A DNA stretch of 64,000 nucleotides from an uncultured Methanobacteriaceae archaeon (lineage in GTDB: Archaea > Methanobacteriota > Methanobacteria > Methanobacteriales > Methanobacteriaceae): contig OY969914.1 in assembly GCA_963704525.1 (NCBI GenBank), positions 890,475 through 954,474 of the forward strand. The letters run 5' to 3'. The notes under the pieces were generated by a model. That model did no database searches. It was not told where the DNA came from and worked only from the letters and a program-made list of their open reading frames with translations. The position numbers and the translations under genes were made by a program. This document shows positions 1-64,000 of the stretch, piece by piece (position 1 is the stretch's first letter; each line of letters opens with the position of its first letter).

Positions 1-1208
1 TTGGTGTTCCAGTTGTTTACAACCCCAAATTTGTTACTGTAACTCGTTCCATCTGCTTTGTACCATACTCCATTAACATATACCAATGCAATAACATGCC
101 CATACCAAGTTCCACTTGAGAATTGTGCTGTAACATGCTCGTATTTAGCAGGCATTCCTGCAGCTCTTTCGAGTGCAACAACTAAATGGGCAGTATCGAC
201 ACAATTTGCTGTTTTTGAACTTAAAGTTCCAAGAGCGCCCTTCTGGGTGTTGTAATAGAATGAATAGGATATATTATCCCTTACCCAGTTGAATATTGCG
301 ACAGCCCTATCATAGGGACTGTTTATACCCTTTGTTATGGATGCTGCTAAATTTTTTATCGTTGTACTGTTTGACTGACAATTTTTCGTGGATTGTAGAT
401 AGATCTTTAGATCATCTGGAACCACCGTAGCCACATATCCACTGGAGGTTATGTTGTTAACTGTGGTCGAGGTTTTTGCAATTGTTTTCATCAATGGTAC
501 GACAGCAGCATAATTTGGTAATCTTTTGTTGGTCCCATAGAAACTTACTATTTTTGAATACATAAAAATAGCTGATTCGTAACGGATCTTTCCAAAGGTA
601 CTGGAAATTGTTGAAGGAACAGTTTTGTATTTGTTAATATAATTGTATACCGAACTTGCTTGAGTTAAATAACGAGCTTTTGTTACATTACCGGTAGATA
701 CTGTTTCAGTATAGTTAACTGAAGGGGACTTTATTGTTATTATTTTAGAACTAGTTTTTGAACCACTTTTAATCTTTAATATTGCAATCGAAAGATAGTA
801 CAACATTTGAGGCATGGTGATTTTCACGCCAGAAATTGTTACATAGTTTGGTAACTTTTTATTGGTGTTGATAAAATTTTTCACAGTGGTCGATGCACTT
901 ATGATACTGCTTAAACTGAGAGATGTGGTCGTGGTAGAAACAGTTTTTACTGTACCTGCTGCTGCATAGTTTGTTGTTGAAGAGTTATTTACTGTTGAAA
1001 CCTGTTTTGTTGTAGTCACTGTTTTATTTACTGTTTTTGTAGTGTTTTGGACAGAGTTATCAGACAAAGATTGGTTAATATTCTGATCTGTATTACTTTG
1101 ATTCGTTGCTGCAGCTGAAATTGCGCCAACATTCAATGGCATTGCAATTGTCAAAAGCAGTAACAAAATAGATATCGATTTTCTATTAATTATACCGCCT
1201 CCGGTCAT
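1..1208 (-). CDS. Secreted pseudomurein-binding-repeat protein with C-terminal transglutaminase-like (PeiW/PeiP-type) Cys-protease domain; 3' end runs off the window
   Basis: Manual translation, absent from ORF track because it has no stop in the window. ATG at 1208, signal peptide (RKSISILLLLLTIAMPLNVGAISAA), Thr/Ser/Asn-rich linker, repeats of type YINTNKKLPNYVTISG / YINKYKTVPS, then ANCVDTAH...WYGHV...WYKADGTS (Cys-His-Asp triad). Confidence 0.8.
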   Translation of the reverse strand, partial: MTGGGIINRKSISILLLLLTIAMPLNVGAISAAATNQSNTDQNINQSLSDNSVQNTTKTVNKTVTTTKQVSTVNNSSTTNYAAAGTVKTVSTTTTSLSLSSIISASTTVKNFINTNKKLPNYVTISGVKITMPQMLYYLSIAILKIKSGSKTSSKIITIKSPSVNYTETVSTGNVTKARYLTQASSVYNYINKYKTVPSTISSTFGKIRYESAIFMYSKIVSFYGTNKRLPNYAAVVPLMKTIAKTSTTVNNITSSGYVATVVPDDLKIYLQSTKNCQSNSTTIKNLAASITKGINSPYDRAVAIFNWVRDNISYSFYYNTQKGALGTLSSKTANCVDTAHLVVALERAAGMPAKYEHVTAQFSSGTWYGHVIALVYVNGVWYKADGTSYSNKFGVVNNWNT

Positions 1209-1869
1209 AAATCCAAGATAATTTGTGGGATAATATGATCTAACTCCATGTAACTTCAAAATGATATATAAAGATTACTATTTAAAATTCTTAAAAAAAC
1301 GCATATTAAGGAGTTTTAAGCCAAATAACGCCCCATAAATGATTATAATAATCTTATAATTAAAAAAGGTAAATAGAAGTTATTTTACCCAAATAATTCC
1401 TTAATAAATCTAGATTAAAAAAAAGAAACCCAATTATTCTTATTCTATTAAGTTGAGCTTTAAGTAGATGTCATAAAACGTTAAAATCCATCTTTAATCC
1501 AAAAAAACCTTTATATATCAATTGATTGAATAAAAAAAATAATAGAACGCCCCATAAACACGCTAAAGGTGGAAAATATGGGTATCCGTTTATAATGGAA
1601 AAAAAGGTTGTGAGAATAATTTTTACACTTAAAATGGAACAAAAATTAATAAGGGATATTCTAAAATTCTATAAACATGTATTGACTTCGAAGATATAAA
1701 ATAAAACGGAATATTTTATTTTTGAGGTATCTAAAAATTTTTAGGAAATCGAGAAAAAAAATATTTAAAATGAAATTATATCATCAATAGAAATTAATAA
1801 ACTGTTAAAATTAATGAAAATAAAGTGTAGATGAATCAATTTATTTTTCAATCCATCCATATAATATTT

Positions 1870-2364
1870 TTATGCTTTATGACTATTTTTAAGCATGTGT
1901 TTGAGTTCTTGTATGATGGTGGCATTGTCCTGGAATTCCAAGGTATTTTGACACTCTGGACATACGAAATTATTTTCAGATGCCTCATCGAACATGTATC
2001 TGTGGCCATTAGATTTGCATACAAAGAACATGTTACCCTCTTCATATTCTAATGATTTTTCTATGTCCTCAGAGTACTTTTCGAACTTTTTAGAGATGAT
2101 CTCGGATATTTTTTCCTGGTCAAATTTCCAGCTGTAAATATACCAGTTGGTTTCTGGATCTCTGCTGCGTTTGTAATTTGCCACTCCTGCATCATGGAGT
2201 TTGTACAATATTTTTCTGACGGTGTTCAATCGAATTTCAGTTTCCTCTGCAATTTCCTCATCGAATGTTTTTCCATTAATTATACATTCAATAATAGGTA
2301 CACTGCTCTCTCCATCGCTGGTGATATCCATTAAAATTTCCTTAACTAAAGGATCGCTTAACAT
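1870..2364 (-). CDS. tfe: Transcription factor E (archaeal TFIIE-alpha homolog)
   Basis: Winged-helix segment [22 protein letters not shown], motif [15 protein letters not shown]-terminal zinc ribbon (C..H...CPEC); GAGGAGG RBS upstream. Confidence 0.9.
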
Positions 2365-2837
2365 TTAACATTCCTCCTCTTTTCCATGAAAAAATATGAA
2401 GACTTTGATCCCTTCATTTTTTTTTATTGGACAATGTTTTAAGTGGTTATAATGAATTTCTGAAAGGATTAATTTAATGATTTAATTTAAGTTTAAACGG
2501 AAATTAATGCTTTGAATTAAATTTAAAATGTTTTAAATTAAACTCATTCAACTTAATCTTAGATAAATCATTAAATAATATATTGTGTTGAATATATTTT
2601 GAAAAAAAAGAACAACAACACAATTGATATACTTATATATTATAAGTTAAAGTATATAAGCTTTGTGCATTATATCAATATGAGATTTTTTTTTATCAAT
2701 ATCTATATTATGGTCCAGTATTAATTAAATTTTTTGGGAAACTTTACATTAAATAAAAAATCAATGAACATAAGAGAGATTTAAAAATAGCATTCAAATT
2801 CTCAAGAAGTTTTTTGTTATCATTCATGGTGAAATAA

Positions 2838-3998
2838 ATGAAGAAAAATTTAATCATTCCATTAATTTTAATCTTAATTCCATTCCTGGTACTGGGTGAA
2901 GCTTCAGCAGCTGGAATCAACACCACTTCCAGCACCATATCTGCAAAATCTGATTTGATCATATATGATTTAACAGTACATGGTACTGGTGTCAGGGGTT
3001 CTAATATTGTAGTTAACAACACCATTAGTAACATAGGCAAATCAAAAAGCGGTGGTTTTTGGGTCAAATATTACTTAAAAGCTAATTTAACTTCTAAGAA
3101 TTATTTAGTAGGTCAAAGGTATATTGACGGACTTAATGCCGGAACATCAAACATTCAGAGTACATTGATTTACATTCCCACATCAATGCCCCTGGGTAAT
3201 TATTTGCTCTTGGCATCTGCCGATGCAACAAAAAATGTTACAGAATCTAATGAAACTAACAACAATGGTTACGCAACCCATATAAAAATTTTGGGACCTA
3301 CATACATATTATTTGATAAAAATGTTGGTGGAGATGTAACAAAAAATAGTGAGATCAACCGTTACATTCCTAAGACAACCTTCGCAAAGACAATTTTCAG
3401 GCTACTAAAATCAGGATCACTGATACTTAAATTTGGAGATGGAAATGGACCGAAGGTTATGATATCTGCAGGAATACATGGAAATGAAACTGAAGCAAAC
3501 ATAGCCATAATGAAATATTTAGAGTTTATTAAAGACAAAACAATCCATGGAACTCTTTATGTGATACCATTCGATATTCCAATTGATACAGCCCAGAATA
3601 CTAGATTTTACAAGGGTCAAGATCCAAATAGAATAGCTAACATACCAGGTACTCCTGGCTGGAATATTGTCCATTTTGCACACATCAATAATATAAATTA
3701 CCTGTTGGATGTGCACTCTGGAGGAGAAGTATCATCTAAAGGCCTTTTAAATGTTAACAATGGAACTTCCAAATCCCCTGAAGTAAAATGGGCCCATTAT
3801 ATAACCTCAGTTTCTGGATGCGTTAGTAGGATCCAACCATTAGAAACAGGTATGTTGAGGGCTCAAGCATTTAAATATCATATAAATACCATTACCCTGG
3901 AAGTTGAAAGGGATACAATCCCCACCCTGATAGCTGCCAATACAGAATTTAAGATGATAAGAGCTGCAATGAAATTTTTCAATTTTCCAGTACCATGA
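2838..3998 (+). CDS. Secreted CARDB-domain protein with C-terminal M14-type (succinylglutamate desuccinylase/aspartoacylase-like) zinc peptidase domain
   Basis: Signal peptide; CARDB-like segment ending VTESNETNNN; M14 motifs SAGIHGNE, LDVHSG and TLEV. Confidence 0.75.
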   Translation: MKKNLIIPLILILIPFLVLGEASAAGINTTSSTISAKSDLIIYDLTVHGTGVRGSNIVVNNTISNIGKSKSGGFWVKYYLKANLTSKNYLVGQRYIDGLNAGTSNIQSTLIYIPTSMPLGNYLLLASADATKNVTESNETNNNGYATHIKILGPTYILFDKNVGGDVTKNSEINRYIPKTTFAKTIFRLLKSGSLILKFGDGNGPKVMISAGIHGNETEANIAIMKYLEFIKDKTIHGTLYVIPFDIPIDTAQNTRFYKGQDPNRIANIPGTPGWNIVHFAHINNINYLLDVHSGGEVSSKGLLNVNNGTSKSPEVKWAHYITSVSGCVSRIQPLETGMLRAQAFKYHINTITLEVERDTIPTLIAANTEFKMIRAAMKFFNFPVP

Positions 3999-4125
3999 TT
4001 TAAAAAAAATTGAAATCTTTTTTTTTGGAGATAAATATGGTTATCTAATTATAATTAATTTAGATTTAACAATAAAAAAATGGTTGGATAATGTTTAAAT
4101 AAAAATGTTAATGTTATTTTTAATT

Positions 4126-4752
4126 TTAAAGTTCAATCCCACATTCTTCAAATATTTCCATCGTGATGGTGTCCATTTCTTCTGAATCCATGCGTTTTTT
4201 GGTCCAGAATTTCCACCTTGATGGTGGGTTTTCATGCTCGATAATGTGAAGTGCCTCATGGATAACGTCTAAAAATATGTTATTATCGTCTAAAAATCCA
4301 TTAGAAATATTTTCATGCCTATTTTTTCTTAGAAGAATTAGATAATCCTCTTTAATATTGCTGGTTATCAGGTTGTACATAAATGAAACATCTTTACTTG
4401 TGCCTTCATTAGCGTTTAAAATCTCTATTGCATCATATACAGGTTCAACAGTGTTGTATACCTTGTCGATATGTATCAACGAAGCAGAAATATCTTCTTC
4501 ACTCTGATAAAAAAATTCTCCATATTCCTTGGTTACCATATCAAGGTATCTGGCCTTGTAACTGTTAAATCCAAATTCCTTCTCATGTGCTATAATATAA
4601 TAGAAGCTTCGAATTATATCACATTCGTAGTTAAAAACATCAAATTCCTCTTCTGAAAGTAACATTATTTTGTAGTTCGGTGTTTTAACTTGAAACTTAT
4701 TCAGTACATACTCTATTATATCGCTGTATAATCCCAGATATGGATCTTCCAT
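4126..4752 (-). CDS. Hypothetical protein with HExxH motif (possible zinc metalloprotease fold)
   Basis: ORF extends to 4785, but GGGAGGG RBS favours ATG at 4752; contains VIHEALHIIE. Confidence 0.55.
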   Translation of the reverse strand: MEDPYLGLYSDIIEYVLNKFQVKTPNYKIMLLSEEEFDVFNYECDIIRSFYYIIAHEKEFGFNSYKARYLDMVTKEYGEFFYQSEEDISASLIHIDKVYNTVEPVYDAIEILNANEGTSKDVSFMYNLITSNIKEDYLILLRKNRHENISNGFLDDNNIFLDVIHEALHIIEHENPPSRWKFWTKKRMDSEEMDTITMEIFEECGIEL

Positions 4753-4872
4753 CAATATCCCTCCCTGAAAATTTTGGGGATCCAATAATAATTGTTTTGT
4801 TTATTCTAACAAAAAAAAGTAACTCCTAAAAAAAAATAATAAATTTAGAAAAAAAGGAGTAAAATTTTGGTT

Positions 4873-6708
4873 TCAGAAAGCATCACCGCCACCGCCTCCA
4901 CCAAATCCTCCCCCAATATCTCCAACACCTCCGAAATCTCCGCCATTTGTGGAAGATGCCGATGCTGTAGTCATTCCTGTATCAAATGCAGAGTTTAATA
5001 GCATATATCCACCATAGTAATGGAACATGTAAAGATCACTTCCGTCAAGCTCAGCTGGTGGTACGTTGAGTTCCATGGCCTTACGAACTGCATCAGCAGC
5101 TCCAAGTGCAGTTGCATAAACCAAATATTTGTTCCAGATAACTATGGATTCTGGAGGATATTCTTTCATTAAACTGAAGTCTTGGATATATTTCTTAAAG
5201 TTATGCCATTTTGCATCGTATTCTTCACCATAGGTTGTCCATTGACCACCAATTTTCTGGGGTAGAATAAGTGAAATTATTGCAACTACTCCTAGAACTA
5301 CTGACATGACAGTTGCTATGCTTGCTGCAGGTATTGAATCTGCCATGCTTAAAAAGAACACAAAAGCTGCTGCAATCAACGCTATCCCTCCGAATGCTTT
5401 GAGGTAAGAATCTCCCCTCTTATTGAAGAACTTGTTTAGTTCGGTGTCATTTAAAAACGTGGTTTTTATATTATCTTTCCAGTTTAGGTAGGTATTTCTG
5501 AATGATTTCGCAGTTTCACGAACGCTCAAATTATCTGAAATTGCATCTAATGATATTAACCCAGCATCATTTTCAAATTCTGTTAAGAAATTGATTATAT
5601 CTTTTTCAAAATTTTTGAGTCCAGATGGATGCTTTTTAGGTACGTATCTAAGGTACATTGAACCCACAAGCCCATAACCTTCTTTATCCTTCTCTTCAAG
5701 CGGTTCATTTTCCATTATCAAATATTTTCTGTTTATCAGATCCATTATGGTTGCCTTGAAACCGTCCATATCTGGTTCTCCTATTTTCTTGGAAAACCCA
5801 GGTCCACATATTGCATTTACCATTGCAGGTGGATCATCGGTGGGAATATCCCTTTCATACTCTGCCTGATAATCTATCTTAGGTTCCCTACCAAATCTGA
5901 AGTAAATTATTAGCGGTACAAACAATGCTAAAAATAACAGTACTGAAACCATGTAGTAAATGTTGGTTCTGAAATTTAAGGAATTCAGGTAGTCGTTTTG
6001 TATTTGCTGCATTTGGGCAAGACCATCCTGATTGATGATAATTCCATGTGTAGGGCTCGCAACAAATTGGTCTTTAGGTATTGCCATCCTTATTTCATAG
6101 TACTTACCTTTTGGAACTGGATCACTTGTAACAGTTAGTGTATTTCCCTGCCAAACTGCACTTTTATTATAGTATGGTGGGTTTAACCAGTACTGAACAC
6201 CCTGATTGGAATTCAGATGTATGTTTGCAATTACCTGCCCTATATCAACCTGCCATTTATTTGGCACAAGCATATACTGTAACTCTGCTACATCGTTGAA
6301 AAATTTCATCACATTAAAAAGATCGTAGCTAATTGTAATTGTTACATCCCCACCATTGATCGGCTGGGTTTTCGCAGCATCTGAATAGAGGTAAACCTTT
6401 ATATCCTTTGTAGAATTCTGATCCAACACCTGAAATGTACTGTAAGCCCCATCTGTTGTTACATTAACATTAGTTAACTGTTGGGATCCATTCAGGGGTA
6501 TGTACCTGTTAATTCCATGGAAGGTTCCTTGGAAGTTGTAGTGAATCTTTTCAACCACGTGGATGGATCCATCACTCTGCACGTAAAGATCTTCATTTAT
6601 GAGAGGAATGGTGTAGCTGTTGTCACTGGCTGCAAAGGAAGCCCCACTTCCCGCCAAAATTGACAGTGAAAAAATGAGGAGTATAGAAAGATAAATTTTT
6701 TTATCCAT
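4873..6708 (-). CDS. DUF2207-family membrane protein
   Basis: Signal peptide, TM segments, W..F..Y..D...[12 protein letters not shown] motif and Gly-rich tail ([13 protein letters not shown]); directly downstream of lemA, the usual pairing. Confidence 0.85.
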
Positions 6709-6716
6709 TCAATCAC

Positions 6717-7268
6717 CTAAAATTTAACTTCAGGAACTGCTCTTTCGCCTTCAGCTATTTCGAAAAAGTCTGCTTCGGTAAATTTAAAAAGAGAAGCTAA
6801 AATGTTACTTGGGAACATCTGAACCTTGTTGTTGTATCTTAGCACAGTGTCGTTGTAGAACTGTCTTGAGTAGGCAATTTTGTCCTCTGTTTCCGATAGC
6901 TGTGACTGAAGTTCTCTGAAGTTCTGACTGGCCTTGAGTTCCGGATAATTTTCAGCAACTGCAAAAAGGCTTTTTAAAGCCCCTGTTAATTGATTGTTAG
7001 CTTCAGCATTTTCTTTTACACCCGTTGCATTCATCAAACTTGATCTTGCCTTGGTCACATTTTCAAATACTGTTTTTTCATGTGTTGCATATCCCTTAAC
7101 AGTTTCAACTAGATTAGGAATAAGATCTGTTCTTCTCTTCAACTGCACGTCAATTTGTGACCATGCATTTTTTACCCTGTTTCTGAGGTTTATCAAACTG
7201 TTGTATAGCCAAATAATGGCTACAACAACTATAACTAATATAAGTACGATTATAATTTCGATTATCAT
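6717..7268 (-). CDS. lemA: LemA family protein
   Basis: N-terminal TM helix, then [44 protein letters not shown] and RQFYNDTV. Confidence 0.92.
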
Positions 7269-7879
7269 TTTATCATCCCAAATTTACTATGAAGTCTCAT
7301 TATATGTAATTATTGATCAGTAAAAATATATTATTATAAATCTTGATAAACCCATCAGATATAATTTAAGATCAAATAATTTGAGGCCTGAATCAATTTA
7401 AAGAATAAAACGTGTTTATATATCGTTATATTAGGTTCTTTGTGAGTAAATTGAATTTTGATGTGAGAGTAATTCAATAATCGGTAGAAAATTTGTTGAT
7501 TAATTTGTCTACTGTAGAATAAATTATTGCAATATTTATTTAAAATCAAAAAAATTGAAAAAAGAGTTTAATATCCAATTTTAGCTATTTCAGCCATTGA
7601 ATTATTAATTAGCCCTAAATAATCAATTTGTTGTTCTACCGCAACCACAAATGCTGTGTAAAACGGTCCAAATCTTGGTGAATTGTTTCTTAGATGATTT
7701 TGATACTTGTATGTATATTCAAACATTTATTATTGCCCCATTATATGTTTTACATTTTTAGAGTCTATTAAAAGTGAAAAAATATTGAATTAGATTTTAG
7801 TTAATCTTTGTTACTATAAGATTGTGTTTTATGGGATATAAAGTTTTTCATCAAAAATTAAACAACAATTTTATCAAAA

Positions 7880-8410
7880 TCATTTATAATGAAAAATTTC
7901 ACCATCCTCAGCAATGTTATGTTTGGCAGATAAAACATTGGGAGTTATTCTGTAGACCGACGTTGCATTTCCATCCAGTGAAGAACGGTAGTTCTCCATC
8001 ATCTTAGCAGTTAATTTTTTTTGGTAGAATCCTGGAGTGTATTTTTCAACAAGTCTATTGAGTATGTTTGCTGCTTCTTCAAAATCAACAATCTTTTGAA
8101 CCTTTCCAAATAACATGACACTCATGTACGAAGTATCTGCATGACATGGCATAGGGTCTACTACTGTACCATATTCTTCGTATACTGTGAAGCATACCTC
8201 GGGTTCATTTGAAAGTATGATTTCCTTTTTTCCAGAACCTGCACCATGAAAAAATATTGAACCATCACACCATACGAAGTTCAGGGGTAAAGCATAGGGA
8301 GTGTTATCATCGTTCATTCCCAATATCCCCACCCTTGTACAACTTAAAAAATCGTCTATTTTTTGTTTATCCGTGCATTCTCTCTGTACATATCTAATCT
8401 TATTCATCAA
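7880..8410 (-). CDS. Pyridoxamine-5'-phosphate-oxidase-like flavin-binding protein, probable Anf3 homolog
   Basis: Split-barrel motifs PYALPLNF and IFFHGAGSGKK, plus PCHADTSYMSV. Last gene of the anf run, overlapping the stop of the upstream gene. The Anf3 assignment rests on family plus position. Confidence 0.7.
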   Translation of the reverse strand: MMNKIRYVQRECTDKQKIDDFLSCTRVGILGMNDDNTPYALPLNFVWCDGSIFFHGAGSGKKEIILSNEPEVCFTVYEEYGTVVDPMPCHADTSYMSVMLFGKVQKIVDFEEAANILNRLVEKYTPGFYQKKLTAKMMENYRSSLDGNATSVYRITPNVLSAKHNIAEDGEIFHYK

Positions 8411-9116
8411 AGCATCTCCTATCCTCTAATTTTTTTAGCTTTGTGAGGAAAATATTCATCCACTCATTGGCTTGTTTATTATATTCATAATTTAGAAGTT
8501 CATTTTTAGATTGAACATATGGACCCGGTAACATTTCATCTCCACACTTATCCACAAGGTCGCTGATAATTTTAGGGGTGATTTCTAAATGAAACTGAAA
8601 TCCAAACACCCTTTTATTGTATACAAATGCCTGATGACTGCAGGCATCATTTTCTGCCATACAAACTGCATTTTTAGGTAATTTACTGAATGTGTCCCCA
8701 TGCCAATGAAAAACGTTAGTATACTCTGGAAAAAAAGAATAAGTTTCGTAAGATCTTGATTCATCTGTGAAACGTACAGGAAACCATCCAATTTCTAGAT
8801 GAGGATTCTTTGTAACCTTTCCCCCTATCACATCTGCAATTAACTGACCTCCCAAACAAAAACCAATTATCAGCTTTCCAGCCTCAATAGCATTATGAAT
8901 AAATGATTTTTCCTTGGCAAGCCATGGATAATTTTTTTCATCGTAGATATTCATTGGCCCGCCCATGATCACCAGCCAGTCATAATCGTTATGGCTTGGA
9001 AGATCCTCATCGTTAAATAAGAGTGTCTTTGTCACCTTGAAATCCTGCATCGCAGCCCAAGTCAGTATACTGCCTGGATTTTCGAAAGGAACATGCTGTA
9101 AGTAGTGAAGTCTCAT
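8400..9116 (-). CDS. Class I glutamine amidotransferase-like protein (anf-associated, possibly AnfR-like)
   Basis: HYLQHVPFENPG start, GGPMN, nucleophile elbow GFCLGGQL, HWHGDTF, QFHLE (Cys-His-Glu triad); follows anfK. Confidence 0.8.
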   Translation of the reverse strand: MRLHYLQHVPFENPGSILTWAAMQDFKVTKTLLFNDEDLPSHNDYDWLVIMGGPMNIYDEKNYPWLAKEKSFIHNAIEAGKLIIGFCLGGQLIADVIGGKVTKNPHLEIGWFPVRFTDESRSYETYSFFPEYTNVFHWHGDTFSKLPKNAVCMAENDACSHQAFVYNKRVFGFQFHLEITPKIISDLVDKCGDEMLPGPYVQSKNELLNYEYNKQANEWMNIFLTKLKKLEDRRCFDE

Positions 9117-9230
9117 AATTATTTTAACTCCTTAATTTATTTGGAAATTGAAATTTAATAAATTTTAATCTATTATTTTATTTGTGTTATAGGATTTTTA
9201 TTTGTATCATAGTATAGTTAAAAATTTTGA

Positions 9231-9270
9231 GAAAATAGGGGCCTTAATAATTTAAGACCCTCCTATTTTC
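9231..9270. terminator. Stem-loop immediately after the anfK stop (terminator, attenuator or mRNA-stabilising hairpin)
   Basis: GAAAATAGG (9231-9239) pairs with CCTATTTTC (9262-9270); inner GGG/CCC and CTTAA/TTAAG arms. Confidence 0.55.
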
Positions 9271-9296
9271 CAGTTTATTTAAGATCGTCAATGATG

Positions 9297-10685
9297 TTAC
9301 CATACATTAAGGATCCATTCCTTATTCTTTTTATATTCCATGTCTGTAAACAGTACATTTGCCATTTCTTCTGCAAGCCAGATTGCACCTGCATATCCCA
9401 CAACAGGGTGTCTGTAATATCCTGCACGATCATAAACAGGAAAGCCCACACGTAGCAATGGTATGTCATTATCTATGGCTATGAAACGACCTTTTGAATG
9501 ACCAATTATAAGGTCGATTTCTACTTCTTTATTTTTTATCCTGCTTTCAAGATCCCATAGATCTGCATTTTGGATTATCTCCATATCGTATTCAATTTTC
9601 TCCTGAAATTCAATTATTCTAGGATCTTCAGAATATTTTGTAGTATCATCACCCAAAAGAAGTAAAACAGGTTTCATTTCAAGATCCAGACAAAATTCTG
9701 CCAATCCTATGACTAGATCAGGATTTCCATAGATCGCAACCTTCTTGTCTGCAAAGAACATGTGAACAAGATCTGTGAGTGCATCGATGGCTATGCCCCG
9801 TTCACGTACAAGTGATTCTGGTATTGGTTTGCCTGTCATTCTCCTTATATTATTTAAAAATGAGTCTGTGTTACGGATACCTATGGGTGTGGGCCCAATT
9901 ATTGAAGGAACCTCAAACTCTCTTTCAAGAAATTCTGCTGCCATTTTGCCCTCGTATCTATTGAGTACAATCGTCCCAATCGCATCTCCTGTGGATTCTA
10001 GATCCTTTATTGTGGTGCCACCGTAAGAAACAGCATCTCCCTTAGGCATCAGGGGAGAATCAAAACTTTCTGTTTCAAACAGCACAGTAGCATCCACGTC
10101 CATCTCTGATAGAAGATGTTTAAGTGCTGTTACATCCCCAGGATTAACCCATCCAGTTATAAGATTGATTTTCCCGTTTGGTTCTAATTTTTTAGCAAAT
10201 TCCTTTACAAAATCCTTTACTGCAATATCATAACCACTCACCATGCTTCCTTTAAAACTTGGAGTGCTAATTGAAATTAGGTGAACTTCACGATCTGCAT
10301 ATTTCTCCTTTAAGAGTCCGTTTTTGAGTTTTCTAATAACTCCTTCCACATCGTCTCCAATTATCTCAGTTGAGCAGGTTGAAATAATAGGAACAACTTT
10401 TACTTCAGGATATCTCATTAAAAGTACATCAACAGCCTCTTCAATACGGTGAGTTGCACCAAGTACAGCTGTATCTTCGTGTAAGGAAGACGATGCTAGG
10501 AGGAAATTTTCCTTAAAGTGCTGTGCAAATAACAGGCGTACAAACATGACACAACCTTGTCCTCCATGGACTATTCCAATACAATCTTCCACCCCTATAC
10601 TGACATACTGAGCTCCTGCAGGCTGGCAGGTAAATATTGGGTTGATGATACCGGATCTTTCTTTCTTTTTCAGTTCGCACGATAT
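9297..10685 (-). CDS. anfK: Fe-only nitrogenase beta subunit
   Basis: Frame extends upstream of the tracked GTG (10592) through (I)SCELKKKERSGIINPIFTCQPAGAQYVSIG to ATA at 10685 (462 codons plus stop). P-cluster Cys in FTCQPAG, HGGQGC and ISTC; ends WILNVW as in AnfK. Confidence 0.92.
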   Translation of the reverse strand: MSCELKKKERSGIINPIFTCQPAGAQYVSIGVEDCIGIVHGGQGCVMFVRLLFAQHFKENFLLASSSLHEDTAVLGATHRIEEAVDVLLMRYPEVKVVPIISTCSTEIIGDDVEGVIRKLKNGLLKEKYADREVHLISISTPSFKGSMVSGYDIAVKDFVKEFAKKLEPNGKINLITGWVNPGDVTALKHLLSEMDVDATVLFETESFDSPLMPKGDAVSYGGTTIKDLESTGDAIGTIVLNRYEGKMAAEFLEREFEVPSIIGPTPIGIRNTDSFLNNIRRMTGKPIPESLVRERGIAIDALTDLVHMFFADKKVAIYGNPDLVIGLAEFCLDLEMKPVLLLLGDDTTKYSEDPRIIEFQEKIEYDMEIIQNADLWDLESRIKNKEVEIDLIIGHSKGRFIAIDNDIPLLRVGFPVYDRAGYYRHPVVGYAGAIWLAEEMANVLFTDMEYKKNKEWILNVW

Positions 10686-10700
10686 AATAATTCCCCCTTT

Positions 10701-11051
10701 CTAATAACGTTTGACGGTGAGTTCCCTATTTAGAGACCCCGTTATAGTTAAATAATCAATTTTTTCCCTAAGTTTTTTAAGTAGCAATTTAATTTCGGTT
10801 TTGTTCATTTCAGAAATCCATGGATAGTTATTCTTGAAATCCATTGCCAGTACCATTGCTTCGGTCCAGTAATATTTATCTGTGGGAGTTTCTTTTTCAA
10901 CTGTCTCATCACACAGTATCTGCATGGTTTTTGTAAGGATCCCCTTGTTCTGATTTTTTCTGTCCCATTCACGGGAATTAAACTGCCACAAACACCATTT
11001 CATGATGTAGTCAACAAGTTGCTCTACTCTGTCCTGCATAATGTCTTCCAT
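10701..11051 (-). CDS. anfG: Fe-only nitrogenase delta subunit
   Basis: DYIMKWCLWQFNSREWDR and LTITGSLNREL are VnfG/AnfG motifs; GGGAG RBS before ATG at 11051 (track starts further upstream, at 11120). Confidence 0.92.
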   Translation of the reverse strand: MEDIMQDRVEQLVDYIMKWCLWQFNSREWDRKNQNKGILTKTMQILCDETVEKETPTDKYYWTEAMVLAMDFKNNYPWISEMNKTEIKLLLKKLREKIDYLTITGSLNRELTVKRY

Positions 11052-11086
11052 TATTTTTCTCCCTTTTTTAGGTTGTTTTACTATTT

Positions 11087-12715
<1,629 letters not shown>

Positions 12716-12816
12716 TTAGTTCATGTTTAAAAAAATTAAAAAAAATTCATCTACAACTAAGATCTGTAATTCAAACAAAATTCCCATTAGGGGACCTGTT
12801 TAAATACCGAATACCA

Positions 12817-12866
12817 GATTCTCCTTGATTTTTAACGATTAAAAAACCTTAAATTCAAGGGGAATC
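12817..12866. other. Stem-loop in the anfH-anfD spacer
   Basis: GATTCTCCTTGA (12817-12828) and TCAAGGGGAATC (12855-12866) form a 12-bp inverted repeat with one non-Watson-Crick position. Confidence 0.5.
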
Positions 12867-12949
12867 GGCTTCGATATGATATCTCAAATAAATTTTTCAT
12901 TTAAAAATCCCATAAAATGTTTATTGAATTCTCAATAATCACATTTATT

Positions 12950-13786
<837 letters not shown>

Positions 13787-13831
13787 CTAAATTTTTTGTG
13801 TTTTTTTGAATCGTATTTAATTGTAAATAAT

Positions 13832-13847
13832 CGGAAGTATGCTTCCG
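13832..13847. promoter_or_regulatory. NrpR-type nitrogen operator (GGAA-N6-TTCC) upstream of anfH
   Basis: CGGAA gtatgc TTCCG, 54 bp upstream of the anfH ATG; matches the known euryarchaeal NrpR operator consensus. Confidence 0.8.
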
Positions 13848-13959
13848 TCTTCCGACAATATTGTTCTTGTTTCTCATTATTTATAAATCTTTTGATGAAA
13901 AGAAATCTGCCAAACAGAATAAAATAAAATTTAATCAAATTTCAGTAGCCAATAATAAA

Positions 13960-13967
13960 TATATAAA
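13960..13967 (-). promoter_or_regulatory. Candidate TATA box for the anf operon
   Basis: Minus strand TTTATATA preceded by purine-rich GGTAGAAATA. The region is very AT-rich, so other candidates exist. Confidence 0.4.
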
Positions 13968-14328
13968 TATTTCTACCGTTATGAGACCCAAATATTAAAT
14001 AATATAATTTAATATTCATTTAAACCTAATTTAGAGCAATAATAGATATTTTTATTATAAAAAATATTTTGTAAAATTTATAAAACAAATTGATATAAAA
14101 TTCGGAAAAATAGAATGAATGTTGGGAAATCAAGAATAAAATATGAAATTTTTATATTAAAATTGATTAATATTTGAACAAAAATAAAAAATAATATTTA
14201 TTAATTGTAAATTTTCCAATAATCCATTGACAATGGCAAATAAATTAATTTATTGTTTATTGTCTAAAGATTCAAGTAATTTAGTAATTTATTTTGTTTA
14301 AAAGGGTTACAATTTATCGTATTATCCC

Positions 14329-14520
14329 CTAAAATCGGGGCATAAGTCTCATTCTCACCACGTTGAAACATATTGCAAATCCAAATAATATGAATCTATC
14401 ATAAAATCCAATTAAACTGAATATTGATGCGATTAACCCCGATATTCCAGCTATAATGTGTACTATCCTGTTTTTCTTATCAGAAAAATAAGATTTAATT
14501 CCCTTTAAAATTGATTTCAT
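14329..14520 (-). CDS. Small membrane protein (63 aa)
   Basis: GGAGG RBS, ATG start, basic N-terminus and two hydrophobic helices. Confidence 0.6.
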   Translation of the reverse strand: MKSILKGIKSYFSDKKNRIVHIIAGISGLIASIFSLIGFYDRFILFGFAICFNVVRMRLMPRF

Positions 14521-14812
14521 TAAATTCCTCCAGACTTAGGTAAGTAAAATTTAAATATATAAAAATAAATTATATATATTTTTATTATATAAAATTTTTA
14601 TATATAAAATAATGATATAATCATATTTATAGTTTTGTAAACTCAATTCAAAAAATTACTAATAAATAAAATAAAATTAAGGAATCAGATACCAATTAAA
14701 TCTATCAACATTTGTTAATCATTGTAAAAATAGAATAACTTATAGAAAACTTAATTTCACCAAACGAATACATAAAAAATAAGAATATAAAAAAAATTAT
14801 GAGGTGACTCAT

Positions 14813-15589
14813 ATGGCAAAAAAAAATGTCCAATCAGATACATTGAAAAAAAGAACCCTTAAGACTAAAAAAGGGGCAAACGATCTAAATGAAAAAACTG
14901 AGGATATAAAAGGTGATACCATGGATAAAACATCAAAAACTAAAGAGAAAGCCATAGAAGTTAAAAAAGGAGCATTAGAAAAAACTCGTAATGCCAAAGA
15001 CAAAGCCCTAGACAAAACATTAGAAGCCAAAGATAAAGCCCTAGACAAAACATTAGAAGCCAAAGATAAAGCATTGATGAAAACAACACAAGTTAAGGAA
15101 GATGCGACCATTAAAACTTCAGAGATCAAAGAGGAAGCTTCGGATAAAAAAGCAGATCTCAGAGAAAAATCAGAAAAGACAAGAAAACAGGCCGAAAGAA
15201 AAATAAATGAATTTATTAGCTCTTTAAAAGATAAACAAGATGAATTAGGTAAAACCCTTTCAGATTATACAGCTGCAGAAAAACCATTAACTGACATCAT
15301 TAACACCGAGGAATCGTTCGTAATAAAAACCGATCTTCCAGGGGTTTTAAAAGAAAATATAAATGTTCATATCACGGAAGATTCGGTTGATATAACTGTT
15401 AAATTTGAAGATGTGCCAGAAGATGCTGAATTTATCAAGAAAGAAAGAAATTATGGCGAAATCAATAGGGAAATAAAACTTCCTGAATTGATAGAAGTAA
15501 AAAAAGCTTCAGCCAAGTTTGAAGAATCTACTTTAACCATCGAACTACCTAAAGTTCAGGAAGACAGGATCAAAATTAAAATTGAATAA
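14813..15589 (+). CDS. Small heat-shock protein (Hsp20/alpha-crystallin) with long Lys/Glu/Ala-rich repeat N-terminus
   Basis: C-terminal DLPGVLKENI...ERNYGEINREIKLP...ASAKFEESTLTIELPK and IKIE tail; GAGGTGA RBS favours ATG 14813. Confidence 0.85.
   Translation: MAKKNVQSDTLKKRTLKTKKGANDLNEKTEDIKGDTMDKTSKTKEKAIEVKKGALEKTRNAKDKALDKTLEAKDKALDKTLEAKDKALMKTTQVKEDATIKTSEIKEEASDKKADLREKSEKTRKQAERKINEFISSLKDKQDELGKTLSDYTAAEKPLTDIINTEESFVIKTDLPGVLKENINVHITEDSVDITVKFEDVPEDAEFIKKERNYGEINREIKLPELIEVKKASAKFEESTLTIELPKVQEDRIKIKIE
14993..15091 (+). repeat. 33-bp tandem repeat x3 (AKDKALDKTLE) inside the hsp20 gene
   Basis: gccaaaga(c/t)aaagccctagacaaaacattagaa at 14993 and 15026, with a diverged third copy at 15059. 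Confidence 0.9.
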
Positions 15590-15675
15590 ATTAATATTTT
15601 TTCTTTTTTTTTATTTAAAGAATGTCTAAACATATCTTAAATCCACATCAAAGAGTTCATGTACCAATAGAATAT

Positions 15676-17784
15676 TCATGAATATTCTTTGTCTTTAAAG
15701 TCAATTCTAAAAGTAACCCCATCATTGTTAGAACAAGTTAAATTGCCGTCAATTTGGTTAGTTAAAGTGTTTATTAACTGCAAGCCGAGTGAATTGTTAT
15801 TTTCAAGGTTAAAGTCTTCAGGCAAACCAACACCATTATCTTCCACAATCAATGTATATCCACCATCATTTTTGTGAAGTTTAATGTTGATAATTCCTTC
15901 ATGAACCATTGACTCACCATATGGAAATGCATATTTCAAACTGTTTGTTAATAATTCGTTCAAGATAAGTCCCAAAGGAATCGAAGTGTTAATATCGAGT
16001 TTAACGTCCTCCACATCAAAATTGAGTTTTATATTGCCTGGATCGTAAACATAACTATCGAATATATCTCCAGCCAGTGTTTTGATGTAATCTCCAAAAT
16101 CTATATGTTTAAGATCAGAAGATGAATAAAGTCTTTGATGAATAATTGCCATGGATTTTGCTCTGCTCTGACTTTCCTTGAACATGATAAGGTCATCCTT
16201 ATCCTTAATATACCTTGATTGAAGATTTAGAAGGCTTGAGATGACTGTTAAATTATTTTTAACACGATGATGTATTTCCATTAAAAGAGTTTCCTTTTCT
16301 TGCAGTGACCGTTTGATCTCATATTCTGCATTCTTACGATCTGTAATATCTAATAATGATATTAAACTATCCTTTGAATTAGGAATTAGAACAGCTGCAA
16401 CATAAACATTTTTCAAATTCCCTGCCTTGTTAACAAATTTAAATTCGTAGTTTTTAGGATTTGGTTCATTTTTAGTAATTCTAACCTGATTCGTTTCGTT
16501 CATCAAATCAAGATCATCAATGAACACAAAATCCTTCCATGATTTATTGCCTTCGATCTCATTTTTTGTGTAGCCCGACAACCTCTCAAACTCTGTATTT
16601 GCCAGAGATATAATATCGTCTTCACCGATAATTACTGTTGCAGTGCCAGTATTTTCAAATATAGTGCGGTATGCTAATTCTGAATCCTTCAAAGACTTCG
16701 AAATTTCTTTTCTTAAGACAATTTCATTCTGTGCCTTCCAGTAAAGATTTTTATTTTCCCTGATCGAAATGAACTGACGTGCCACAACAAGAACAATCAT
16801 AACCCCAATTCCAAATTCCAAAAATGTTAAATTTGGATTGTAAGTATTATACGCCCAAATTAAGGACATATAACCCAAAGAAACTCCAGTTAACGCAATA
16901 TAGGGTGTTAAAGAGTAATTTTTGTAGATGTTTGAAGTAAATTCAAATAATAAATCCAAATTAATCCTTTGATGATTGAACTGGGAAACACCGGCCAGAC
17001 CAATGAACAAGTACCCAATCAACCAACCAAAATCTGCAGGATTACCTGATAAATAGGATCCATGAACAAACTGATACACATATATACAGCTGGTTATCAG
17101 CAGAACAAATATTCCAGCTAAAAGCAAAATAATAGGTGCATATATTTCCTCTTTAAGTCTGTTAAACAGAAGATCTAGCATTGCAAAAATCAGCGCCAAA
17201 CCACCCATAACATATATTAGCATGATTAAGAGCGATTTAATGTCGCCGTTAAAATTTTCAAGTCCAGGTGCTATTAAAAATATCCAAAATAATAGGGATA
17301 TTGAAAACATTATGATCAAAATATCAAAGTACTGTTTGAATCTTTGAAGTGGATTTTTATAAGTAGATGGAAAGAGGATAATCCCACCTAAGAATAATGG
17401 ATAAAAAAACAGGTAAAATATTTCAGAAATCGATGATGTTGGATTTTGATTGGATAAAACTGAAGCAGCCCAAAATATATTTCCCAAAACCGAAGTTAAA
17501 ACAGCTAACATGATCAAGGCCCATCCTGCCTTAACTCGCTTTTTAGATGGATCAATAGATTTAGTAGCAAAATAAAGAGTTACTGTAACAGCAGAATAAA
17601 GCAACGTTATCATCACAGAAGTTAACAGATAATCAAGATTTGGATTGTTAATAAAAATAAAAAATACAACTAAATAAACTAGTAAAAATAATAATCCAAA
17701 AATCCATGCCCTTCTAAAAGAAAGGGTAAAAGATTTATTATTAACTTGTTCTGTGGGATCATTTTCTTCTATCATTACGACCAT
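15676..17784 (-). CDS. Membrane sensor histidine kinase (multi-TM, PAS, HisKA_2, HATPase)
   Basis: Many TM helices, [14 protein letters not shown] start, [30 protein letters not shown]. Confidence 0.9.
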
Positions 17785-18225
17785 ACTAACCTATTTTTTA
17801 TACAATTAAATACTTTATCCCTGATTGATTATGGAAACGTTTTACACAATGAAAATTTAACTTAAACTCAATTTACTTATCATTTTCACAGTACCAAAAA
17901 ATTTTAGGCAATTTTTGTGATTATATTCACAAAATATCTCTAATTGGAGTTAATAATAAAATAATTATTTTTGAAAGAGTTAACAAATTTAGTTAAATAC
18001 ATTTTTAGAAATTTCCAAGATTAGAGGATAAAAAATTAATATGAAAAACCATTTTTTTTTACCATTTAAAATATTTGAAATAATTAAATTCTTTGAAGAA
18101 CATAATAAAAAATGAAAAAAATTGGAAAAATGTTTTTAGAAATATATGGTTGAACTTAATTGAATCATAAAACTAAGTGAATTTGTGCATAAATATTTTA
18201 AAAGATATTTAAAGAGAGAAAAATT

Positions 18226-19398
18226 ATGTCATTTTTATCGCTGGTGGTAAAAAATCCATTCAGAAACAAAACAAGAAGTGCCCTTGCTATTGTGGGTATA
18301 GCAATTGGCATAATGGTCATTGTAGCCCTAGGAATGGTTACAGGAGGCCTTAAAACTTCGACTCAGAGTACTTTAAAGGCGGGTGCGGCTGAAATAACCG
18401 CTCTTCAAACCGGTTCAAACAGTTTTGGATCGGGAGGAACTCTGAATGAAAGTCTTTCAACTGAATTAAAGTCAATAGACGGTGTCAAAGACACTGCAGG
18501 AATTTTAAGAGCAACCAACACATCAACAACTACAGCTAGCTCGTTAAGTGCCAATAGTTCACAGAGCAGTTTTGGACCCGGAGGTGGTGTATCCATAACT
18601 GGAATTGATTCAGGAAAGTTGAGTTTAGTTGGTATAGATAGTGTTAATGGTACTGCTTTCAGTAATGGAAGTACCGATGAGGTAATTATAGGTAAAACCT
18701 TTGCTCAAAACCAAAACCTGACAGTGGGAAGTACAATAAACCTGTATGGTAAAGACTTTAAAATTACAGGAACATTCGAAACAGGTAACTTCATAACGGA
18801 TGCAGGAATTTATATGCCTCTTTCAAACTTACAAAATTTAACAAGCAACGATAACAAGGTCAGTGCAATCTTAGTAAAGGTTACCGACAACGCAAATGTA
18901 ACCACCGTGAGTCAAAATATTGAATCTGCCTATCCTAATCAACTTACAACTACAACTGCAGAAGCAACAGCAGGCAGAATAAATCAGGGCCTGGGCTTTA
19001 TTGATACTGCTTCATGGGCTATTTCACTCCTGGCCATTTTTATTGGCGCAGTTGGAGTTATAAATACCATGATAATGTCCGTATATGAAAGAACAAGGGA
19101 AATAGGAGTTCTTAAAGCAGTTGGATGGACAGATAAAAGAATTTTGGCCATGATCCTTGGAGAGTCTGTTGTTCTCACGTTAATAGCATTTGTGGTTGGT
19201 ACCGTGATCGCAGTTGTTGGAGTTGAGATATTGTTAACATACAGCCCGTCCGTTTCAGGTATTATTAAACCATCATTTGCTCTGGACATATTTTTAAGGG
19301 CATTTGTAGTGGCATTCCTGGTAGGAGTTATTGGAGGTTTGTATCCTGCATACAGAGCAAGCAGATTATCCCCAACGGAGGCCCTGCGCTATGAATAA
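18226..19398 (+). CDS. ABC transporter permease (MacB/FtsX family)
   Basis: RNKTRSALAIVGIAIG, SVYERTREIGVLKAVG, YPAYRASRLSPTEALRYE. Confidence 0.9.
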   Translation: MSFLSLVVKNPFRNKTRSALAIVGIAIGIMVIVALGMVTGGLKTSTQSTLKAGAAEITALQTGSNSFGSGGTLNESLSTELKSIDGVKDTAGILRATNTSTTTASSLSANSSQSSFGPGGGVSITGIDSGKLSLVGIDSVNGTAFSNGSTDEVIIGKTFAQNQNLTVGSTINLYGKDFKITGTFETGNFITDAGIYMPLSNLQNLTSNDNKVSAILVKVTDNANVTTVSQNIESAYPNQLTTTTAEATAGRINQGLGFIDTASWAISLLAIFIGAVGVINTMIMSVYERTREIGVLKAVGWTDKRILAMILGESVVLTLIAFVVGTVIAVVGVEILLTYSPSVSGIIKPSFALDIFLRAFVVAFLVGVIGGLYPAYRASRLSPTEALRYE

Positions 19399-20086
19399 CA
19401 CAGAAAATATCATTGAAATTAAGAATTTGAAAAAAAGTTATGACCATGGAAATATAAAAGCCTTGAATGGTATGAATCTCACCGTGAAAAGGGGAGAATT
19501 TATCTCCATAATGGGACCATCTGGATCGGGTAAATCCACCCTCTTAAACATGATTGGAGCATTAGATACTGCAGACGAAGGAACTATCAAAGTTGCAGGT
19601 ATTGATTTGATGAAAACCAAAAAATTGAATCAATTCCGTTCAAAGGAAATTGGTTTCGTTTTTCAGATGCACAACTTGATACCAAATCTTACTGTACTAG
19701 AAAATGTACAGATTCCCATGTTTGAAACCAATACAGACTCTTCTGAAATGAAGGAACGGGCAGTAGATCTCTTAAAATCAGTGCATCTTGAAAAGAAAAT
19801 TGATCAGAAACCAACCAAATTATCTGGTGGTGAAAGGCAACGTGTCGCTATTGCCAGAGCACTGGTTAACCATCCATCCATTATTTTAGCTGATGAACCC
19901 ACTGGTTCTCTTGATTCTAAAACAGGAGAGGTCATACTAAATCTACTCAAGGAACTCCACAGTAAGGAAAATGTAACCCTTGTAATGGTTACACACGAAC
20001 CCTACGTAGGAAACATGGCTGAAAGACTCGTGAATGTTCTGGATGGTAAGTGTAAATCAGACAATAAAATCAATAATACAGTTTAA
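19391..20086 (+). CDS. ABC transporter ATP-binding protein (LolD/MacB type)
   Basis: GPSGSGKST Walker A, LSGGERQRVAIARAL signature, ILADEPTG; ATG at 19391 overlaps the permease stop. Confidence 0.92.
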   Translation: MNNTENIIEIKNLKKSYDHGNIKALNGMNLTVKRGEFISIMGPSGSGKSTLLNMIGALDTADEGTIKVAGIDLMKTKKLNQFRSKEIGFVFQMHNLIPNLTVLENVQIPMFETNTDSSEMKERAVDLLKSVHLEKKIDQKPTKLSGGERQRVAIARALVNHPSIILADEPTGSLDSKTGEVILNLLKELHSKENVTLVMVTHEPYVGNMAERLVNVLDGKCKSDNKINNTV

Positions 20087-20140
20087 AACTTACTTCTCTT
20101 TTTTATTTTTTAAATAAACACATAACTGAAGAATAGGTAA

Positions 20141-20305
20141 TTGAAGTTATTAATTCATACTGATCAACTAGTACAGTTAATAACTAATCAACTAATGCAG
20201 TTAATAACTGATCAAGTAACGCAGTTAATAACTAATCAACTAATGCAGTTAATAGGTGACCAAGTAAATCAGTCCATACGATCAAGTTACAAACTAATAA
20301 ATTAA
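20141..20305 (+). CDS. Possible 54-aa octapeptide-repeat small protein (not in ORF track)
   Basis: TTG start after AGGT; reads MKLLIH-TDQLVQLI-TNQLMQLI-TDQVTQLI-TNQLMQLI-GDQVNQSI-RSSYKLIN*. Whether it is coding is uncertain. Confidence 0.35.
   Translation: MKLLIHTDQLVQLITNQLMQLITDQVTQLITNQLMQLIGDQVNQSIRSSYKLIN
20159..20278 (+). repeat. 24-bp tandem repeat, five degenerate copies
   Basis: actgatcaactagtacagttaata / actaatcaactaatgcagttaata / actgatcaagtaacgcagttaata / actaatcaactaatgcagttaata / ggtgaccaagtaaatcagtccata. Confidence 0.9.
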
Positions 20306-20544
20306 TTTGTTAATTATGGAGTAAGTACTAATATTTTAGTTTTTATGGATTATATTTAGATTTAACAATAGTAATAATTAAATTGATTTTTATATGATGA
20401 ATAAACTATTATAACATGATGAATAATTTGAAGTTAAATAAAAAAAAACCAAAATTGCGAATAAAAATTGAAATTAAACTAGATAAAGCAGTTTTTATGG
20501 TGTTTAAAACTTCTTTTTATTAAAATACATAGAAAGGAAATATA

Positions 20545-21504
20545 TTGGAGACATTATTGATGAAGATTCAATTCAAATATTTAATAATTATATTAGCAAT
20601 TGCAGTTCTAGTAGCGGGCATTACTACAGTTGCATTTTCAGGAAAGAACATTAAAACAAATCATTTTGAAAAGGACGAGGTTTCCTTCGAATATCCAGAC
20701 ACTTGGCAGATTGTAAACCAAACCAAACCATCCCAAATAGTTGCGTTTAACGATGAAAATGCAAGCTTAAACGTTACAGTAAACAGATGGAATATTGTTC
20801 CAGGATATGGGCCAACAGAAAATTTTACCTTCAGCGAACCAGCCGATATATCTGGGTTAAAATTTATTTCTCATAAAACTCTAGATCTTAACGGTACAAC
20901 TGTTAATGAAAATGTTTACCAGTATAATTCCAGTGGTACAACTTTGCAGCGTACAGAAATGTGGATAAATAAAAACAACCAACTCTACAGCATAATATTC
21001 ACAACTACAAATTCCAAGTTAAATGATAAAAGTCCTGAAATTAAAGCTTTAACACAAAATTTAACAATTAATGATGCATCAATCCCTCAAAATCAGGTAT
21101 GGGGTCAAGTATCCATACCATCAGAAGGAGTAACCTGGGACATTCGCCAGGACGGTGTGAATTATTATGGATCTGTTTACCATTATTCCAACAGTTTTTT
21201 CACGGGACAAAATGGTACAGTAGGATTATTAGGCCATCATACAAGATATTCTGCGCCCTTTGCAAACATTAATCTGCTTAATAATGGAGATAAAGTAATA
21301 ATAACCGATTATTTAACCCAAAGAAACTACGTTTACGAAGTCATAAGTAACGGAGATATTAAAAGCGATTATAAAACTAATCCCCTGCAGTTTGCTGCAG
21401 GAGCATACGAACTTACATTGGTGACATGTTATCCTCCAGGTTATGAGGAAGCAGCATTCCTAACACACTGCAAGTTAGATTCAATTGAACCTATTAACTC
21501 ATAG
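20545..21504 (+). CDS. Membrane-anchored protein: PsbP/DcrB-like N-domain fused to a sortase-family domain
   Basis: N-terminal TM; FEYPDTWQ PsbP-like start; sortase motifs GLLGHHT..SAPFANINLLNNGDKVII and LTLVTC. Confidence 0.7.
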   Translation: METLLMKIQFKYLIIILAIAVLVAGITTVAFSGKNIKTNHFEKDEVSFEYPDTWQIVNQTKPSQIVAFNDENASLNVTVNRWNIVPGYGPTENFTFSEPADISGLKFISHKTLDLNGTTVNENVYQYNSSGTTLQRTEMWINKNNQLYSIIFTTTNSKLNDKSPEIKALTQNLTINDASIPQNQVWGQVSIPSEGVTWDIRQDGVNYYGSVYHYSNSFFTGQNGTVGLLGHHTRYSAPFANINLLNNGDKVIITDYLTQRNYVYEVISNGDIKSDYKTNPLQFAAGAYELTLVTCYPPGYEEAAFLTHCKLDSIEPINS

Positions 21505-21618
21505 ATTCTATTTGAATTTAAAAAAAATGAGAAAAGGATTTTTTTCTTAAAAAAACTTAATTTTTTTTTAGAGTTGAAGAATTATTAAAGGTACAATAAA
21601 CCTTTAATTTTTTATCAG

Positions 21619-22392
21619 CTAAATATTCAGATACTCCACTTTTAAAATGTCATCTGGAGGTATTCGAACACCATTAGCGTTGTAGTTAGTTTTACAATTG
21701 AAATTCAGTTCCTTATCATGAACTCTCTGGTACAGATAGAAAAGAACCTTACCTATAAGGTCAGGGTGGGAAAAATTGGTCTTGAACTTGACAATGCAAG
21801 GCATAGAATTATTACTATATTCTTTGAAAAGATCGTAGCCATAACTACTTTCAAAACAGAAACATATATCCTTAATAATTTCGGGTACAGCCAGATAGTC
21901 ATGGTGTCTGATTTTATTTGCAATAAATGCTGTTTCCTTTATTGAAATAGCATATGGTCCCTTAAAATGAGTGTTTGAAATTCTGAATTTGTACAAAGAT
22001 GAATGCGGACCAAGTAAACCTAATTCCATATTAGTTCTGAAACTGGCCCATTCATCATCAGAAATTTTATCTGCAATAAGATTATAGAGTTTATCCCATT
22101 TACTCTCGACGATATCTATTAATGGAAGAATTCCAGATTTAAAATCTTCATTTTTATATAATCTTGTTAAATGAAACCAGTTTGATTGATCATAACTCAT
22201 TACAGAGTTAAATTCTTTTTTAAACTTGGATAATAGTATTTTATCTCCAGTTTCATAGAAGGGATTTCTTTGATAAAAGTCATCCATATCAAAACCTTTA
22301 AGAAAATTCAAAATATCTTCCTTATTAATTTGAGTAATGTTTTCAAGTGAGGATAAAGTAGTATAAAATGATTCACAATCTAATACTTTCAT
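21619..22392 (-). CDS. Hypothetical protein
   Basis: 257-aa ORF with ATG and protein-like composition; WFHLTR and KGPY motifs; family not recognised. Confidence 0.7.
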   Translation of the reverse strand: MKVLDCESFYTTLSSLENITQINKEDILNFLKGFDMDDFYQRNPFYETGDKILLSKFKKEFNSVMSYDQSNWFHLTRLYKNEDFKSGILPLIDIVESKWDKLYNLIADKISDDEWASFRTNMELGLLGPHSSLYKFRISNTHFKGPYAISIKETAFIANKIRHHDYLAVPEIIKDICFCFESSYGYDLFKEYSNNSMPCIVKFKTNFSHPDLIGKVLFYLYQRVHDKELNFNCKTNYNANGVRIPPDDILKVEYLNI

Positions 22393-22712
22393 AAAGATAA
22401 TATGGGGTTTAATTTATATATATATTCCTGTAATGAATAGATTTTTTGATGTTTAAGATAAAAAACCATATTTTATGAGTTTGTTTAGTTAATTTATTAA
22501 ACCGCCAAAATAATTATAACCAATTTTTTAGTAGTGAATAGGAATTTTATACTCAAAAATAAATATTTTTGAAATAAACTAACATCAATATTCGATGAAT
22601 TTCATTTAATTGCATGGTTTTTATTAAAATTTATATACCTTCTTATCAAATAATATATAATATTACTATAAATTATTTGAAGATTTTAAAAAAAAATCAA
22701 GTTGCTGATCAA

Positions 22713-23471
22713 ATGTCTAATACCAAAATTTTAATAGCTGAAGATGATGGCATAGTGTCACTTGACATTAAGAGTGTTTTAGAATCATTTGGTTACGAAG
22801 TTCCATTTGTGGTTTCAACAGGAGAAGACGTCATTAAAAAAGCCGAGAAATTCCATCCAGATCTGATTTTAATGGACATATCACTGAAGGGTAATATTGA
22901 TGGTATAGAAGCTGCTTCTAAAATCAAAAAAATGGATATACCCATAATTTTTTTGACAGCCTATAAAAATTCTTCTTTAATAGAAAGAACCCAAGATTCT
23001 GAGCCATATGGCTATTTATTGAAACCCTACGATGTTACTGAGCTCAAACTTAACATTGAAATTGCACTAAAGAAACATGAAAAAATAAAAAATTTGGAAG
23101 AAATAATAAATAGGACACCCCTTCCTCTGTTCTTTATTGATGATCAGCACAAGGTAGTATACTGGAACCAGTCCATGGAACAGTTTAGTGGTACATCCTA
23201 TGATGAAGTAATTGGAACAGACAACCACTGGAAAGTTTTTTATAACGAAAAAAGACCATGCATGGCGGATTTGCTGGTTGATAATCAGATAAATCTACTA
23301 TCTGAATTGTATTCTGGAGAAGTTAGCAGATCTGAAATTGATTCCTACAGTGTAGAGGAATTCTTTCCTAATCTAAACACCAATGGAAAATATCTGAATT
23401 TCAGAGCATCAATAATAAAAAATATCAAAGGGACAACAATTGGAGCTATAGAGATTATTGATAATAAATAA
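22713..23471 (+). CDS. Response regulator (REC) with C-terminal PAS domain
   Basis: KILIAEDD, PDLILMDISL, IIFLTA, YLLKPY; PAS segment VVYWNQSMEQFSG. Likely start is ATG 22713 (track 22614). Confidence 0.88.
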   Translation: MSNTKILIAEDDGIVSLDIKSVLESFGYEVPFVVSTGEDVIKKAEKFHPDLILMDISLKGNIDGIEAASKIKKMDIPIIFLTAYKNSSLIERTQDSEPYGYLLKPYDVTELKLNIEIALKKHEKIKNLEEIINRTPLPLFFIDDQHKVVYWNQSMEQFSGTSYDEVIGTDNHWKVFYNEKRPCMADLLVDNQINLLSELYSGEVSRSEIDSYSVEEFFPNLNTNGKYLNFRASIIKNIKGTTIGAIEIIDNK

Positions 23472-23634
23472 TCAATTTCAAAACACAAATTCTTAATTGA
23501 TAAACCAATAAAAATTCGTGATATCCTGTATTATACACATTATTTTAGAACTTAATTTAAATATCAATAAATTTTCCTTTTTTGTGATTAATAAAAAAAA
23601 AATATGATAAATATGTACAATTTATCATCAAATA

Positions 23635-24123
23635 TCAAATTGAAAGCAGATACACACTATAATTTAGGTATCCTGCTATGCTAACCCATATAAGATAAGG
23701 TACAAGTATCAAACCTGCAGCTTTAGAAATACGGTAGAATAACACTATATTTATCAGGATGGATATCCAGAGCAGTATGACAAGCAGCAACCCCCCTGCT
23801 ATGTTATGGGTTCCGAAAAATATCAATGACCACACAACGTTCAATAGTAACTGCAGAGCAAACACCACAATCGCAATTTTAACTTCTTTACGTTCTAGGC
23901 CTTCCCTCCATATCAGAAAGAGAGATATTCCGATTAAAACATATAATGTAGACCAAATGGGACCAAATGCCCAGTTTGGCGGTGTCCAGCTAGGTTTTGG
24001 AATGTTTACGTACCATGTTGTTATTTCCTTGAGTGTGAAAACAGTCCCTACAGCCCCAGCTAAAAAAACTATCAGTATTGAAGCAATTAATTTAGGTATT
24101 TCCCCAACTTTTAATTCCGTCAT
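23635..24123 (-). CDS. TspO/MBR family protein
   Basis: WYVNIPKPSWTPPNWAFGPIWSTLY and LVPYLIWVSIA; GGGGT RBS before ATG 24123. Confidence 0.92.
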   Translation of the reverse strand: MTELKVGEIPKLIASILIVFLAGAVGTVFTLKEITTWYVNIPKPSWTPPNWAFGPIWSTLYVLIGISLFLIWREGLERKEVKIAIVVFALQLLLNVVWSLIFFGTHNIAGGLLLVILLWISILINIVLFYRISKAAGLILVPYLIWVSIAGYLNYSVYLLSI

Positions 24124-24230
24124 TACAAATACCCCCATTGATTTACCAAATTTCCATGCCCTAATATTGTTTTTACCTAATTAAATTAAATATTTTTTGA
24201 TTAAAATTATCAAACTTGAATCATTAAATT

Positions 24231-24548
24231 TTATGAATTTAACTTGAAATTTTTTTTAAACTGCGGCATGTAGATGTGGATGTGGAATATTCCCGCGGCA
24301 AGTGTTACAATTCCTGCTTCCACATGCCAAAATATTATTGTGGTATCAATGGGTAATATTTCCAAATTTATATAAAAGACCATTAAAAGACCAGTTAAGG
24401 CTACAATCAGCGAAGACAAAATTAGAGTGAAATTCCAGAATAATTTGAAGGTTCCCTCACTGAAGGTTCCATCAGATTGCATGAAGTGGGTTAATACATA
24501 CACCACTAACATGAACAATATTATTGGTAGGGAGTAGTAGCCAGTCAT
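24231..24548 (-). CDS. Small 3-TM membrane protein with conserved His (DUF4405-like)
   Basis: Three hydrophobic helices; WHVEAG and FHIH motifs. Confidence 0.6.
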   Translation of the reverse strand: MTGYYSLPIILFMLVVYVLTHFMQSDGTFSEGTFKLFWNFTLILSSLIVALTGLLMVFYINLEILPIDTTIIFWHVEAGIVTLAAGIFHIHIYMPQFKKNFKLNS

Positions 24549-24642
24549 GGTTTACAACAATCTTTTATATAGGGATTTCATTAACTTTTTCATAAACGGA
24601 TAATAAATGTTTTATAGATGATCATTGAGAATGATTCGAAAT

Positions 24643-24960
24643 TTAATTACGAGAGTCTAAAAATTTTACAAAGAAATTTCTATTTTTTGATAAATGAATA
24701 ATTAAAAGTATGACAAATGCTATTCCAAACTCGGTATGCCAGTAATTAAGCCAAGCCATCATCGATAAATTTATACCAAAATCTAAGAGCAACGCTTGAA
24801 ATGTGCCCAATCCCATCGTCAAAATAAAGCTGAGCAAGAATAGTGAAATCCAAAGCATATTATGGATACTCCGGGATATGAATTTTTTTCTGTAAAAAGC
24901 GTAGCTTAAAATATAAACAAATATTAGGATTAACACAATCATTATCACATTATAAGACAT
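24643..24960 (-). CDS. Small 3-TM membrane protein (DUF4405-like), paralog of the neighbour
   Basis: WHTEFG...IHL motifs; start moved to ATG 24960 because the tracked start abuts the divergent gene. Confidence 0.55.
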   Translation of the reverse strand: MSYNVIMIVLILIFVYILSYAFYRKKFISRSIHNMLWISLFLLSFILTMGLGTFQALLLDFGINLSMMAWLNYWHTEFGIAFVILLIIHLSKNRNFFVKFLDSRN

Positions 24961-25033
24961 TATATAAGTCTTGTTCAGTGTTAAATATATAAATTTGGGT
25001 TTTACAGAAAAAATAAATAGTATCAACAATTAA

Positions 25034-25786
25034 ATGATTATTGATACAATGGATAGGAAAAGAAAAGGCCTGATCATTCTGTTAATCATAATTTTTGCAG
25101 GTGTACTAATGGGATACTTGTTTTATCAACCAGATAATACCAACTCCACCTACAATCCAAACCGTTACGTGATTAATGTAACCTATCTTCCATCACCAGT
25201 ACTATCTGGTAACACATCTGTTGAAACAGCCATAGAAAACAGACGTTCAGTTAGGAGTTATTCAAATGAATCTCTTAATCTCACCGATGTTTCACAATTA
25301 TTATGGGCTGCACAGGGAATAACTAATAACACAAGCAACCTAAGATCGGTCCCATCTGCAGGGCAAGTATATCCACTTGAAGTGTATGTTGTTACTGGTC
25401 AAAATGGAGTCACAGGACTTTCTGAAGGAGTTTATCTCTATGTGCCATCAAACAACACCCTTGAAAAAACTGTCAATGGTGATAAGAGATCTATGTTATC
25501 GACCATTGCAGATGGACAGAAATCAGTTGGCCAATCTCCTGTAGACCTAGTTATTACTGGAAATTATCCTCGTATGATCGATAAATATCATGATAAGGAA
25601 TTGTGCACAAGATTCGTGGATCTTGAAGCAGGCCATGCTGGAGAAAATATATATTTACAGGCAGAATCACTGGGACTGGTCACTGTAGCAATTGGTTCAT
25701 TCAATGAAAGTCAGATGAAGCAGCTTCTGGAAATTCCTCAGAATGAAACACCACTCTATATTTTTCCGATAGGACACGGAAGCTAA
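25034..25786 (+). CDS. SagB/ThcOx-type nitroreductase-family protein with N-terminal membrane anchor
   Basis: AIENRRSVRSY, LLWAAQG, RSVPSAGQVYPLEVY, EAGHAGENIYLQAESLGL. Confidence 0.85.
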   Translation: MIIDTMDRKRKGLIILLIIIFAGVLMGYLFYQPDNTNSTYNPNRYVINVTYLPSPVLSGNTSVETAIENRRSVRSYSNESLNLTDVSQLLWAAQGITNNTSNLRSVPSAGQVYPLEVYVVTGQNGVTGLSEGVYLYVPSNNTLEKTVNGDKRSMLSTIADGQKSVGQSPVDLVITGNYPRMIDKYHDKELCTRFVDLEAGHAGENIYLQAESLGLVTVAIGSFNESQMKQLLEIPQNETPLYIFPIGHGS

Positions 25787-25802
25787 ACCAAAAAAAATAT
25801 TT

Positions 25803-26174
25803 TTAATTTTTAAAAAGAATTATTTCCAGTTCATTTAAATTTTTTTCAATGAAGGGTTCTGCTTTAGGTTCTGAAAGAATTTTCAGCTGCTTTTTACCAG
25901 TTTTCTTATAGGAATCGTTTAATATCTCCCGAAGTTCAGAAACAGGCATTTCAAGCACCAGTTTAATCTTTAAAATTTCTTCTTCAGACAACTCACTTTT
26001 ATATTCCAATATCTGATACTCAAATGATTTAACAACGTTAGATTTACCTGCAACAATGCCTTTAAGAATTATTGAAGGAACCTTGGTAAAAATATCCAAG
26101 AGCCCTACAACATCATCTTCTGAAATTTTTATCTGATCCTTTAAATCTTTAGATTCCATTATAAACCAACTCAA
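25803..26174 (-). CDS. Hypothetical protein
   Basis: 123-aa acidic/helical ORF filling the gap between flanking genes. Confidence 0.65.
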   Translation of the reverse strand: MSWFIMESKDLKDQIKISEDDVVGLLDIFTKVPSIILKGIVAGKSNVVKSFEYQILEYKSELSEEEILKIKLVLEMPVSELREILNDSYKKTGKKQLKILSEPKAEPFIEKNLNELEIILFKN

Positions 26175-26456
26175 TTTTGTAGAAAATAAAATTATTAACT
26201 AAAAATACTTTTAAATTAATTACTATAGATGCATTTACATTGAATATATAGATTCCGGGATGTAAATGTAATTTGAGATTTTTTCTAGGATATTAAATTT
26301 TTTTATCAATATTAGAATCCTAGATAAATATTAAGTTATAAGCCAATTATTTCTACTGTAATAATTAATCATGAGTCGTTAGGTGTAAAAATTATTAAAA
26401 TAGGTAAAAATGACTAAAACAGGTTATTCAAAGGATTTTTAATGGTATCATATATT

Positions 26457-27500
26457 TTAAACAACATTTATGGATATATTATTTTTTTGGCACAGCTGAA
26501 TAATGTAGTTTGACGAAAGAAAAACACTTGATTGATTTTGCCGGGAGTTATTGGATACTAAACTGAATATTAGTATACCCAGAACACTGTTGTTACTATC
26601 TACAACTGGGCCTCCGCTGAAACCATGCTGGGCCATAGCAGTGGTTACATAATAATCAGTACCATGATCTGGCAAATAACTTGTAACAAATCCACTGGAT
26701 GATGATGGTTGAATTACAGACTGGTTGTTACTCGAATACATTCCTTCAGTTCTTACTGGATAACCATATATCAGGACATCTGTATTGATTAAAGGGTTGT
26801 TTGAGTTTAATGTGAGCGGATTCAATTTTTTAAATAAAGTATCAATTTTTATTAATGCAACATCTTGAGAGGTTACTGCATCCCCAACATCGATCAAATC
26901 AGCATTGATAGAGTCACCATTACTACTTCCCGGTAATTTAACTTTGATCTGTTGTTTAGCTGATTTAACTTGGATAAGGTTTCTCTGCTTCAGTAAATCT
27001 GTTGTGGTGTTTAGATCTGGAGTGGTTTGAAGTACAGGTGAAGCATATGTTACGTTACTAATAAGTTCCGAGGCTAACTGAGGATTATATTTAGATACGT
27101 AACCATTTACAGCGGCTCTTTCAAGATATAGCTGAATATCATTACTGTTCATTAACCTTAAAACATCTTGGTTTATGGCTGATTCAGGATCACCCACCAC
27201 ATGAAATGCCGTTACAATATATCCCTCACTGTTCACAACAAATCCAGATCCTGAGTCCAAAGGGCTGTATTCAACAGTTATCTCCGATGTTTTGTTGAGG
27301 TATGGATCGGAAATTGATAGGACACCTGATACTCCATTTTGAACATAAACCACAGATCCTGCGGCTTGGGAATTCTGTGATGATTGGGAAATGTAATCAA
27401 AATTAATATTCTGGGCAGCCCAAAGACCAACAATCAGAACTGCAACCATGATGATAACAATCAAAGCACTTTTAATATGTTTCATTTTTTTCTCCAACAA
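26457..27500 (-). CDS. Membrane-anchored trypsin-like serine protease
   Basis: GSGFVV, TAFHVV (His), DVALIK (Asp), GFSGGPV (Ser); N-terminal TM. Confidence 0.85.
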   Translation of the reverse strand: MLEKKMKHIKSALIVIIMVAVLIVGLWAAQNINFDYISQSSQNSQAAGSVVYVQNGVSGVLSISDPYLNKTSEITVEYSPLDSGSGFVVNSEGYIVTAFHVVGDPESAINQDVLRLMNSNDIQLYLERAAVNGYVSKYNPQLASELISNVTYASPVLQTTPDLNTTTDLLKQRNLIQVKSAKQQIKVKLPGSSNGDSINADLIDVGDAVTSQDVALIKIDTLFKKLNPLTLNSNNPLINTDVLIYGYPVRTEGMYSSNNQSVIQPSSSSGFVTSYLPDHGTDYYVTTAMAQHGFSGGPVVDSNNSVLGILIFSLVSNNSRQNQSSVFLSSNYIIQLCQKNNISINVV

Positions 27501-27680
27501 TAAATATTTGGAATGGAATAATTATATGAAATTATGGTGTTGGGAGAAGAAAAATATTACTAAAAACCTTCCCTATTCAAATTAGATGGATGATTTAAAG
27601 AACCATTATTAGGATTTAGATTCTATTTTTGAAAAATAATAAGAACTATTAAACACTTATATTCTAATGGTGAACCAATT

Positions 27681-28004
27681 ATGCTGATGGAAACTATCAA
27701 AATAAACCGGGAAAAAATTGCATTTCATGGAGAGCTAAACTTCATTGATGATGAACTCTCAAAAGATGACTGTCAAGAAATGGTATATCGATTGTTGAGC
27801 TGGAAATTAGGTCCTGTTGAACCAACAAGACACTTTGAAGTGTCTTACAACCATGATAAAAACCGTGTTGAAGTTGAAGTATTTGTATCTATTACCAAAC
27901 CAGAAGCAGGACATTTGGATACTGTTAATTATATCTTCAGTAAGTTGATGGAATTTGCCACCATATATCAAAGGGAATTTGAGGATATCACAAGTTTAAA
28001 TTAA
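27681..28004 (+). CDS. Hypothetical protein
   Basis: GGTGA RBS, 107-aa ORF. Confidence 0.65.
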   Translation: MLMETIKINREKIAFHGELNFIDDELSKDDCQEMVYRLLSWKLGPVEPTRHFEVSYNHDKNRVEVEVFVSITKPEAGHLDTVNYIFSKLMEFATIYQREFEDITSLN

Positions 28005-28025
28005 AAAAAATAATATTATGAAGGA

Positions 28026-28340
28026 TCAAATCCCCCTTTTATTTGGTAATCTTGGACGATCAGAAGAACCTTTTCCAGAATTTTTACCTTCCTCATGTTC
28101 TTTTACCTGTGCCTTGAATTCATTGTCAGTTAACGGCCTTATCAACCCTCTTTCAATTGAATAACCATTTTTTAGGAGACTTTCAAGCACATTTTGAAAT
28201 TCTTTCCTAGAAAGATCTGGAAAATCTTTTCTTAATGCTGAATACAACCTTTTATCTAAATAAACTCCATTATGTCCCTTAAGAATTTCGTCTGCCCTTT
28301 TTTCAATCGCTGATAAACCTTCGTCATTATTCATGACCAT
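28026..28340 (-). CDS. Hypothetical protein (possible winged-helix)
   Basis: GGAGGG RBS, 104-aa ORF, helical LYSALRKDFPDLSRKEFQNVLESL segment. Confidence 0.6.
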   Translation of the reverse strand: MVMNNDEGLSAIEKRADEILKGHNGVYLDKRLYSALRKDFPDLSRKEFQNVLESLLKNGYSIERGLIRPLTDNEFKAQVKEHEEGKNSGKGSSDRPRLPNKRGI

Positions 28341-28555
28341 CCCTCCATGGTATAAATGAAACTTTAATCCGGATAATTATCCCAGATCAACTACTTTTCC
28401 TATGAAATGTTTAATATATTGTTTATTACCATTAAAGATTTCTTAGTGGAAGATGCTCAAAAAAAGTTAATATAAAAATTTGTTACCGTTTTTTGGAGGG
28501 ATAATTACATGAAGTTTCCGAGATATAATATTATTATACAAAGGAGGACAGTCTT

Positions 28556-30634
28556 GTGGTAGAACATGGCAATGAAAATGATGAAGAATTTAAGGAAATT
28601 GTTGCAGATTGTGATAAACTCCTGAAAACAAATTCAGAAGATTATGAAGCGATAACCCGGAGGGGTATGGCACTTATGGGCCTTGGAAAAATTGAGGAAG
28701 CCGTAGAAAGTTTTGATAAAGCCCTTAAATTCAAGCCAGATTATCCCTGGGCAATGGACAATATGTGCATGGCACTATTATTGTTAGAAAAATATGATGA
28801 ATCGCTTGAATGCTTTAATAAAGCGTTGGAAATCAATCCAACAGATGAAATATTGTTAAATAACAAAGCATTCCTTTTATCATCAATGGGTAATTATGAA
28901 GAGGCAATAACCATCTTTGACAGTATACTCGAAAAAACAGAAAACAAAAGTTCAGTCCTTAAAGAAAAGGCAAACTGCCAGTTAAATCTTGAGAAGTATG
29001 ATGATGCGCTTGATTCGATAAACGAAGCATTAATTGAAGTTAATGACGATCCTGACCTGTTTTTTAAGAAAGGAAATGCACTAGGAGGACTTGGAAGAGT
29101 TGAAGAAGCTATCCAAGCATTTGAAAATAGTTTAGAAATTGATCCCTTATTTAGTGAATCATGGAATGCTAAGGGAGTTGCTTTCGGCATTTTAAAATGT
29201 TTTGATGAAGCATTGATAAGTTTTGATCATGCCATAGACATCTATGGTGACGATGACAGGGCATGGTTCTTGAAGGCAAAAACACTCACAGAAATTGGCG
29301 AACTGAAGGATGCCCTCGAATGCTACAACAAAGCAGTGGAATTAAATCCTCTGAATTATGATGCATGGTACAGAAGAGGACTTGTTTTGTACGATCTTAA
29401 AATATATCCTGATTCAATAGAATCCTACAACAGAGCAATTGAACTCGATTCTCAATCTGCAGAAATATGGAATGCCAAGGCGCTATCCCTGTTTGAAACA
29501 GGTGAACACGAAGAGGAGATGGAATGTTATAATAAATCTCTGAAAATCGATCCTGAATTTTCTGAGGCATTGACAAACAAGGGTGCGACTTACTTAACAC
29601 TTGGCATGGATGAAGACGCTTTGAAATGTCTTAATAAAGCTCTTGATTTAAATCCTGAAGATCAGACAGCTTTAATGAATAAGGCGAGCATTTTAATTAG
29701 ACTTGAAAAGTTTGATGATGCAATTGATTGCTGTGACCAGGTACTTGAAATTCAACCCAACCAGTTAGCTGCACTTTTTTTAAAGGTTAGAACACTCCAA
29801 AATTTGGAAAAATTTGAAGAATCCATCGAAAGTCTTGAAAAGATAACATTAATCGATGATGAAAATGATGAAGCATGGTTTTTAATGGGTGTATCACAGG
29901 AATATCTGAATAATCCTGCAGATGCACTTGAATCCTTCAACAATGCCCTTGATATTGAACCCAAAAACATTGGTGCATGGTACTTCAAAGGAAGGTCCCT
30001 TATGATGCTTGGAAAAACAGATGAAGCACTAAAAAGTTATGAAATGGTCACATTAATGGATCCAAGTAACTATGAAGCTTTCCATCTGATGGGCATACTT
30101 TACATGGAAATGGGAAGGTACGACAAAGCAATGGAAAGTTTTGAATCTGTCCTCAGTATAATCCCGGATAACAGGGAAGCCCTAATAAACAAAGGACAGG
30201 CATATGGATTTCTAGAAAAACCTGAAGAAGCACTCAAATGTTTTGAGAAGGTGTTGGATATGGATCCTGAAAATTTGGAAGCATTGAATTACAAGGGCGT
30301 GGCCCTTAAACATATGGGTAGCTACAAATTATCAATAAAAACTTTCGAAGCAGTTCTCGAGATGGCACCGGACAATCCCTGGGCATGGCATCAAATAGGG
30401 TTGAATTACAAGGAACTGAAAAATTACAGCAAGGCAGTTGATGCATTTGATAACGCTTTAGATGCCGATCCAAAATTCACCTTGGCAATTATGGAAAAAG
30501 GCACCTCTTTGGGAATGAATAAACAATTTAAAGAAGCTTTAGAATGTTTTGAGGAAGTACTTCTCAAAGATCCTGAAAATCCTGACGCACTCCAGTTTAA
30601 AAAAATGACCATACAGATGATGGATGAACAATAG
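28556..30634 (+). CDS. Tetratricopeptide-repeat protein
   Basis: 34-residue periodic repeats (W..KG..L..LG...EA...F..AL...P) across almost the whole protein; GGAGGA RBS. Confidence 0.92.
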   Translation: MVEHGNENDEEFKEIVADCDKLLKTNSEDYEAITRRGMALMGLGKIEEAVESFDKALKFKPDYPWAMDNMCMALLLLEKYDESLECFNKALEINPTDEILLNNKAFLLSSMGNYEEAITIFDSILEKTENKSSVLKEKANCQLNLEKYDDALDSINEALIEVNDDPDLFFKKGNALGGLGRVEEAIQAFENSLEIDPLFSESWNAKGVAFGILKCFDEALISFDHAIDIYGDDDRAWFLKAKTLTEIGELKDALECYNKAVELNPLNYDAWYRRGLVLYDLKIYPDSIESYNRAIELDSQSAEIWNAKALSLFETGEHEEEMECYNKSLKIDPEFSEALTNKGATYLTLGMDEDALKCLNKALDLNPEDQTALMNKASILIRLEKFDDAIDCCDQVLEIQPNQLAALFLKVRTLQNLEKFEESIESLEKITLIDDENDEAWFLMGVSQEYLNNPADALESFNNALDIEPKNIGAWYFKGRSLMMLGKTDEALKSYEMVTLMDPSNYEAFHLMGILYMEMGRYDKAMESFESVLSIIPDNREALINKGQAYGFLEKPEEALKCFEKVLDMDPENLEALNYKGVALKHMGSYKLSIKTFEAVLEMAPDNPWAWHQIGLNYKELKNYSKAVDAFDNALDADPKFTLAIMEKGTSLGMNKQFKEALECFEEVLLKDPENPDALQFKKMTIQMMDEQ

Positions 30635-30682
30635 AATTAAATGGAACTATCTTGCTTATTAAGACAATTTAAAGGTGAAACT

Positions 30683-32287
30683 ATGGATTATAAGGAATTA
30701 AAAAGTTATATGGATCTCAGTCCATTTGAGGTTCAGTTTGCACTTACCAATATAGCAGGAAACTTTTTAGATCGTACACTGTTAAATGCTGGTCGTGGAA
30801 ACCCCAACTGGATTGCAACCACTCCTCGCCAGGCATTTTTTACTCTGGGCAACTTTGCTGTTTTAGAATCCAAATGTGACTGCGAATATATTCATACTGG
30901 TTTTCATCCTGAAAAGGAAGGAATTTACTCGAAGTTCAAACAGTTCGTACATGAAAATCCAGATGCACCTGGAATTAAATTTTTAGAAAGCTCGATAGAA
31001 TACGGAATAAATAATCTTGGTTTTGAACCTGATTCTTGGGTTTATGAACTTTCAACAGGCAGTATTGGAGATTTTTATCCAGAACCTGACAGGATACTAC
31101 CCCATGTGGAAAAAGTTGTTCATTCATTTTTAATAGAGTTCCTGTGTAACAACGTACAAAAATCCTGCAGATATGACCTTTTTGCAACCGAAGGTGGAAC
31201 TGGAGGAATAATATACGTTTTCAACTCTCTGATGGAAAATAAACTCATAAAGAAGGGGGATAAAATTGCAATAGCATCACCAATATTCAGCCCCTACCTG
31301 GAAATACCCCATTTAAATGATTATGACCTTGTTGAAGTGGAAATTATTGCAGATCCTGAAGATGACTGGCAGTATCCCGAATCTGAACTTGAAAAACTTA
31401 AAGATCCTTCTATTAAAGCATTTTTTGTCGTGAATCCTGGAAATCCCCAGGCCAGAGCCATAAGTGAAGATAAAATTAAAATTATTGCAGATATTGTGAG
31501 GGAAGATAATCCCGACCTAATAATAATCTCTGACGATGTTTACGCAACATTTGTTGAGAATTTTCGTTCAATTATGGCGGAGATACCCTCGAATACTATC
31601 TGTGTCTACTCTTTCAGCAAACATATGGGATGTACAGGATGGAGGTTAGGTGTGGTTGCAATCTACGAAGATAATAAGATCGATGAAATGTTGAGGAATC
31701 TTCCTGAATCAGAACAAAATCAATTGATAGAACGTTACGAAAGCATAAACCTTGATCCTTCCAACATGAAATTCATCGACCGTCTGGTTGCAGATAGTCG
31801 ATCTGTGGCTTTGAATCATACTGCAGGATTATCACTACCCCAACAGACGCAGATGACTCTTTTCTCACTGTTTTTTTTAATCGAAGACAATATCAACTAC
31901 ATCGAAGGTACCAAAAAGGCACTTAACAAACGTATCCATGTTCTCTACAAAGCCCTAGGATTACCCCTGGACTACGATAAAACAGCTACCAATTACTACG
32001 CAGTTATAGATCTATTGAACCTGGCAAGGGATAGATATGGTAATTCCTTTGCAGAATGGATGGAAAAAAATTACAACGCACTTTCATTCGTGTTTGCACT
32101 TGCAGACAAGGAATCTGTGGTAATCCTTCCAGGATCAGGTTTTGATGCCCCTGGATGGTCTGTTAGAGTTTCCCTTGCCAATCTACGATTTGAAGCCTAC
32201 GAAGAAATAGGTAAAAAAATGTTGGAAACCCTCGATGCTGCATACAAAGATTATAAGATCAATTACAAAAAAATTAAAGCTTTTTAG
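30683..32287 (+). CDS. L-aspartate 4-(beta)-decarboxylase family PLP enzyme
   Basis: LNAGRGNPNWIATTPRQAFF, LFATEGGT, VNPGNP, DDVYATF, YSFSKHMGCTGWRLG (PLP Lys), DRLVADSR, PGWSVRVSLANL; AGGTGA RBS before ATG 30683. Confidence 0.85.
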   Translation: MDYKELKSYMDLSPFEVQFALTNIAGNFLDRTLLNAGRGNPNWIATTPRQAFFTLGNFAVLESKCDCEYIHTGFHPEKEGIYSKFKQFVHENPDAPGIKFLESSIEYGINNLGFEPDSWVYELSTGSIGDFYPEPDRILPHVEKVVHSFLIEFLCNNVQKSCRYDLFATEGGTGGIIYVFNSLMENKLIKKGDKIAIASPIFSPYLEIPHLNDYDLVEVEIIADPEDDWQYPESELEKLKDPSIKAFFVVNPGNPQARAISEDKIKIIADIVREDNPDLIIISDDVYATFVENFRSIMAEIPSNTICVYSFSKHMGCTGWRLGVVAIYEDNKIDEMLRNLPESEQNQLIERYESINLDPSNMKFIDRLVADSRSVALNHTAGLSLPQQTQMTLFSLFFLIEDNINYIEGTKKALNKRIHVLYKALGLPLDYDKTATNYYAVIDLLNLARDRYGNSFAEWMEKNYNALSFVFALADKESVVILPGSGFDAPGWSVRVSLANLRFEAYEEIGKKMLETLDAAYKDYKINYKKIKAF

Positions 32288-32953
32288 AATAAAAATTTTA
32301 TAAATTTCCATTAAAAGAACTGGCTTAATTAATATCATCGATATAAATAAAGGTCTATTTGAATTATCATATTCTAAAACCTTCCATATATCTTTTTAAC
32401 CATTTTTATTCGATTATTCAATTAATAATCCTGCAAGATGATGTGAATATTCTGGAAAATAATTTTTCTATATTTTTAATAATTTAGATTAATCATTATC
32501 AGTTTGATTTTGGGTGGTATTTGAGTATTTAAGAGGCCCAAAGACAGTTTAATATAAACTATGTTATAATCTTTAAATCATCTGATAAAAGTTTAAAATG
32601 TTCACAACCCCATTTATCCGGTTTAATCCCACTTTAATTGTATAATGATAAATATCCATTATTATTGTCATTATATGATATGGGGTTAGTTCTTAAACTA
32701 AGATTAAATAGAGGGCATTTTTTGAAATGAAGTTTATAATTATCTGATCAGCTTAAAAAACCAACCAATTACTCTCTTCATTATTGGGATGATATAAAAA
32801 TATATTAGAAGGCTTTAAATTAAAAAAATAAGCGAAATAACGTTTTTTAACCAGATTAAAAGCACAATCTTTATAAGTGAATTTAATATAACCATTAGTA
32901 TTCTATGCTTGGTTAATTTGGTTTAACAAAGTTTAGAATATGGAGGCGGTAGA

Positions 32954-33802
32954 ATTAGGCGAAAATTATTCTTATCAGGGATCTTGTTATTTAGTTTGTT
33001 GTTAGTTGTGAATTTCAATTATTCTGATGCAGCATCTGTTAATACAACAGCACCCCAGGTAAAGTCTGTTGACCCTGTTAATCATTCTATTATTAATAAA
33101 TATAAAACCATTAAAATTAAATTTTCTAAACCTGTCAAACTCGTGAAAAATTCCGCAATTCTTAAAAATAGTGCAGGAAAAACTATTTCTACAACCAATA
33201 TTGTCAAGAATAATTCCTTAACAATTTCACCAAGGACCAAACTGGCCGTGGGTAACTATTTCATAACAATTAATCCTGGAACAGTCGTTGACGCGAAGGG
33301 TAATTATAATAAAGCATTCAAATCCTGTTTCACAGTATCCCCAATTACACTTGCACAGATGAAGGATGGTAAATCCAGAGCAGATAAATTCTTTGCAAAG
33401 AATGGGAGACTTCCAAACTATGTGAGTTTTGGTTCGAAGAAAATATTGATAGGTGAATTTCAGAAGATACTTGCGACACAAAATTTGAAGATCAACAACT
33501 CAGTTATCAAATCCTGTAGTAAACTTGGAACAAAAAATTGTTGCGCATACAATATATCAGTATCCTCAAAAACTGTTTCATCCACATCTAAATGTTCATG
33601 TGGATCATGCGGGGATTATAATTACCATACAAGCACCTATAAAAACTACTGTCCCAACTGCGGAAAATATGAAACACTTGTATGGAATCCTAAAGGAGTT
33701 TATGAGGGCGAATGGACCTGCAGCAGCTGTGATTGTGATTACTGCGCAGCTTGTGGCAAAGAAAAAATTTACAGCAATCCCAAACACCTGATAAAAGCTT
33801 GA
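32954..33802 (+). CDS. Secreted Ig-like (Big_5) plus pseudomurein-binding-repeat protein with Cys-rich C-terminal zinc-ribbon domain
   Basis: VKSVDP..IKIKFSKPV Ig domain; FFAKNGRLPNYVSF repeat; 12 or more Cys in CxxC/CxC pairs. Start placed at ATT 32954 after GGAGGCGG (track: TTG 32984). Confidence 0.75.
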   Translation: MRRKLFLSGILLFSLLLVVNFNYSDAASVNTTAPQVKSVDPVNHSIINKYKTIKIKFSKPVKLVKNSAILKNSAGKTISTTNIVKNNSLTISPRTKLAVGNYFITINPGTVVDAKGNYNKAFKSCFTVSPITLAQMKDGKSRADKFFAKNGRLPNYVSFGSKKILIGEFQKILATQNLKINNSVIKSCSKLGTKNCCAYNISVSSKTVSSTSKCSCGSCGDYNYHTSTYKNYCPNCGKYETLVWNPKGVYEGEWTCSSCDCDYCAACGKEKIYSNPKHLIKA

Positions 33803-33894
33803 TCATTTTATTTTTTTTTAAATAGTTTCATGGAAAATGGAAAAGTTTTTTAATCCTAATCTAATTAAACTTTATATACAAAACTAAAAAAATT

Positions 33895-34935
33895 TTGTTT
33901 CAAACAAAAGTAAAGGTTAAGTTAATGAAAAAAAATGCTGCCACAATAATGATTCTAATTTTATTTGCACCTTTTCTTTGCTCATATTCATCGGCAGTTT
34001 CCATTGACAATACAAAAATCAGACCAGCAAATTCAAATTTAACTTGTGATATCATAATAACAAAAATAAACGCACCTCCGATTGTTTTTAAGGGAAAAAC
34101 AATTAAAATAAGCCACACTGTAAAGAATCAGGGAAATAAAAAATCTTCAGGTTTCTATATGGACTTCTTCCTTAAATCCTGTAAAAATGGGCAGAATATT
34201 TATATTGGAAGCAGTTACATCAATGGACTCATTTCTGGTGAATCTAAAATCCAAAATCTTACCTTTAAAATTCCAAAAAATATTTCATGCACCGATTATT
34301 ATGTTAGAATAGTTACAGACAGCAAAGGCAACTTGAATAAAACCAACAATGTGGTTTACAGTTCCAGTAAAACCAGTGTGGTTACAGGCAGACCCATTTA
34401 CATTACTAGTGATAATATTAAAAACACTCTAGTAGATAATGCAAGGATGGATGGAATTGTCAGGGGTTTAAGGTCAATGGGACTCTACGCTATGAATTAT
34501 GGCTTAGGACCAAACAAACATTACAGTGTTTTGAAAAATGTTGTTGTACCCCAAAATGCACTTATAGTAAATATTTATGGAGGAGCATGTGCAGGTACAA
34601 TTTGGGAGATGGCGCAAAATTATTATAAAATTGCCCTTGGTACTAGGAAAGTTTTTTCTGTTTGGATAAACACTAAGATTGATGTTGGAACTGTGAATTT
34701 TTTGAAAAGATCTAAGGATGATAATTACACCCCTAAGTACGGTGCAAAAAGAGGATTTCCAAATTTCCTTGACAGTAACAGAAATGGAATCTTTGAACCC
34801 GGACTGGGTGAGCAGGATGGAATTTTAAATCCTGGTAACCTGCTTAAAAATAATGGTTACCACTTCCTGTATCAGCAGGATGGAGATCTAGAAACAATTA
34901 TACAAGCCATATATAATGAAGCTACCAGCAGTTGA
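33895..34935 (+). CDS. Secreted CARDB-domain surface protein
   Basis: Signal peptide (likely ATG 33925), TVKNQGNKKS CARDB-like segment, then IYITSDNI...IYGGACAGTIWEM domain of a type seen in methanobacterial surface proteins. Confidence 0.7.
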   Translation: MFQTKVKVKLMKKNAATIMILILFAPFLCSYSSAVSIDNTKIRPANSNLTCDIIITKINAPPIVFKGKTIKISHTVKNQGNKKSSGFYMDFFLKSCKNGQNIYIGSSYINGLISGESKIQNLTFKIPKNISCTDYYVRIVTDSKGNLNKTNNVVYSSSKTSVVTGRPIYITSDNIKNTLVDNARMDGIVRGLRSMGLYAMNYGLGPNKHYSVLKNVVVPQNALIVNIYGGACAGTIWEMAQNYYKIALGTRKVFSVWINTKIDVGTVNFLKRSKDDNYTPKYGAKRGFPNFLDSNRNGIFEPGLGEQDGILNPGNLLKNNGYHFLYQQDGDLETIIQAIYNEATSS

Positions 34936-35041
34936 TAATAATTGGTTAAAAACTTTTAATATCTAATATTTTTGAAAAAAAAATTAATTGAATTGGTTTT
35001 AATATCGAATAGAAATTCTACAGAAGAATTTATTTTTCGAC

Positions 35042-35554
35042 TTACTCCCATGATTCCTTGCTAAGGACCTCTTCCATGGACTTTCTTGGACGTGGGCCCG
35101 GATTTTCATCAGGATAACCCACAGTGGTAAGCCCAACCAATCGTATTTCTTCAGGAATCTTCAATATTGACTTTACCTTTACTTCGTCGAATGCTCCAAG
35201 CCAGCATGTTCCAAGTCCTAGTTCAGTTGCTTCGAGAATCATGAACGATAATGCTATGGAAAGATCTACTGTATAAGCATACTGTCCGCATGGCATTACT
35301 TTTTCAGACTCTGTAGAACATGCTGCTATAAAAACTGGTGCCTGGGCAACAAAGCTCTGACCATTGCATGCATCTACAAGTTTATCCCTTGTTGATTGTT
35401 CCTTCACAACAATAAATTTCCATTCCTGTCTGTTAGCTGCAGATGGAGCTATCCTCGCAGATTCAATGATCCTATCAATTTTATCCTGTTCAACATCCTT
35501 GGTCTGGTATTTCCTAATGCTTCTTCTGTTTTCAATCGCTGTAAAAACGTCCAT
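35042..35554 (-). CDS. Nitroreductase family protein
   Basis: [31 protein letters not shown]. Confidence 0.92.
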
Positions 35555-35630
35555 TCTATTATTCCTCCAAAAAATTTTTTAAAAATCATTTGAAATTGAC
35601 TATTTAGGTGGTTAGTTTATTTTAATAGCC

Positions 35631-36296
35631 CTATAATCCATAATATTTAACTACTTCATTCAAGGACCTTCTAGAACTTCTAAAACTGTTTTGTGGACTA
35701 TTATCATCTTTGTATCCAATCGCAATTCCTAATACTATGGAAAGTTCATCTGGAATTTTAAGTTCTCTGCGTTGAACTTCAGGATAAACAACAAGATTAA
35801 TTGCTGGAGCGGAATCCAAACCATATCCCTTGGCTGAAAGCATTATACTTTGAGACAATGATCCAAGGTCAAACATTGACCATTCACCAAGGTTTTGATC
35901 CATACAAAGATAGATAATTGTTGATGCCCCAAAAAATTCGAAGTTAAGTTTCCAGGAATTTTTCCTTGCTTCCATATCTGCCATTGGAATTTTCAGATGT
36001 TCGAACATCTCCAAGCCAAGCTCTTTAATACGTTTTTTATGTGATTCCGGCCAATTACTTGACATGTCAATATCGGGTTCTGGAGATTTTTGAGCTTTAA
36101 AATTTTTTAGATAAGCACTTTTAATTCTTTTAATGACATTTCCACCCGCAACATATATCTCCCATGGCTGAGTATTTGCCCATGAAGGTGATCTTGTAGC
36201 ATCTTCCAAAATTTTGTTAATCAAATCCCTCTCCACTTGATCAGGTTTAAATGCCCTGCAAGTAAAACGGGAATTTAATGCTTCAGATAGATCCAT
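35631..36296 (-). CDS. Nitroreductase family protein
   Basis: SRFTCRAF, RSPSWANTQPW, IAIGY. Confidence 0.9.
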   Translation of the reverse strand: MDLSEALNSRFTCRAFKPDQVERDLINKILEDATRSPSWANTQPWEIYVAGGNVIKRIKSAYLKNFKAQKSPEPDIDMSSNWPESHKKRIKELGLEMFEHLKIPMADMEARKNSWKLNFEFFGASTIIYLCMDQNLGEWSMFDLGSLSQSIMLSAKGYGLDSAPAINLVVYPEVQRRELKIPDELSIVLGIAIGYKDDNSPQNSFRSSRRSLNEVVKYYGL

Positions 36297-36695
36297 ATTT
36301 TTTTTACTCCCACAAAAAATTATTATATTTTATTCATGATAAAAAAATTTATTTTAACTCGAATTATAATTATGTCGTAACGAATTAAACAATTTTGAGG
36401 TTTTCAATTCTTAATAATATCTTAATAAAATAGTTGAACATGCCCATAACTGCCTTAACATCCATTTATTTAACGGATCTTGGTTTGGTAACTTTAGGAC
36501 GATCTAAACAAAAAAATATATCCTTAATTTCATCTTAAAATCTAAAATCTATCTGAATTGTATATTTGATCCTATTATTTTGTCTTTGAATCTACAGAAG
36601 AAAAACCTAATGCTTAATAATCCATATTTTTATATAAAAGAGATGGCATATATTTAACAGAGTAAAATACCAAATATTATATAGTTGATGTTGTT

Positions 36696-37892
36696 ATGAA
36701 GCTTCGAAAAGACTTTATTGCTGTCCCGGTTTTGAGATTCAAGGGGGATCATCCCGATGAGAAACATGCTGACTGGCTGGAACTTCTGTTTGACCTGATA
36801 TTCGTGGCAGCCATTTCCCAGATTGCATTAAATTTAAGCGGCAGTTATAATTTCATTACATTTTTAGAATCAATTCCACTATTTTTTGCTATTTGGTGGG
36901 GTTGGGCCGGACACACATTTTATATGGATAGGTTTGGTACAGATGATATATTCAGCAGGATCATTACCATGTTACAGATGGTGGTGGTTGCATCGCTGGC
37001 AGTTAACGTACGTTATGCCTTAACTACGACAGGTGCAGGTTTTGCAATTTCCTATGCCCTTCTGAGATTTATTTTGGTCTTAGAATATTTGTGGGTTGGA
37101 AGAAAACTACCTGAAGCTAAACCACTTACCAATAGGTATTCGATTGGATTTTCAATTGCTGCATCCATTTGGTTGATATCGGCATTTATTCCCGATCCAT
37201 ATCGATTTGTTTTCTGGGGAATTGCATTGTTTATCGATTTTTTAACACCATTTACAGCGGGAGAGATTCATATCAACTTCCCACCCCATCCAACACATCT
37301 TCCAGAAAGATTTGGATTGTTCACCATCATTGTGATTGGTGAGGCAATTGTTAGCCTTGTAGTTGCTGTTGAAGCAATTGGGGCAGATTTTTTAACCGAA
37401 TTTGTGGGATTACTGGGCCTGATAATAGCTTTTGCATTATGGTGGGGCTATTTTGAAGAAGCAGGAGGTGCTGAAGAAAGGGTTCAAGAAAGAGGAGATC
37501 AAATTGCTAAGTACCAGCTGTGGTTATATTCTCACTTTCCTTTGATGTTGGGGATAGTAGGTACTGCCGCAGGAATCAAACATGTGATCCTTTTACCCTT
37601 CGGGAGCGAACTATCACCTTCTGACACATGGATACTTTGTTTATCCCTGGGAGTTGCACTCTTATCCCTCAGTTTGATCTTCATCTCATCGTTTAAATGG
37701 GAATATTGTACCGGTCGTATACTTTTAATTTACAGAATGCCATATTATCTGATCATATTGATGGTAGTTTTAACGGGATTTTTAGGTTCCATCATTTCAG
37801 GATTCATGATAATGATAATTTTAACTGGTCTGTGTGTTGTAAATGTGATAGTATCCCTCAGGGAAACACCTGAAGAAGTTTGTCAACTGTAA
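36696..37892 (+). CDS. ltrA: Low temperature requirement protein A family
   Basis: WLELLFDLIFVAAISQ, HLPERFGLFTIIVIGEAI, LWWGYF. Confidence 0.88.
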   Translation: MKLRKDFIAVPVLRFKGDHPDEKHADWLELLFDLIFVAAISQIALNLSGSYNFITFLESIPLFFAIWWGWAGHTFYMDRFGTDDIFSRIITMLQMVVVASLAVNVRYALTTTGAGFAISYALLRFILVLEYLWVGRKLPEAKPLTNRYSIGFSIAASIWLISAFIPDPYRFVFWGIALFIDFLTPFTAGEIHINFPPHPTHLPERFGLFTIIVIGEAIVSLVVAVEAIGADFLTEFVGLLGLIIAFALWWGYFEEAGGAEERVQERGDQIAKYQLWLYSHFPLMLGIVGTAAGIKHVILLPFGSELSPSDTWILCLSLGVALLSLSLIFISSFKWEYCTGRILLIYRMPYYLIILMVVLTGFLGSIISGFMIMIILTGLCVVNVIVSLRETPEEVCQL

Positions 37893-37940
37893 AATAAAAT
37901 AAATAATGAAATATAATTGATTCAGGTCTTTTCCATTAAT

Positions 37941-38462
37941 TCAACTCTTAATTTTCTTAACAAAACCAAGCTGAATCTTATCAGAATTATTTAAAAATTT
38001 AAGACCTTCTGAAGTGCATTTAAGTGTGGATCCCTCGAACTGTGAATGATATTCAGATTCAATGAATCCAATATCAGTTAAAACATCAACTATGTATCTT
38101 AAATCTTTCTCTGGAAAATTTTTGAGGATGCCGTAGGTTTCGAGTCTGTTAACATCGTATTTAAAAATGAATGGGGAATTATTTCCATTTAACACCAGTA
38201 TTAAACGTTTTATACCTAATTTTATTGGTACCTGATCAAGACACATCAGAACCATTCTTGAAAGTGCAGATTCGTAGTCTGTAGTTATTTTTTCTATTAG
38301 AGGTAATGATCTATCTATACTGGTGTTTGAATTCAAATAATCTTCGAGTTTATCGTAATAGCTCATTGAAGAGCCGCATCGGCACGTTTTAAGATCATTT
38401 TCAAGAATTTCTTCTTTTATTTCATAGTACACATCGCAGTTTCTACATATCATAAATGGCAT
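37941..38462 (-). CDS. Zinc-ribbon plus RQC (RecQ C-terminal winged-helix) domain protein
   Basis: CRNC...CRCG N-terminus; GIKRLILVLNG...YGILK...VDVLTDIGFI...LKCTSEG resembles RQC. Confidence 0.65.
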   Translation of the reverse strand: MPFMICRNCDVYYEIKEEILENDLKTCRCGSSMSYYDKLEDYLNSNTSIDRSLPLIEKITTDYESALSRMVLMCLDQVPIKLGIKRLILVLNGNNSPFIFKYDVNRLETYGILKNFPEKDLRYIVDVLTDIGFIESEYHSQFEGSTLKCTSEGLKFLNNSDKIQLGFVKKIKS

Positions 38463-38619
38463 TCAAATCACCCCACCCAATGATTACTTCCAATTCTTGA
38501 AATTCAAAATTTCGGAATAGAAGTCCATAAAACCTTTCTTGTAAAGAGAGTATATTAGTAGAATATAACTGTTTAAGCAAATAAAGTAAATGTATGGTCC
38601 ATTCATATGGTGAATAACA

Positions 38620-38985
38620 ATGTCTCATGGAGAAGATAATAACATCTTGAGTTTCGGTAAAATATGTCCTGGTTGTAAGATTGCAAATCCAGATAACTCA
38701 AAAAACTGTATCGTGTGCGATAAAGATCTGTTGGAAACTATTTTATTCATTGAAGACGAATTTTTTGACATAGAAATAACTTCCACAGAATTTATTGAAT
38801 ACAGAAAAAACTACTACAGAACAAGACGAACAGGTAAAATTAGACGTTTTAAACTAGATAAAATGGAAAACATTAACTTCGGGACGCCTATTAAACGTTT
38901 TAGCTTCGAATATAATGGAAAAAAAGAAGTGTATCCATTGAAAGATGAAAATTATACTTTGATCATGAACGTAATTCAAAAATGA
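38620..38985 (+). CDS. Zinc-ribbon hypothetical protein
   Basis: CPGC...CIVC N-terminal ribbon. Confidence 0.7.
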   Translation: MSHGEDNNILSFGKICPGCKIANPDNSKNCIVCDKDLLETILFIEDEFFDIEITSTEFIEYRKNYYRTRRTGKIRRFKLDKMENINFGTPIKRFSFEYNGKKEVYPLKDENYTLIMNVIQK

Positions 38986-39079
38986 AAGTATTCAAATATG
39001 CATTTTACAAATTAACTCTTCAAGACAGTGGTTGATACATTATGAAATAATTTGGTCTAAAAAAAGGGGATATCTTATT

Positions 39080-40789
39080 TTAGCCAAAATTTTTTATTTT
39101 CAATGTTCGCAAACGATTTAATGCAGCTGCAAGTTCAAATATTCTTGGTCTTGCAATGTTGTTAGGATATTTACGTCCTGGTGGGGCCAGTATATCCAAA
39201 CCATGATTTTTGATATCTTCTTCAATCAGTTTCATCAATTCTTCCATGGACAGATTTCCATCAATATAATTTTGTGATGCATGGTTCATTGCATATGCAA
39301 TCGCCCTTGTTTGACTGGAATCTACCAGCTGTTCAACCTGTGAAAGGTCCACAATCTCATTTCCAAGGAGTATAATCGTTTTTCCACGTGAGTCCAACTT
39401 CAATTTTCTACCTTTCATGGGTTTTATGCTTCTGGGAGTAGGGTATCGTTTTTTATATCCAAATTCGGTGCTAACTTCTGATTTTCTGTTGATTGGAAGT
39501 TCTTTTTTTATTTGCATTGCTTCGTTCGTTGCATCATATGGCAAGTAGTTATCCATCATTATCACAGTATCTGCGACTTCGAAGTAATCTCCAGAACCCC
39601 CCATGACAAGTATTGTGGATATCTTGTGTTTGGTGTAGATCTCCTTCACACGATCAATAAAAGGAGTAATTGGTTCCTTTTCAGCTGCCACCAGTCTTTG
39701 CATTCGCTCATCCCTGATCATGAAGTTGGTTGCAGATGTATCCTCATCAAAAAGTAGCAGTTTGGAACCTATTTCAACTGCTTCAACAATGTTGGCTGCC
39801 TGTGATGTTGAACCTGAAGCATTTTCAGACGAGAACTTCCATGTGTTTTTTTCCATTGGTGGGTTATGAATAAACGAACTAATATCAACATTTTCTATTC
39901 TCCTTCCATCTTCAGCACGAATCTTCACTGCCCCATAATCTGTTACAACCATTTCCCTCCCATCCCCACATCTATGGTTATAAATTCCTCCTTCAATGGC
40001 ATGAAGCAGGGTGGACTTACCATGATAACCCCCACCCACTATTAAAGTAACACCTTCAGGAATACCCATCCCAGTAACTGCACCATGATTTGGTGTGTTT
40101 ATGGAAATCAAAAGCGAATCTGGAGATTTAAACTCGACTGCATTTTTTAATGGTTCTTCTGATACTCCACTTTTCCTTGGAAGTACCGAACCATCCTTTA
40201 TGAATGCAACCATACCCCTTTTCTTCAGTTCATCCCTTATGAAATTCGAATCCTCATGTAACAGTACATGTTCCTTAAGTTCATCGCCGTCTAAATTTTT
40301 ATATAAACATGAATCCTTTAAAATCAATGGGAGTGACTTAATAATCAACCTCAATGCGTCTTTACCAAGTATTTTTCTTCCCCTTGCTGGGAGTCCCATG
40401 GAAAATCTTATTTCAAGACTGGATTCAGATATTATAACGCTATTTCTCTCGAGGATCTCCTGTCCCCCACTGTCAATCTGGATCAGGCCACTTTTACCAC
40501 TACCAGTTCTTCCTGGAACATGTTTAATTATGGATTGGTTGAATTCACGCCCAATATAATCTGCTACCGCAATTCTCCTCCCATGATCACTGAGCAATTC
40601 GTTTGGAAATGTTACATCATCCATAAAAACCCTTAACAAAGATGGTGCTGCGAATGGGTCCCTTTGAACATGATCTATATGCAGTGTGAAAAAATTGAAT
40701 TTGTAACTACCTTTGATGTCATTGTAATTTTTGTAGCCCCTTCCATCTATCCTTTCAAGTATTTTTAGAAGTTTCTTATCGTCTTTCAT
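39080..40789 (-). CDS. ABC-class ATPase domain-containing protein
   Basis: HVQRDPFAAPS, GGGYHGKSTLL P-loop, ASGSTSQAANIVEA, DEDTSATNFMIRD. Confidence 0.88.
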   Translation of the reverse strand: MKDDKKLLKILERIDGRGYKNYNDIKGSYKFNFFTLHIDHVQRDPFAAPSLLRVFMDDVTFPNELLSDHGRRIAVADYIGREFNQSIIKHVPGRTGSGKSGLIQIDSGGQEILERNSVIISESSLEIRFSMGLPARGRKILGKDALRLIIKSLPLILKDSCLYKNLDGDELKEHVLLHEDSNFIRDELKKRGMVAFIKDGSVLPRKSGVSEEPLKNAVEFKSPDSLLISINTPNHGAVTGMGIPEGVTLIVGGGYHGKSTLLHAIEGGIYNHRCGDGREMVVTDYGAVKIRAEDGRRIENVDISSFIHNPPMEKNTWKFSSENASGSTSQAANIVEAVEIGSKLLLFDEDTSATNFMIRDERMQRLVAAEKEPITPFIDRVKEIYTKHKISTILVMGGSGDYFEVADTVIMMDNYLPYDATNEAMQIKKELPINRKSEVSTEFGYKKRYPTPRSIKPMKGRKLKLDSRGKTIILLGNEIVDLSQVEQLVDSSQTRAIAYAMNHASQNYIDGNLSMEELMKLIEEDIKNHGLDILAPPGRKYPNNIARPRIFELAAALNRLRTLKIKNFG

Positions 40790-40930
40790 TGTTTTACATC
40801 TTTAAAATTTTATTTATTCTTATGAAATAGTCTGAAATTTTATCTCAACTCAAATTATACAAATTTTTTATTAGTCTAAACTAATTTATGCTAAACATCC
40901 TCAAAACAAACATTCTTAATATTAATGAAA

Positions 40931-41635
40931 CTAGACAGCTTTGGCCATGATTATGTATCCCAATGTTCTGTTACCATGAAATGTTTTGAAATTTGTTTCT
41001 TGAATAGTATCTATTTGAAACTTTTCCAAAAGCAGCTGTTTCAATTCATCAAGTGAGTAATGGTGAACTATAAAAAGTTCTCTTCCTCCAGGTTTACCGT
41101 CTTCTGTTACTATGAAACTTCCAATTTCATCTGTGATTGGATAATCCCTCAAGTATCTGTCTCTGTACAGAGGATCATTCCAGTTCTGTCCAAAATCTGC
41201 AAGGTAAAGTACGCCTTTATCGACTAAAATTCTTGAAGCTTCATTGATAACTGCTTTCCTATCCTTCCGAGATGTAATTGTGGTTAAAAATGCTTGCATA
41301 ATACATGCATCAAATGAATCATCTTCATAGGGCAGATCCATTGCATTTGCATTTATGAATTCTAATTTTCCAGGATAATTATTGTTGGTTTCCATAGCTT
41401 GTTCATTTGCAAATTGGATGCTACTTTCATTCATATCGAAACCTGAAACATTGTAACCCTTTTTTTGGAGTTCAAATCCAATTCTTCCCCATGCACAACC
41501 AAAATCCACAATACTGGTTCCCTTAGGAACATTTTCATGAAAAATTTTGTTTAGTTCCACCGTTGAAGGTGTTTCATTATCAATAAATTGTTTCCATCCC
41601 ATGCCTGTATCCATGTTGTATTTAATAGATCTCAT
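40931..41635 (-). CDS. Class I SAM-dependent methyltransferase
   Basis: IVDFGCAWG motif I, GFDMN, LPYEDDSFD. Confidence 0.88.
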   Translation of the reverse strand: MRSIKYNMDTGMGWKQFIDNETPSTVELNKIFHENVPKGTSIVDFGCAWGRIGFELQKKGYNVSGFDMNESSIQFANEQAMETNNNYPGKLEFINANAMDLPYEDDSFDACIMQAFLTTITSRKDRKAVINEASRILVDKGVLYLADFGQNWNDPLYRDRYLRDYPITDEIGSFIVTEDGKPGGRELFIVHHYSLDELKQLLLEKFQIDTIQETNFKTFHGNRTLGYIIMAKAV

Positions 41636-41733
41636 GATGTAAAAATTTTCCTTAAAATTCTAATTAAAAACTTACATCACAAAACATATTTAATTATGAA
41701 TACAATTAATTTTAAAAATAATGAGGCCATTGA

Positions 41734-43773
41734 ATGGAATTCCAGTACACTATCTACTCAGTAATATTGATAATAAGTTCTTTAATAAGTATTTTTTTAG
41801 CATGGAGTACTTGGAAAAGGCGAAAAGTTAATGGTGCCATTTATTTATGTTTGCTCCTTATTTTTGTTACAGAATGGTCATTAACCAGTGCATTGGAAAT
41901 GTCTTCGGCAGATCTATTCTCAAAAATAATCTGGGCAAAATTGAGCTACATTGGAATGGTGCTTGTAGCGCCCCTATGGTTCCTGTTTACTTTGGACTAC
42001 ACCCAGAATCAGGAAGTAATTAAAAGACCCAGGGTAATATTTTTATTCTTAATTCCAATCGCAGTTATTTACATGGCACTTACCAATGAATGGCACGGCC
42101 TCATATGGCCCACAATAACAACCTTTAACACGTCTCAAGGTCTTATCGTAATATTTGGACATGGCCCGGCAGCCATATTCTCATCCATATATTCCTACAT
42201 CCTCATACTTGCAGGAATTGTGTTGATAGGACAAAATCTGTTTAAAACTTCACATTTATACCAGCGGCAAGCAATGATGGTATTTTTTGCAGCACTAATT
42301 CCGCTCTTAAGTAATTCAATCTATGCCGCTAATTTAAATCCATTCTATTTCGATCCAACACCCCTTGCAATTACAGTTTCAGGAATTTTAATTCTCTGGA
42401 GCATTTTCTGGTACAAACTCCTTGACATCATGCCACCAGCTTACAAAGGTCTTTTTGAGAGTATGAAAAACGGTGTGGTTGTATTAGACACCTATGAGCG
42501 GATAATGGATGTCAACCCATCTGCAGAAAAACTTCTTGATCTGAATAAATATTGTATAGGGATGGATGCAAGTGAAAAAATTGATATGTGGAACAAAATT
42601 CGTCCAAATGGAAAAAATGGCGGTTCTATTGATGTGGAACTAAATAAATCAACAATTAAATGGGTTGAAGTACAGTTCACACCAGTATATAGGAGTGGAC
42701 TGTTTTCAGGCTGGATATACATTTTTGAGGATATTACCAGAAGGAAGAGTGTTGAAAATCGCATAGCCAAATCAGAGAAGAAATACAGGGAACTGGCAGA
42801 TCTTCTACCCCAAACAGTTTTTGAAACAGATGTGAATGCTAGACTCACGTTCATGAATGTCTATGGATTTGAAATGTTCGGCTACACACAAAATGACCTT
42901 GAAAATGGCTTGAGCATATTAAAACTCATAATTGAAGAAGAAAGATCCATTTCAAGGGATAAAATAGGCGAAGTACTTAAAGGTCAGAGTTCTGGTGATG
43001 AATACACAGCACAAAGAAAGGACGGAACCCAGTTTCCAATTATTCTTCACTCAAATCCCATTATTAACAAAGAAATCAACGAAGGATACAGGGGCATTAT
43101 AATAGATATTTCAGATATTAAAATTGCTGAAGAAAAGATTATAGCATCTTTAAAGGAAAAGGAAGTTCTTTTACAGGAGATCCATCATCGTGTAAAAAAT
43201 AATATGCAGATAATTTCAAGTCTACTATCACTTCAGGCTAACCATACAGAAAGTAGAGAAACCGCTGAAATTCTGAAAGAAAGTAGAGGAAGAGTTAAAT
43301 CAATGGCAATGATACATGAAAAACTTTATCACATCAACAACATCGATAAACTGAACATGTCAGAATATTTAAACAACCTTGTTAGGGACATTATAAGATC
43401 ATATTCTGGTGTATCAAGTGATATAACTGCCGATATCACGGTTGAAGAAATTTACTTAAACATCGATACAGCGATACCACTGGGATTGATGGTAAACGAA
43501 CTTATTTCAAATTCTGTCAAACATGCATTTCCAGATAAAAAAGGAAAAATAACACTGAAACTTGAATCTATAGGTGATAAATATTTATTATGGGTATCTG
43601 ATGATGGAATAGGTTTACCTGATGGATTTAACATCGATGAATCATCATCACTTGGATTAAAACTCGTTAAGAGTCTTTCAATCCAGCTGGAGGGTGATCT
43701 TGAGATCAGGTTGAACAATGAAACTGCATTCATATTAAGATTCAAAGAACTTGAATACAACGAACGATTCTGA
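41734..43773 (+). CDS. Sensor histidine kinase (HisKA_7TM, two PAS, HisKA_2)
   Basis: 7TM N-terminus, PAS domains, [28 protein letters not shown]. Confidence 0.9.
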   Translation: MEFQYTIYSVILIISSLISIFLAWSTWKRRKVNGAIYLCLLLIFVTEWSLTSALEMSSADLFSKIIWAKLSYIGMVLVAPLWFLFTLDYTQNQEVIKRPRVIFLFLIPIAVIYMALTNEWHGLIWPTITTFNTSQGLIVIFGHGPAAIFSSIYSYILILAGIVLIGQNLFKTSHLYQRQAMMVFFAALIPLLSNSIYAANLNPFYFDPTPLAITVSGILILWSIFWYKLLDIMPPAYKGLFESMKNGVVVLDTYERIMDVNPSAEKLLDLNKYCIGMDASEKIDMWNKIRPNGKNGGSIDVELNKSTIKWVEVQFTPVYRSGLFSGWIYIFEDITRRKSVENRIAKSEKKYRELADLLPQTVFETDVNARLTFMNVYGFEMFGYTQNDLENGLSILKLIIEEERSISRDKIGEVLKGQSSGDEYTAQRKDGTQFPIILHSNPIINKEINEGYRGIIIDISDIKIAEEKIIASLKEKEVLLQEIHHRVKNNMQIISSLLSLQANHTESRETAEILKESRGRVKSMAMIHEKLYHINNIDKLNMSEYLNNLVRDIIRSYSGVSSDITADITVEEIYLNIDTAIPLGLMVNELISNSVKHAFPDKKGKITLKLESIGDKYLLWVSDDGIGLPDGFNIDESSSLGLKLVKSLSIQLEGDLEIRLNNETAFILRFKELEYNERF

Positions 43774-44085
43774 ATCATCAATTCTAATAAAAATATACAA
43801 AAACTATTCAAACGAATTTTAATTCAAGTTTTAAAGAATTTTAATGTTTAAATACAGGATTGGGGCCATATTTTTATTTCATCTTATCATTTGCACAAGA
43901 TTTAAATAACAGTAACTCCTAGTTGATATATCTAAAATTTTTATTGATTATTCAATATTTATAACACTTTTATTCTAGTTTACACCTTTAATCTGTATAT
44001 TCACTGCAAAATAAGGTTTTTAAAACCTTAATGATTCTTCTCAATTTTAACTATTTTGAAAATGAAAATCTACGAGGTGACCAAA

Positions 44086-45456
44086 ATGAAGGTAACATTG
44101 ATTAATCCAGCTCAACTTGATTCCAAATACAAATTCATGGGTGTTGTTGCACCACCATTAGGATTAGCATATATGGCAGCAGTTTTAGAGGAAAATAATT
44201 TTGAGGTAAATATAATCGATGCATGCGCACTGGAAATGGACTGGGAATGTTTGGGTGATGAACTTAAAAGTTGTTCTCCAAGAGTGATTGCCATAACTGC
44301 ACTAACTCCAACAATTGGTAAAGCTCTTGAAACTGCAAAATTAGCTAAAAAGATTTGTCCTGATGCCATGATAGTCCTTGGAGGTTATCATCCCACATTC
44401 AATTATAAAGAAATATTAGAACAAGAATTTGTGGATGTTGTTATTATGGGGGAGGGAGAAAATACCCTCCTTGATCTTGTCAGAACAATCGATAATGGCG
44501 GCAGCCTGAACAATGTGAACGGACTTGCATTTAAAGATGTTATAACCACAGCAAGACCATTAATAGAAGACTTGGATGATTTACCATTTCCTGCAAGGCA
44601 TTTACTCCCAATTGAATATTATAAACTGCTCAATATGGAAACCAGAATGACAACAATGATTACCAGTCGAGGATGTCCAATGCAGTGTTCATTTTGCTCA
44701 TCAGCCGCCCTACATGGATCAAAATTACGATTGAGATCTATTGATAATATTTTAGACGAAATGGAGTTCCTGGTTAATGAACTTGGAATTGAAACCATAG
44801 CATTCATGGATGACACTTTCACTTTAAACAAGAGAAGAGTGCTTGAAATATGTTCCGGAATAAAAGCACGGAATATAAATGTATTATGGGGATGTACTGC
44901 TCGAGTTGATACATTAAATGCGGAGGTTTTAAAGAGTATGAGGGATGCGGGATGTATCACATTGTTTATGGGTGTTGAATCAGCAGATCAGCAGATGCTT
45001 GATGAAGTGAACAAACAAACCACCATTGAAAAAATAAGAAATGCATTCGAAGTATCTCGTAAAGAAAAAATCCGAACCATCGCATCTGTTGTTCTGGGAA
45101 TGCCCGGAGATACCCACGAAAGTATTAAAAATACTATAAATTTCGTTAAAGAGCTGAATCCATCTTATGCCATATTTTCACTTGCAACCCCCTATCCAGG
45201 GACTAAATTTTACCAGCAAACCTTTGAAAAGGACCTTATCAAAGTAAAAGATTGGTCTAAGTACACCCTAATCTCCCCAATACTAGAAACTGTTGACTGT
45301 TCGCTAGACGAACTTAGAAAGTTACAAGCAACAGCATTTAAAAAGTTTTACCTCAGACCGTCTTACCTACTTAGACAAGTTATGATGGATGGACCAATAC
45401 TTATTAAAACAATTTTTGGGGTTGTAAGGAACATTTTATTGCCTATTAAAAATTGA
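44086..45456 (+). CDS. Cobalamin-binding radical SAM protein
   Basis: PPLGLAYMAA B12-binding start, TSRGCPMQCSFC (CxxxCxxC), TPYPGT; GAGGTGA RBS before ATG 44086. Confidence 0.9.
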   Translation: MKVTLINPAQLDSKYKFMGVVAPPLGLAYMAAVLEENNFEVNIIDACALEMDWECLGDELKSCSPRVIAITALTPTIGKALETAKLAKKICPDAMIVLGGYHPTFNYKEILEQEFVDVVIMGEGENTLLDLVRTIDNGGSLNNVNGLAFKDVITTARPLIEDLDDLPFPARHLLPIEYYKLLNMETRMTTMITSRGCPMQCSFCSSAALHGSKLRLRSIDNILDEMEFLVNELGIETIAFMDDTFTLNKRRVLEICSGIKARNINVLWGCTARVDTLNAEVLKSMRDAGCITLFMGVESADQQMLDEVNKQTTIEKIRNAFEVSRKEKIRTIASVVLGMPGDTHESIKNTINFVKELNPSYAIFSLATPYPGTKFYQQTFEKDLIKVKDWSKYTLISPILETVDCSLDELRKLQATAFKKFYLRPSYLLRQVMMDGPILIKTIFGVVRNILLPIKN

Positions 45457-45653
45457 ATATCATATTTCAATTTTTAAAAAGTTTAAATTTTCAAAATAAG
45501 TTTAGAATTAACTCTTCCTTCAACTGATTTTTCTTAGGCTTAATAAGTAAATTTCATTGGATAGTTTAATTATTTCTAAGGGCAATATTAATAATTGAAT
45601 TATTTGAACATTGTTCGTTAATTTATTGATCAAAATATTTAGGGGTTTGAGTA

Positions 45654-46118
45654 ATGAAAATAGCTATTATAATATATTCACAAACTGAACATACATATTC
45701 TGTGGGTTTAAAGCTTAAAGAAAAGTTATCTGATTCAGGAAACGATGTGGATATTATTAGAGTTGTTCCAATTGGTGATGTGAATCCTGGATCAAAGAAA
45801 ATTAAATTTGAAAGTGTGGTAGATACCGAAAAATATAATGGATTAATATTCGGCTCTCCTGTACATGCATTTTCCCTTGCACCTGCTATGAAATCTTATT
45901 TGGAACAAATCTCATCCCTTGATAGTAAAAATGTTGCATGTTTCGTTACCAAAGGTGTTCCATTTAATTGGACAGGTGGAACAAGGGCGATCAATATAAT
46001 GAAAAAGATTATAGGATCTAAATCTGGAAATGTTGTTGATACTTCCATAATTGTTTGGAATAAAAAACGTGACAAAACAATCCATGGTATGATAGAAAAT
46101 TTCTCGAAAAAATTTTAA
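45654..46118 (+). CDS. Flavodoxin-like protein
   Basis: IIYSQTEHT, LIFGSPVHAFS, ACFVT. Confidence 0.8.
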   Translation: MKIAIIIYSQTEHTYSVGLKLKEKLSDSGNDVDIIRVVPIGDVNPGSKKIKFESVVDTEKYNGLIFGSPVHAFSLAPAMKSYLEQISSLDSKNVACFVTKGVPFNWTGGTRAINIMKKIIGSKSGNVVDTSIIVWNKKRDKTIHGMIENFSKKF

Positions 46119-46162
46119 ATGCGATCAAATTTTATTAGATCAAAGATATTTTTTATAAACAT

Positions 46163-46513
46163 GTGAGGTGTATTTTAGTGCCAGAAATTACCAATGAATT
46201 CATGTTAGATATGCTTTCTAAGTCAAAAAACTACTATTTGGTAATATTAAAAAAAACTGATAAGTACAATGAGCCTGGTGTTGAAAAAATTCTCTATGAA
46301 CATGGCAAAAGGAATTTTGAATTACGGGAAGCGGGATTGCTATCAATTGTATGCAGAATAAAGGATCACGGTGAAATAAGTGGTGTTGGCATTTTTAATA
46401 CCAGTTTTGAAGAATTGAAACTGATAATGGCAGAAGATCCCGGTGTTAAATCCGGAATATTTAGCTACGATGTCCATTTATGCAGCAGTTTCGCTGGGGA
46501 CAGTCTCCCCTAA
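46163..46513 (+). CDS. YCII-like small protein
   Basis: EDPGVKSGIFSY C-terminal motif; GAGGTG RBS, GTG start. Confidence 0.6.
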   Translation: MRCILVPEITNEFMLDMLSKSKNYYLVILKKTDKYNEPGVEKILYEHGKRNFELREAGLLSIVCRIKDHGEISGVGIFNTSFEELKLIMAEDPGVKSGIFSYDVHLCSSFAGDSLP

Positions 46514-46575
46514 AATTTTACTAAATATTTAACATTTTTCCCAAAAAATAAAGTATTAATTGATTATAAATTTGT

Positions 46576-47739
46576 TCAGTTTCCTAAGGCGCTAATTTTT
46601 CTCAGGTTGGTTACAACCTCGACCAGAGCATCAGCAATGGCATCTACATCTTCCATTGTGTTGAAACGACCAAATGTTATTCTAAGTGATCCATGAGCCC
46701 TTTCTGGATCTCCTCCTATTCCCAGGATTACATGACTTGCCTGGAGTGAACGGCTGAAACATGCCGAACCAGTACTGACAGCAAAACCCCTCATGTCTAG
46801 GTGAAGTGTTATGGATTCACCTTCCACATAATCAAAGGAAATGTTAGCATTTTGAGGTAGTCTTTGTTTGTGATGTCCATTCAGGGTTGTTTTTGGTATT
46901 TCTGTGAGGATACGTTCCATTAAACGATCCCTCATTTCCATTAATTTGCTGGTTTCTTCTTTACTGGTTAGTTCAACAGCTTTTTTAAATCCAACAGCTC
47001 CTGGAATGTTTTCAAGCCCTCCCCTTCTATTAAATTCTTGGAAACCCCCATCGAGATATTTGTTAAATGGTGTTCCCTTTCTGATATAAAGAGCCCCTAT
47101 ACTGCTTGGTCCGTGGAGGGTATGTGCAGACAGGGTTACCAGGTCTGCAGGTATTTCTTTCACGTTAAGGGGTAGTTTTGTAAATGTATGAGTCGCATCT
47201 GTATGGAAAACAACATTTTTATCTTTACATATCTGCGCAATTGCCTTGATATCCTGGATGGTCCCAATTTCCTGGTTAGCGTGCTGTACAGATACAAGGA
47301 TAGTTTCTGGTTTGATTTGTTCCAGAACAGATTCTGGATTAACCATTCCATATTCATCCACCTCAAGATAACTTACTTCAAATCCCTGTTTTTCAAGTGT
47401 TTTAGCACTGTTTAAAACAGGAAAATCTTCTATCCTCGATAAAATTATGTGATTTCCTTTTTTTCCTTTAAGTGCCGTTGCAACACCTTTAATTGCAGTA
47501 TTGCTCGATTCTGAACTTCCAGATGTGAATATCAGTTCGTTGTCCTCAGCCCCTAAATAATTCGCTAAATAATTTCTGCTATCATCTAAAGCCTCATGAG
47601 CCTCTATTCCCATTGAGTATCCTGTTTCTGAAGTTGGAATAGCATATTTTTCGAAGAAATAAGGTTTCATAGCTTCCAATACTCTTTCATCCATCCTTGT
47701 TATGGATGAATTATCCAAGTACCTATATTTAACTTCCAT
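46576..47739 (-). CDS. IscS/NifS-like class V PLP-fold protein lacking the Schiff-base lysine
   Basis: YLDNS, FTSGSSES, HANQEIGTIQ, STGSAC (persulfide Cys), GSLRITFG; but SAHTLHGPSS where SAHKxxGPKG is expected. Confidence 0.85.
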   Translation of the reverse strand: MEVKYRYLDNSSITRMDERVLEAMKPYFFEKYAIPTSETGYSMGIEAHEALDDSRNYLANYLGAEDNELIFTSGSSESSNTAIKGVATALKGKKGNHIILSRIEDFPVLNSAKTLEKQGFEVSYLEVDEYGMVNPESVLEQIKPETILVSVQHANQEIGTIQDIKAIAQICKDKNVVFHTDATHTFTKLPLNVKEIPADLVTLSAHTLHGPSSIGALYIRKGTPFNKYLDGGFQEFNRRGGLENIPGAVGFKKAVELTSKEETSKLMEMRDRLMERILTEIPKTTLNGHHKQRLPQNANISFDYVEGESITLHLDMRGFAVSTGSACFSRSLQASHVILGIGGDPERAHGSLRITFGRFNTMEDVDAIADALVEVVTNLRKISALGN

Positions 47740-47839
47740 TTATATCCCCCTGACATTTTTTCACATTTTCTTTAACAATAATATTAGAAACTTGTTTTTC
47801 TTTTTGCAGAGATTTGCATCGTATGAAAGTGCATTTGGT

Positions 47840-48280
47840 TCATATGAAAAGTGTGATTTTGGAATTTCTAGCTTCATTAACGTAGGTTCCAACTGCACCA
47901 TATTCATCTATGAGTTCCTGGTTCAAGTCTTCCTTTGAAACTCCCATTATCTCCATGGTCATTTCACATGCTATGACCTTACCTCCAAGCTCTTTAAAAT
48001 CTTTTATTAATCTTTCGAGGGAGGCTACATTGGCTTTTTTCATCCTGCGATTTATCATCCATTTTCCAAGGCCTAAAAAGTGCATCTTGGATAGCGGGCC
48101 CTTGTCCAAACCTCCCTTTTGAAGTCTTTGAAGACCCCAAAATGTGAAGAATAGTGATGCTTCCATTCCCATTGACAAAGCCCCGTTTGAAACTATTAGC
48201 GCACTATATATCTTGTCCATATCTCCACTGTGAACAATTATGGTTGATTTATCTGCTTTTATTGTTTCTTCAACCATCAA
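47840..48280 (-). CDS. DsrE/DsrE2-like sulfur-relay protein
   Basis: ASLFFTFWGL, KVIACEMTMEIMG, GAVGTYV. Confidence 0.85.
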   Translation of the reverse strand: MMVEETIKADKSTIIVHSGDMDKIYSALIVSNGALSMGMEASLFFTFWGLQRLQKGGLDKGPLSKMHFLGLGKWMINRRMKKANVASLERLIKDFKELGGKVIACEMTMEIMGVSKEDLNQELIDEYGAVGTYVNEARNSKITLFI

Positions 48281-48285
48281 ATCAC

Positions 48286-48507
48286 CTACTTACGTATTTT
48301 AATCTTCCAGATACCATCTTTTTCCTGGACATCCAGAAGTTCAGAACCCAGAGATTCTACTGCCATTGGAATTTCCTTCTTAGATGCAGGGTGGGTTCCT
48401 TCCATCACTATTATTTCTCCTTTAGAAACATTTCTGAGTGCTTTTCTCATTTCTACTAGGGGAACCGGGCATGTTTCTCCCTTAACATCTATTTTGATTT
48501 CTTCCAT
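48286..48507 (-). CDS. TusA/SirA-family sulfurtransferase
   Basis: IDVKGETCPVPL (CPxP), 73 aa. Confidence 0.88.
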   Translation of the reverse strand: MEEIKIDVKGETCPVPLVEMRKALRNVSKGEIIVMEGTHPASKKEIPMAVESLGSELLDVQEKDGIWKIKIRK

Positions 48508-48735
48508 TAAATCACCTCAAATATTCAGCGAAATTAACTTTATTTAACCATATATTTGTCCTTGAATCAACATAAAATTTTAGTATTTTCCAGATTTTTA
48601 TAACCCTATTACCTAATTAAAATAGTATAACCTTGTTATATTCATTTGATGATGATACATAAATTCTGAGATTCATCTTTCAAGAATTGAAATCTATTTA
48701 AGCCCATGATAGAAAATTTTAATGTGGTGATCATA

Positions 48736-49413
48736 ATGAAAACTGTAGTTTTATCCTATCCCATAAAAAACAACTCCCCACATTACATAGGTACAACAAA
48801 ACCTTCTCTGGAAGCTTTAACTCAGATAGAAAATGGTGATGATTACAACACCTACAAGATAACAGTAGGAAACCACACTGGAACCCATATTGACGCTCCA
48901 AAACATTTCATTGACACAGGAAAATCTATAAGCGATTACCTCCCTCAAGATCTCAGCTTTAAAAATCCCAAGATAATCAACTGTCCAAAAAACCCTTATG
49001 AACTCATCGAAATTGAAGATATTCATCATTCAGACTTGAAGGAATGTGAATGCTTACTAATTAAAACAGAATTTGGAAAGTACAGAGAGTCTGATCTTCA
49101 AAAATATCTCACTGAAAGCCCTGGAATATCTGTTAATACAGTTGAATGGATCAGGAAAAACCATCCACAAATACGATGCATCGGAATTGACACCATCTCC
49201 ATATCAAGGTATAATGACGAAGAAAATGCTAAAAAAACACATATCACCGGTTTCAAAACCAGTAACAAATATGGTGAACCACTCCTGTTCATCGAAGACA
49301 TGAACATGGATAAATTAAACTACCAACAAAAATTGAATGAAATTCTCGTAGTGCCATGGCAGATAGTTGGAGTTGACAGTGCACCATGTATTGTTATTGC
49401 TGATTTGAAATAG
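48736..49413 (+). CDS. Cyclase family (kynurenine formamidase-like) metal hydrolase
   Basis: NHTGTHIDAPKHF, GIDTIS, IEDM, DSAPC; GGTGA RBS before ATG 48736. Confidence 0.85.
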   Translation: MKTVVLSYPIKNNSPHYIGTTKPSLEALTQIENGDDYNTYKITVGNHTGTHIDAPKHFIDTGKSISDYLPQDLSFKNPKIINCPKNPYELIEIEDIHHSDLKECECLLIKTEFGKYRESDLQKYLTESPGISVNTVEWIRKNHPQIRCIGIDTISISRYNDEENAKKTHITGFKTSNKYGEPLLFIEDMNMDKLNYQQKLNEILVVPWQIVGVDSAPCIVIADLK

Positions 49414-49668
49414 TAAAATAAACTTTATCGGATGTCTCGGATATACTTCATACTCAAAAATGCATGGATATATTATTAAATTGATATTTAAATTGTAGAT
49501 TAATATCAACTTTTTCTAAAATTGTTTTAGAAAAATGTAATAATGATAAATAATTATACTATTATATAAATTTTTTGAGAAGTCGAACATTTTTGATTAG
49601 ATAAACCCTGGGGTGTAAATATTATAGAACAAAATTTAGTTTCTATAAATAGAAGGAATCATAGTAAT

Positions 49669-51894
49669 TTGATATTTTTTGGACTTGTTTTAATTGGTTT
49701 AGTAGTTGTTTTTTCGTATGGTATGGATAATGTTTCGGCAGTTAGTCCAATCTATGTTAGCACCCATGGTAACAACAGTTGGAATGGTTTGCATTCTACA
49801 CACATCCAAGGTACTTTATACGGGCCTAAAGCTACAATAAAAAATGCCACTGGTACCATAAAATCTGGCGGAGCATTACATATAGCCAGTGGAATCTACA
49901 AAGAAAACAACATCACCATAAATAAGAACATGTACATCATTGGTGCAAAGCAGAGTAACACTATAATAAACGGAAACAACAAGGGACCGATATTCCACAT
50001 CACACACAATGTTGTAAAAGTATCTATCCACAACCTTACAATCATTAACGCAAAGACAACTAACTATGCTGCAATCGAAAATGGGGGATTTTGTAATTTG
50101 TATATAGATAGGTGTAGCTTCACTAACAACACTGGTAGAGCAATCTTCAATGGTGGTGAGGGGGGTAATGTGATTGTAAAAGATACAATATTCAGTAAAA
50201 ACACTGCTGCAATCTACAATTATGTTGATAATACGATGCGCCTGACTAACTGTACTTTCACCAACAACAATGGAAACAAGGGAGATTATGTAATCTCTAA
50301 TGGTGGTGTTCTGTATATAGATAGGTGCAAATTCAACAACAATCCTACTGTCACAATATCCAACTATTTCGGCGCGTCAATAATTGTATCCCGGAGCATC
50401 TTCACCAACAACACTTGTGCTATCGAAAGCGATGGTGGTTTAAAAGTAACCGGCTGTATATTTACCAAAAACACCAAAGGAGCCATCTGGAATGATCGTG
50501 TGGCAACTGTAACTAGCAGCAAATTCGTAGGTAACAATGCAGTCAATGGTGGTGCAATCAGAAACGATGGTGAAGTTGCTTTAACAGTTACTAACAGCAC
50601 CTTCACAAACAACACCGCAACAGAAAATGGAGGTGCCATTCACAGTATTTATGATTCTAAATTGAAAGTGAGTAACTGTACTTTCATCAATAACATCGCA
50701 AAAGAAAATGGAGGTGCCATTTACAGTGGTAGTGAAGTAATTGATTTAAATGTGACTAGTTGTAATTTCAACAATAACACTGCAAACGATGTGGGCGGTG
50801 CCATATACACCTACAGTGGTACTGTAAATTTTAATCGATTAATTGGAGATAAAAACTACGAACTCTACAATAACGGCACTAATTCTTTGGATGCTAAATA
50901 TAATTGGTGGGGTTCAAATAACCCTGATTTCAGCAACCTGGTTTCAGGAGTTGTTAATACCAATCCGTGGATTGTATTAACCATCAATGCAAACCCTACA
51001 ACAATCAATAATGGTGGAAATTCAGCCATCATTGCGGGTTTACTTCGTGATTCCAATGGTGCGTACCACAGCCCATTATTAACTCATTTGCCCGATGGTA
51101 TACCAGTAAGCTTTTCAAGTGATGGTAAAGGAAGTGTAAACCCCACAGCACCAGTTAATGGTATGGTGGCTGGTAAAGCTACAACTACATTCACAGCGGG
51201 TATTCCAGGCATCTCTTCAATTGCAGCAACAGTTGACAGTCAGACAGTAACATCACAAGTAAATATCTTACCTGTAGCATTAGTGACTAGTAGCGATCCT
51301 ATTAACAATGCATCTAACGTTGCTATAAATAAGATTATCAAGATCTACTTCAACCAACCAATCAAATTCTCAAACAACATATGGATAGAACTCCACAGAA
51401 CAGCCACAGGACCAGCAAAATCATTTAAGATCTCCATCAGCGATAATGTATTATCCTTAACTACTAGTTATCCCTTAGCAATTGGAACTAAATACACTGT
51501 GATCATACACTCAAAAAGTATAACAGACATGATGGGGAATGCTTTAGCAGCACCATATACAACCAGATTCACAACATCATTACCACCAGTCGTGACAAGC
51601 ACAAGTCCATTAAACAATGCTTTTAATGTGGCGGTGAATAAAGTGATACAAATCAACTTCAGCAAAGCCATTCAACTCGGTGCAAACCCGTGGATTGAAC
51701 TTAAAAATCAGTACGGACAAGCCAAACCATTCAAAACCAGTATAAATGGTAGTACACTGAATATAACAACCGACGCAACATTTGCAAGGGGAACAACTTA
51801 CACAGTCATACTCCATTCAAACAGCGTCACAAGCACAGGTGGAGCAGGACTAGCAGCACCATACACAACACGATTCACAACAACAACTGCCTAA
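49669..51894 (+). CDS. Adhesin-like surface protein (beta-helix GGAI/FxxN repeats, Ig-like domains, two Big_5 domains)
   Basis: Repeats FTNNTATENGGAIH / FINNIAKENGGAIY, NWWGSNNP, and two C-terminal SDP/TSP..IKIYFNQPI-type domains. True start may be upstream (49621/49624). Confidence 0.85.
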   Translation: MIFFGLVLIGLVVVFSYGMDNVSAVSPIYVSTHGNNSWNGLHSTHIQGTLYGPKATIKNATGTIKSGGALHIASGIYKENNITINKNMYIIGAKQSNTIINGNNKGPIFHITHNVVKVSIHNLTIINAKTTNYAAIENGGFCNLYIDRCSFTNNTGRAIFNGGEGGNVIVKDTIFSKNTAAIYNYVDNTMRLTNCTFTNNNGNKGDYVISNGGVLYIDRCKFNNNPTVTISNYFGASIIVSRSIFTNNTCAIESDGGLKVTGCIFTKNTKGAIWNDRVATVTSSKFVGNNAVNGGAIRNDGEVALTVTNSTFTNNTATENGGAIHSIYDSKLKVSNCTFINNIAKENGGAIYSGSEVIDLNVTSCNFNNNTANDVGGAIYTYSGTVNFNRLIGDKNYELYNNGTNSLDAKYNWWGSNNPDFSNLVSGVVNTNPWIVLTINANPTTINNGGNSAIIAGLLRDSNGAYHSPLLTHLPDGIPVSFSSDGKGSVNPTAPVNGMVAGKATTTFTAGIPGISSIAATVDSQTVTSQVNILPVALVTSSDPINNASNVAINKIIKIYFNQPIKFSNNIWIELHRTATGPAKSFKISISDNVLSLTTSYPLAIGTKYTVIIHSKSITDMMGNALAAPYTTRFTTSLPPVVTSTSPLNNAFNVAVNKVIQINFSKAIQLGANPWIELKNQYGQAKPFKTSINGSTLNITTDATFARGTTYTVILHSNSVTSTGGAGLAAPYTTRFTTTTA

Positions 51895-52704
51895 ACAAAC
51901 AAAATATAAAATAGATGTTTCATAAAACCTCACTTATTTTTTTATTTTTTAAATAATTGTTAATGTTGAGATAATTTTGTTAAGAAATGATTATATTTAA
52001 ATTCGATTTATTTACTTATATTTGATGGTTAAAAAAAAAACCTTATGTGGGGCAAATTAGACCTTCAAATTCAAAATAGGGGCATAAAAATCCTACTACT
52101 TTTTTCTTTTATTATTTCTAAGATAATGGATATACCCATGCACATTAATGATTTAAATTGCTATTAGTTCCAATCATCTTAAGAGTTTTATTAACGTCTT
52201 AGATGTAAAATTGAATCATATTTTATTATTAAAAATATGTTAAATTATGGCTAAAAATCGACCATAAGATTAAAAATTTATTTATAATAAAAAAATTGAT
52301 TGTTATTTGAGTATTATATAAAACAGATTTAGTATGAAAATATTTGTGATAAGTTTAAATTAGTTAACAAAGTGGTAAATTGTTCACCATGCGTGGTTAT
52401 TGGATATGTTAAATAATAAGGTTAAAATCCATACAAGTACTCATCTACCAGTTATTAAAAATACAAAATGAACATCAAACACAGAAATTATTAACACCCA
52501 ATAAATTTGTAGTCCACATCTATGAAAAATATATAAAAAAATGTGCTTATTGGTGGTATATGTAATAAGTCAGGCTTATTTAAAAAAATCAAATGCTTTG
52601 CACCAGAATTTTAAAATTGACTTTGAAATAGTATCTTGCCTGCATATAATTGGAATCTAGTTTTGTTTCCCTAATTATTGAAGATTTTCAAAACCAGATC
52701 AAAA

Positions 52705-53169
52705 TTATGCTGATTCGTATAGCCTTTTGTATAAATAGCCAATAACTATTCCCAGAAAGAGAAATCTTGTTAAATTAAAAATTGTGCCAATGAGGAAGTA
52801 ATACAAAGCATCAGCCGATCCATGTAAACTTCTGGGAACATCGATCAGGATCGTGACAATGACTAGTGCGACGAAGCCTAGTATCATGGATTTTAGAATT
52901 GGATTTTTTGTTGGTATCTTATCAAAAAAACGAAGCAAGAAATAGCTAACTAAGCATCCGACAATCAAACCAACAAACAAAGAATCAATCCAAACCGTTT
53001 GAATACTCCAATTTGAAAAAGCAGCCCTGTACTCGGATGCAATTGGAAGTAGGGAAGTTAAGATGGTAGTTACCCAGAATACTACTCCTCCCCCAATAGT
53101 GAGTTTGAACAGCTTCTTGTAGAACTCATATTGATTTTGTTTGCTTGGATCCGAGACCTTGGGTTTCAT
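52705..53169 (-). CDS. Hypothetical 4-TM membrane protein
   Basis: Four hydrophobic helices; ATG 53169 just downstream of the DUF4386 gene stop (track 53208). Confidence 0.65.
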   Translation of the reverse strand: MKPKVSDPSKQNQYEFYKKLFKLTIGGGVVFWVTTILTSLLPIASEYRAAFSNWSIQTVWIDSLFVGLIVGCLVSYFLLRFFDKIPTKNPILKSMILGFVALVIVTILIDVPRSLHGSADALYYFLIGTIFNLTRFLFLGIVIGYLYKRLYESA

Positions 53170-53179
53170 ATTTGTTAAC

Positions 53180-53881
53180 CTATTCTCCATGTTGAGACTT
53201 GGAAGCAATTACGGATGGATTAAATCCTTTAACTATTAGCCATACTGCAAATACCATTTCCTGCACGGCTATTGGAATAGCTAACAATGCATATGGAGAA
53301 GTTAAACCCATCCCCAGACCTAAAATACCAAGCAATCCCACTAATACTATTAATGCAGCTCCAATGAATCCCCAAAGCGATAACCATCGCGGAATTAGTT
53401 TAGATTGATATAATACATAATTGAGCGTCATACTTGCTAAACCAGCGAAAAGCAAAGTCCCAATTAAACCAGACCATTCACGCAATGCCAATAGTAATGT
53501 GCCTAACGCTTGATAATATGAAGCATCAACTACTCCTGATACATATTTCTGGCTCACTGTTAATATTGTAAGAAGAACTAAAGCACCAACAACATAAAAA
53601 ACGTTCTCAAATATTCTTAAAACAACATAACCCATAGCCAAACTTTCAATATGCCTTCTAAGAATTGGGAACAACATAAATGAAGTGGCAACAGCCGATG
53701 TAGCAGCTATTAACCATAATATCACTGCTATTATCATTTGGTTTCCATGTGCAGAAACGCTACCAAGATAATAAGGAGCGCCTAAAATTGAACCTAAAGA
53801 AACAGAACCTAATATAGATGCAACTGTCGCAATTATAAATAAAACTCCCACAATTATTCCTGTCTTTCTATATGAATCCAT
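53180..53881 (-). CDS. DUF4386-family membrane protein
   Basis: RKTGIIVGVLFII start, LYQSKLIPRWLSLWG, QEMVFAVWLIVKGFN. Confidence 0.8.
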   Translation of the reverse strand: MDSYRKTGIIVGVLFIIATVASILGSVSLGSILGAPYYLGSVSAHGNQMIIAVILWLIAATSAVATSFMLFPILRRHIESLAMGYVVLRIFENVFYVVGALVLLTILTVSQKYVSGVVDASYYQALGTLLLALREWSGLIGTLLFAGLASMTLNYVLYQSKLIPRWLSLWGFIGAALIVLVGLLGILGLGMGLTSPYALLAIPIAVQEMVFAVWLIVKGFNPSVIASKSQHGE

Positions 53882-54704
53882 TTTTTTTCACCCTTTTTAT
53901 TATTAAAATTAACAACAACATGCTCCTTTTTATGTCCTTTTTCCAAATACAAATGAACTTCAACAAATTATTCGTGAGAATAATTCCTATCAATTGCTGG
54001 CAATTTATCTACTGCATCAAACGAGTTATTTTTGATAAAAATGAGATTTTTAGTATTTAGAAGGCAAATCCGTCTATTAATATTTTATTGTTTATAATTG
54101 ATGTCCAACGCATTCGAAGACCCATTCCATGTGAATAAACACAGTATAATCTATTTAAAACTGCTTTAGCAGCTTTTTAACTAATTTTTAGATATGAATA
54201 TTTAAATCATATTCCGAATATTATATTATAATTCCTGATTTTTCTAAGCATGTATGTTAGTCATTCATATATAATTATAACAATTATAGTATATACTATT
54301 CGAATTAGTAATAATCAACTCGCATAGATCCAAAGAACTGCTCCATAATTCATTTATTGCTATTTCTGCGTCATATTTACACAAATCAATAGTTATTGCT
54401 CACTTAATGAGTATATCAATTTTTCAGATTATTAAATTAAATAAGCATTTATACGTTGTTAAAAAAGGTTTCCAAGTAATTTTACAGAGTTTTTGGTGAG
54501 CTAATCTATAATTACTTAGAATATTAAAAAATCTATTGACTTTGAAATAGTATTTTGGCTGCATACTAAATTCCGATAGATTCGTTGATATTTAACAAAA
54601 AATTTTTAATCTAAGAGGATTGGATCGATCCTACTGGGTTATAAACATAATAATAATTAATTTGAAACAGGATAATCTGAAATAAAACTTTTAAACTGGG
54701 GAAT

Positions 54705-54727
54705 AAAAAAAAAGCCCTATAAAGGGT
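54705..54727 (-). terminator. Hairpin plus poly-U terminator after the 54729-55157 gene
   Basis: Minus strand ACCCTTTATAGGGC followed by a T run. Confidence 0.5.
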
Positions 54728-54728
54728 G

Positions 54729-55157
54729 TTAAAACGGGACATTAATTTTTACTGTTTTACTATATGGTCTTAGATTGTCTTTGCGATTCCCATAATAAAC
54801 TATATCAAGATTATACACCCCTTTACTAAGAACAAAACCATCTGACGTAGCAGTTGCCGATATAAGTTTTGATAGTTTCCGGTCTTTGAATACAAGATCC
54901 CCATTACTCCCATCGGGATTTGATCGAAACACATAGAAGCTGATATATCTGCAGCCTAACGGTATTGAATCACTGTTCAGCAATACAGCTTTTATATGGA
55001 TTGGTTCTGTACCATAAGTAATAATATCAGTGAAAGGATTTAAATCCCCATCTACTATTGAAGTTTTTTGCATTCCAGGCACGAATGCAAATATGGGCTG
55101 TACAGCCGATGCAAGCATTAAAACAATAGAAATCAAAGCCAAATATCTAATTTTCAT
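54729..55157 (-). CDS. Secreted hypothetical protein (small beta-rich domain)
   Basis: GAGGTGA RBS, signal peptide MKIRYLALISIVLMLASAVQPIFA. Confidence 0.7.
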   Translation of the reverse strand: MKIRYLALISIVLMLASAVQPIFAFVPGMQKTSIVDGDLNPFTDIITYGTEPIHIKAVLLNSDSIPLGCRYISFYVFRSNPDGSNGDLVFKDRKLSKLISATATSDGFVLSKGVYNLDIVYYGNRKDNLRPYSKTVKINVPF

Positions 55158-55329
55158 ATATTTTCACCTCTTATTCAAAATTTTAAAAGTACTTCTTCTG
55201 ATTAACAAACCCTTTTAAATCACCTAAATTTCTTCTATTCAGCCAGTGCAACATAAATAAGTGTATTAATTAATGCTAACGGGTGCTAAAAAAATTTCAG
55301 ATGAGTGTTAAAAAGTTTACTTTAATATT

Positions 55330-55770
55330 CTAGACAACAAAAATGTTCTCAGTCGCATTACATGGTCCTATATGGTCTCTGCTATTTCCTTCATAGACTA
55401 TCACTGCTTTATAATCACCTTTATTAAGAACAAAATCATCTGTTTTTGCAATGCCTGTAAATAGGTTTGTTATTTTTCAATCCTGAAATACAAGTTCTCC
55501 AACACTCCCATTATTATTAATTCGATAAACATAGAAGTTGAGATAACGGCAAACCATGTAAAATAGAAAAGTTTTGTGCAATAATTTTGCTTTTAAGTTG
55601 ATTTTTTGGTCACTGTTGAAAATGGTGTGATTTAAAGGATTACTATCAAAATAATTACCATCTTCATTGGCTATTACTGTACTCATATCAGGGTTTTCGG
55701 CAAATATAGGTTGTGCAACTGAAACTAGAATCAAAATCAGTGAAATTAAAGCCAAATATCTAATTTTCAT
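55330..55770 (-). pseudogene. Paralog of 54729-55157 interrupted by one in-frame TGA (55477-55479)
   Basis: After GELVFQD* the same frame continues KITNLFTGIAKTDDFVLNKGDYKAVIVYEGNSRDHIGPCNATENIFVV* (TAG at 55330), aligning with the paralog C-terminus. Confidence 0.75.
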
Positions 55771-56338
55771 ATATTTTCACCTCCAATATTTTTTGATTAT
55801 CATAATATTAATAAGTCCTAAATTATTACTTCCTACATTTAAATTAGAAGTTATTACTTTTATATTTTCTGATTACCCTCAATAAAAATAGTGAAAAAAT
55901 TCAACAAAATAACTATACAAATAATTTTATCTATTTATCTTAATCTATGTGGAAAATTGCTATCTTTCATTCTATATAAAATAGCGTTCCATACGTGGTT
56001 TTGCCAAATAGTAACTACCACTAACTTAACTACCACTAAAAAGAAACTATGTGGACATCATTTTAAATAAAAATTAACTAAATTTAAATCAGTTTCTTCT
56101 CCATTTATACATCCAGAAACTGAAACAATAATTAATAAACTACAATAACTAAACCAATGAATATTCTTTGCAAATATTTCATATTTTAAAATTTAATATT
56201 AAATTTCTAATAACAGTTAAACCATTTTAATATAAATTTCCAAATATAATTTATGGAAATTCACTGTTTATGCACCCTATAATAATCATACCCCTTGAAA
56301 AATAGTGATTAAAATTACAAATTTATGAATCTTTTTAA

Positions 56339-56418
<80 letters not shown>

Positions 56419-56554
56419 AGATGAATATTAAGTTGTTTCTTTATGACCTTATAAATTTAACGATCATATTTTTTTAAAGATATAATAAATTAAAGCAACA
56501 ACATTTCAATAGATAAAATTTTTAAACAAAATAAAATATCATGGTGGGGTTAAA

Positions 56555-57874
56555 TTGGGGGAACATTTAAAAGATTTTACAGGTGAATCTAAATTTTTAA
56601 GAATTTTATGGTGTGATAATGCCAATTTGATACGTAGTAAAGCTCTTCGTTTGAATAATGATAATATTACCCAAGCTGTGGTTGGAATATCCCGTGCTCA
56701 GCAAGCTGTGCCTGTGACCTACGATGGTATTGCACCAGACTCCAAACTAGATCCTGTTGGAGAAGTATACCTTATCGCTGACAATTCATCCATCAAGACG
56801 TTACCATACGTTCCGGGAAACAGTGTGGCCATCGGAGACATGTTTCTCAACGGTAGAGAATGGGACTGCTGTCCAAGAAACTATCTCAAGAAAATGGTTG
56901 ATCTCTTTACGGAATTTGATCTAGAAATTAAAGCTTCTTTTGAAAATGAATTTTATCTTCTTAACAAAGATCATCCCTTAGAATGTCCTGAAAATAGCGC
57001 GTTTGCATCGACCAATTCGATGAATTTGAATAATGATGTTATAATGGAAATTGTGGATAATCTTGAAGCTCAGGATCTTACTGTTGAACAGTACTACGCT
57101 GAATCTGGTCCATGTCAACATGAGATCACCGTAAGGTACGATGATGCATTGCGGGCTGCAGATAATCAGATTATTTTTAGAGAAACTGTTCGGGGTGTGG
57201 CAGTTAAACATGACAGGATTGCATCGTTTCTTCCAAAAATTTTCCCTGACCATGCTGGAAGCGGTTGTCATATTCACATGAGCCTATGGAGAAATGGCAA
57301 AAATATTCTCCACGACCCCAATGAAAGATGGGAACTTGGATTGGAAGCTAATTATTTTATTGCAGGAATACTCGAACATTTAAATTCATTGATGGCAGTG
57401 ACAACTCCCATTACAAATTCCTACAGGCGGATCCTTCCAAGTTCTTGGGCTGGAAAATGTCGATGCTGGGGTCTTGACAATAGAGAAGCCAGTTTAAGAG
57501 TTGTGAGGGAACCTGATGGGAAAATTAAACATTTCGAATTTAAAACTTCAGATGCCACATCTAACCCTTACCTCTCTCTAGGATCAATCATAAGGGCAGG
57601 GATTGATGGGTTGGATAAAAAATTAGCCCTCCCAGATCCTGTACAATCAGACCCTGCAAAAATGGGAGAAAATGAAATGAAGGCAAAAAACATTACCGAA
57701 CTTCCATCCAACCCTAATGATGCCATCGAATTCTTACAAATCGATGATGTGATAATAAATTCCATGGGCGAAGAACTTTCAAACGAATACATCGCTGTTA
57801 AAATGGAAGAATATAAAATATTAAAGGACATGACAGTCGATGAAGAAATTGAATTGCTTCTGGATAAATATTAG
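56555..57874 (+). CDS. Glutamine synthetase-family protein (FluG/NodGS-like gamma-glutamyl ligase rather than housekeeping GlnA)
   Basis: ILWCDNANLIRSK, SFENEFY, QHEI, GSGCHIHMSL, WGLDNREASLRV, EFKTSDATSNPYL; TTG start after GGTGGGG. Confidence 0.8.
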   Translation: MGEHLKDFTGESKFLRILWCDNANLIRSKALRLNNDNITQAVVGISRAQQAVPVTYDGIAPDSKLDPVGEVYLIADNSSIKTLPYVPGNSVAIGDMFLNGREWDCCPRNYLKKMVDLFTEFDLEIKASFENEFYLLNKDHPLECPENSAFASTNSMNLNNDVIMEIVDNLEAQDLTVEQYYAESGPCQHEITVRYDDALRAADNQIIFRETVRGVAVKHDRIASFLPKIFPDHAGSGCHIHMSLWRNGKNILHDPNERWELGLEANYFIAGILEHLNSLMAVTTPITNSYRRILPSSWAGKCRCWGLDNREASLRVVREPDGKIKHFEFKTSDATSNPYLSLGSIIRAGIDGLDKKLALPDPVQSDPAKMGENEMKAKNITELPSNPNDAIEFLQIDDVIINSMGEELSNEYIAVKMEEYKILKDMTVDEEIELLLDKY

Positions 57875-58247
57875 TAGTTAATTCTAAATTTTTTTTATGC
57901 TGTCAAATTTACATTAAATGTTTATTCCAAAGTGCATATCATCATCATAGAAATTTTCTTCGAAAAAGTTTTTAAGAGTTATCATAAACAAGAGATATAT
58001 CACTCATCATTAAATATGGTACTTTTTAATTTTACGCCTTAATTTTTTATTTAAGTTACTTATTATGTATTTGAACATTGTTTTAATAATCAATCCCTGT
58101 TCTCTTTAAACAATACTTAAATAATACTTTTGTTAAATTAGGTTCATAACTATTTGAAATGATTAATTTAAAAAATAAAGCTTAAATCGTATGCACCCTA
58201 GTGATAATTATCCAAGTGCAAATAGGAATCATGAGTGATGAGTCAAA

Positions 58248-60308
58248 ATGAAATTGAGAAGTAAAACTCTTGTTTACAGCGGTGTCATAATAACACTTTT
58301 AATTTTGATTCTGCTCGTAATTTCACAACTCGCTTTCATGAGCACCTACAGCGACTATGAAAATCGTTACAGTTATCACGTGCTTAAAGATGAACTAACC
58401 CAGTTAAATCAAACCATAACAGCGATGAATGAAACTGCCAAAGATTGGTCCCAGTGGGACGATGCTTATTCTTTTGTTTCAGGAGATAATCCTCAGTTCG
58501 TAACCAACAACCTGCCCCCAAATACTTTTCAGCGCCTGAATTTGAACGTTATCATTTTCATCGACAAGAATGGAAAGATTGTTTATGGGAAAGCATACGA
58601 TACCCAAAGTAACCAGTTCGTTGGTCTACCCCAAAATTTAAGCAGCTTCAAAAATGACAGCCCACTGCTACAAACAAATAATTCTAATGGTTTGTATGGA
58701 ATCATTGATCTACCTGAAGGTCCGATGATTTTGGTGTCCAAACCCATCTTAACGAGTCATAATCAGGGACCCTCGATGGGAACCCTTATAATGGGCAGAT
58801 ACCTCTCCCAAAACCAGCTTAACAAACTTATAAATATTCCCAACAGCACCCTAACTGTTCAGAGTTACAGCACAGCTAATTCATCCATAGAATATAAAAA
58901 TGTGCTCCCATTACTGTCCAATACAACTCCATCCACCAGCAAGGTGTTGGGAAGAAATTCTATTGCAGCTTACGGACTTATTAATGATATTTACGGAAAT
59001 CCTTCAATAATTTTACGTTCTGAAATGGTCAGAACACTATACAACTCGTATCTGGGCAACGTACTCTATTTTGTGGGTGCATTGCTTCTTGTAGGAATAT
59101 TATTCGTGATCCTTATTCTCTACTTTTTAGACAAAAATGTTCTTAACCGTCTTGATAAACTCATGACAGAAATAGTTGATATAGGTAAAAAAGGAGATAT
59201 AAACAGAAGAGTCACTGTATCTGGAGATGACGAGTTGACGGACCTAGCTAGTTCGATTAACAGCAGTTTATTTTCGCTTCAAAAATCTGAGCGGGATCTT
59301 GAAATTAGTGAAAAAAAATACAGAAATATCTTTGAGAATACAGGTACTGCAATGATAATTGCTGAAGAAGATATGACCATATCCCTTGTAAACAGAACAT
59401 TTGAAAACATTTTCAATAGCAGCAAACATGATATAATTGGTAAAAATTGGATTAACATGATAGAATCGAGTTACAGAGAGAAAGTTAAGGAATATCATCG
59501 ATTTTCATCGGAAAAACCCGATTTTAAACCTCTGTTAAAAACCTATGATGTCGAAATTATAATCAACAATGAACCCCGGTACTTCTTTGCAACATTTGAT
59601 TTTATTTTAGGAACAAAGAAAAGTTTAATATCCCTTATCGATATCAGTGACAGAATAATTGCTGAAAAACTGCTTAAATCTTCACTTAAAGAGAAGGAAT
59701 TGTTACTGAGGGAAATCCACCACAGGGTTAAAAACAGTTTACAGATCATAGCCTCATTACTCACACTTCAGGCATCAGAATTTCAAGATGTAAATGTCAT
59801 TGAAAGTTACAATGAAACTGAAAATCGTATACACAGTATCGCCCTCATACATGAGAGTCTGTATAATTCCGCAGATATTTCAGAGATCAACTTCAGGGAA
59901 TATGTGGAAACCTTGATGGAAAACATAATATTTTCCTACAATGTTGATACAACCAAGATAAATATCAAACTGGAATTGGATGACTATGAACTCGGAATTG
60001 AAACATCCATACCATTGGGATTGATTATAAATGAGCTGGTTTCAAACGCATTTAAACATGCATTTAAAGATGGAAAAGGATGTATAGAACTGAAACTTTC
60101 GAAGATGGATGATGAATTCGAACTCATAATAAAGGACAACGGAATTGGATTAGCAGCCGACTTTGATATAACTGCCCAAAAATCCCTTGGATTGTTACTA
60201 GTAAATGAACTTGTTAACCAATTGGAAGGAAGTATTGAAGTCATGATTCATGAAGGTACACAATTTAAAATCAAATTCAAGGAATTGGAGTACAGAAAAA
60301 GATTGTAA
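58248..60308 (+). CDS. Sensor histidine kinase (CHASE4, HAMP, PAS, HisKA_2)
   Basis: DWSQWDDAYSFV (CHASE4), GDDELTDLASSIN (HAMP), [16 protein letters not shown]. Confidence 0.9.
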   Translation: MKLRSKTLVYSGVIITLLILILLVISQLAFMSTYSDYENRYSYHVLKDELTQLNQTITAMNETAKDWSQWDDAYSFVSGDNPQFVTNNLPPNTFQRLNLNVIIFIDKNGKIVYGKAYDTQSNQFVGLPQNLSSFKNDSPLLQTNNSNGLYGIIDLPEGPMILVSKPILTSHNQGPSMGTLIMGRYLSQNQLNKLINIPNSTLTVQSYSTANSSIEYKNVLPLLSNTTPSTSKVLGRNSIAAYGLINDIYGNPSIILRSEMVRTLYNSYLGNVLYFVGALLLVGILFVILILYFLDKNVLNRLDKLMTEIVDIGKKGDINRRVTVSGDDELTDLASSINSSLFSLQKSERDLEISEKKYRNIFENTGTAMIIAEEDMTISLVNRTFENIFNSSKHDIIGKNWINMIESSYREKVKEYHRFSSEKPDFKPLLKTYDVEIIINNEPRYFFATFDFILGTKKSLISLIDISDRIIAEKLLKSSLKEKELLLREIHHRVKNSLQIIASLLTLQASEFQDVNVIESYNETENRIHSIALIHESLYNSADISEINFREYVETLMENIIFSYNVDTTKINIKLELDDYELGIETSIPLGLIINELVSNAFKHAFKDGKGCIELKLSKMDDEFELIIKDNGIGLAADFDITAQKSLGLLLVNELVNQLEGSIEVMIHEGTQFKIKFKELEYRKRL

Positions 60309-60435
60309 TATGATTTGATTAATTTACCATTAAAATTTATAGGAATATGATTTAAAAGAATTTACAGAAGGTATTTTATCATATATTTATTTTTTTTAAT
60401 TGAAATTTTTTACATGATCTATTGAAATAATAGCT

Positions 60436-60460
60436 AACTATTTATATTAAAACTTTTAAA
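60436..60460 (+). promoter_or_regulatory. TATA promoter module repeated before each unit (also 60685-60709 and 60959-60983)
   Basis: AACTAT(T/A)TATA..AAACTTTTA begins exactly 34 bp before AAGAGG in all three copies. Confidence 0.7.
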
Positions 60461-60469
60461 CTAAACCTT

Positions 60470-60602
60470 AAGAGGTAGAGGGCATGCAACAAAATAATCT
60501 CCCTTATAAAAATATACCCCCCCCAAAGTATTTTATATGGGTGACGCCTTTTAATCACGTCCACCTAAACTGATTTTTAAAGCATGCCCCTTGAAACCCC
60601 TT
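60470..60602 (+). ncRNA. Putative structured small RNA, copy 1 of 3
   Basis: Own TATA element 34 bp upstream; closing stem GGCATGC/GCATGCC; two internal hairpins; poly-C loop; T-rich tract downstream. Confidence 0.6.
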
Positions 60603-60718
60603 TTCTTTACAAAAATTCTTTTTTTATTCTTCAAAAAATATCTTAAACAAATATCATAATAAAAAAAAAGCTACAAAAATAGTAAACTATATATATTAAA
60701 ACTTTTAAATTATAGTGT

Positions 60719-60851
60719 AAGAGGTAGAGGGCATGCAACAAAAATAATTCTCCCTATAAATTTACCCCCCCCAAAAGTAATTTATATGGGTGACGCCTTT
60801 TAATCACGTCCACCTAAACTGATTTTAAATGCATGCCTGTTGAAACCCCTT
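60719..60851 (+). ncRNA. Putative structured small RNA, copy 2 of 3
   Basis: Close copy of unit 1 with the same promoter spacing; changes in the AT-rich hairpin keep pairing. Confidence 0.6.
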
Positions 60852-60992
60852 ATATATTATTTAAAACATTTAATCTTATTTTAAACTCATTAAACATTTT
60901 ATAGTAATCCTAACGCCATTTAAAACCACCATACTAATTTTAGGAATTTAAAAACAAAAACTATATATAATTAAACTTTTACACTATAATGT

Positions 60993-61122
60993 AAGAGGGC
61001 AGAAGGCATGTAAGTTACTCCCTAAATTTTGTAATACCCCCCCAATAATCGAAATTTATAACGATGAATCATTAAATCCAGTTCATCTAATCTAATTTTA
61101 TACATGCCTTCTGAACCTTCTT
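60993..61122 (+). ncRNA. Putative structured small RNA or 5' leader, copy 3 of 3 (diverged)
   Basis: CAGAAGGCATGTA/TACATGCCTTCTG perfect 13-bp stem; GATGAA/TTCATC hairpin replaces GGTG/CACC; poly-C loop kept. Confidence 0.55.
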
Positions 61123-61210
61123 TAAAAATCTAAATAAAACAGTTAAAGAAAAAATTGTGAAAAAATTATTTTTAATGTGTTTATTCACCAAATCATAAAA
61201 AGGGATTTAA

Positions 61211-62659
61211 ATGAAGAAAATATTTCAAAAGAAATGTATAAATGAAGCCCTTGAATGTGCAAATAACAGCAACTCCCTAAAAAGGTCTATTGGACCTGTA
61301 GGTTTGACTATCATGGGAGTTGGTGGAATAATAGGTGCCGGAATATTTATTGTTACAGGAGTGGCATCTGCAAGTTCTGGGCCTGCACTTATTGTGTCGT
61401 TCATAATCGCAGCAATTGCATGTACCTTCACTGCACTGTGCTATGCAGAGTTCGCATCAATGATACCAATTGCTGGAAGCGTATATACCTATACCTACAT
61501 AACCATGGGCGAAATATGGGCATGGATAATGGGTTGGATATTGATTCTACAGTATTTAATAGCATCTGCAGCAGTAGCAATAGGATGGTCATCATATGTA
61601 ATTGCATTGGTTGGCTCATTTGGAATAGTTCTACCATCAATTATAAGCGGTCCATTGGGAGTTAATGGATCCCTAATAAATCTGCCCGCAGTAATAATAA
61701 TTTTAATTTTAACAGCAGTTCTTGTACGGGGAGCAGAAGAAAGTGCAAAAGTAAACGCTCTCATAGTTTTCGTAAAGGTAGCTGTAATTCTGCTCTTTAT
61801 AACGATCGGAGTAAGCTTTATAAACCCTACAAACTACCATCCATTTACCCCATTTGGTATAACAGGAATATTTCAGGGAGCAGCCATGGTATTCTTTGCA
61901 TATCTAGGTTTCGATGCAATAGCATCTGCGGCAGAAGAAACAAAAAATCCTGGACGGACCATACCAATAGGAATAATTGGTTCGTTAATAATCAGTTCAG
62001 TATTATATATTGCAGTAGCAGCTGTAATGACTGGTATGGTGCCCTACAACCTGCTTAACACCCCATCACCCGTTTCCTATGCACTTCAACATGTAGGTGT
62101 TCAATGGGCATTTACAGTAATTACTATCGGTGCAATAGCAGGATTAACAACTGTTGTACTGGTTAACATGTTCAGCAAGGCAAGAATAGTCTTTGCAATG
62201 AGCAGGGACGGGTTGTTACCCAAAGTATTTTCAAATGTTAATGACGGATGCCAGGCTCCTGTTGCAAGCATACTGCTGGTTGGTGCAATGGCAACAGTAA
62301 TAGCTGCATTCTTTTCACTGGACAGTATTTTTGAGCTTGTTAATGTTGGTGCACTCACTGCATTCATGGTGCTGGCTATAGCTGTAATTATACTAAGACT
62401 ACAACAACCCGAACTCAAAAGATCATTTAAATGTCCATTAGTACCTGCAATACCAATATTATCGATAATTTTCAGTATAGCACTTATTTCTCAGTTAAAA
62501 GTGCACATACTCCAAATATTTGCAGTATGGCTGATTCTTGGAATTTTAATATACTTCGCATATGGTAAATACAGAGGACTGTTCAAAAAACCTATTAGTG
62601 AATCAGAACCTGATATTGAAGGATTTGAAACTCCACTTGAAATTCCTCCATCAAAATAA
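61211..62659 (+). CDS. APC-superfamily amino acid permease
   Basis: GVGGIIGAGIF, CYAEFASMIPIAGSVYTY, FFAYLGFD..AEE, SRDGLLP. Confidence 0.93.
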   Translation: MKKIFQKKCINEALECANNSNSLKRSIGPVGLTIMGVGGIIGAGIFIVTGVASASSGPALIVSFIIAAIACTFTALCYAEFASMIPIAGSVYTYTYITMGEIWAWIMGWILILQYLIASAAVAIGWSSYVIALVGSFGIVLPSIISGPLGVNGSLINLPAVIIILILTAVLVRGAEESAKVNALIVFVKVAVILLFITIGVSFINPTNYHPFTPFGITGIFQGAAMVFFAYLGFDAIASAAEETKNPGRTIPIGIIGSLIISSVLYIAVAAVMTGMVPYNLLNTPSPVSYALQHVGVQWAFTVITIGAIAGLTTVVLVNMFSKARIVFAMSRDGLLPKVFSNVNDGCQAPVASILLVGAMATVIAAFFSLDSIFELVNVGALTAFMVLAIAVIILRLQQPELKRSFKCPLVPAIPILSIIFSIALISQLKVHILQIFAVWLILGILIYFAYGKYRGLFKKPISESEPDIEGFETPLEIPPSK

Positions 62660-62726
62660 ATAATTTCCATCCTTTTTTTATATAAAATTGATTTAGTTAG
62701 ATTTAAAAATATTTAAGGGCACTATC

Positions 62727-64000
62727 ATGTTTAAACGATTATTTTTAAAGAAATCTATAAACGAAATTTTATCACAGAAACCCAACCAAAGTTTAAAGAG
62801 ATCCATTGGTCCTAAAGGACTTACTCTTCTAGGTTTAGGAAGCATCATTGGTGCAGGAATATTTATTGTAACTGGAGTAGCATCTGCACAGTATTCAGGT
62901 CCAGCACTTGTAATATCATTCTTGATCTCTGCCATTGCCTGCACATTTACCGCACTCTGTTATGCAGAGTTTGCATCCATAATCCCAATATCTGGTAGTG
63001 TATACACCTACACCTACATCACAATGGGCGAGATATGTGCATGGATGATTGGTTGGGTGTTGATTTTTGAATATTTAATATCTGCATCTGCAGTTGCAGT
63101 AGGCTGGTCATCGTACATAGTGGGGCTTTTAAGTTATGGTGGATTAAATTTACCAAGCTATGTAACTGCATCCTTTGCTGCAGGAGGACTGATCAATTTA
63201 CCTGCAGTTTTTATAATTTTAATACTGACCTTCGTGCTGATTCTCGGGGCAAAGGAAAGTGCACGTGTAAATGGGGCAATTGTACTCATCAATATCGCCA
63301 TGATAATGGTCTTCGTAATATTTGGATTGAAATTCATAAATCCAGCCAACTACCATCCATTCACACCGTACGGCATCACAGGAGTATTTCAAGGAGCCGC
63401 AATGGTATTCTTCGCATATATTGGATTTGATGCCGTCTCAACAGCAGCAGAAGAGGCAGAGAACCCCCAGAAAAACCTGCCAAAGGGAATTATCGGATCA
63501 CTGATAATAAGTTCCATCCTCTACATAGTGGTGGCAGCTGTTTTAACTGGTATGGTGCCATACAAGCTCCTTAACAACGCTGCTCCAGTTACATTTGCCT
63601 TAAATTATGTTGGTCTTAATTGGGTAGCTTCAATCGTTGCGGTAGGGGCTATTTGCGGAATTACAAGCGTGCTTTTAACGAGTCTTTTTGGTCAGACAAG
63701 AATATTCTTTTCCATGAGTCGCGACGGGCTTTTACCTACAGTGTTCTCAAAGGTACATTCCAACTTCAAATCTCCGGTTACTAGTATCATACTGGTTGGC
63801 ACTGTTGCCAGTTTAATAGCTGCATTTATTCCTCTAGCTGCAATAATAGAACTGGTGAATATTGGAACACTTTCAGGGTTTATATTCCTTGCAATAGCAA
63901 TAATAATACTGAGAAAGCAGAATCCTGAAATAGAAAGAGGGTTCAAATGTCCTCTCGTGCCAATTATCCCGATTCTATCTATTATTTCCTGCATATTCCT
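62727..64000 (+). CDS. APC-superfamily amino acid permease, tandem paralog, runs off the window end
   Basis: Manual translation from ATG 62727: MFKRLFLKKSINEIL...GLGSIIGAGIF...CYAEFAS...SRDGLLP; no stop in the window. Confidence 0.9.
   Translation, partial: MFKRLFLKKSINEILSQKPNQSLKRSIGPKGLTLLGLGSIIGAGIFIVTGVASAQYSGPALVISFLISAIACTFTALCYAEFASIIPISGSVYTYTYITMGEICAWMIGWVLIFEYLISASAVAVGWSSYIVGLLSYGGLNLPSYVTASFAAGGLINLPAVFIILILTFVLILGAKESARVNGAIVLINIAMIMVFVIFGLKFINPANYHPFTPYGITGVFQGAAMVFFAYIGFDAVSTAAEEAENPQKNLPKGIIGSLIISSILYIVVAAVLTGMVPYKLLNNAAPVTFALNYVGLNWVASIVAVGAICGITSVLLTSLFGQTRIFFSMSRDGLLPTVFSKVHSNFKSPVTSIILVGTVASLIAAFIPLAAIIELVNIGTLSGFIFLAIAIIILRKQNPEIERGFKCPLVPIIPILSIISCIF

Follow-up and report, generated by a model that had tools for sequence, protein, structure and literature searches.

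The gene anfK, coding for the beta subunit of the Fe-only nitrogenase, very probably starts in the archaeon analyzed here at a near-cognate AUH codon, either the AUA at positions 10685-10683 or, possibly, the AUU lying one codon upstream, i.e., a start at 10688 that would give a protein of 463 aa. These positions refer to the window, the whole stretch of 64,000 nucleotides from an uncultured Methanobacteriaceae archaeon on which the analysis was carried out. On the basis of sequence comparisons, anfK is almost certainly an intact and selected gene with an inherited and working non-canonical start, rather than a mistake in the sequence or a gene out of function.

The four anf genes lie on one strand, as judged by Pfam, and form an intact operon in the order anfH-anfD-anfG-anfK (Table 1); the same gene order is found on the M. 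lacus-type contig and is also common to the systems of Azotobacter vinelandii and Rhodobacter capsulatus. The window belongs to a 2.39-Mb single-contig genome, which harbors elsewhere a nifK paralogue (Mo-nitrogenase) and whose closest AnfK loci are those of Methanobacterium. On the minus strand, the sequence 3' of the anfG TAG reads AAA GGG GGA ATT ATT ATA TCG TGC GAA CTG, the GGGGGA and the ATA being separated by 6 nt (ATTATT). The two genes anfG and anfK occupy one frame, and the gap between them consists of the TAG plus five codons. The first in-frame ATG, GTG or TTG of anfK is the GTG at 10592, which is placed downstream of Cys20 (FTCQPAG), and the product is 462 aa long if counted from the ATA vs. 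431 aa from this GTG. A preliminary description of this DNA, made from the sequence alone, had already reported that no canonical start precedes the first P-cluster cysteine, that an ATA sits at the Met position 6 nt after GGGGGA and gives 462 aa, that a start at GTG 10592 would drop the FTCQPAG cysteine ligand, and that anfG and anfK are in the same frame, TAG plus five codons apart. All these points were borne out when the sequence was re-read, Cys20 preceding the GTG at codon 32, and the second one agrees also with the profile TIGR02931 and the structure 8BOQ_B.

Table 1. Positions in the window of the anf genes, of their neighbors and of the elements at the anfG-anfK junction.
Feature	Position	Strand	Remarks
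PNPOx-like	7880-8410	-	Pfam
GATase	8400-9116	-	Pfam
anfK, Fe-only nitrogenase beta subunit	9297..10685	-	462 codons + stop (9299-9297); Pfam Oxidored_nitro, TIGR02931, 8BOQ_B
GTG, codon 32, first canonical in-frame start, used by public annotation	10590..10592	-	
anfK codons 2-31, including P-cluster Cys20 (FTCQPAG)	10593..10682	-	outside the public 431-aa model
ATA, proposed anfK initiation codon at the Met position	10683..10685	-	alignment with the family ATG, SD spacing, TIGR02931 register
ATT ATT spacer, two further in-frame near-cognate codons	10686..10691	-	SD spacings 4 and 1
Shine-Dalgarno (SD) element AGGGGGA	10692..10698	-	GGGGGA = 10697-10692
anfG stop TAG	10701..10703	-	15 nt upstream of the ATA
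anfG, delta subunit, 116 aa, ATG start	10701..11051, stop included	-	PF03139, E = 4.7e-48
anfD, alpha subunit, 509 aa, ATG start	11087..12616	-	Pfam
anfH, Fe protein, 275 aa, ATG start	12950..13777	-	PF00142, E = 4.7e-120

The protein read from the ATA scored 893.4 bits against TIGR02931, the NCBIfam AnfK equivalog profile (cut-off 853.85), with residues 2-462 covering profile positions 1-461 of 461, and it matched the A. vinelandii AnfK chain (8BOQ_B) with E = 3.5e-239, the first solved residue being aligned to residue 2. Since both the first position of the profile and the start of 8BOQ_B fall on residue 2, the ATA stands exactly at the Met position of AnfK. The AnfK proteins of A. vinelandii (8BOQ) and R. 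capsulatus (8OIE) exhibit the same collinear full length (residues 2-462 to 1-461) and the same cysteines 20, 45 and 104; however, their anfK genes start with ATG, whereas that of the window has an ATA. Aligned to 8BOQ_B, the protein has identical FTC20QPAG, GGQGC45 and STC104STE motifs, and we take their three cysteines to be equivalent to the NifK P-cluster ligands Cys70, Cys95 and Cys153. Cys20 is contained in the product only if translation begins upstream of GTG 10592.

The comparison of this codon in related genomes, which the preliminary description had proposed as a check, revealed that the Met position is occupied by ATG in 152 of the 160 other AnfK genes. Among 80 species-level genomes, 76 have ATG, one TTG, two ATT, and one an ATG a few codons upstream, while 78 metagenome contigs comprise 76 with ATG and two with ATT. 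The ATT was found in seven independent assemblies (G012, G009, G024, G020, L130, L131 and L367), obtained in different projects and on different sequencing platforms, which represent the Methanobacterium lacus group, i.e., the closest relatives of the archaeon analyzed here; the protein encoded on contig L367 is exactly that of M. lacus AL-21. In the AnfK tree, the gene of the window and the seven ATT genes form a single clade with 100/100 support, the ATA gene being sister to the ATT group. Because the eight non-ATG genes form one clade, the lack of an ATG is inherited and does not represent an accident of one assembly. The AUH start of anfK appears to have been acquired recently, inside one sub-clade of Methanobacterium, and the ATA may be derived from ATT or directly from ATG, both routes fitting parsimony. 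The metagenome contigs were also scanned for strain-level relatives sharing the ATA, and none closer than 91% was retrieved; hence, the ATA is supported by one assembly and the ATT by seven.

The pattern of substitutions restricts the place where translation must begin. Between the anfK of the window and those of the ATT group, dN/dS is 0.016-0.03 with a saturated dS of 1.8-3.7, which indicates strong purifying selection, and the gene is an open frame of 462 codons in all complete members of the clade. Codons 2-31, compared with those of six clade members, show 14-17 nucleotide differences and only 0-1 amino-acid differences. The same holds for codons 2-4 (Ser-Cys-Glu), whose changes are of the type TCT/TCG and TGC/TGT; Cys3-Glu4 is retained via synonymous changes, and the single replacement is Ser to Pro at codon 2 in L131. 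A Pro at this position occurs in other AnfK proteins, too. Since codons 2-31 are kept as protein, translation of anfK must be initiated in the five-codon stretch that separates the anfG stop from codon 2, where the only near-cognate codons are ATT, ATT and ATA. The two ATT codons correspond to ATT, ATC or GTT in the relatives and are not kept as start candidates.

The distance from the SD element points to the ATA as well. In the ATG-started genes of this genome, the spacing between the G-run of the SD and the start has its mode at 7 nt (126 of about 317 genes), spacings of 4 and 1 being rare; counted from the last G of the run, the ATA is at 7 nt and the two ATT codons are at 4 and 1. The element itself varies, being AGGGGGA in the window, GGAGGT in the sister group (where all seven assemblies read GGAGGT, six bases and ATT) and GAGGTGA in ATG-type species, and its register relative to the start position is identical in all Methanobacterium anfK genes. 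The SD of the window (GGGGG) is not stronger than that of the ATG-type relatives. A search for RNA structure around the anfK start found none, the region being less folded than shuffled sequence (z = +1.38).

On the basis of these data, it is possible to propose how initiation might take place. The pairing of the SD would place the P site of the small subunit over the AUA, and the initiator Met-tRNA would pair with A and U, tolerating the mismatch at the third base; if this mismatch is tolerated, the protein would start with Met and have the usual 462 residues. With no more than 15 nt between the anfG stop and the AUA, initiation on anfK is probably also fed by ribosomes that have completed anfG (translational coupling). 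What is expected at the sequence level of a functional AUH start is indeed found here, that is, the absence of a canonical start upstream of the conserved residues, the alignment with the family start behind an SD at the usual spacing and the retention among orthologs under purifying selection. The preliminary description had listed four explanations for the missing ATG. Non-canonical initiation at the ATA, at a position homologous to the family ATG, with the modal SD spacing, inherited and selected, is highly likely, while loss of function, sequencing error and read-through from anfG into anfK are each very improbable, for reasons discussed below. The accompanying suggestion, according to which a weak start would tune the level of the beta subunit, is a possible one.

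It is well known that bacteria use AUU starts, as in infC (IF3) and in pcnB of E. coli, and genetic code table 11 permits ATT and ATA as starts. These bacterial genes resemble anfK in having a near-cognate AUH at the homologous Met position behind an SD, conserved in orthologs and missed by gene finders. However, they are bacterial and have AUU, whereas anfK is archaeal (aIF1/aIF1A/aIF2) and has AUA; infC serves the autoregulation of the factor, of which anfK gives no sign; and infC and pcnB encode dose-limited regulators, while AnfK is a stoichiometric enzyme subunit. In E. coli, initiation at AUA or AUU reaches about 1% or less of that at AUG, and an efficiency of this order would fit poorly with an AnfK that is needed 1:1 with AnfD and AnfG. 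As far as Archaea are concerned, aIF1 is stated to favor the discrimination against non-canonical starts in the Sulfolobus system (PMC6237735), and ribosome profiling in Haloferax assigned about 30% of the putative alternative initiation sites to near-cognate codons, but set them aside (PMC7261190). In vivo near-cognate initiation in Archaea is therefore plausible, though poorly documented.

A further question is whether anfK stands by itself in this lineage. A whole-genome scan for an SD followed by a given codon and a long ORF, with no canonical start nearby, ranked ATT (23) and ATA (18) highest; this excess, obtained in a single genome and only modestly above other AT-rich codons, is suggestive only. 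Individual genes are more informative in this respect. In a PHP-type histidinol-phosphatase-like gene (C1:1186711) read from its ATT, the domains recognized by Pfam and NCBIfam set in at residues 4-6 of the protein, the next canonical start being 106 codons downstream. Of 17 Methanobacterium genomes, 16 start this gene with ATT and one with ATC; a second family contributes seven genomes with ATT or ATC, which brings the total to 24 genomes in two families, and a third family has ATG. The gene for methanogenesis marker 5 (TIGR03271, C1:2221916) starts with ATT in precisely those five genomes that constitute the non-ATG anfK clade, 25 other genomes of Methanobacteriales having TTG; a sugar transferase gene (C1:54931) has ATA in this genome and ATG or TTG in 11 relatives, and a coiled-coil protein gene (C1:1003690) has ATT in this genome and in G009. 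All four genes possess a strong SD at 6-7 nt. A UbiA-like gene (C1:264846) was also considered as an ATT example and was dropped, its frame being truncated (207 vs. about 310 aa). A strict ortholog census of G000 against 2.4 Mb of G009 yielded a few AUH-start genes per about 1,770 pairs. This count is a floor, because the strict filter misses both the PHP gene and anfK; only this filter could be applied, since BLAST extends into conserved leaders and makes the alignment start unusable as a criterion.

From these comparisons, anfK would be one case of a lineage habit, in which several conserved Methanobacterium genes are started by an AUU, AUA or AUC that follows a strong SD at N7. In two of them, anfK and marker 5, one and the same M. 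lacus-type clade appears to have exchanged the former ATG or TTG for ATT. It is tempting to go one step further and to speculate, at somewhat less than an even chance, that in Methanobacterium, most clearly in the M. lacus-type clade, AUH behind a strong SD at 7 nt might constitute a regular and evolvable class of starts, such that the ATG or TTG of core genes can drift to ATT or ATA, which then persists, third-base discrimination is relaxed in vivo, and the supply of AnfK is set by the coupling to anfG. The factor aIF1, which is 96-98% identical across the genus, revealed no change at its conserved core positions and no notable clade-specific change. An autoregulation of aIF1 by analogy with infC was discarded, too, as the aIF1 (SUI1) gene starts with ATG.

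A narrower version of the AUH start assumes that initiation at the AUA depends on coupling, so that re-initiation on anfK is open only to ribosomes coming directly from termination at the anfG stop, and AnfK is tied to, and capped by, the output of AnfG. Termination-reinitiation is established in Archaea, and the anfG-anfK junction shares with it a short gap (15 nt) holding an SD; seven clade members have 15 nt from stop to start, and L131 has 14 nt. However, classical termination-reinitiation employs canonical starts, often overlapping the stop, whereas here the start is near-cognate and the stop lies 15 nt upstream. Moreover, the ATT-led PHP gene is preceded by a divergent gene across a gap of 74 nt and is the first gene of its unit, and an AUU is, therefore, usable in this lineage without the need of coupling. 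We regard a strict dependence on coupling as possible but less likely than not, with rather more speaking for the general form of the AUH start than for this restriction of it.

According to a quite different idea, also raised in the preliminary description, the assembly is wrong at base 10683, which is C1:901157 in genome coordinates, and anfK in fact begins with ATG. The number of split ORFs in this assembly, which is about three times that of G009 (45 vs. 15), implies that its load of errors or pseudogenes is not negligible, and the sugar transferase gene represents a second ATA-for-ATG start in the same genome. However, the seven independent sister assemblies all carry ATT and none carries ATG; a true ATG would thus imply both a history of its own and an error at precisely this base, and the alternative base expected from the relatives is T rather than G, with which the start of anfK would stay non-canonical. 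An error hiding an ATG is thus very improbable.

The probability is equally slight that anfK is a start-less pseudogene and that the Fe-only nitrogenase is out of use, although the gene lacks a canonical start and a nifK paralogue of the Mo-nitrogenase is at hand in the genome. Indeed, every complete member has the open frame of 462 codons, dN/dS amounts to 0.02-0.03 with dS saturated, the operon is intact, and the stretch preceding any canonical start is kept at the protein level. This also disposes of a recent ATG to ATA change causing loss of function, as suggested in the preliminary description; such an event does not fit a dN/dS of 0.016-0.03, the 30 N-terminal codons that have been kept, and a sister group that lacks the ATG as well.

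A start at a downstream canonical codon, i.e., GTG 10592 in the window or, for M. lacus, a TTG that forms codon 5, is what the public models assume, the gene callers having chosen such codons to give proteins of 431, 458 or 416 aa. This is extremely improbable: the GTG would cost the P-cluster ligand Cys20, and neither codon is shared across the clade, codon 5 being TTG in some members only (CTG in the window and TTA in L131) and codon 32 being GTG in the window and GTT in L131. In addition, both codons 2-4 and codons 2-31, which such starts would leave untranslated, are conserved as protein.

Finally, one might imagine an AnfG-AnfK fusion formed by read-through of the anfG stop or, alternatively, a start at the out-of-frame GTG at 10680 followed by a +1 shift into the anfK frame. 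A read-through would suit the third-position changes of the linker and the frame that anfG and anfK share in seven clade members out of eight, but L131 has them in different frames and carries a TAA-TAG tandem as its anfG stop, the stop being TAG in two members and TAA in five, and the first linker codon varies among K, E, N and Y. The conserved stop and the frame common to all members that characterize programmed read-through are not found in this clade, and the preliminary description, which had mentioned this option, is not supported on this point. As for the frameshift, an out-of-frame NTG does occur at the same place in all members (GTG 10680 here, TTG or ATG in the relatives), and in G020/ERen5 a run of A7 instead of A8 puts the TTG in frame; however, the NTG is directly followed by TGA in G009 and L131, and the A-run, which is A8 in some members, is absent in the window, L130 and L131. 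Neither the fusion nor the frameshift has much probability left.

The start at the AUH codon has direct consequences for the annotation of this family. The public AnfK model of this genome, 431 aa from GTG 10592, appears to be wrong on sequence grounds, and other models are also affected: that of M. lacus AL-21 (RefSeq) has 458 aa from the TTG at codon 5, those of some metagenome contigs have 416 aa from a downstream ATG, and that of ERen5 has 460 aa from the out-of-frame TTG brought in by A7. The NCBI model of one ortholog, MTK63391.1, begins with MSCEL and comprises 462 aa, its start corresponding to the ATT found at the Met position. Searching the literature for ATT/AUU starts in Methanobacterium, Methanobrevibacter and Methanothermobacter, we found no description of AUH starts in Methanobacteriales. 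The 431-aa model is devoid of a P-cluster ligand, and truncation likewise affects the M. lacus AL-21 model (458 aa) as well as many models from metagenomes (416 or 458 aa), so that surveys of nitrogenase integrity using them would misclassify these peatland methanogens.

From a biological viewpoint, a subunit required 1:1 has retained a start codon that looks weak, over a span in which synonymous divergence has reached saturation. It may be that AUH initiation is efficient in these archaea or that coupling and the SD compensate for the codon; either case would be informative for archaeal initiation, where the in vivo use of AUU and AUA is barely documented. Since M. lacus AL-21 is a cultured strain carrying the ATT form, a direct test is possible.

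The start codon of the methanogenesis marker 5 gene follows the same partition as that of anfK. Indeed, the comparison of start codons revealed an ATT in exactly five genomes, i.e., the one to which the window belongs (G000) and the same-genus genomes G009, G012, G020, and G024, which are those of the clade whose anfK lacks ATG, and a TTG in 25 other Methanobacteriales genomes. In the five genomes of the clade, the ATT is preceded by a GGGGGG Shine-Dalgarno (SD) element with a 7-nt spacer (GGGGGG-N7).

Genes considered in this part, with their positions (G000:C1, contig of the window's own genome; N, spacer in nt between SD and start codon)
Gene	Position	Strand	Remarks
Methanogenesis marker 5	G000:C1:2221916-2222368	+	TIGR03271; outside the window; loci L369-L398
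PHP-domain, histidinol-phosphatase-like	G000:C1:1186711-1187376	+	NF004981; loci L101-L129
Sugar transferase	G000:C1:53540-54931	-	CoA_binding_3 and Bac_transf domains; loci L210-L221
UbiA-family paralogue	G000:C1:264229-264846	-	207-codon open frame; about 310 in relatives
Surface protein	window 32954-32986	+	GGAGGCGG-N4-ATT
Surface protein	window 49621-49626	+	GGGGTG-N6-ATT ATA

The start of the PHP-domain gene, which is the first of its unit, is conserved as ATT or ATC across 24 genomes of two families, and the gene begins with ATG in a third family; in G000, 106 codons separate the ATT from the next canonical start downstream. As regards the two surface-protein genes of the window, sensible signal peptides are obtained only by starting from the ATT/ATA behind the SD element.

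A different situation was found in the anfK of G020 (locus L004, about 1500-1515), in which the run of A following codon 5 consists of seven residues rather than eight, so that an out-of-frame TTG (tcTTGc) falls in frame and the protein begins with MRIEKK instead of MSCELKKK. The resulting N-terminus, MRIEKKERSG, is that of UTB32053.1 from Methanobacterium sp. ERen5. The shorter run represents either a homopolymer error or a genuine way back to a canonical start.

Besides anfK, a second case of ATA in place of ATG, peculiar to G000, is represented by the sugar transferase gene, for which 11 relatives exhibit ATG or TTG at the same position and the next canonical start lies 20 codons downstream; this ATA could be an assembly error. 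The whole-genome comparison with G009 revealed 45 G009 ORFs split into collinear pieces in G000 (24 of them with a change of frame) and 15 in the converse direction, and in a surface-protein gene of G000 (C1:2383847, minus strand) the ATG is out of frame by one base across an A5 run. These data suggest homopolymer errors or a raised pseudogene load in the G000 assembly. The UbiA-family paralogue, devoid of a canonical start, probably represents a copy that is decaying or has been wrongly assembled. Three further start oddities (C1:1003690, 1930942, and 1479150, all on the plus strand) were compared with G009: a coiled-coil protein gene has ATT in both genomes, another gene has CTG in G000 and GTG in G009, and another has TTT in G000 and TTG in G009, with an additional G just upstream.

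Concerning the anf operon, nifI1 and nifI2 are absent from inside that of the window, and the 333-nt gap between anfH and anfD (window 12617-12949, minus strand) contains no ORF of at least 50 aa on the operon strand; the M. lacus-type contig shows the same layout. The stem of the non-ATG clade measures 0.12 substitutions per site in the AnfK tree versus 0.069 in the AnfD tree, AnfK is the slower-evolving of the two proteins within the clade, and AnfD is 509 aa long there versus about 520 aa in other Methanobacterium. One possible reading of these contrasts is that AnfK changed in a burst at about the time when the ATG disappeared.

Follow-up and report, generated by a model that had tools for sequence, protein, structure and literature searches.

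A lysine-less IscS homologue encoded with TusA- and DsrE-like sulfur carriers in Methanobacteriaceae, and a possible PLP-independent persulfide relay

The window, meaning the whole stretch of 64,000 nucleotides analysed here from an uncultured Methanobacteriaceae archaeon, encodes on its minus strand a strongly conserved unit of three genes, namely tusA, then a dsrE2B-like gene, and then iscS1. Judged by its residues, IscS1 is a desulfurase look-alike that is incapable of normal PLP cofactor chemistry. Together, the three genes could form a PLP-independent persulfide relay, in which sulfur would be passed from TusA/DsrE to Cys327 of IscS1 and from there to an Fe-S scaffold, and we give this reading about an even chance. 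The features of the unit are:

48286..48507, minus strand: gene of a TusA-like sulfur carrier, 73 aa, with Cys13 in TCPVPLVE (PF01206 at 1.4e-19)
47840..48280, minus strand: gene of a DsrE2B-like sulfur carrier, 146 aa, with Cys105 in IACEMTME (PF13686 at 1.6e-35)
47740..47839, minus strand: spacer between dsrE and iscS1, 100 nt, with a GGGGGA ribosome-binding site
46576..47739, minus strand: iscS1, a Lys-less type I protein of the IscS/NifS fold, 387 aa (PF00266 at 2e-66)
47425..47427, minus strand: Asp105 codon GAT, at the position of the PLP-stacking His104
47272..47274, minus strand: Gln156 codon CAG, at the position of Asn155
47188..47190, minus strand: His184 codon CAT, at the position of Gln183
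47119..47121, minus strand: Thr207 codon ACC, at the position of the Schiff-base Lys206
46759..46761, minus strand: Cys327 codon TGT, the mobile-loop cysteine corresponding to Cys328 of Escherichia coli IscS

The tusA start codon is preceded by a GAGGTGA ribosome-binding site, and tusA and dsrE are separated by 5 nt. In the relatives, the spacer between dsrE and iscS1 is 42-73 nt long and contains a GGAGG-type site in every case. A search for conserved structure in these spacers across the relatives found none, and a regulatory RNA was rejected because the Rfam search gave only a chance-level match. Scanning for promoters and terminators gave signals at the level of shuffled sequences with models that are of bacterial type and ill-suited to archaea. 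Within about 10 kb of the unit no further sulfur or Fe-S genes, including those of thiolation enzymes, were found.

Residues were mapped with the annotated MG1655 gene of E. coli IscS as reference. At 47119-47121 the plus strand has GGT, so the codon on the coding strand is ACC and specifies the threonine in SAHTLHGPSS, as the original prediction had claimed. The same prediction was right that the motif DATH replaces DAxQ (HTDATHT stands where H-x-D-A-x-Q is usual), that the cysteine of STGSAC is retained, and that the frame is intact, with zero stops in the ORF check of 46576-47739 on the minus strand. The two changes of the PLP site that it named are real but do not make up the complete set, which comprises at least six. 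Compared to E. coli IscS the alterations are H104 to D105, K105 to F106, N155 to Q156, Q183 to H184, K206 to T207, T243 to L242, and D79 to S79, while D180, S203, H205, C328 (C327 in IscS1), and R354 are kept. In E. coli IscS, each of the single mutations K206A, H104Q, and Q183E abolishes activity (PMC9978102). Because IscS1 combines K206T with H104D and Q183H, its PLP chemistry should be disabled, and having lost the Schiff-base lysine and two further individually essential residues it is presumably unable to form persulfide from cysteine. IscS1 also scores below every NCBIfam desulfurase cut-off (e.g. NifS, 437.6 vs 530.75). Its fold is that of the class V aminotransferases (fold-type I), as indicated by both the PF00266 match and the AF2 model, which has a pLDDT of 93 and superimposes on NFS1, Archaeoglobus fulgidus IscS, and E. 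coli IscS with TM-scores of 0.91-0.96 and rmsd values of 1.2-1.7 Å. The sole low-confidence stretch of the model is the Cys loop 326-330 (pLDDT <50), which is predicted to be mobile.

A lysine at the Schiff-base position is absent from 120/120 closest homologues, and the threonine is conserved in orthologs with the same neighbours. It is also absent from all 76 family members, which represent about ten phyla and were sampled from the Methanobacteriaceae, Methanosarcina, Methanofastidiosum, Thermoplasmatota, Altiarchaeales, Dehalococcoidia, Anaerolineae, Syntrophales, Atribacterota, and Gaiellales. The family has threonine in this column in 93% of the cases, otherwise leucine, asparagine, or serine, whereas all of the 118 Lys-bearing relatives have lysine. 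Similarly, the column of His104 contains aspartate in 100% of the family against histidine in 99% of the canonical relatives, that of Gln183 histidine (100%) against glutamine (97%), and that of Asn155 glutamine (100%) against asparagine (97%). D105, Q152, Q156, H184, A248, and F328 are conserved in 100% of the 76 members, F106 and T183 in 99% each, and Cys327 of STGSAC is invariant throughout the family. Position 242 is variable (L/V/Q/S/A/T/P/M). The identity of IscS1 across phyla is 65-83%, and dN/dS is 0.083 in the clade without iscU and 0.096 in the iscU-linked members. IscS1 is under strong purifying selection, and the pattern of substitutions indicates that the site has been remodelled and has not decayed. 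Three MAGs, two of Methanofastidiosum and one of Atribacterota, encode no IscS-like protein other than IscS1.

Two carrier genes ahead of iscS had been predicted, and they are present on the same strand and belong to the TusA (PF01206) and DsrE (PF13686) families. The tusA product scores 70.1 bits against the PF01206 cut-off of 28.6, which assigns it to the two-layer alpha/beta fold of this family, contains the CPxP cysteine, and has YeeD/TsuB and TM0983 as nearest PDB relatives. A selenium (YedF-like) role was considered for it and rejected, the NCBIfam matches being weak and below threshold; the Methanococcus maripaludis selenium paper deals with different Tus genes. The top PDB match of the DsrE protein is 2QS7, the Sulfolobus solfataricus DsrE2B (8e-21), which aligns end-to-end including the cysteine, and its score with the NCBIfam DsrE2 model is 66 against a cut-off of 210. 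Its place in the DsrE2B subgroup, the soluble single-Cys proteins of the DsrE fold related to Mcup_0682/SSO1126, is tentative. The pair tusA-dsrE is located immediately upstream of iscS1 in about 70 of 80 loci, and tusA is found at none of the 20 canonical iscS loci of the Methanobacteriales. Among the loci of a mixed sample, tusA/dsrE were found at 13 of the 16 that belong to the IscS1 clade and at 1 of the remaining 64 (Fisher p = 2e-11). Of the cassette loci, 74 of 75 have Cys13 in TusA, with R21/K22 conserved to at least 95%, and 73 of 74 have Cys105 in DsrE. The residues E49, D52, and R55, with which E. coli IscS contacts TusA, are identical in IscS1 of the window, and R21 of TusA, corresponding to R27 in E. 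coli, is conserved as well. Position 49 is acidic in 100% of the IscS1 family, whereas glutamate is found there in just 24% of the canonical relatives. Synteny and cysteine conservation thus agree with the proposal that TusA and DsrE work with this protein, and by these comparisons they are its dedicated, co-conserved partners.

Lack of the lysine is already known from A. fulgidus IscS (IscS2-IscU, AF0564/AF0565; PDB 4EB5, 4EB7, 4HVK, 4R5F), which has the IscS fold but no desulfurase activity, as had correctly been stated (PMC7585200, PMC8918507). It is also the top PDB sequence match to IscS1 of the window (6e-99). It belongs, however, to a different lineage. In A. fulgidus IscS the lysine is replaced by aspartate and His104 is kept, while IscS1 has changes at His104, Asn155, and Gln183 in addition. 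In the tree, IscS1 falls into the MA0808-type clade with 99-100% support and carries its signature (D105-F106, Q156, H184, T207, STGSACF), and A. fulgidus IscS groups in a separate clade on the canonical side (97-98% support). Thus, its lysine was lost independently. The true counterpart is IscS1 of Methanosarcina acetivorans (MA0808), of which IscS1 of the window is, by sequence comparison, the orthologue. For MA0808 the absence of the PLP residues has already been noted (Deere et al. 2020, PMC7585200); the recombinant protein was insoluble and the proteome consistently shows only IscS2/IscU2 (PMC7585200). The orthologue from Methanosarcina sp. T3 reproduces the published figures for IscS1 (318-STGSACFS-325, 42.2 kDa), and its IscU1 reproduces those for MA0807 (C45/C72/C116, 24.2 kDa). 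The Methanosarcina orthologue of MA0808 is 66.6% identical to IscS1 of the window, shows the same changes of the PLP site, and has tusA and dsrE upstream. The M. acetivorans paper labelled the neighbours in the isc1 cluster as genes of 'unknown function', and IscS1 itself was outside its study (PMC7585200).

The three-gene unit that had been proposed is correct for the window, but most lineages have a fourth gene encoding an IscU-DUF59 protein. It is located immediately downstream of iscS1 in 50 of 80 loci, and the M. acetivorans isc1 cluster contains it as IscU1 (MA0807), whereas it is missing from the window and from about 25 related Methanobacteriaceae loci. IscU-DUF59 has thus been lost in this Methanobacterium subclade, which is an unusual feature of the window. 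The genome encodes one IscU, a canonical protein of 127 aa, at a distance from the unit (G000:384667-385029). This is not a relocated IscU1, because it does not contain a DUF59 domain and is 78-97% identical to the IscU encoded beside canonical IscS in relatives. No scaffold gene is linked to the unit in this genome and the connection to Fe-S clusters therefore rests on other lineages. Two desulfurases, one a canonical IscS and the other of the SufS type, are also encoded in the genome, so that independence from cysteine is not required here.

The analysis establishes which genes are present, which residues have changed, the fold, the conservation, the purifying selection, the synteny, and the phylogeny, whereas every biochemical step of the relay is inferred, as are the direction of transfer and the sulfur source. 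Sulfane sulfur would be carried as persulfide on Cys13 of TusA and Cys105 of the DsrE2B-like protein. IscS1 would be a dimeric protein of the IscS fold that does not produce persulfide from cysteine. TusA would dock at helix alpha-2 of IscS1 as in the E. coli IscS-TusA complex (PDB 3LVJ), which consists of the same two folds and whose contacts (E49/D52/R55 and Arg27 of TusA) are conserved here, and sulfur would move to the mobile-loop Cys327. The E. coli IscS has desulfurase activity and donates sulfur to TusA, whereas IscS1 presumably cannot generate sulfur, and it lacks the basic patch for CyaY/IscX/ThiI (R220, R223, R225, R237, R340). IscS1 would then hand the sulfur on to an Fe-S scaffold, and might also provide the fourth cluster ligand as in A. 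fulgidus, where the loop cysteine ligates the [2Fe-2S] cluster on IscU (PMC13066941; PMC8918507). The acceptor would be the co-encoded IscU-DUF59 in most lineages; given its loss in this subclade it would be the single housekeeping IscU or another acceptor. The same iscS-iscU(DUF59)-tusA-(dsrE) set is also found with a Lys-bearing sister group, which has the signature H-x-Q-L-K and includes proteins from Cloacimonadota. Therefore, the link to TusA is older than the loss of the lysine, TusA/DsrE are not solely a replacement for lost desulfurase activity, and ancestrally the transfer may have proceeded from IscS to TusA.

It could also be that the role of IscS1 is purely structural and consists in providing IscU with a Cys ligand and a platform, with free sulfide as source and TusA/DsrE buffering or regulating sulfane sulfur or serving another purpose. 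The A. fulgidus precedent and the sulfidic habitats would fit, as would the lack of reactivity in vitro of DsrE2B from Metallosphaera cuprina towards all six sulfur compounds tried (Liu et al. 2014, PMC4175335). The Sulfolobales DsrE3A-DsrE2B-TusA system, known from M. cuprina and represented in the PDB by 2QS7, combines TusA with a DsrE2B-type protein, to which the DsrE of the window is similar, but it adjoins sHdr sulfur-oxidation genes and has no IscS partner. We regard a purely structural role as unlikely given the tight co-conservation of TusA/DsrE, the TusA-docking residues kept on IscS1, and the strong selection on IscS1, TusA, and DsrE here although the dedicated IscU is gone. Alternatively, the subclade without iscU might use the unit as a Tus-like thiolation relay (for tRNA s2U, molybdopterin/thio-cofactor, or homocysteine sulfur) and not for Fe-S assembly. 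Such a relay exists in E. coli IscS-TusA-TusBCD (a DsrEFH homologue), the window locus has no linked scaffold gene, and in relatives of genus g10 a 73%-identical DsrE is encoded upstream of metY-metX-iscS-iscU. We doubt this, however, because no genes of thiolation enzymes are found nearby, and only 10 of about 200 family-conserved positions were altered after the loss of iscU, which does not indicate a functional change.

Concerning the pocket itself, A. fulgidus IscS binds PMP despite the missing lysine (PMC8918507), and absence of the lysine alone does therefore not imply a cofactor-free protein. IscS1 could thus bind PLP/PMP non-covalently, or another ligand or metal, and catalyse a different reaction in a rebuilt pocket. 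This would suit the retained D180, S203, H205, and R354, the invariant D105, Q156, and H184, the 93% conserved T207, and the residual PLP binding of E. coli K206A (PMC9978102). Yet IscS1 has lost the ring-stacking histidine, the glutamine partner of O3', and the trans phosphate contact Thr243, position 242 is variable, and all known PLP chemistry needs a general base at the site, so that we consider a different reaction quite improbable. That iscS1 is a paralogue in decay, or that its sequence arose from an error of assembly or sequencing, is barely conceivable even with two other intact desulfurases in the genome. A pseudogene or drift is ruled out by the dN/dS of 0.08 together with the invariant new residues, and the absence of lysine from the 120 homologues, which have the same residues, and the 76 members rules out a sequencing error or strain-specific change. 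The identity across phyla, intact frame, and model confidence argue in the same direction.

The persulfide relay bears on the question of how sulfur enters the Fe-S clusters of strict anaerobes without an active cysteine desulfurase (PMC13066941, PMC8918507), which especially concerns the methanogens as they have more Fe-S proteins than most organisms. The IscS1 family is a concrete candidate, because two dedicated persulfide carriers are encoded with a Lys-less IscS in many phyla, and the Lys-bearing sister group with the same partners offers a natural active/inactive pair for experiments. Tentatively, and with considerable doubt, IscS1 might be no dead desulfurase but the hub of a distinct and widespread Fe-S sulfur-entry route in strict anaerobes. 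Sulfane sulfur would reach it on TusA/DsrE instead of being taken from cysteine, and in the rebuilt PLP pocket the invariant Asp105, Asp181, His184, and His206 beside Cys327 would create a new binding site for a ligand or a metal (iron?). In the window, the unit is maintained by strong selection though its own scaffold gene is missing. If IscS1 is such a hub, the three-gene form of Methanobacterium would mean that it can serve a scaffold encoded elsewhere.

Two persulfide-carrier genes stand ahead of the desulfurase-like gene iscS1 on the same strand, as the original prediction had it:

48286-48507, minus strand: tusA (PF01206), with the CPxP Cys13
47840-48280, minus strand: dsrE (PF13686), starting 5 nt past tusA
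100 nt, minus strand: dsrE-iscS1 spacer, holding a ribosome-binding site
46576-47739, minus strand: iscS1, an uninterrupted ORF of 387 aa
47119-47121, minus strand: ACC codon of Thr207 in SAHTLHGPSS (GGT on the plus strand)

The threonine codon at the PLP-lysine site, the DATH (within HTDATHT), the STGSAC motif and the intact frame are likewise all present. The prediction counted two changed PLP positions. Both hold, but alignment to the annotated E. coli MG1655 IscS raises the number to six or more: H104 is replaced by D105, K105 by F106, N155 by Q156, Q183 by H184, K206 by T207, T243 by L242 and D79 by S79, while D180, S203, H205, R354 and C328 (C327 here) are kept. In E. coli IscS, each of the single mutations H104Q, Q183E and K206A abolishes desulfurase activity (PMC9978102). 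IscS1 matches Pfam Aminotran_5 (2e-66) and scores under every trusted cut-off of the NCBIfam desulfurase models (e.g. 437.6 versus 530.75 bits for NifS). Modelled with AlphaFold2 from 36 sequences, IscS1 reaches a mean pLDDT of 93 and a pTM of 0.92; pLDDT values below 50 are confined to the Cys loop (residues 326-330). Superposition of the model gives TM scores of 0.91-0.96 to human NFS1, A. fulgidus IscS and E. coli IscS. The fold is predicted to be intact, the chemistry alone being changed.

The source genome is a Methanobacterium of 2.39 Mb on one contig. S-[AG]-H-T stands at the lysine site in every one of the top 120 database homologues (75% identity or more), which also share the other changes. 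Species-representative genomes contain 80 loci with 64-83% identity to the window protein, spanning Methanobacteriaceae, Methanofastidiosum, Methanosarcina, Altiarchaeales, Dehalococcoidia, Anaerolineae, Syntrophales, Atribacterota and Gaiellales; members from Thermoplasmatota were added later. Within the family the lysine site is Thr in 93%, otherwise Leu, Asn or Ser, and never Lys. D105, F106, Q152, Q156, T183, H184, A248 and F328 are found in 100% of 76 members (99% for F106 and T183); in canonical, Lys-bearing relatives the corresponding columns read H, K/H, M, N, V, Q, I and S/T. Pairwise dN/dS of iscS1 is 0.083 inside the window's clade and 0.096 outside it. Because lysine, sought in orthologues as evidence against the prediction, is absent throughout the 120 homologues and the family, the prediction is not refuted. 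The site was rebuilt and has since stayed frozen, without decay; a relic is excluded by these dN/dS values and the invariance of the new residues.

IscS1 is found in 31 of 151 good Methanobacteriales genomes (at least 66% identity, with a clean gap to canonical copies, which reach 49% or less), and a canonical copy accompanies it in nearly all of these genomes. Two Methanofastidiosum MAGs and one Atribacterota MAG yielded no IscS-like gene other than IscS1, an absence that is provisional in MAGs. The window genome (G000, contig C1) also encodes a canonical NifS/IscS (SSHKLYGPKG), a type II SufS/CsdA-like desulfurase with intact lysine (PGHKGLLGP; L001, G000:C1:1720392-1721501), a SufB-like protein and a stand-alone DUF59 protein. 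A second TusA and DsrE2-type pair is fused in one 278-aa ORF (G000:C1:613048-613884, minus strand; 4048-4884 of locus L121) with the CPGP and YVCELSAE cysteines. This fused ORF shares 16 nt with an upstream 238-aa ORF of unassigned family and represents a further, distinct sulfur-carrier system of the genome. In genus g10 relatives without IscS1 (L124 45-5544, L128), a DsrE 73% identical to that of the window lies upstream of O-acetylhomoserine sulfhydrylase-like, homoserine O-acetyltransferase-CBS, canonical iscS and iscU genes, which hints that DsrE-type carriers also stand beside homocysteine/methionine sulfur assimilation.

Three iscSU pairs have been described in M. acetivorans, of which IscS1 (MA0808, 42.2 kDa, 318-STGSACFS-325) is without PLP-binding residues including the lysine; the recombinant protein was insoluble and taken no further (Deere et al. 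2020, PMC7585200). A Methanosarcina sp. T3 locus (HIT - tusA - dsrE - iscS1 - iscU1) matches the published MA0808 numbers exactly. The IscS1 encoded there shares 66.6% identity with the window protein, which is thus an IscS1 orthologue. The best PDB match by sequence is A. fulgidus IscS. An origin from that lineage was rejected, since two trees (FastTree, 159 rows; IQ-TREE, 79 rows) put A. fulgidus IscS on the canonical side, within another Lys-less clade that is well supported. It is an analogue from another lineage; across the 150 nearest cluster representatives the FastTree tree shows at least four losses of lysine. A. fulgidus IscS binds PMP and keeps His104 (PMC8918507), whereas the window protein has D105 there. 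By this analogy, an absent lysine need not mean an absent cofactor.

Both carrier genes lie immediately 5' of iscS1 in about 70 of 80 loci, and the cysteines are retained (TusA Cys13 in 74/75 cassette loci, DsrE Cys105 in 73/74). The closest solved structure to the window DsrE is S. solfataricus DsrE2B (PDB 2QS7, 8e-21, Cys aligned). No tusA was seen within 4 kb flanks of canonical iscS in 20 Methanobacteriales loci. Among 80 loci of mixed membership retrieved with the sister protein P0125, tusA/dsrE lie within 2.5 kb in 13 of the 16 loci of the IscS1-plus-sister clade versus 1 of the 64 others (Fisher p = 2e-11). Divergent from tusA is a PF04199 'putative cyclase'/arylformamidase-like gene (48706-49413, plus strand), found on either side of the cassette in 17 Methanobacteriaceae loci and with no evident functional link. 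Downstream of iscS1, 0.5-2.5 kb away on the opposite strand, are genes for a B12-binding radical SAM protein (44056-45456, plus strand; BchE/HpnJ-like, scoring under every NCBIfam cut-off) and for a small flavodoxin-like protein (45654-46118, plus strand), neither of which showed a conserved link to the cassette. The gene at 49669-51894 (plus strand) encodes a 741-aa secreted repeat protein typical of the adhesin-like proteins of Methanobacteriales: its repeats are Asn/Thr-rich and parallel beta-helix-like, and two Ig-like repeats lie at the C-terminus.

E. coli TusA, in its solved complex with IscS, sits on IscS helix alpha-2 via W45, E49, D52 and R55, with salt bridges to TusA R27 and R31; binding is lost in the IscS mutants W45R, E49A and D52A/R/Y/M (PMC2854127). 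In the window protein, W45 is replaced by I45, and E49, D52 and R55 are identical. Position 49 is acidic in 100% and position 52 in 95% of the family, while Glu49 occurs in just 24% of canonical relatives. TusA R21 (E. coli R27) is at least 95% conserved among cassette TusAs and R25 (E. coli R31) is present in the window TusA. By homology, these contacts support a physical docking of the E. coli type. The E. coli basic patch for CyaY, IscX and ThiI (R220, R223, R225, R237, R340) is not retained.

In 50 of 80 loci iscS1 is directly followed by an iscU encoding 211 aa with three Cys ligands, LPPIK and a fused DUF59-like C-terminal domain. Unlike in the M. acetivorans-type locus, no iscU stands there in the window or in about 25 related Methanobacteriaceae loci. 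In the FastTree tree these form a single subclade with the iscU-bearing Methanobacteriaceae lineage L026 just outside, so that one loss suffices to explain the pattern. The sole IscU of the genome (127 aa, G000:384667-385029) is distant from the window and 78-97% identical to the IscU adjoining canonical IscS in relatives, which makes it the housekeeping copy; a relocated IscU1 was rejected. Ordinary iscU (127-134 aa) abuts canonical iscS in 14 of 20 other Methanobacteriales loci, whereas in this genus canonical iscS (G000:C1:367064-368203; L002, L134) is 17 kb from iscU (L120). Since iscU disappeared, IscS1 has changed at no more than 10 of about 200 family-conserved positions and selection is still strong, which argues that the triad works with no scaffold gene at its own locus. 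The cassette is the Methanobacterium scaffold-less form of an IscS1 cassette already noticed in the literature; of three papers naming TusA, DsrE and IscU together, found in a search with most subscription journals outside its reach, none describes it.

The nearest relatives outside the family (L142-L157; Cloacimonadota, Acetothermia, Fraserbacteria, WOR-3 and Aerophobetes MAGs) keep Lys206 and His104, have Gln156 for Asn155 and mostly Leu at the Gln183 position, and are the sister group of the IscS1 family, with SH-aLRT support of 85 for the joint and 97 for the wider clade (IQ-TREE, 79 rows). The four-gene set recurs in their loci, arranged as iscS - iscU (~215 aa) - tusA - (dsrE). The partnership with TusA/DsrE and IscU-DUF59 therefore predates the loss of lysine and does not simply make up for lost activity.

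The original reading of IscS1 as a non-canonical sulfur or Fe-S relay protein is right in outline, and the finding is real. Weak points are the retained cofactor/substrate contacts D180, S203, H205 and R354, the inertness of M. cuprina DsrE2B to six sulfur compounds, and the rare detection of IscS1 in M. acetivorans proteomes (PMC7585200). The retained contacts would suit a rebuilt pocket that accommodates a new ligand, a metal or non-covalent PLP/PMP chemistry. Alternatively, IscS1 might be a platform only, or the iscU-less clade might run a thiolation relay outside Fe-S biosynthesis. We consider it an even chance that the whole relay, from TusA/DsrE sulfane sulfur via IscS1 Cys327 to an IscU-type scaffold, operates as proposed. 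In such a relay TusA and DsrE would carry sulfane sulfur, which might stem from polysulfide or sulfide or be handed over by the canonical desulfurases; TusA would dock on IscS1 and exchange persulfide with the mobile Cys327, and IscS1, possibly ligating the nascent cluster after the A. fulgidus example, would pass the sulfur to the scaffold, which in the window organism would be the housekeeping IscU.

Follow-up and report, generated by a model that had tools for sequence, protein, structure and literature searches.

A structured RNA family with a kink-turn signature upstream of an amino-acid permease gene in one genus of the Methanobacteriaceae

The stretch of DNA that was analysed (64,000 nucleotides, here termed the window) belongs to a 2.39-Mb genome, assembled as a single contig, of an uncultured Methanobacteriaceae archaeon, and carries near its 3' end three tandem units that lie between a gene for a histidine kinase and a pair of genes for permeases. 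The kinase gene (CHASE4-HAMP-PAS-HisKA_2-HATPase; 58248..60308, + strand) is located directly upstream of the units, with a glutamine-synthetase-family gene (56555-57874) farther upstream. The first permease gene, PERM1 (61211..62659, + strand), encodes a protein of 482 amino acids of the APC/CAT type (Pfam AA_permease_2, 6.6e-56, and AA_permease_C), and the second, its paralogue PERM2 (62727..64000, + strand), continues past the end of the window. The three units, all on the + strand, begin with AAGAGG at positions 60470, 60719 and 60993, and each is preceded, at a distance of 34 bp in all three cases, by a module that reads AACTA..TATA..AAACTTTTA (starting at 60436, 60685 and 60959) and that has the general form AACTA-T(A/T)TATAT-AAAACTTTTA. 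This arrangement of three units, a promoter module 34 bp upstream of each and unconserved spacers had been described in an initial annotation made from the sequence alone, and it was borne out in full: the coordinates could be read directly from the window, the units together with their modules display a mean column identity of 81%, and the DNA between the units could not be aligned. Units 1 and 2 are approximately 90% identical to one another and unit 3 is a diverged form, and these are referred to below as type A and type B. The linker between unit 3 and PERM1 (61124..61210, + strand), which is not conserved in sequence, contains a T5 run at 61163-67, approximately 45 nt before the ATG, and a Shine-Dalgarno sequence, AAGGGA; a T5-7 run or a TATA-like stretch is found at about that same distance from the ATG in nearly all of 22 loci. 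Downstream of unit 1 there are runs of T4 and T7.

Single-sequence folding of the + strand produced, for each unit, a closing helix around two hairpins, as had been proposed, with z-scores of -2.9, -1.9 and -6.8 for units 1, 2 and 3. In unit 1, the promoter module, as read in the sequence (60436..60469, + strand), comprises a BRE/TATA element, AAAACTTTTAAA and the start-site region, and the type A RNA that follows (60470..60602, + strand; 132.5 bits with the covariance model introduced below) consists of a terminal helix P1 (60470-77/60595-602), a kink-turn (GA at 60478-79, and a CUU bulge plus GA at 60590-94), a second helix P2 (60480-87/60582-89), a long hairpin P3 (60501-16/60528-41) capped by a poly-C run (60517-24), a short hairpin P4 (60543-46/60558-61, with its loop at 60547-57) and an invariant strand, J4/2 (60562-81), that leads back into P2. 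In unit 2, the module (60685..60718, + strand, likewise read in the sequence) precedes a second type A RNA (60719..60851, + strand; 133 bits), with P1 at 60719-26/60844-51, the kink-turn at 60727-28 (GA) and 60839-43 (GUU bulge plus GA), P2 at 60729-36/60831-38, the poly-C run at 60765-72, P4 at 60792-95/60807-10 and J4/2 at 60811-30. In unit 3, the module (60959..60992, + strand, read in the same manner) contains ACACTATAATGT just 5' of the start site, which in relatives is replaced by the perfect palindrome ACACTATAGTGT, and it precedes the type B RNA (60993..61123, + strand; z-score -6.8; 98 bits), in which P1 spans 60993-61001/61115-23, the kink-turn 61002-03 (GA) and 61110-14 (UCU bulge plus GA), P2 61004-12/61101-09, P3 61023-31/61050-58 with its poly-C run at 61037-43, and P4 61063-68/61082-87. 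An unpaired CUCCC is located at 61018-22 of this third unit. The corresponding CTCCCT motif had been described as single-stranded in all three units, which was found to hold for the type of unit 3; in the other two units, the CCC(U) portion is paired, at the base of the first hairpin.

The compensatory changes noted at the outset among the three units (GGGCAUGC/GCAUGCCC versus AGGCAUGUA/UACAUGCCU, and GACG/CGUC versus GAUGAA/UUCAUC) are real, and were found to be part of a much larger pattern that extends across 45 homologues. Structure was tested on a 45-copy alignment that was fitted to the covariance model and that therefore favours structure; in that alignment, four helices (P1 to P4) are supported, with standard pairs in 89.4% of cells as compared to 35-45% when the partners are slid by 1-3 columns, and with changes on both sides in 23 of 30 pairs. 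None of 500 column shuffles reached the observed value on any of five measures, two of which rarely yield false positives, and both the slid controls and a raw MAFFT alignment bear out P2 and P4. Representative variants of P1 include GGAGGG/CCCCCU, GAAGGG/CCCUUC, GGAGAC-U/A-GCUCC, GAGAGGG/CCCCUCU and GAAGGUG/UACCUUC; those of P2 include GGCAUGC/GCAUGCC, GGCACGC/GCGUGCC and GGUAUGC/GCAUACC; and those of P4 include GACG/CGUC, AUGGUC/GACCAU, AUAGUC/GACUAU and GAUGAA/UUCAUC. Because G-U pairs occur at many positions, which would read as C-A on the other strand, the + strand is the RNA strand.

The same alignment revealed which parts of the RNA vary freely and which do not. P2 is an 8-bp helix, paired in 98% of cases, and GGCAUGCC within it is almost invariant despite its being helical. 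At the base of P3 in type A, GGG/AAGG is the pairing partner of the CCC(U) within CUCCCUU; columns 40-43 covary there with columns 94-97, and one variant, CCCGU/ACGGG, is fully compensated. The loop of P3, (GUAAUA)-C5-10-AAA, is unpaired and conserved, and its poly-C run, the conservation of which had been correctly recognised at the outset, is present at a length of 5-10 C in 44 of 45 copies, in both types. The type A P4 loop (11 nt) is likewise unpaired and conserved, and J4/2 is a conserved single strand of approximately 20 nt, reading CCACCUAAACUUAUUUU in type A, that carries an invariant U4 tract (AUUUU) before the 3' strand of P2. In single-copy species, a further unpaired and conserved tail, UUUAACCUCCC-AAAA, lies 3' of P1. 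The stems thus covary and the junction and loop are invariant, a pattern that resembles that of ligand- or protein-binding RNA domains. Several additional pairings were considered and rejected: conservation between clades is lacking for pseudoknots of GUAAUA in the P3 loop with UAUU in J4/2 and of the P4 loop with J2/3; a GGU/ACC extension of P4 is invariant on its 3' side and varies without compensation on its 5' side; and an alternative helix between the 5' strand of P1 and the tail is inconsistent across species. The tail AACCUCCC is able to displace the 3' strand of P1 in some species, with one compensatory case (locus L031), in a pattern that is inconsistent.

At the join between P1 and P2, the 5' strand reads N-G-A directly before P2, and the 3' strand proceeds from P2 through three unpaired nucleotides to G-A. 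The GA of the 5' (non-bulged) strand is present in 44 of 44 copies and the GA that follows the bulge in 43 of 45, the two exceptions being the weakest copies, one of which is L106:1331-1475. The bulge is exactly 3 nt in length, with U at position L3 in 44 of 45 copies and free variation at L1 and L2 that generates eight variants (GAU, GUU, CAU, AUU, UCU, CUU, CGU and UAU), and the -1 pair, which closes P2 on the bulge, covaries (AU in 29 copies, GC in 7 and GU in 6). P2 corresponds to the regular (C) stem, Watson-Crick paired and closing on the bulge, and the terminal helix P1 to the irregular stem. Judged from its sequence, the P1/P2 junction is a standard kink-turn, composed of a stem, a 3-nt bulge and tandem G.A/A.G pairs. 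This element was missed in the initial annotation, which drew a continuous closing helix in unit 3 where the internal loop before GGCAUGC bears the kink-turn signature; in that unit, the bulge UCU complements AGA and a fully paired alternative can be drawn, which other type B copies are unable to form. In single-copy species, the bulged strand reads CUGAUGA, which is C-box-like, and the other strand UUGA, which is D-box-like, and in the G000 clade UUGAAA replaces UGAUGA. The universal kink-turn protein of the Archaea is L7Ae, and it probably binds the kink-turn described here.

The distribution of the RNA was established using several types of search. The window's genome carries no copy beyond the three units, and BLASTN identified homologues, at 74-86% identity, in 22 of the 32 genomes of the window's genus. 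A covariance model built from 32 copies was then run on 201 genomes from 27 genera of the family, and its matches were confined to the window's genus, with no homologue in the 26 other genera. Carriers identified in an exact-pattern scan comprise Methanobacterium and Methanobacteriaceae metagenome-assembled genomes (for example Methanobacterium sp. ERen5, the bog_71 assembly and many MFD soil assemblies), and a metagenome scan contributed nine further loci. Type A is present in every carrier, with a practically invariant core, GACGCCUUUUAAUCACGUCCACCUAAACUUAUUUU, and type B, the form of unit 3, is found only in the window's subclade, where it is always the last copy before the permease gene. 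Most species possess a single type A copy, and A-B or A-A-B arrays occur only in the window's subclade, in which the 35-nt core of the upstream A copies is identical across species. Among the genomes searched, there is one locus per genome and there are no dispersed copies; one metagenomic locus contains a degenerate third copy (L106:1331-1475, 45 bits) that has lost its poly-C run. The description of the units as a multicopy family therefore applies to the window's subclade, most species being single-copy. The broader proposal of an archaeal small-RNA family stands insofar as the RNA is conserved, structured, non-coding, encoded on the + strand and provided with its own promoters, and must be narrowed to one genus rather than to the Methanobacteriales at large.

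Comparison of 21 loci further defined the promoters. The spacer that follows the kinase gene cannot be aligned until approximately 45 bp before P1, where conservation sets in with a purine-rich, BRE-like stretch that is followed by TTTATATA and AAAACTTTTA(C/A)A; the distance from the end of the box to the first base of P1 is 22-23 bp, which is the usual archaeal spacing. Transcription is predicted to begin at the first base of P1 or 1-3 nt before it. Since protein genes at other places in the genome (G000 positions 2309693 and 1668041) are preceded by near-identical modules, the module of the units is considered to be a genuine promoter of a generic, strong type, and it is kept by all array copies.

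In all of 21 loci, the kinase gene, the RNA or RNAs, PERM1 and PERM2 are found in that order and on the same strand, and in the loci examined the ATG of PERM1 lies 80-110 nt 3' of the last P1. Orthologues of PERM1 with at least 76% identity are encoded in exactly those genomes that bear the RNA, and the ten genomes without the RNA contain only paralogue-level permease matches or fragments. Because all of these loci are orthologous and belong to one genus, the linkage counts as a single evolutionary association. The 80-110 nt between P1 and the ATG is not conserved, and a search of this stretch for a consistent alternative pairing or expression platform found none. Complementarity of the RNA to the ribosome-binding site of PERM1 was also considered, and amounts to only 4-8 bp of a generic Shine-Dalgarno type.

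The locus is expressed in nature. The evidence is derived from metatranscriptomes in the form of assembled community contigs, which are strandless, lack ends, are of flat depth and may include DNA carry-over, and from libraries of a kind that under-sample RNAs of 135 nt, such that an abundant short form could be missed. One metatranscriptome, from sludge (X13), gives continuous coverage of an A-A-B array in a close relative of genome G001: one unitig contains the 3' part of an A copy, a 155-nt spacer, the next promoter and an A copy (depth 37), another an A copy, the spacer and B (depth 22), another B, the linker and the first PERM1 codons (two strains, depths 28 and 16), and another PERM1 (depth 35), and the last 400 nt of the kinase gene are present at a depth of 3-4. 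Among peat samples with single-copy relatives, two (X6 and X7) yielded fragments that extend from the 3' half of the RNA to approximately 60 nt past P1, and a third (X8) yielded one contig that runs from the 3' part of the RNA into the open reading frame; a further peat sample (X5) displayed uniform coverage of genes and spacer and was uninformative. Spacers are covered about as deeply as units, and neither a drop after the units nor a rise at the gene is visible. The window's own sequence was found in none of the RNA runs searched, and only soil DNA runs contain it.

No match to a known family emerged. Against Rfam 15, the whole window yielded only a tRNA elsewhere at the gathering threshold, the region itself gave two noise matches at E<=10, and four relatives gave none at E<=1; the sole C/D match, snoU30, reached 18 bits (E 2.5), the gathering score being 45. 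These results agree with the initial annotation, which did not recognise the fold as a tRNA, 5S, SRP, RNase P, C/D or H/ACA RNA or a known riboswitch and which had suggested the covariance-model and Rfam searches, and a full-text search of the literature returned no description of this kink-turn RNA family. An archaeal box C/D sRNA carries RUGAUGA near its 5' end and CUGA near its 3' end, with internal D'/C' boxes, in approximately 50-70 nt. The RNA described here shares with such sRNAs a kink-turn that adjoins paired 5' and 3' ends, but unlike the terminal C/D motif it has the D-like (NUGA-like) strand 5' and the C-like strand (CUGAUGA) 3', with the regular stem P2 pointing inward; moreover, it is approximately 135 nt long, it contains about 100 nt of three-way-junction RNA in place of guide regions, it possesses no second box pair, and the sequence 5' of its D-like element is the P1 strand, paired inside the RNA. 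Its kink-turn resembles those of archaeal C/D sRNAs and of the l7ae leader in having a Watson-Crick stem, a 3-nt bulge, tandem G.A/A.G pairs and a less regular stem, and the GAU bulge of the kink-turn in the Sulfolobus l7ae mRNA leader (PMC5539422) is among the variants observed here. Assignment as an H/ACA sRNA was rejected on the basis of 3' ends (..CCCCUU, ..CCUUCUUU or ..CCUUUAACCUCCC) that lack ACA and a three-way junction in place of a pocket hairpin, and assignment as a hammerhead on the basis of the opposite order of elements (GA(A) before the stem and CUGAUGA after it) and of the window's own copies, which lack CUGAUGA. On this evidence, the units represent a new RNA family assembled from known parts, namely an archaeal promoter, a standard kink-turn and a three-way junction.

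Apart from the C/D, H/ACA, SRP and RNase P RNAs and a small number of riboswitches, very few structured regulatory RNAs have been described in archaea, and this RNA, compact and strongly covarying in its fold, with a textbook kink-turn and a constant partner gene, is ready for bench work. Its reach is limited to a portion of a single genus, the peat and soil methanogens of which are largely uncultured.

The reading that is favoured here, with a probability of roughly 0.4, is that the units combine promoter and leader, act on the permease gene in cis and are probably bound by L7Ae. Each unit would comprise a promoter and a structured RNA whose transcription starts 1-3 nt before P1 and whose first 135 or so nucleotides would fold into P1, the standard kink-turn, P2 and a junction that carries the long, A/U-rich, poly-C-capped hairpin, the short hairpin P4 and the conserved single strand of approximately 20 nt. 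In at least a large share of molecules, transcription would continue through the spacer (and, in the window's clade, through further modules) into the permease gene, so that the folded domain would form the 5' leader of the permease mRNA. There it may serve as a cis-acting sensor or regulatory domain, in which L7Ae would occupy the kink-turn, some other factor or small ligand would bind at the invariant junction and loops, and occupancy would set the amount of full-length, translatable permease mRNA; a stable, excised RNP of about 135 nt may also accumulate. A cis-acting leader is considered at least as likely as a free small RNA, because the RNA is always found directly upstream of the permease gene and contigs run into that gene. 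The fixed position upstream of PERM1 and the co-occurrence with its orthologue, transcripts that are contiguous from units through spacer into permease gene at similar depth, and a riboswitch-like conservation of covarying stems around an invariant junction all argue for the leader. Kink-turns also occur in the bacterial SAM-I and lysine riboswitches and in T-box stem I, for which tandem arrangements are known, and the RNA resembles these in combining a multi-helix junction, covarying stems, an invariant junction and a kink-turn, and in its proposed position in the 5' leader of a transporter gene; unlike them, it is archaeal, carries its own promoter in each copy, bears no similarity to them in sequence or model (Rfam) and has no recognised expression platform. 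In a more specific version of the leader, which is unlikely, the three-way junction with its kink-turn would be a riboswitch-like sensor of a new archaeal kind. Its small ligand would be an amino acid, a polyamine or a nitrogen compound related to these, or in place of a ligand a dedicated protein would bind, in either case together with L7Ae, and the sensor would control a permease of the cationic-amino-acid type by gating read-through or translation. Such a sensor would be among very few methanogen-native classes of cis-regulatory RNA, and the first with a fold dependent on an L7Ae kink-turn; action in cis on the permease would in any case offer a handle on archaeal leader control that operates without terminators of the bacterial type.

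Several observations sit less comfortably with a leader. Every unit of an array keeps its own promoter, so that transcription of the gene does not depend on the upstream units; P1 pairs the extreme 5' end with a 3' strand beside the kink-turn, which is the architecture of a stable archaeal sRNP; the linker of 80-110 nt is unconserved and yields no consistent expression platform, with pairing of AACCUCCC to P1 in only some species; a separate promoter for the permease gene could lie in the T-rich or TATA-like stretch some 45 nt ahead of the ATG; the RNA evidence consists of strandless community contigs that lack mapped ends, with possible DNA carry-over; and all of the loci are orthologous, within one genus, and represent a single evolutionary event. 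It is quite possible that each unit is instead a small-RNA gene in its own right, with tandem paralogues in the window's clade, and that the products act in trans by base pairing. The exposed C-rich segments of these RNAs would mimic the anti-Shine-Dalgarno sequence of 16S rRNA and mask the G-rich ribosome-binding sites of target mRNAs, perhaps including that of the neighbouring permease. The segments in question are the poly-C loop together with the A-run on its 3' side, the CCACCU of J4/2, the CUCCC of type B and, for single-copy species, the AACCUCCC tail; the L7Ae-bound kink-turn and terminal helix would shield the RNA ends in the manner of C/D box sRNAs, and read-through into the permease gene would reflect leaky termination. 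This proposal accounts for a conserved promoter on each unit with a start site at the first base of P1, for the retention of the 35-nt core by upstream A copies that are separated from the gene by a promoter-bearing B unit, and for the conservation of the poly-C loop in both types. It is also consistent with the T4 and T7 runs that follow unit 1, with the likelihood that standard libraries would miss RNAs of 135 nt, and with the use of GGGGG as a common form of Shine-Dalgarno sequence in this genome (168 of 936 G5+ runs lie 3-12 nt before the start of an open reading frame with 60 codons or more); in many cases a U-run that matches the A-run of the loop comes before it. Tandem small-RNA paralogues with C-rich anti-Shine-Dalgarno motifs are known in bacteria, AbcR1/AbcR2 and RsaE/RoxS being examples, and share with the present units separate promoters, unpaired C-rich motifs complementary to ribosome-binding sites and a link to amino-acid transporter genes; they differ in lacking homology to the present RNA, the fold of which is larger, more conserved and equipped with a kink-turn, and the transcripts of which run into the neighbouring gene. 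Against trans action, complements of 12-14 nt to J4/2 occur at about the level of chance (17 non-self matches versus approximately 10 expected) with no specific conserved target found among them, the CCC(U) of CUCCCU is paired in type A, most copies lack a T5+ run directly after P1 and no consistent terminator was found, the contigs exhibit neither a drop after the units nor a step up at the permease gene, and the RNA co-occurs perfectly with one permease orthologue. Were it nevertheless to operate, the RNA would provide a clean example of an L7Ae-type RNP as an anti-Shine-Dalgarno regulator, and the two modes are not mutually exclusive, since an RNA that serves as a leader can accumulate as well and work in trans.

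A stable but non-regulatory kink-turn RNP, serving as a scaffold or decoy for L7Ae or another RNA-binding protein (for example a binder of poly-C or U-tracts such as a KH or Sm-like protein) or as a guide-like RNA, with its position beside the permease gene a matter of inherited synteny, appears decidedly improbable. The kink-turn signature adjoining paired termini, the invariant AUUUU tract before the 3' strand of P2 together with the poly-C loop, and the near-invariance of GGCAUGCC in P2, which although helical suggests sequence-specific recognition, would all suit such a particle; the absence of the RNA from 10 of 32 genomes of the genus, and its limitation to part of that genus, indicate that it is not a housekeeping component, and the lack of C/D or H/ACA organisation or of any Rfam match, as well as the tight coupling to one gene, argue against it further. 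That the units are devoid of RNA function, whether as a tandem DNA repeat, a MITE-like element, a small-protein gene or a promoter array with an incidental transcript, is very unlikely indeed. The tandem repetition in the window, a 29-codon open reading frame in unit 1 and the degenerate third copy of one metagenomic locus (L106:1331-1475, 45 bits) might be cited in its favour, but a non-functional repeat is already contradicted by the covariation, with compensatory changes in all four helices among 45 copies. Single-copy species are the majority, and a mobile repeat was rejected on the grounds of a single locus per genome with no dispersed copies and no other copy in the 2.39-Mb genome. A coding role fared no better: the open reading frames that begin at two conserved ATGs within the P2 strands differ between copies in frame and length, just one of the three frames stays open through the UAA-rich hairpin, and the poly-C run varies in length from 5 to 10. 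A polyproline leader peptide translated through that run was considered and dropped. The 29-codon frame of unit 1, which starts at an internal ATG, is itself not conserved, in keeping with the earlier statement that the units contain no conserved peptide.

A 10-bp complement to J4/2, which does not rise above background, is located at the ribosome-binding site of another permease paralogue (G000 position 522608). The habitats of the carriers comprise peat, soil and sludge.

Throughout G000, the 34% GC genome that contains the window, a whole-genome scan showed that GGGGG(G) is a very common form of the Shine-Dalgarno sequence, and that it is often preceded by a run of U. Runs of five or more G were positioned 3-12 nucleotides 5' of the start of an open reading frame, counted from a length of at least 60 codons, in 168 of 936 cases; examples are found at 629840, 765741 and 840436 on the plus strand, and at 14984 on the minus strand. 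In front of one distant permease paralogue (34% identity to PERM1, the amino-acid permease encoded directly downstream of the RNA), the ribosome-binding site, AAUUUAGGUGGA (G000:C1:522608, minus strand), forms a 10-bp complement to UCCACCUAAA, which is invariant in type A units (among them units 1 and 2 of the window), and across G000 this complementarity was no better than chance.

Unit 1 itself contains a 29-codon reading frame, MQQNNLPYKNIPPPKYFIWVTPFNHVHLN (60484-60573), in which the poly-C run would encode Pro-Pro-Pro; this frame is closed in most relatives and open in a few. In relatives with only one unit, of type A, the RNA begins with AGGAGG, and an AUG lies 8-9 nucleotides further on, within the inner helix P2. 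A tail, UUUAACCUCCC-AAAA, is conserved in those relatives 1-20 nucleotides 3' of the terminal helix P1 (for example, L030:1652-1672), and is similar both to the 3' strand of P1 and to the 16S anti-Shine-Dalgarno sequence.

Immediately 5' of the start site, the type B promoters of four relatives (loci L016, L015, L019 and L017) display a perfect 12-bp palindrome, ACACTATAGTGT. The promoter of unit 3, the type B unit of the window, carries ACACTATAATGT at the corresponding position (60981-60992), and type A promoters in distant species carry ACATTATACATTA. The palindrome could represent an operator overlapping the start site. The promoter module TTTATATAGTAAAACTTTTA(A/C)A also precedes protein genes elsewhere in G000 (C1:2309693 and 1668041, both plus strand), one a small membrane-peptide-like reading frame and the other a different protein gene; one of these two modules has GTGTAAGA at its start site.

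Upstream of the histidine kinase gene lie a glutamine-synthetase-family gene (56555-57874; Gln-synt_C, 9.7e-93) and, before it, a tRNA gene on the minus strand (56344-56418). Considered alongside the two CAT-type permeases, these genes suggest a region for nitrogen, amino-acid or polyamine uptake. PERM1 is disrupted by frameshifts or stops in three relatives (G018:C1:431152-432604, G030:C7:46596-48048 and G027:C4:792299-793717), each with an intact, high-scoring RNA upstream; these splits reflect either errors in long-read MAG assembly or persistence of the RNA beyond its neighbouring gene. The third copy of an array on metagenome contig Ga0302164_10001723 (L106:1331-1475; 45 bits) is decayed, having lost the GA of its kink-turn and retaining AUACCCU in place of the poly-C run, and the copy at L094:773-914 is intermediate between types A and B.
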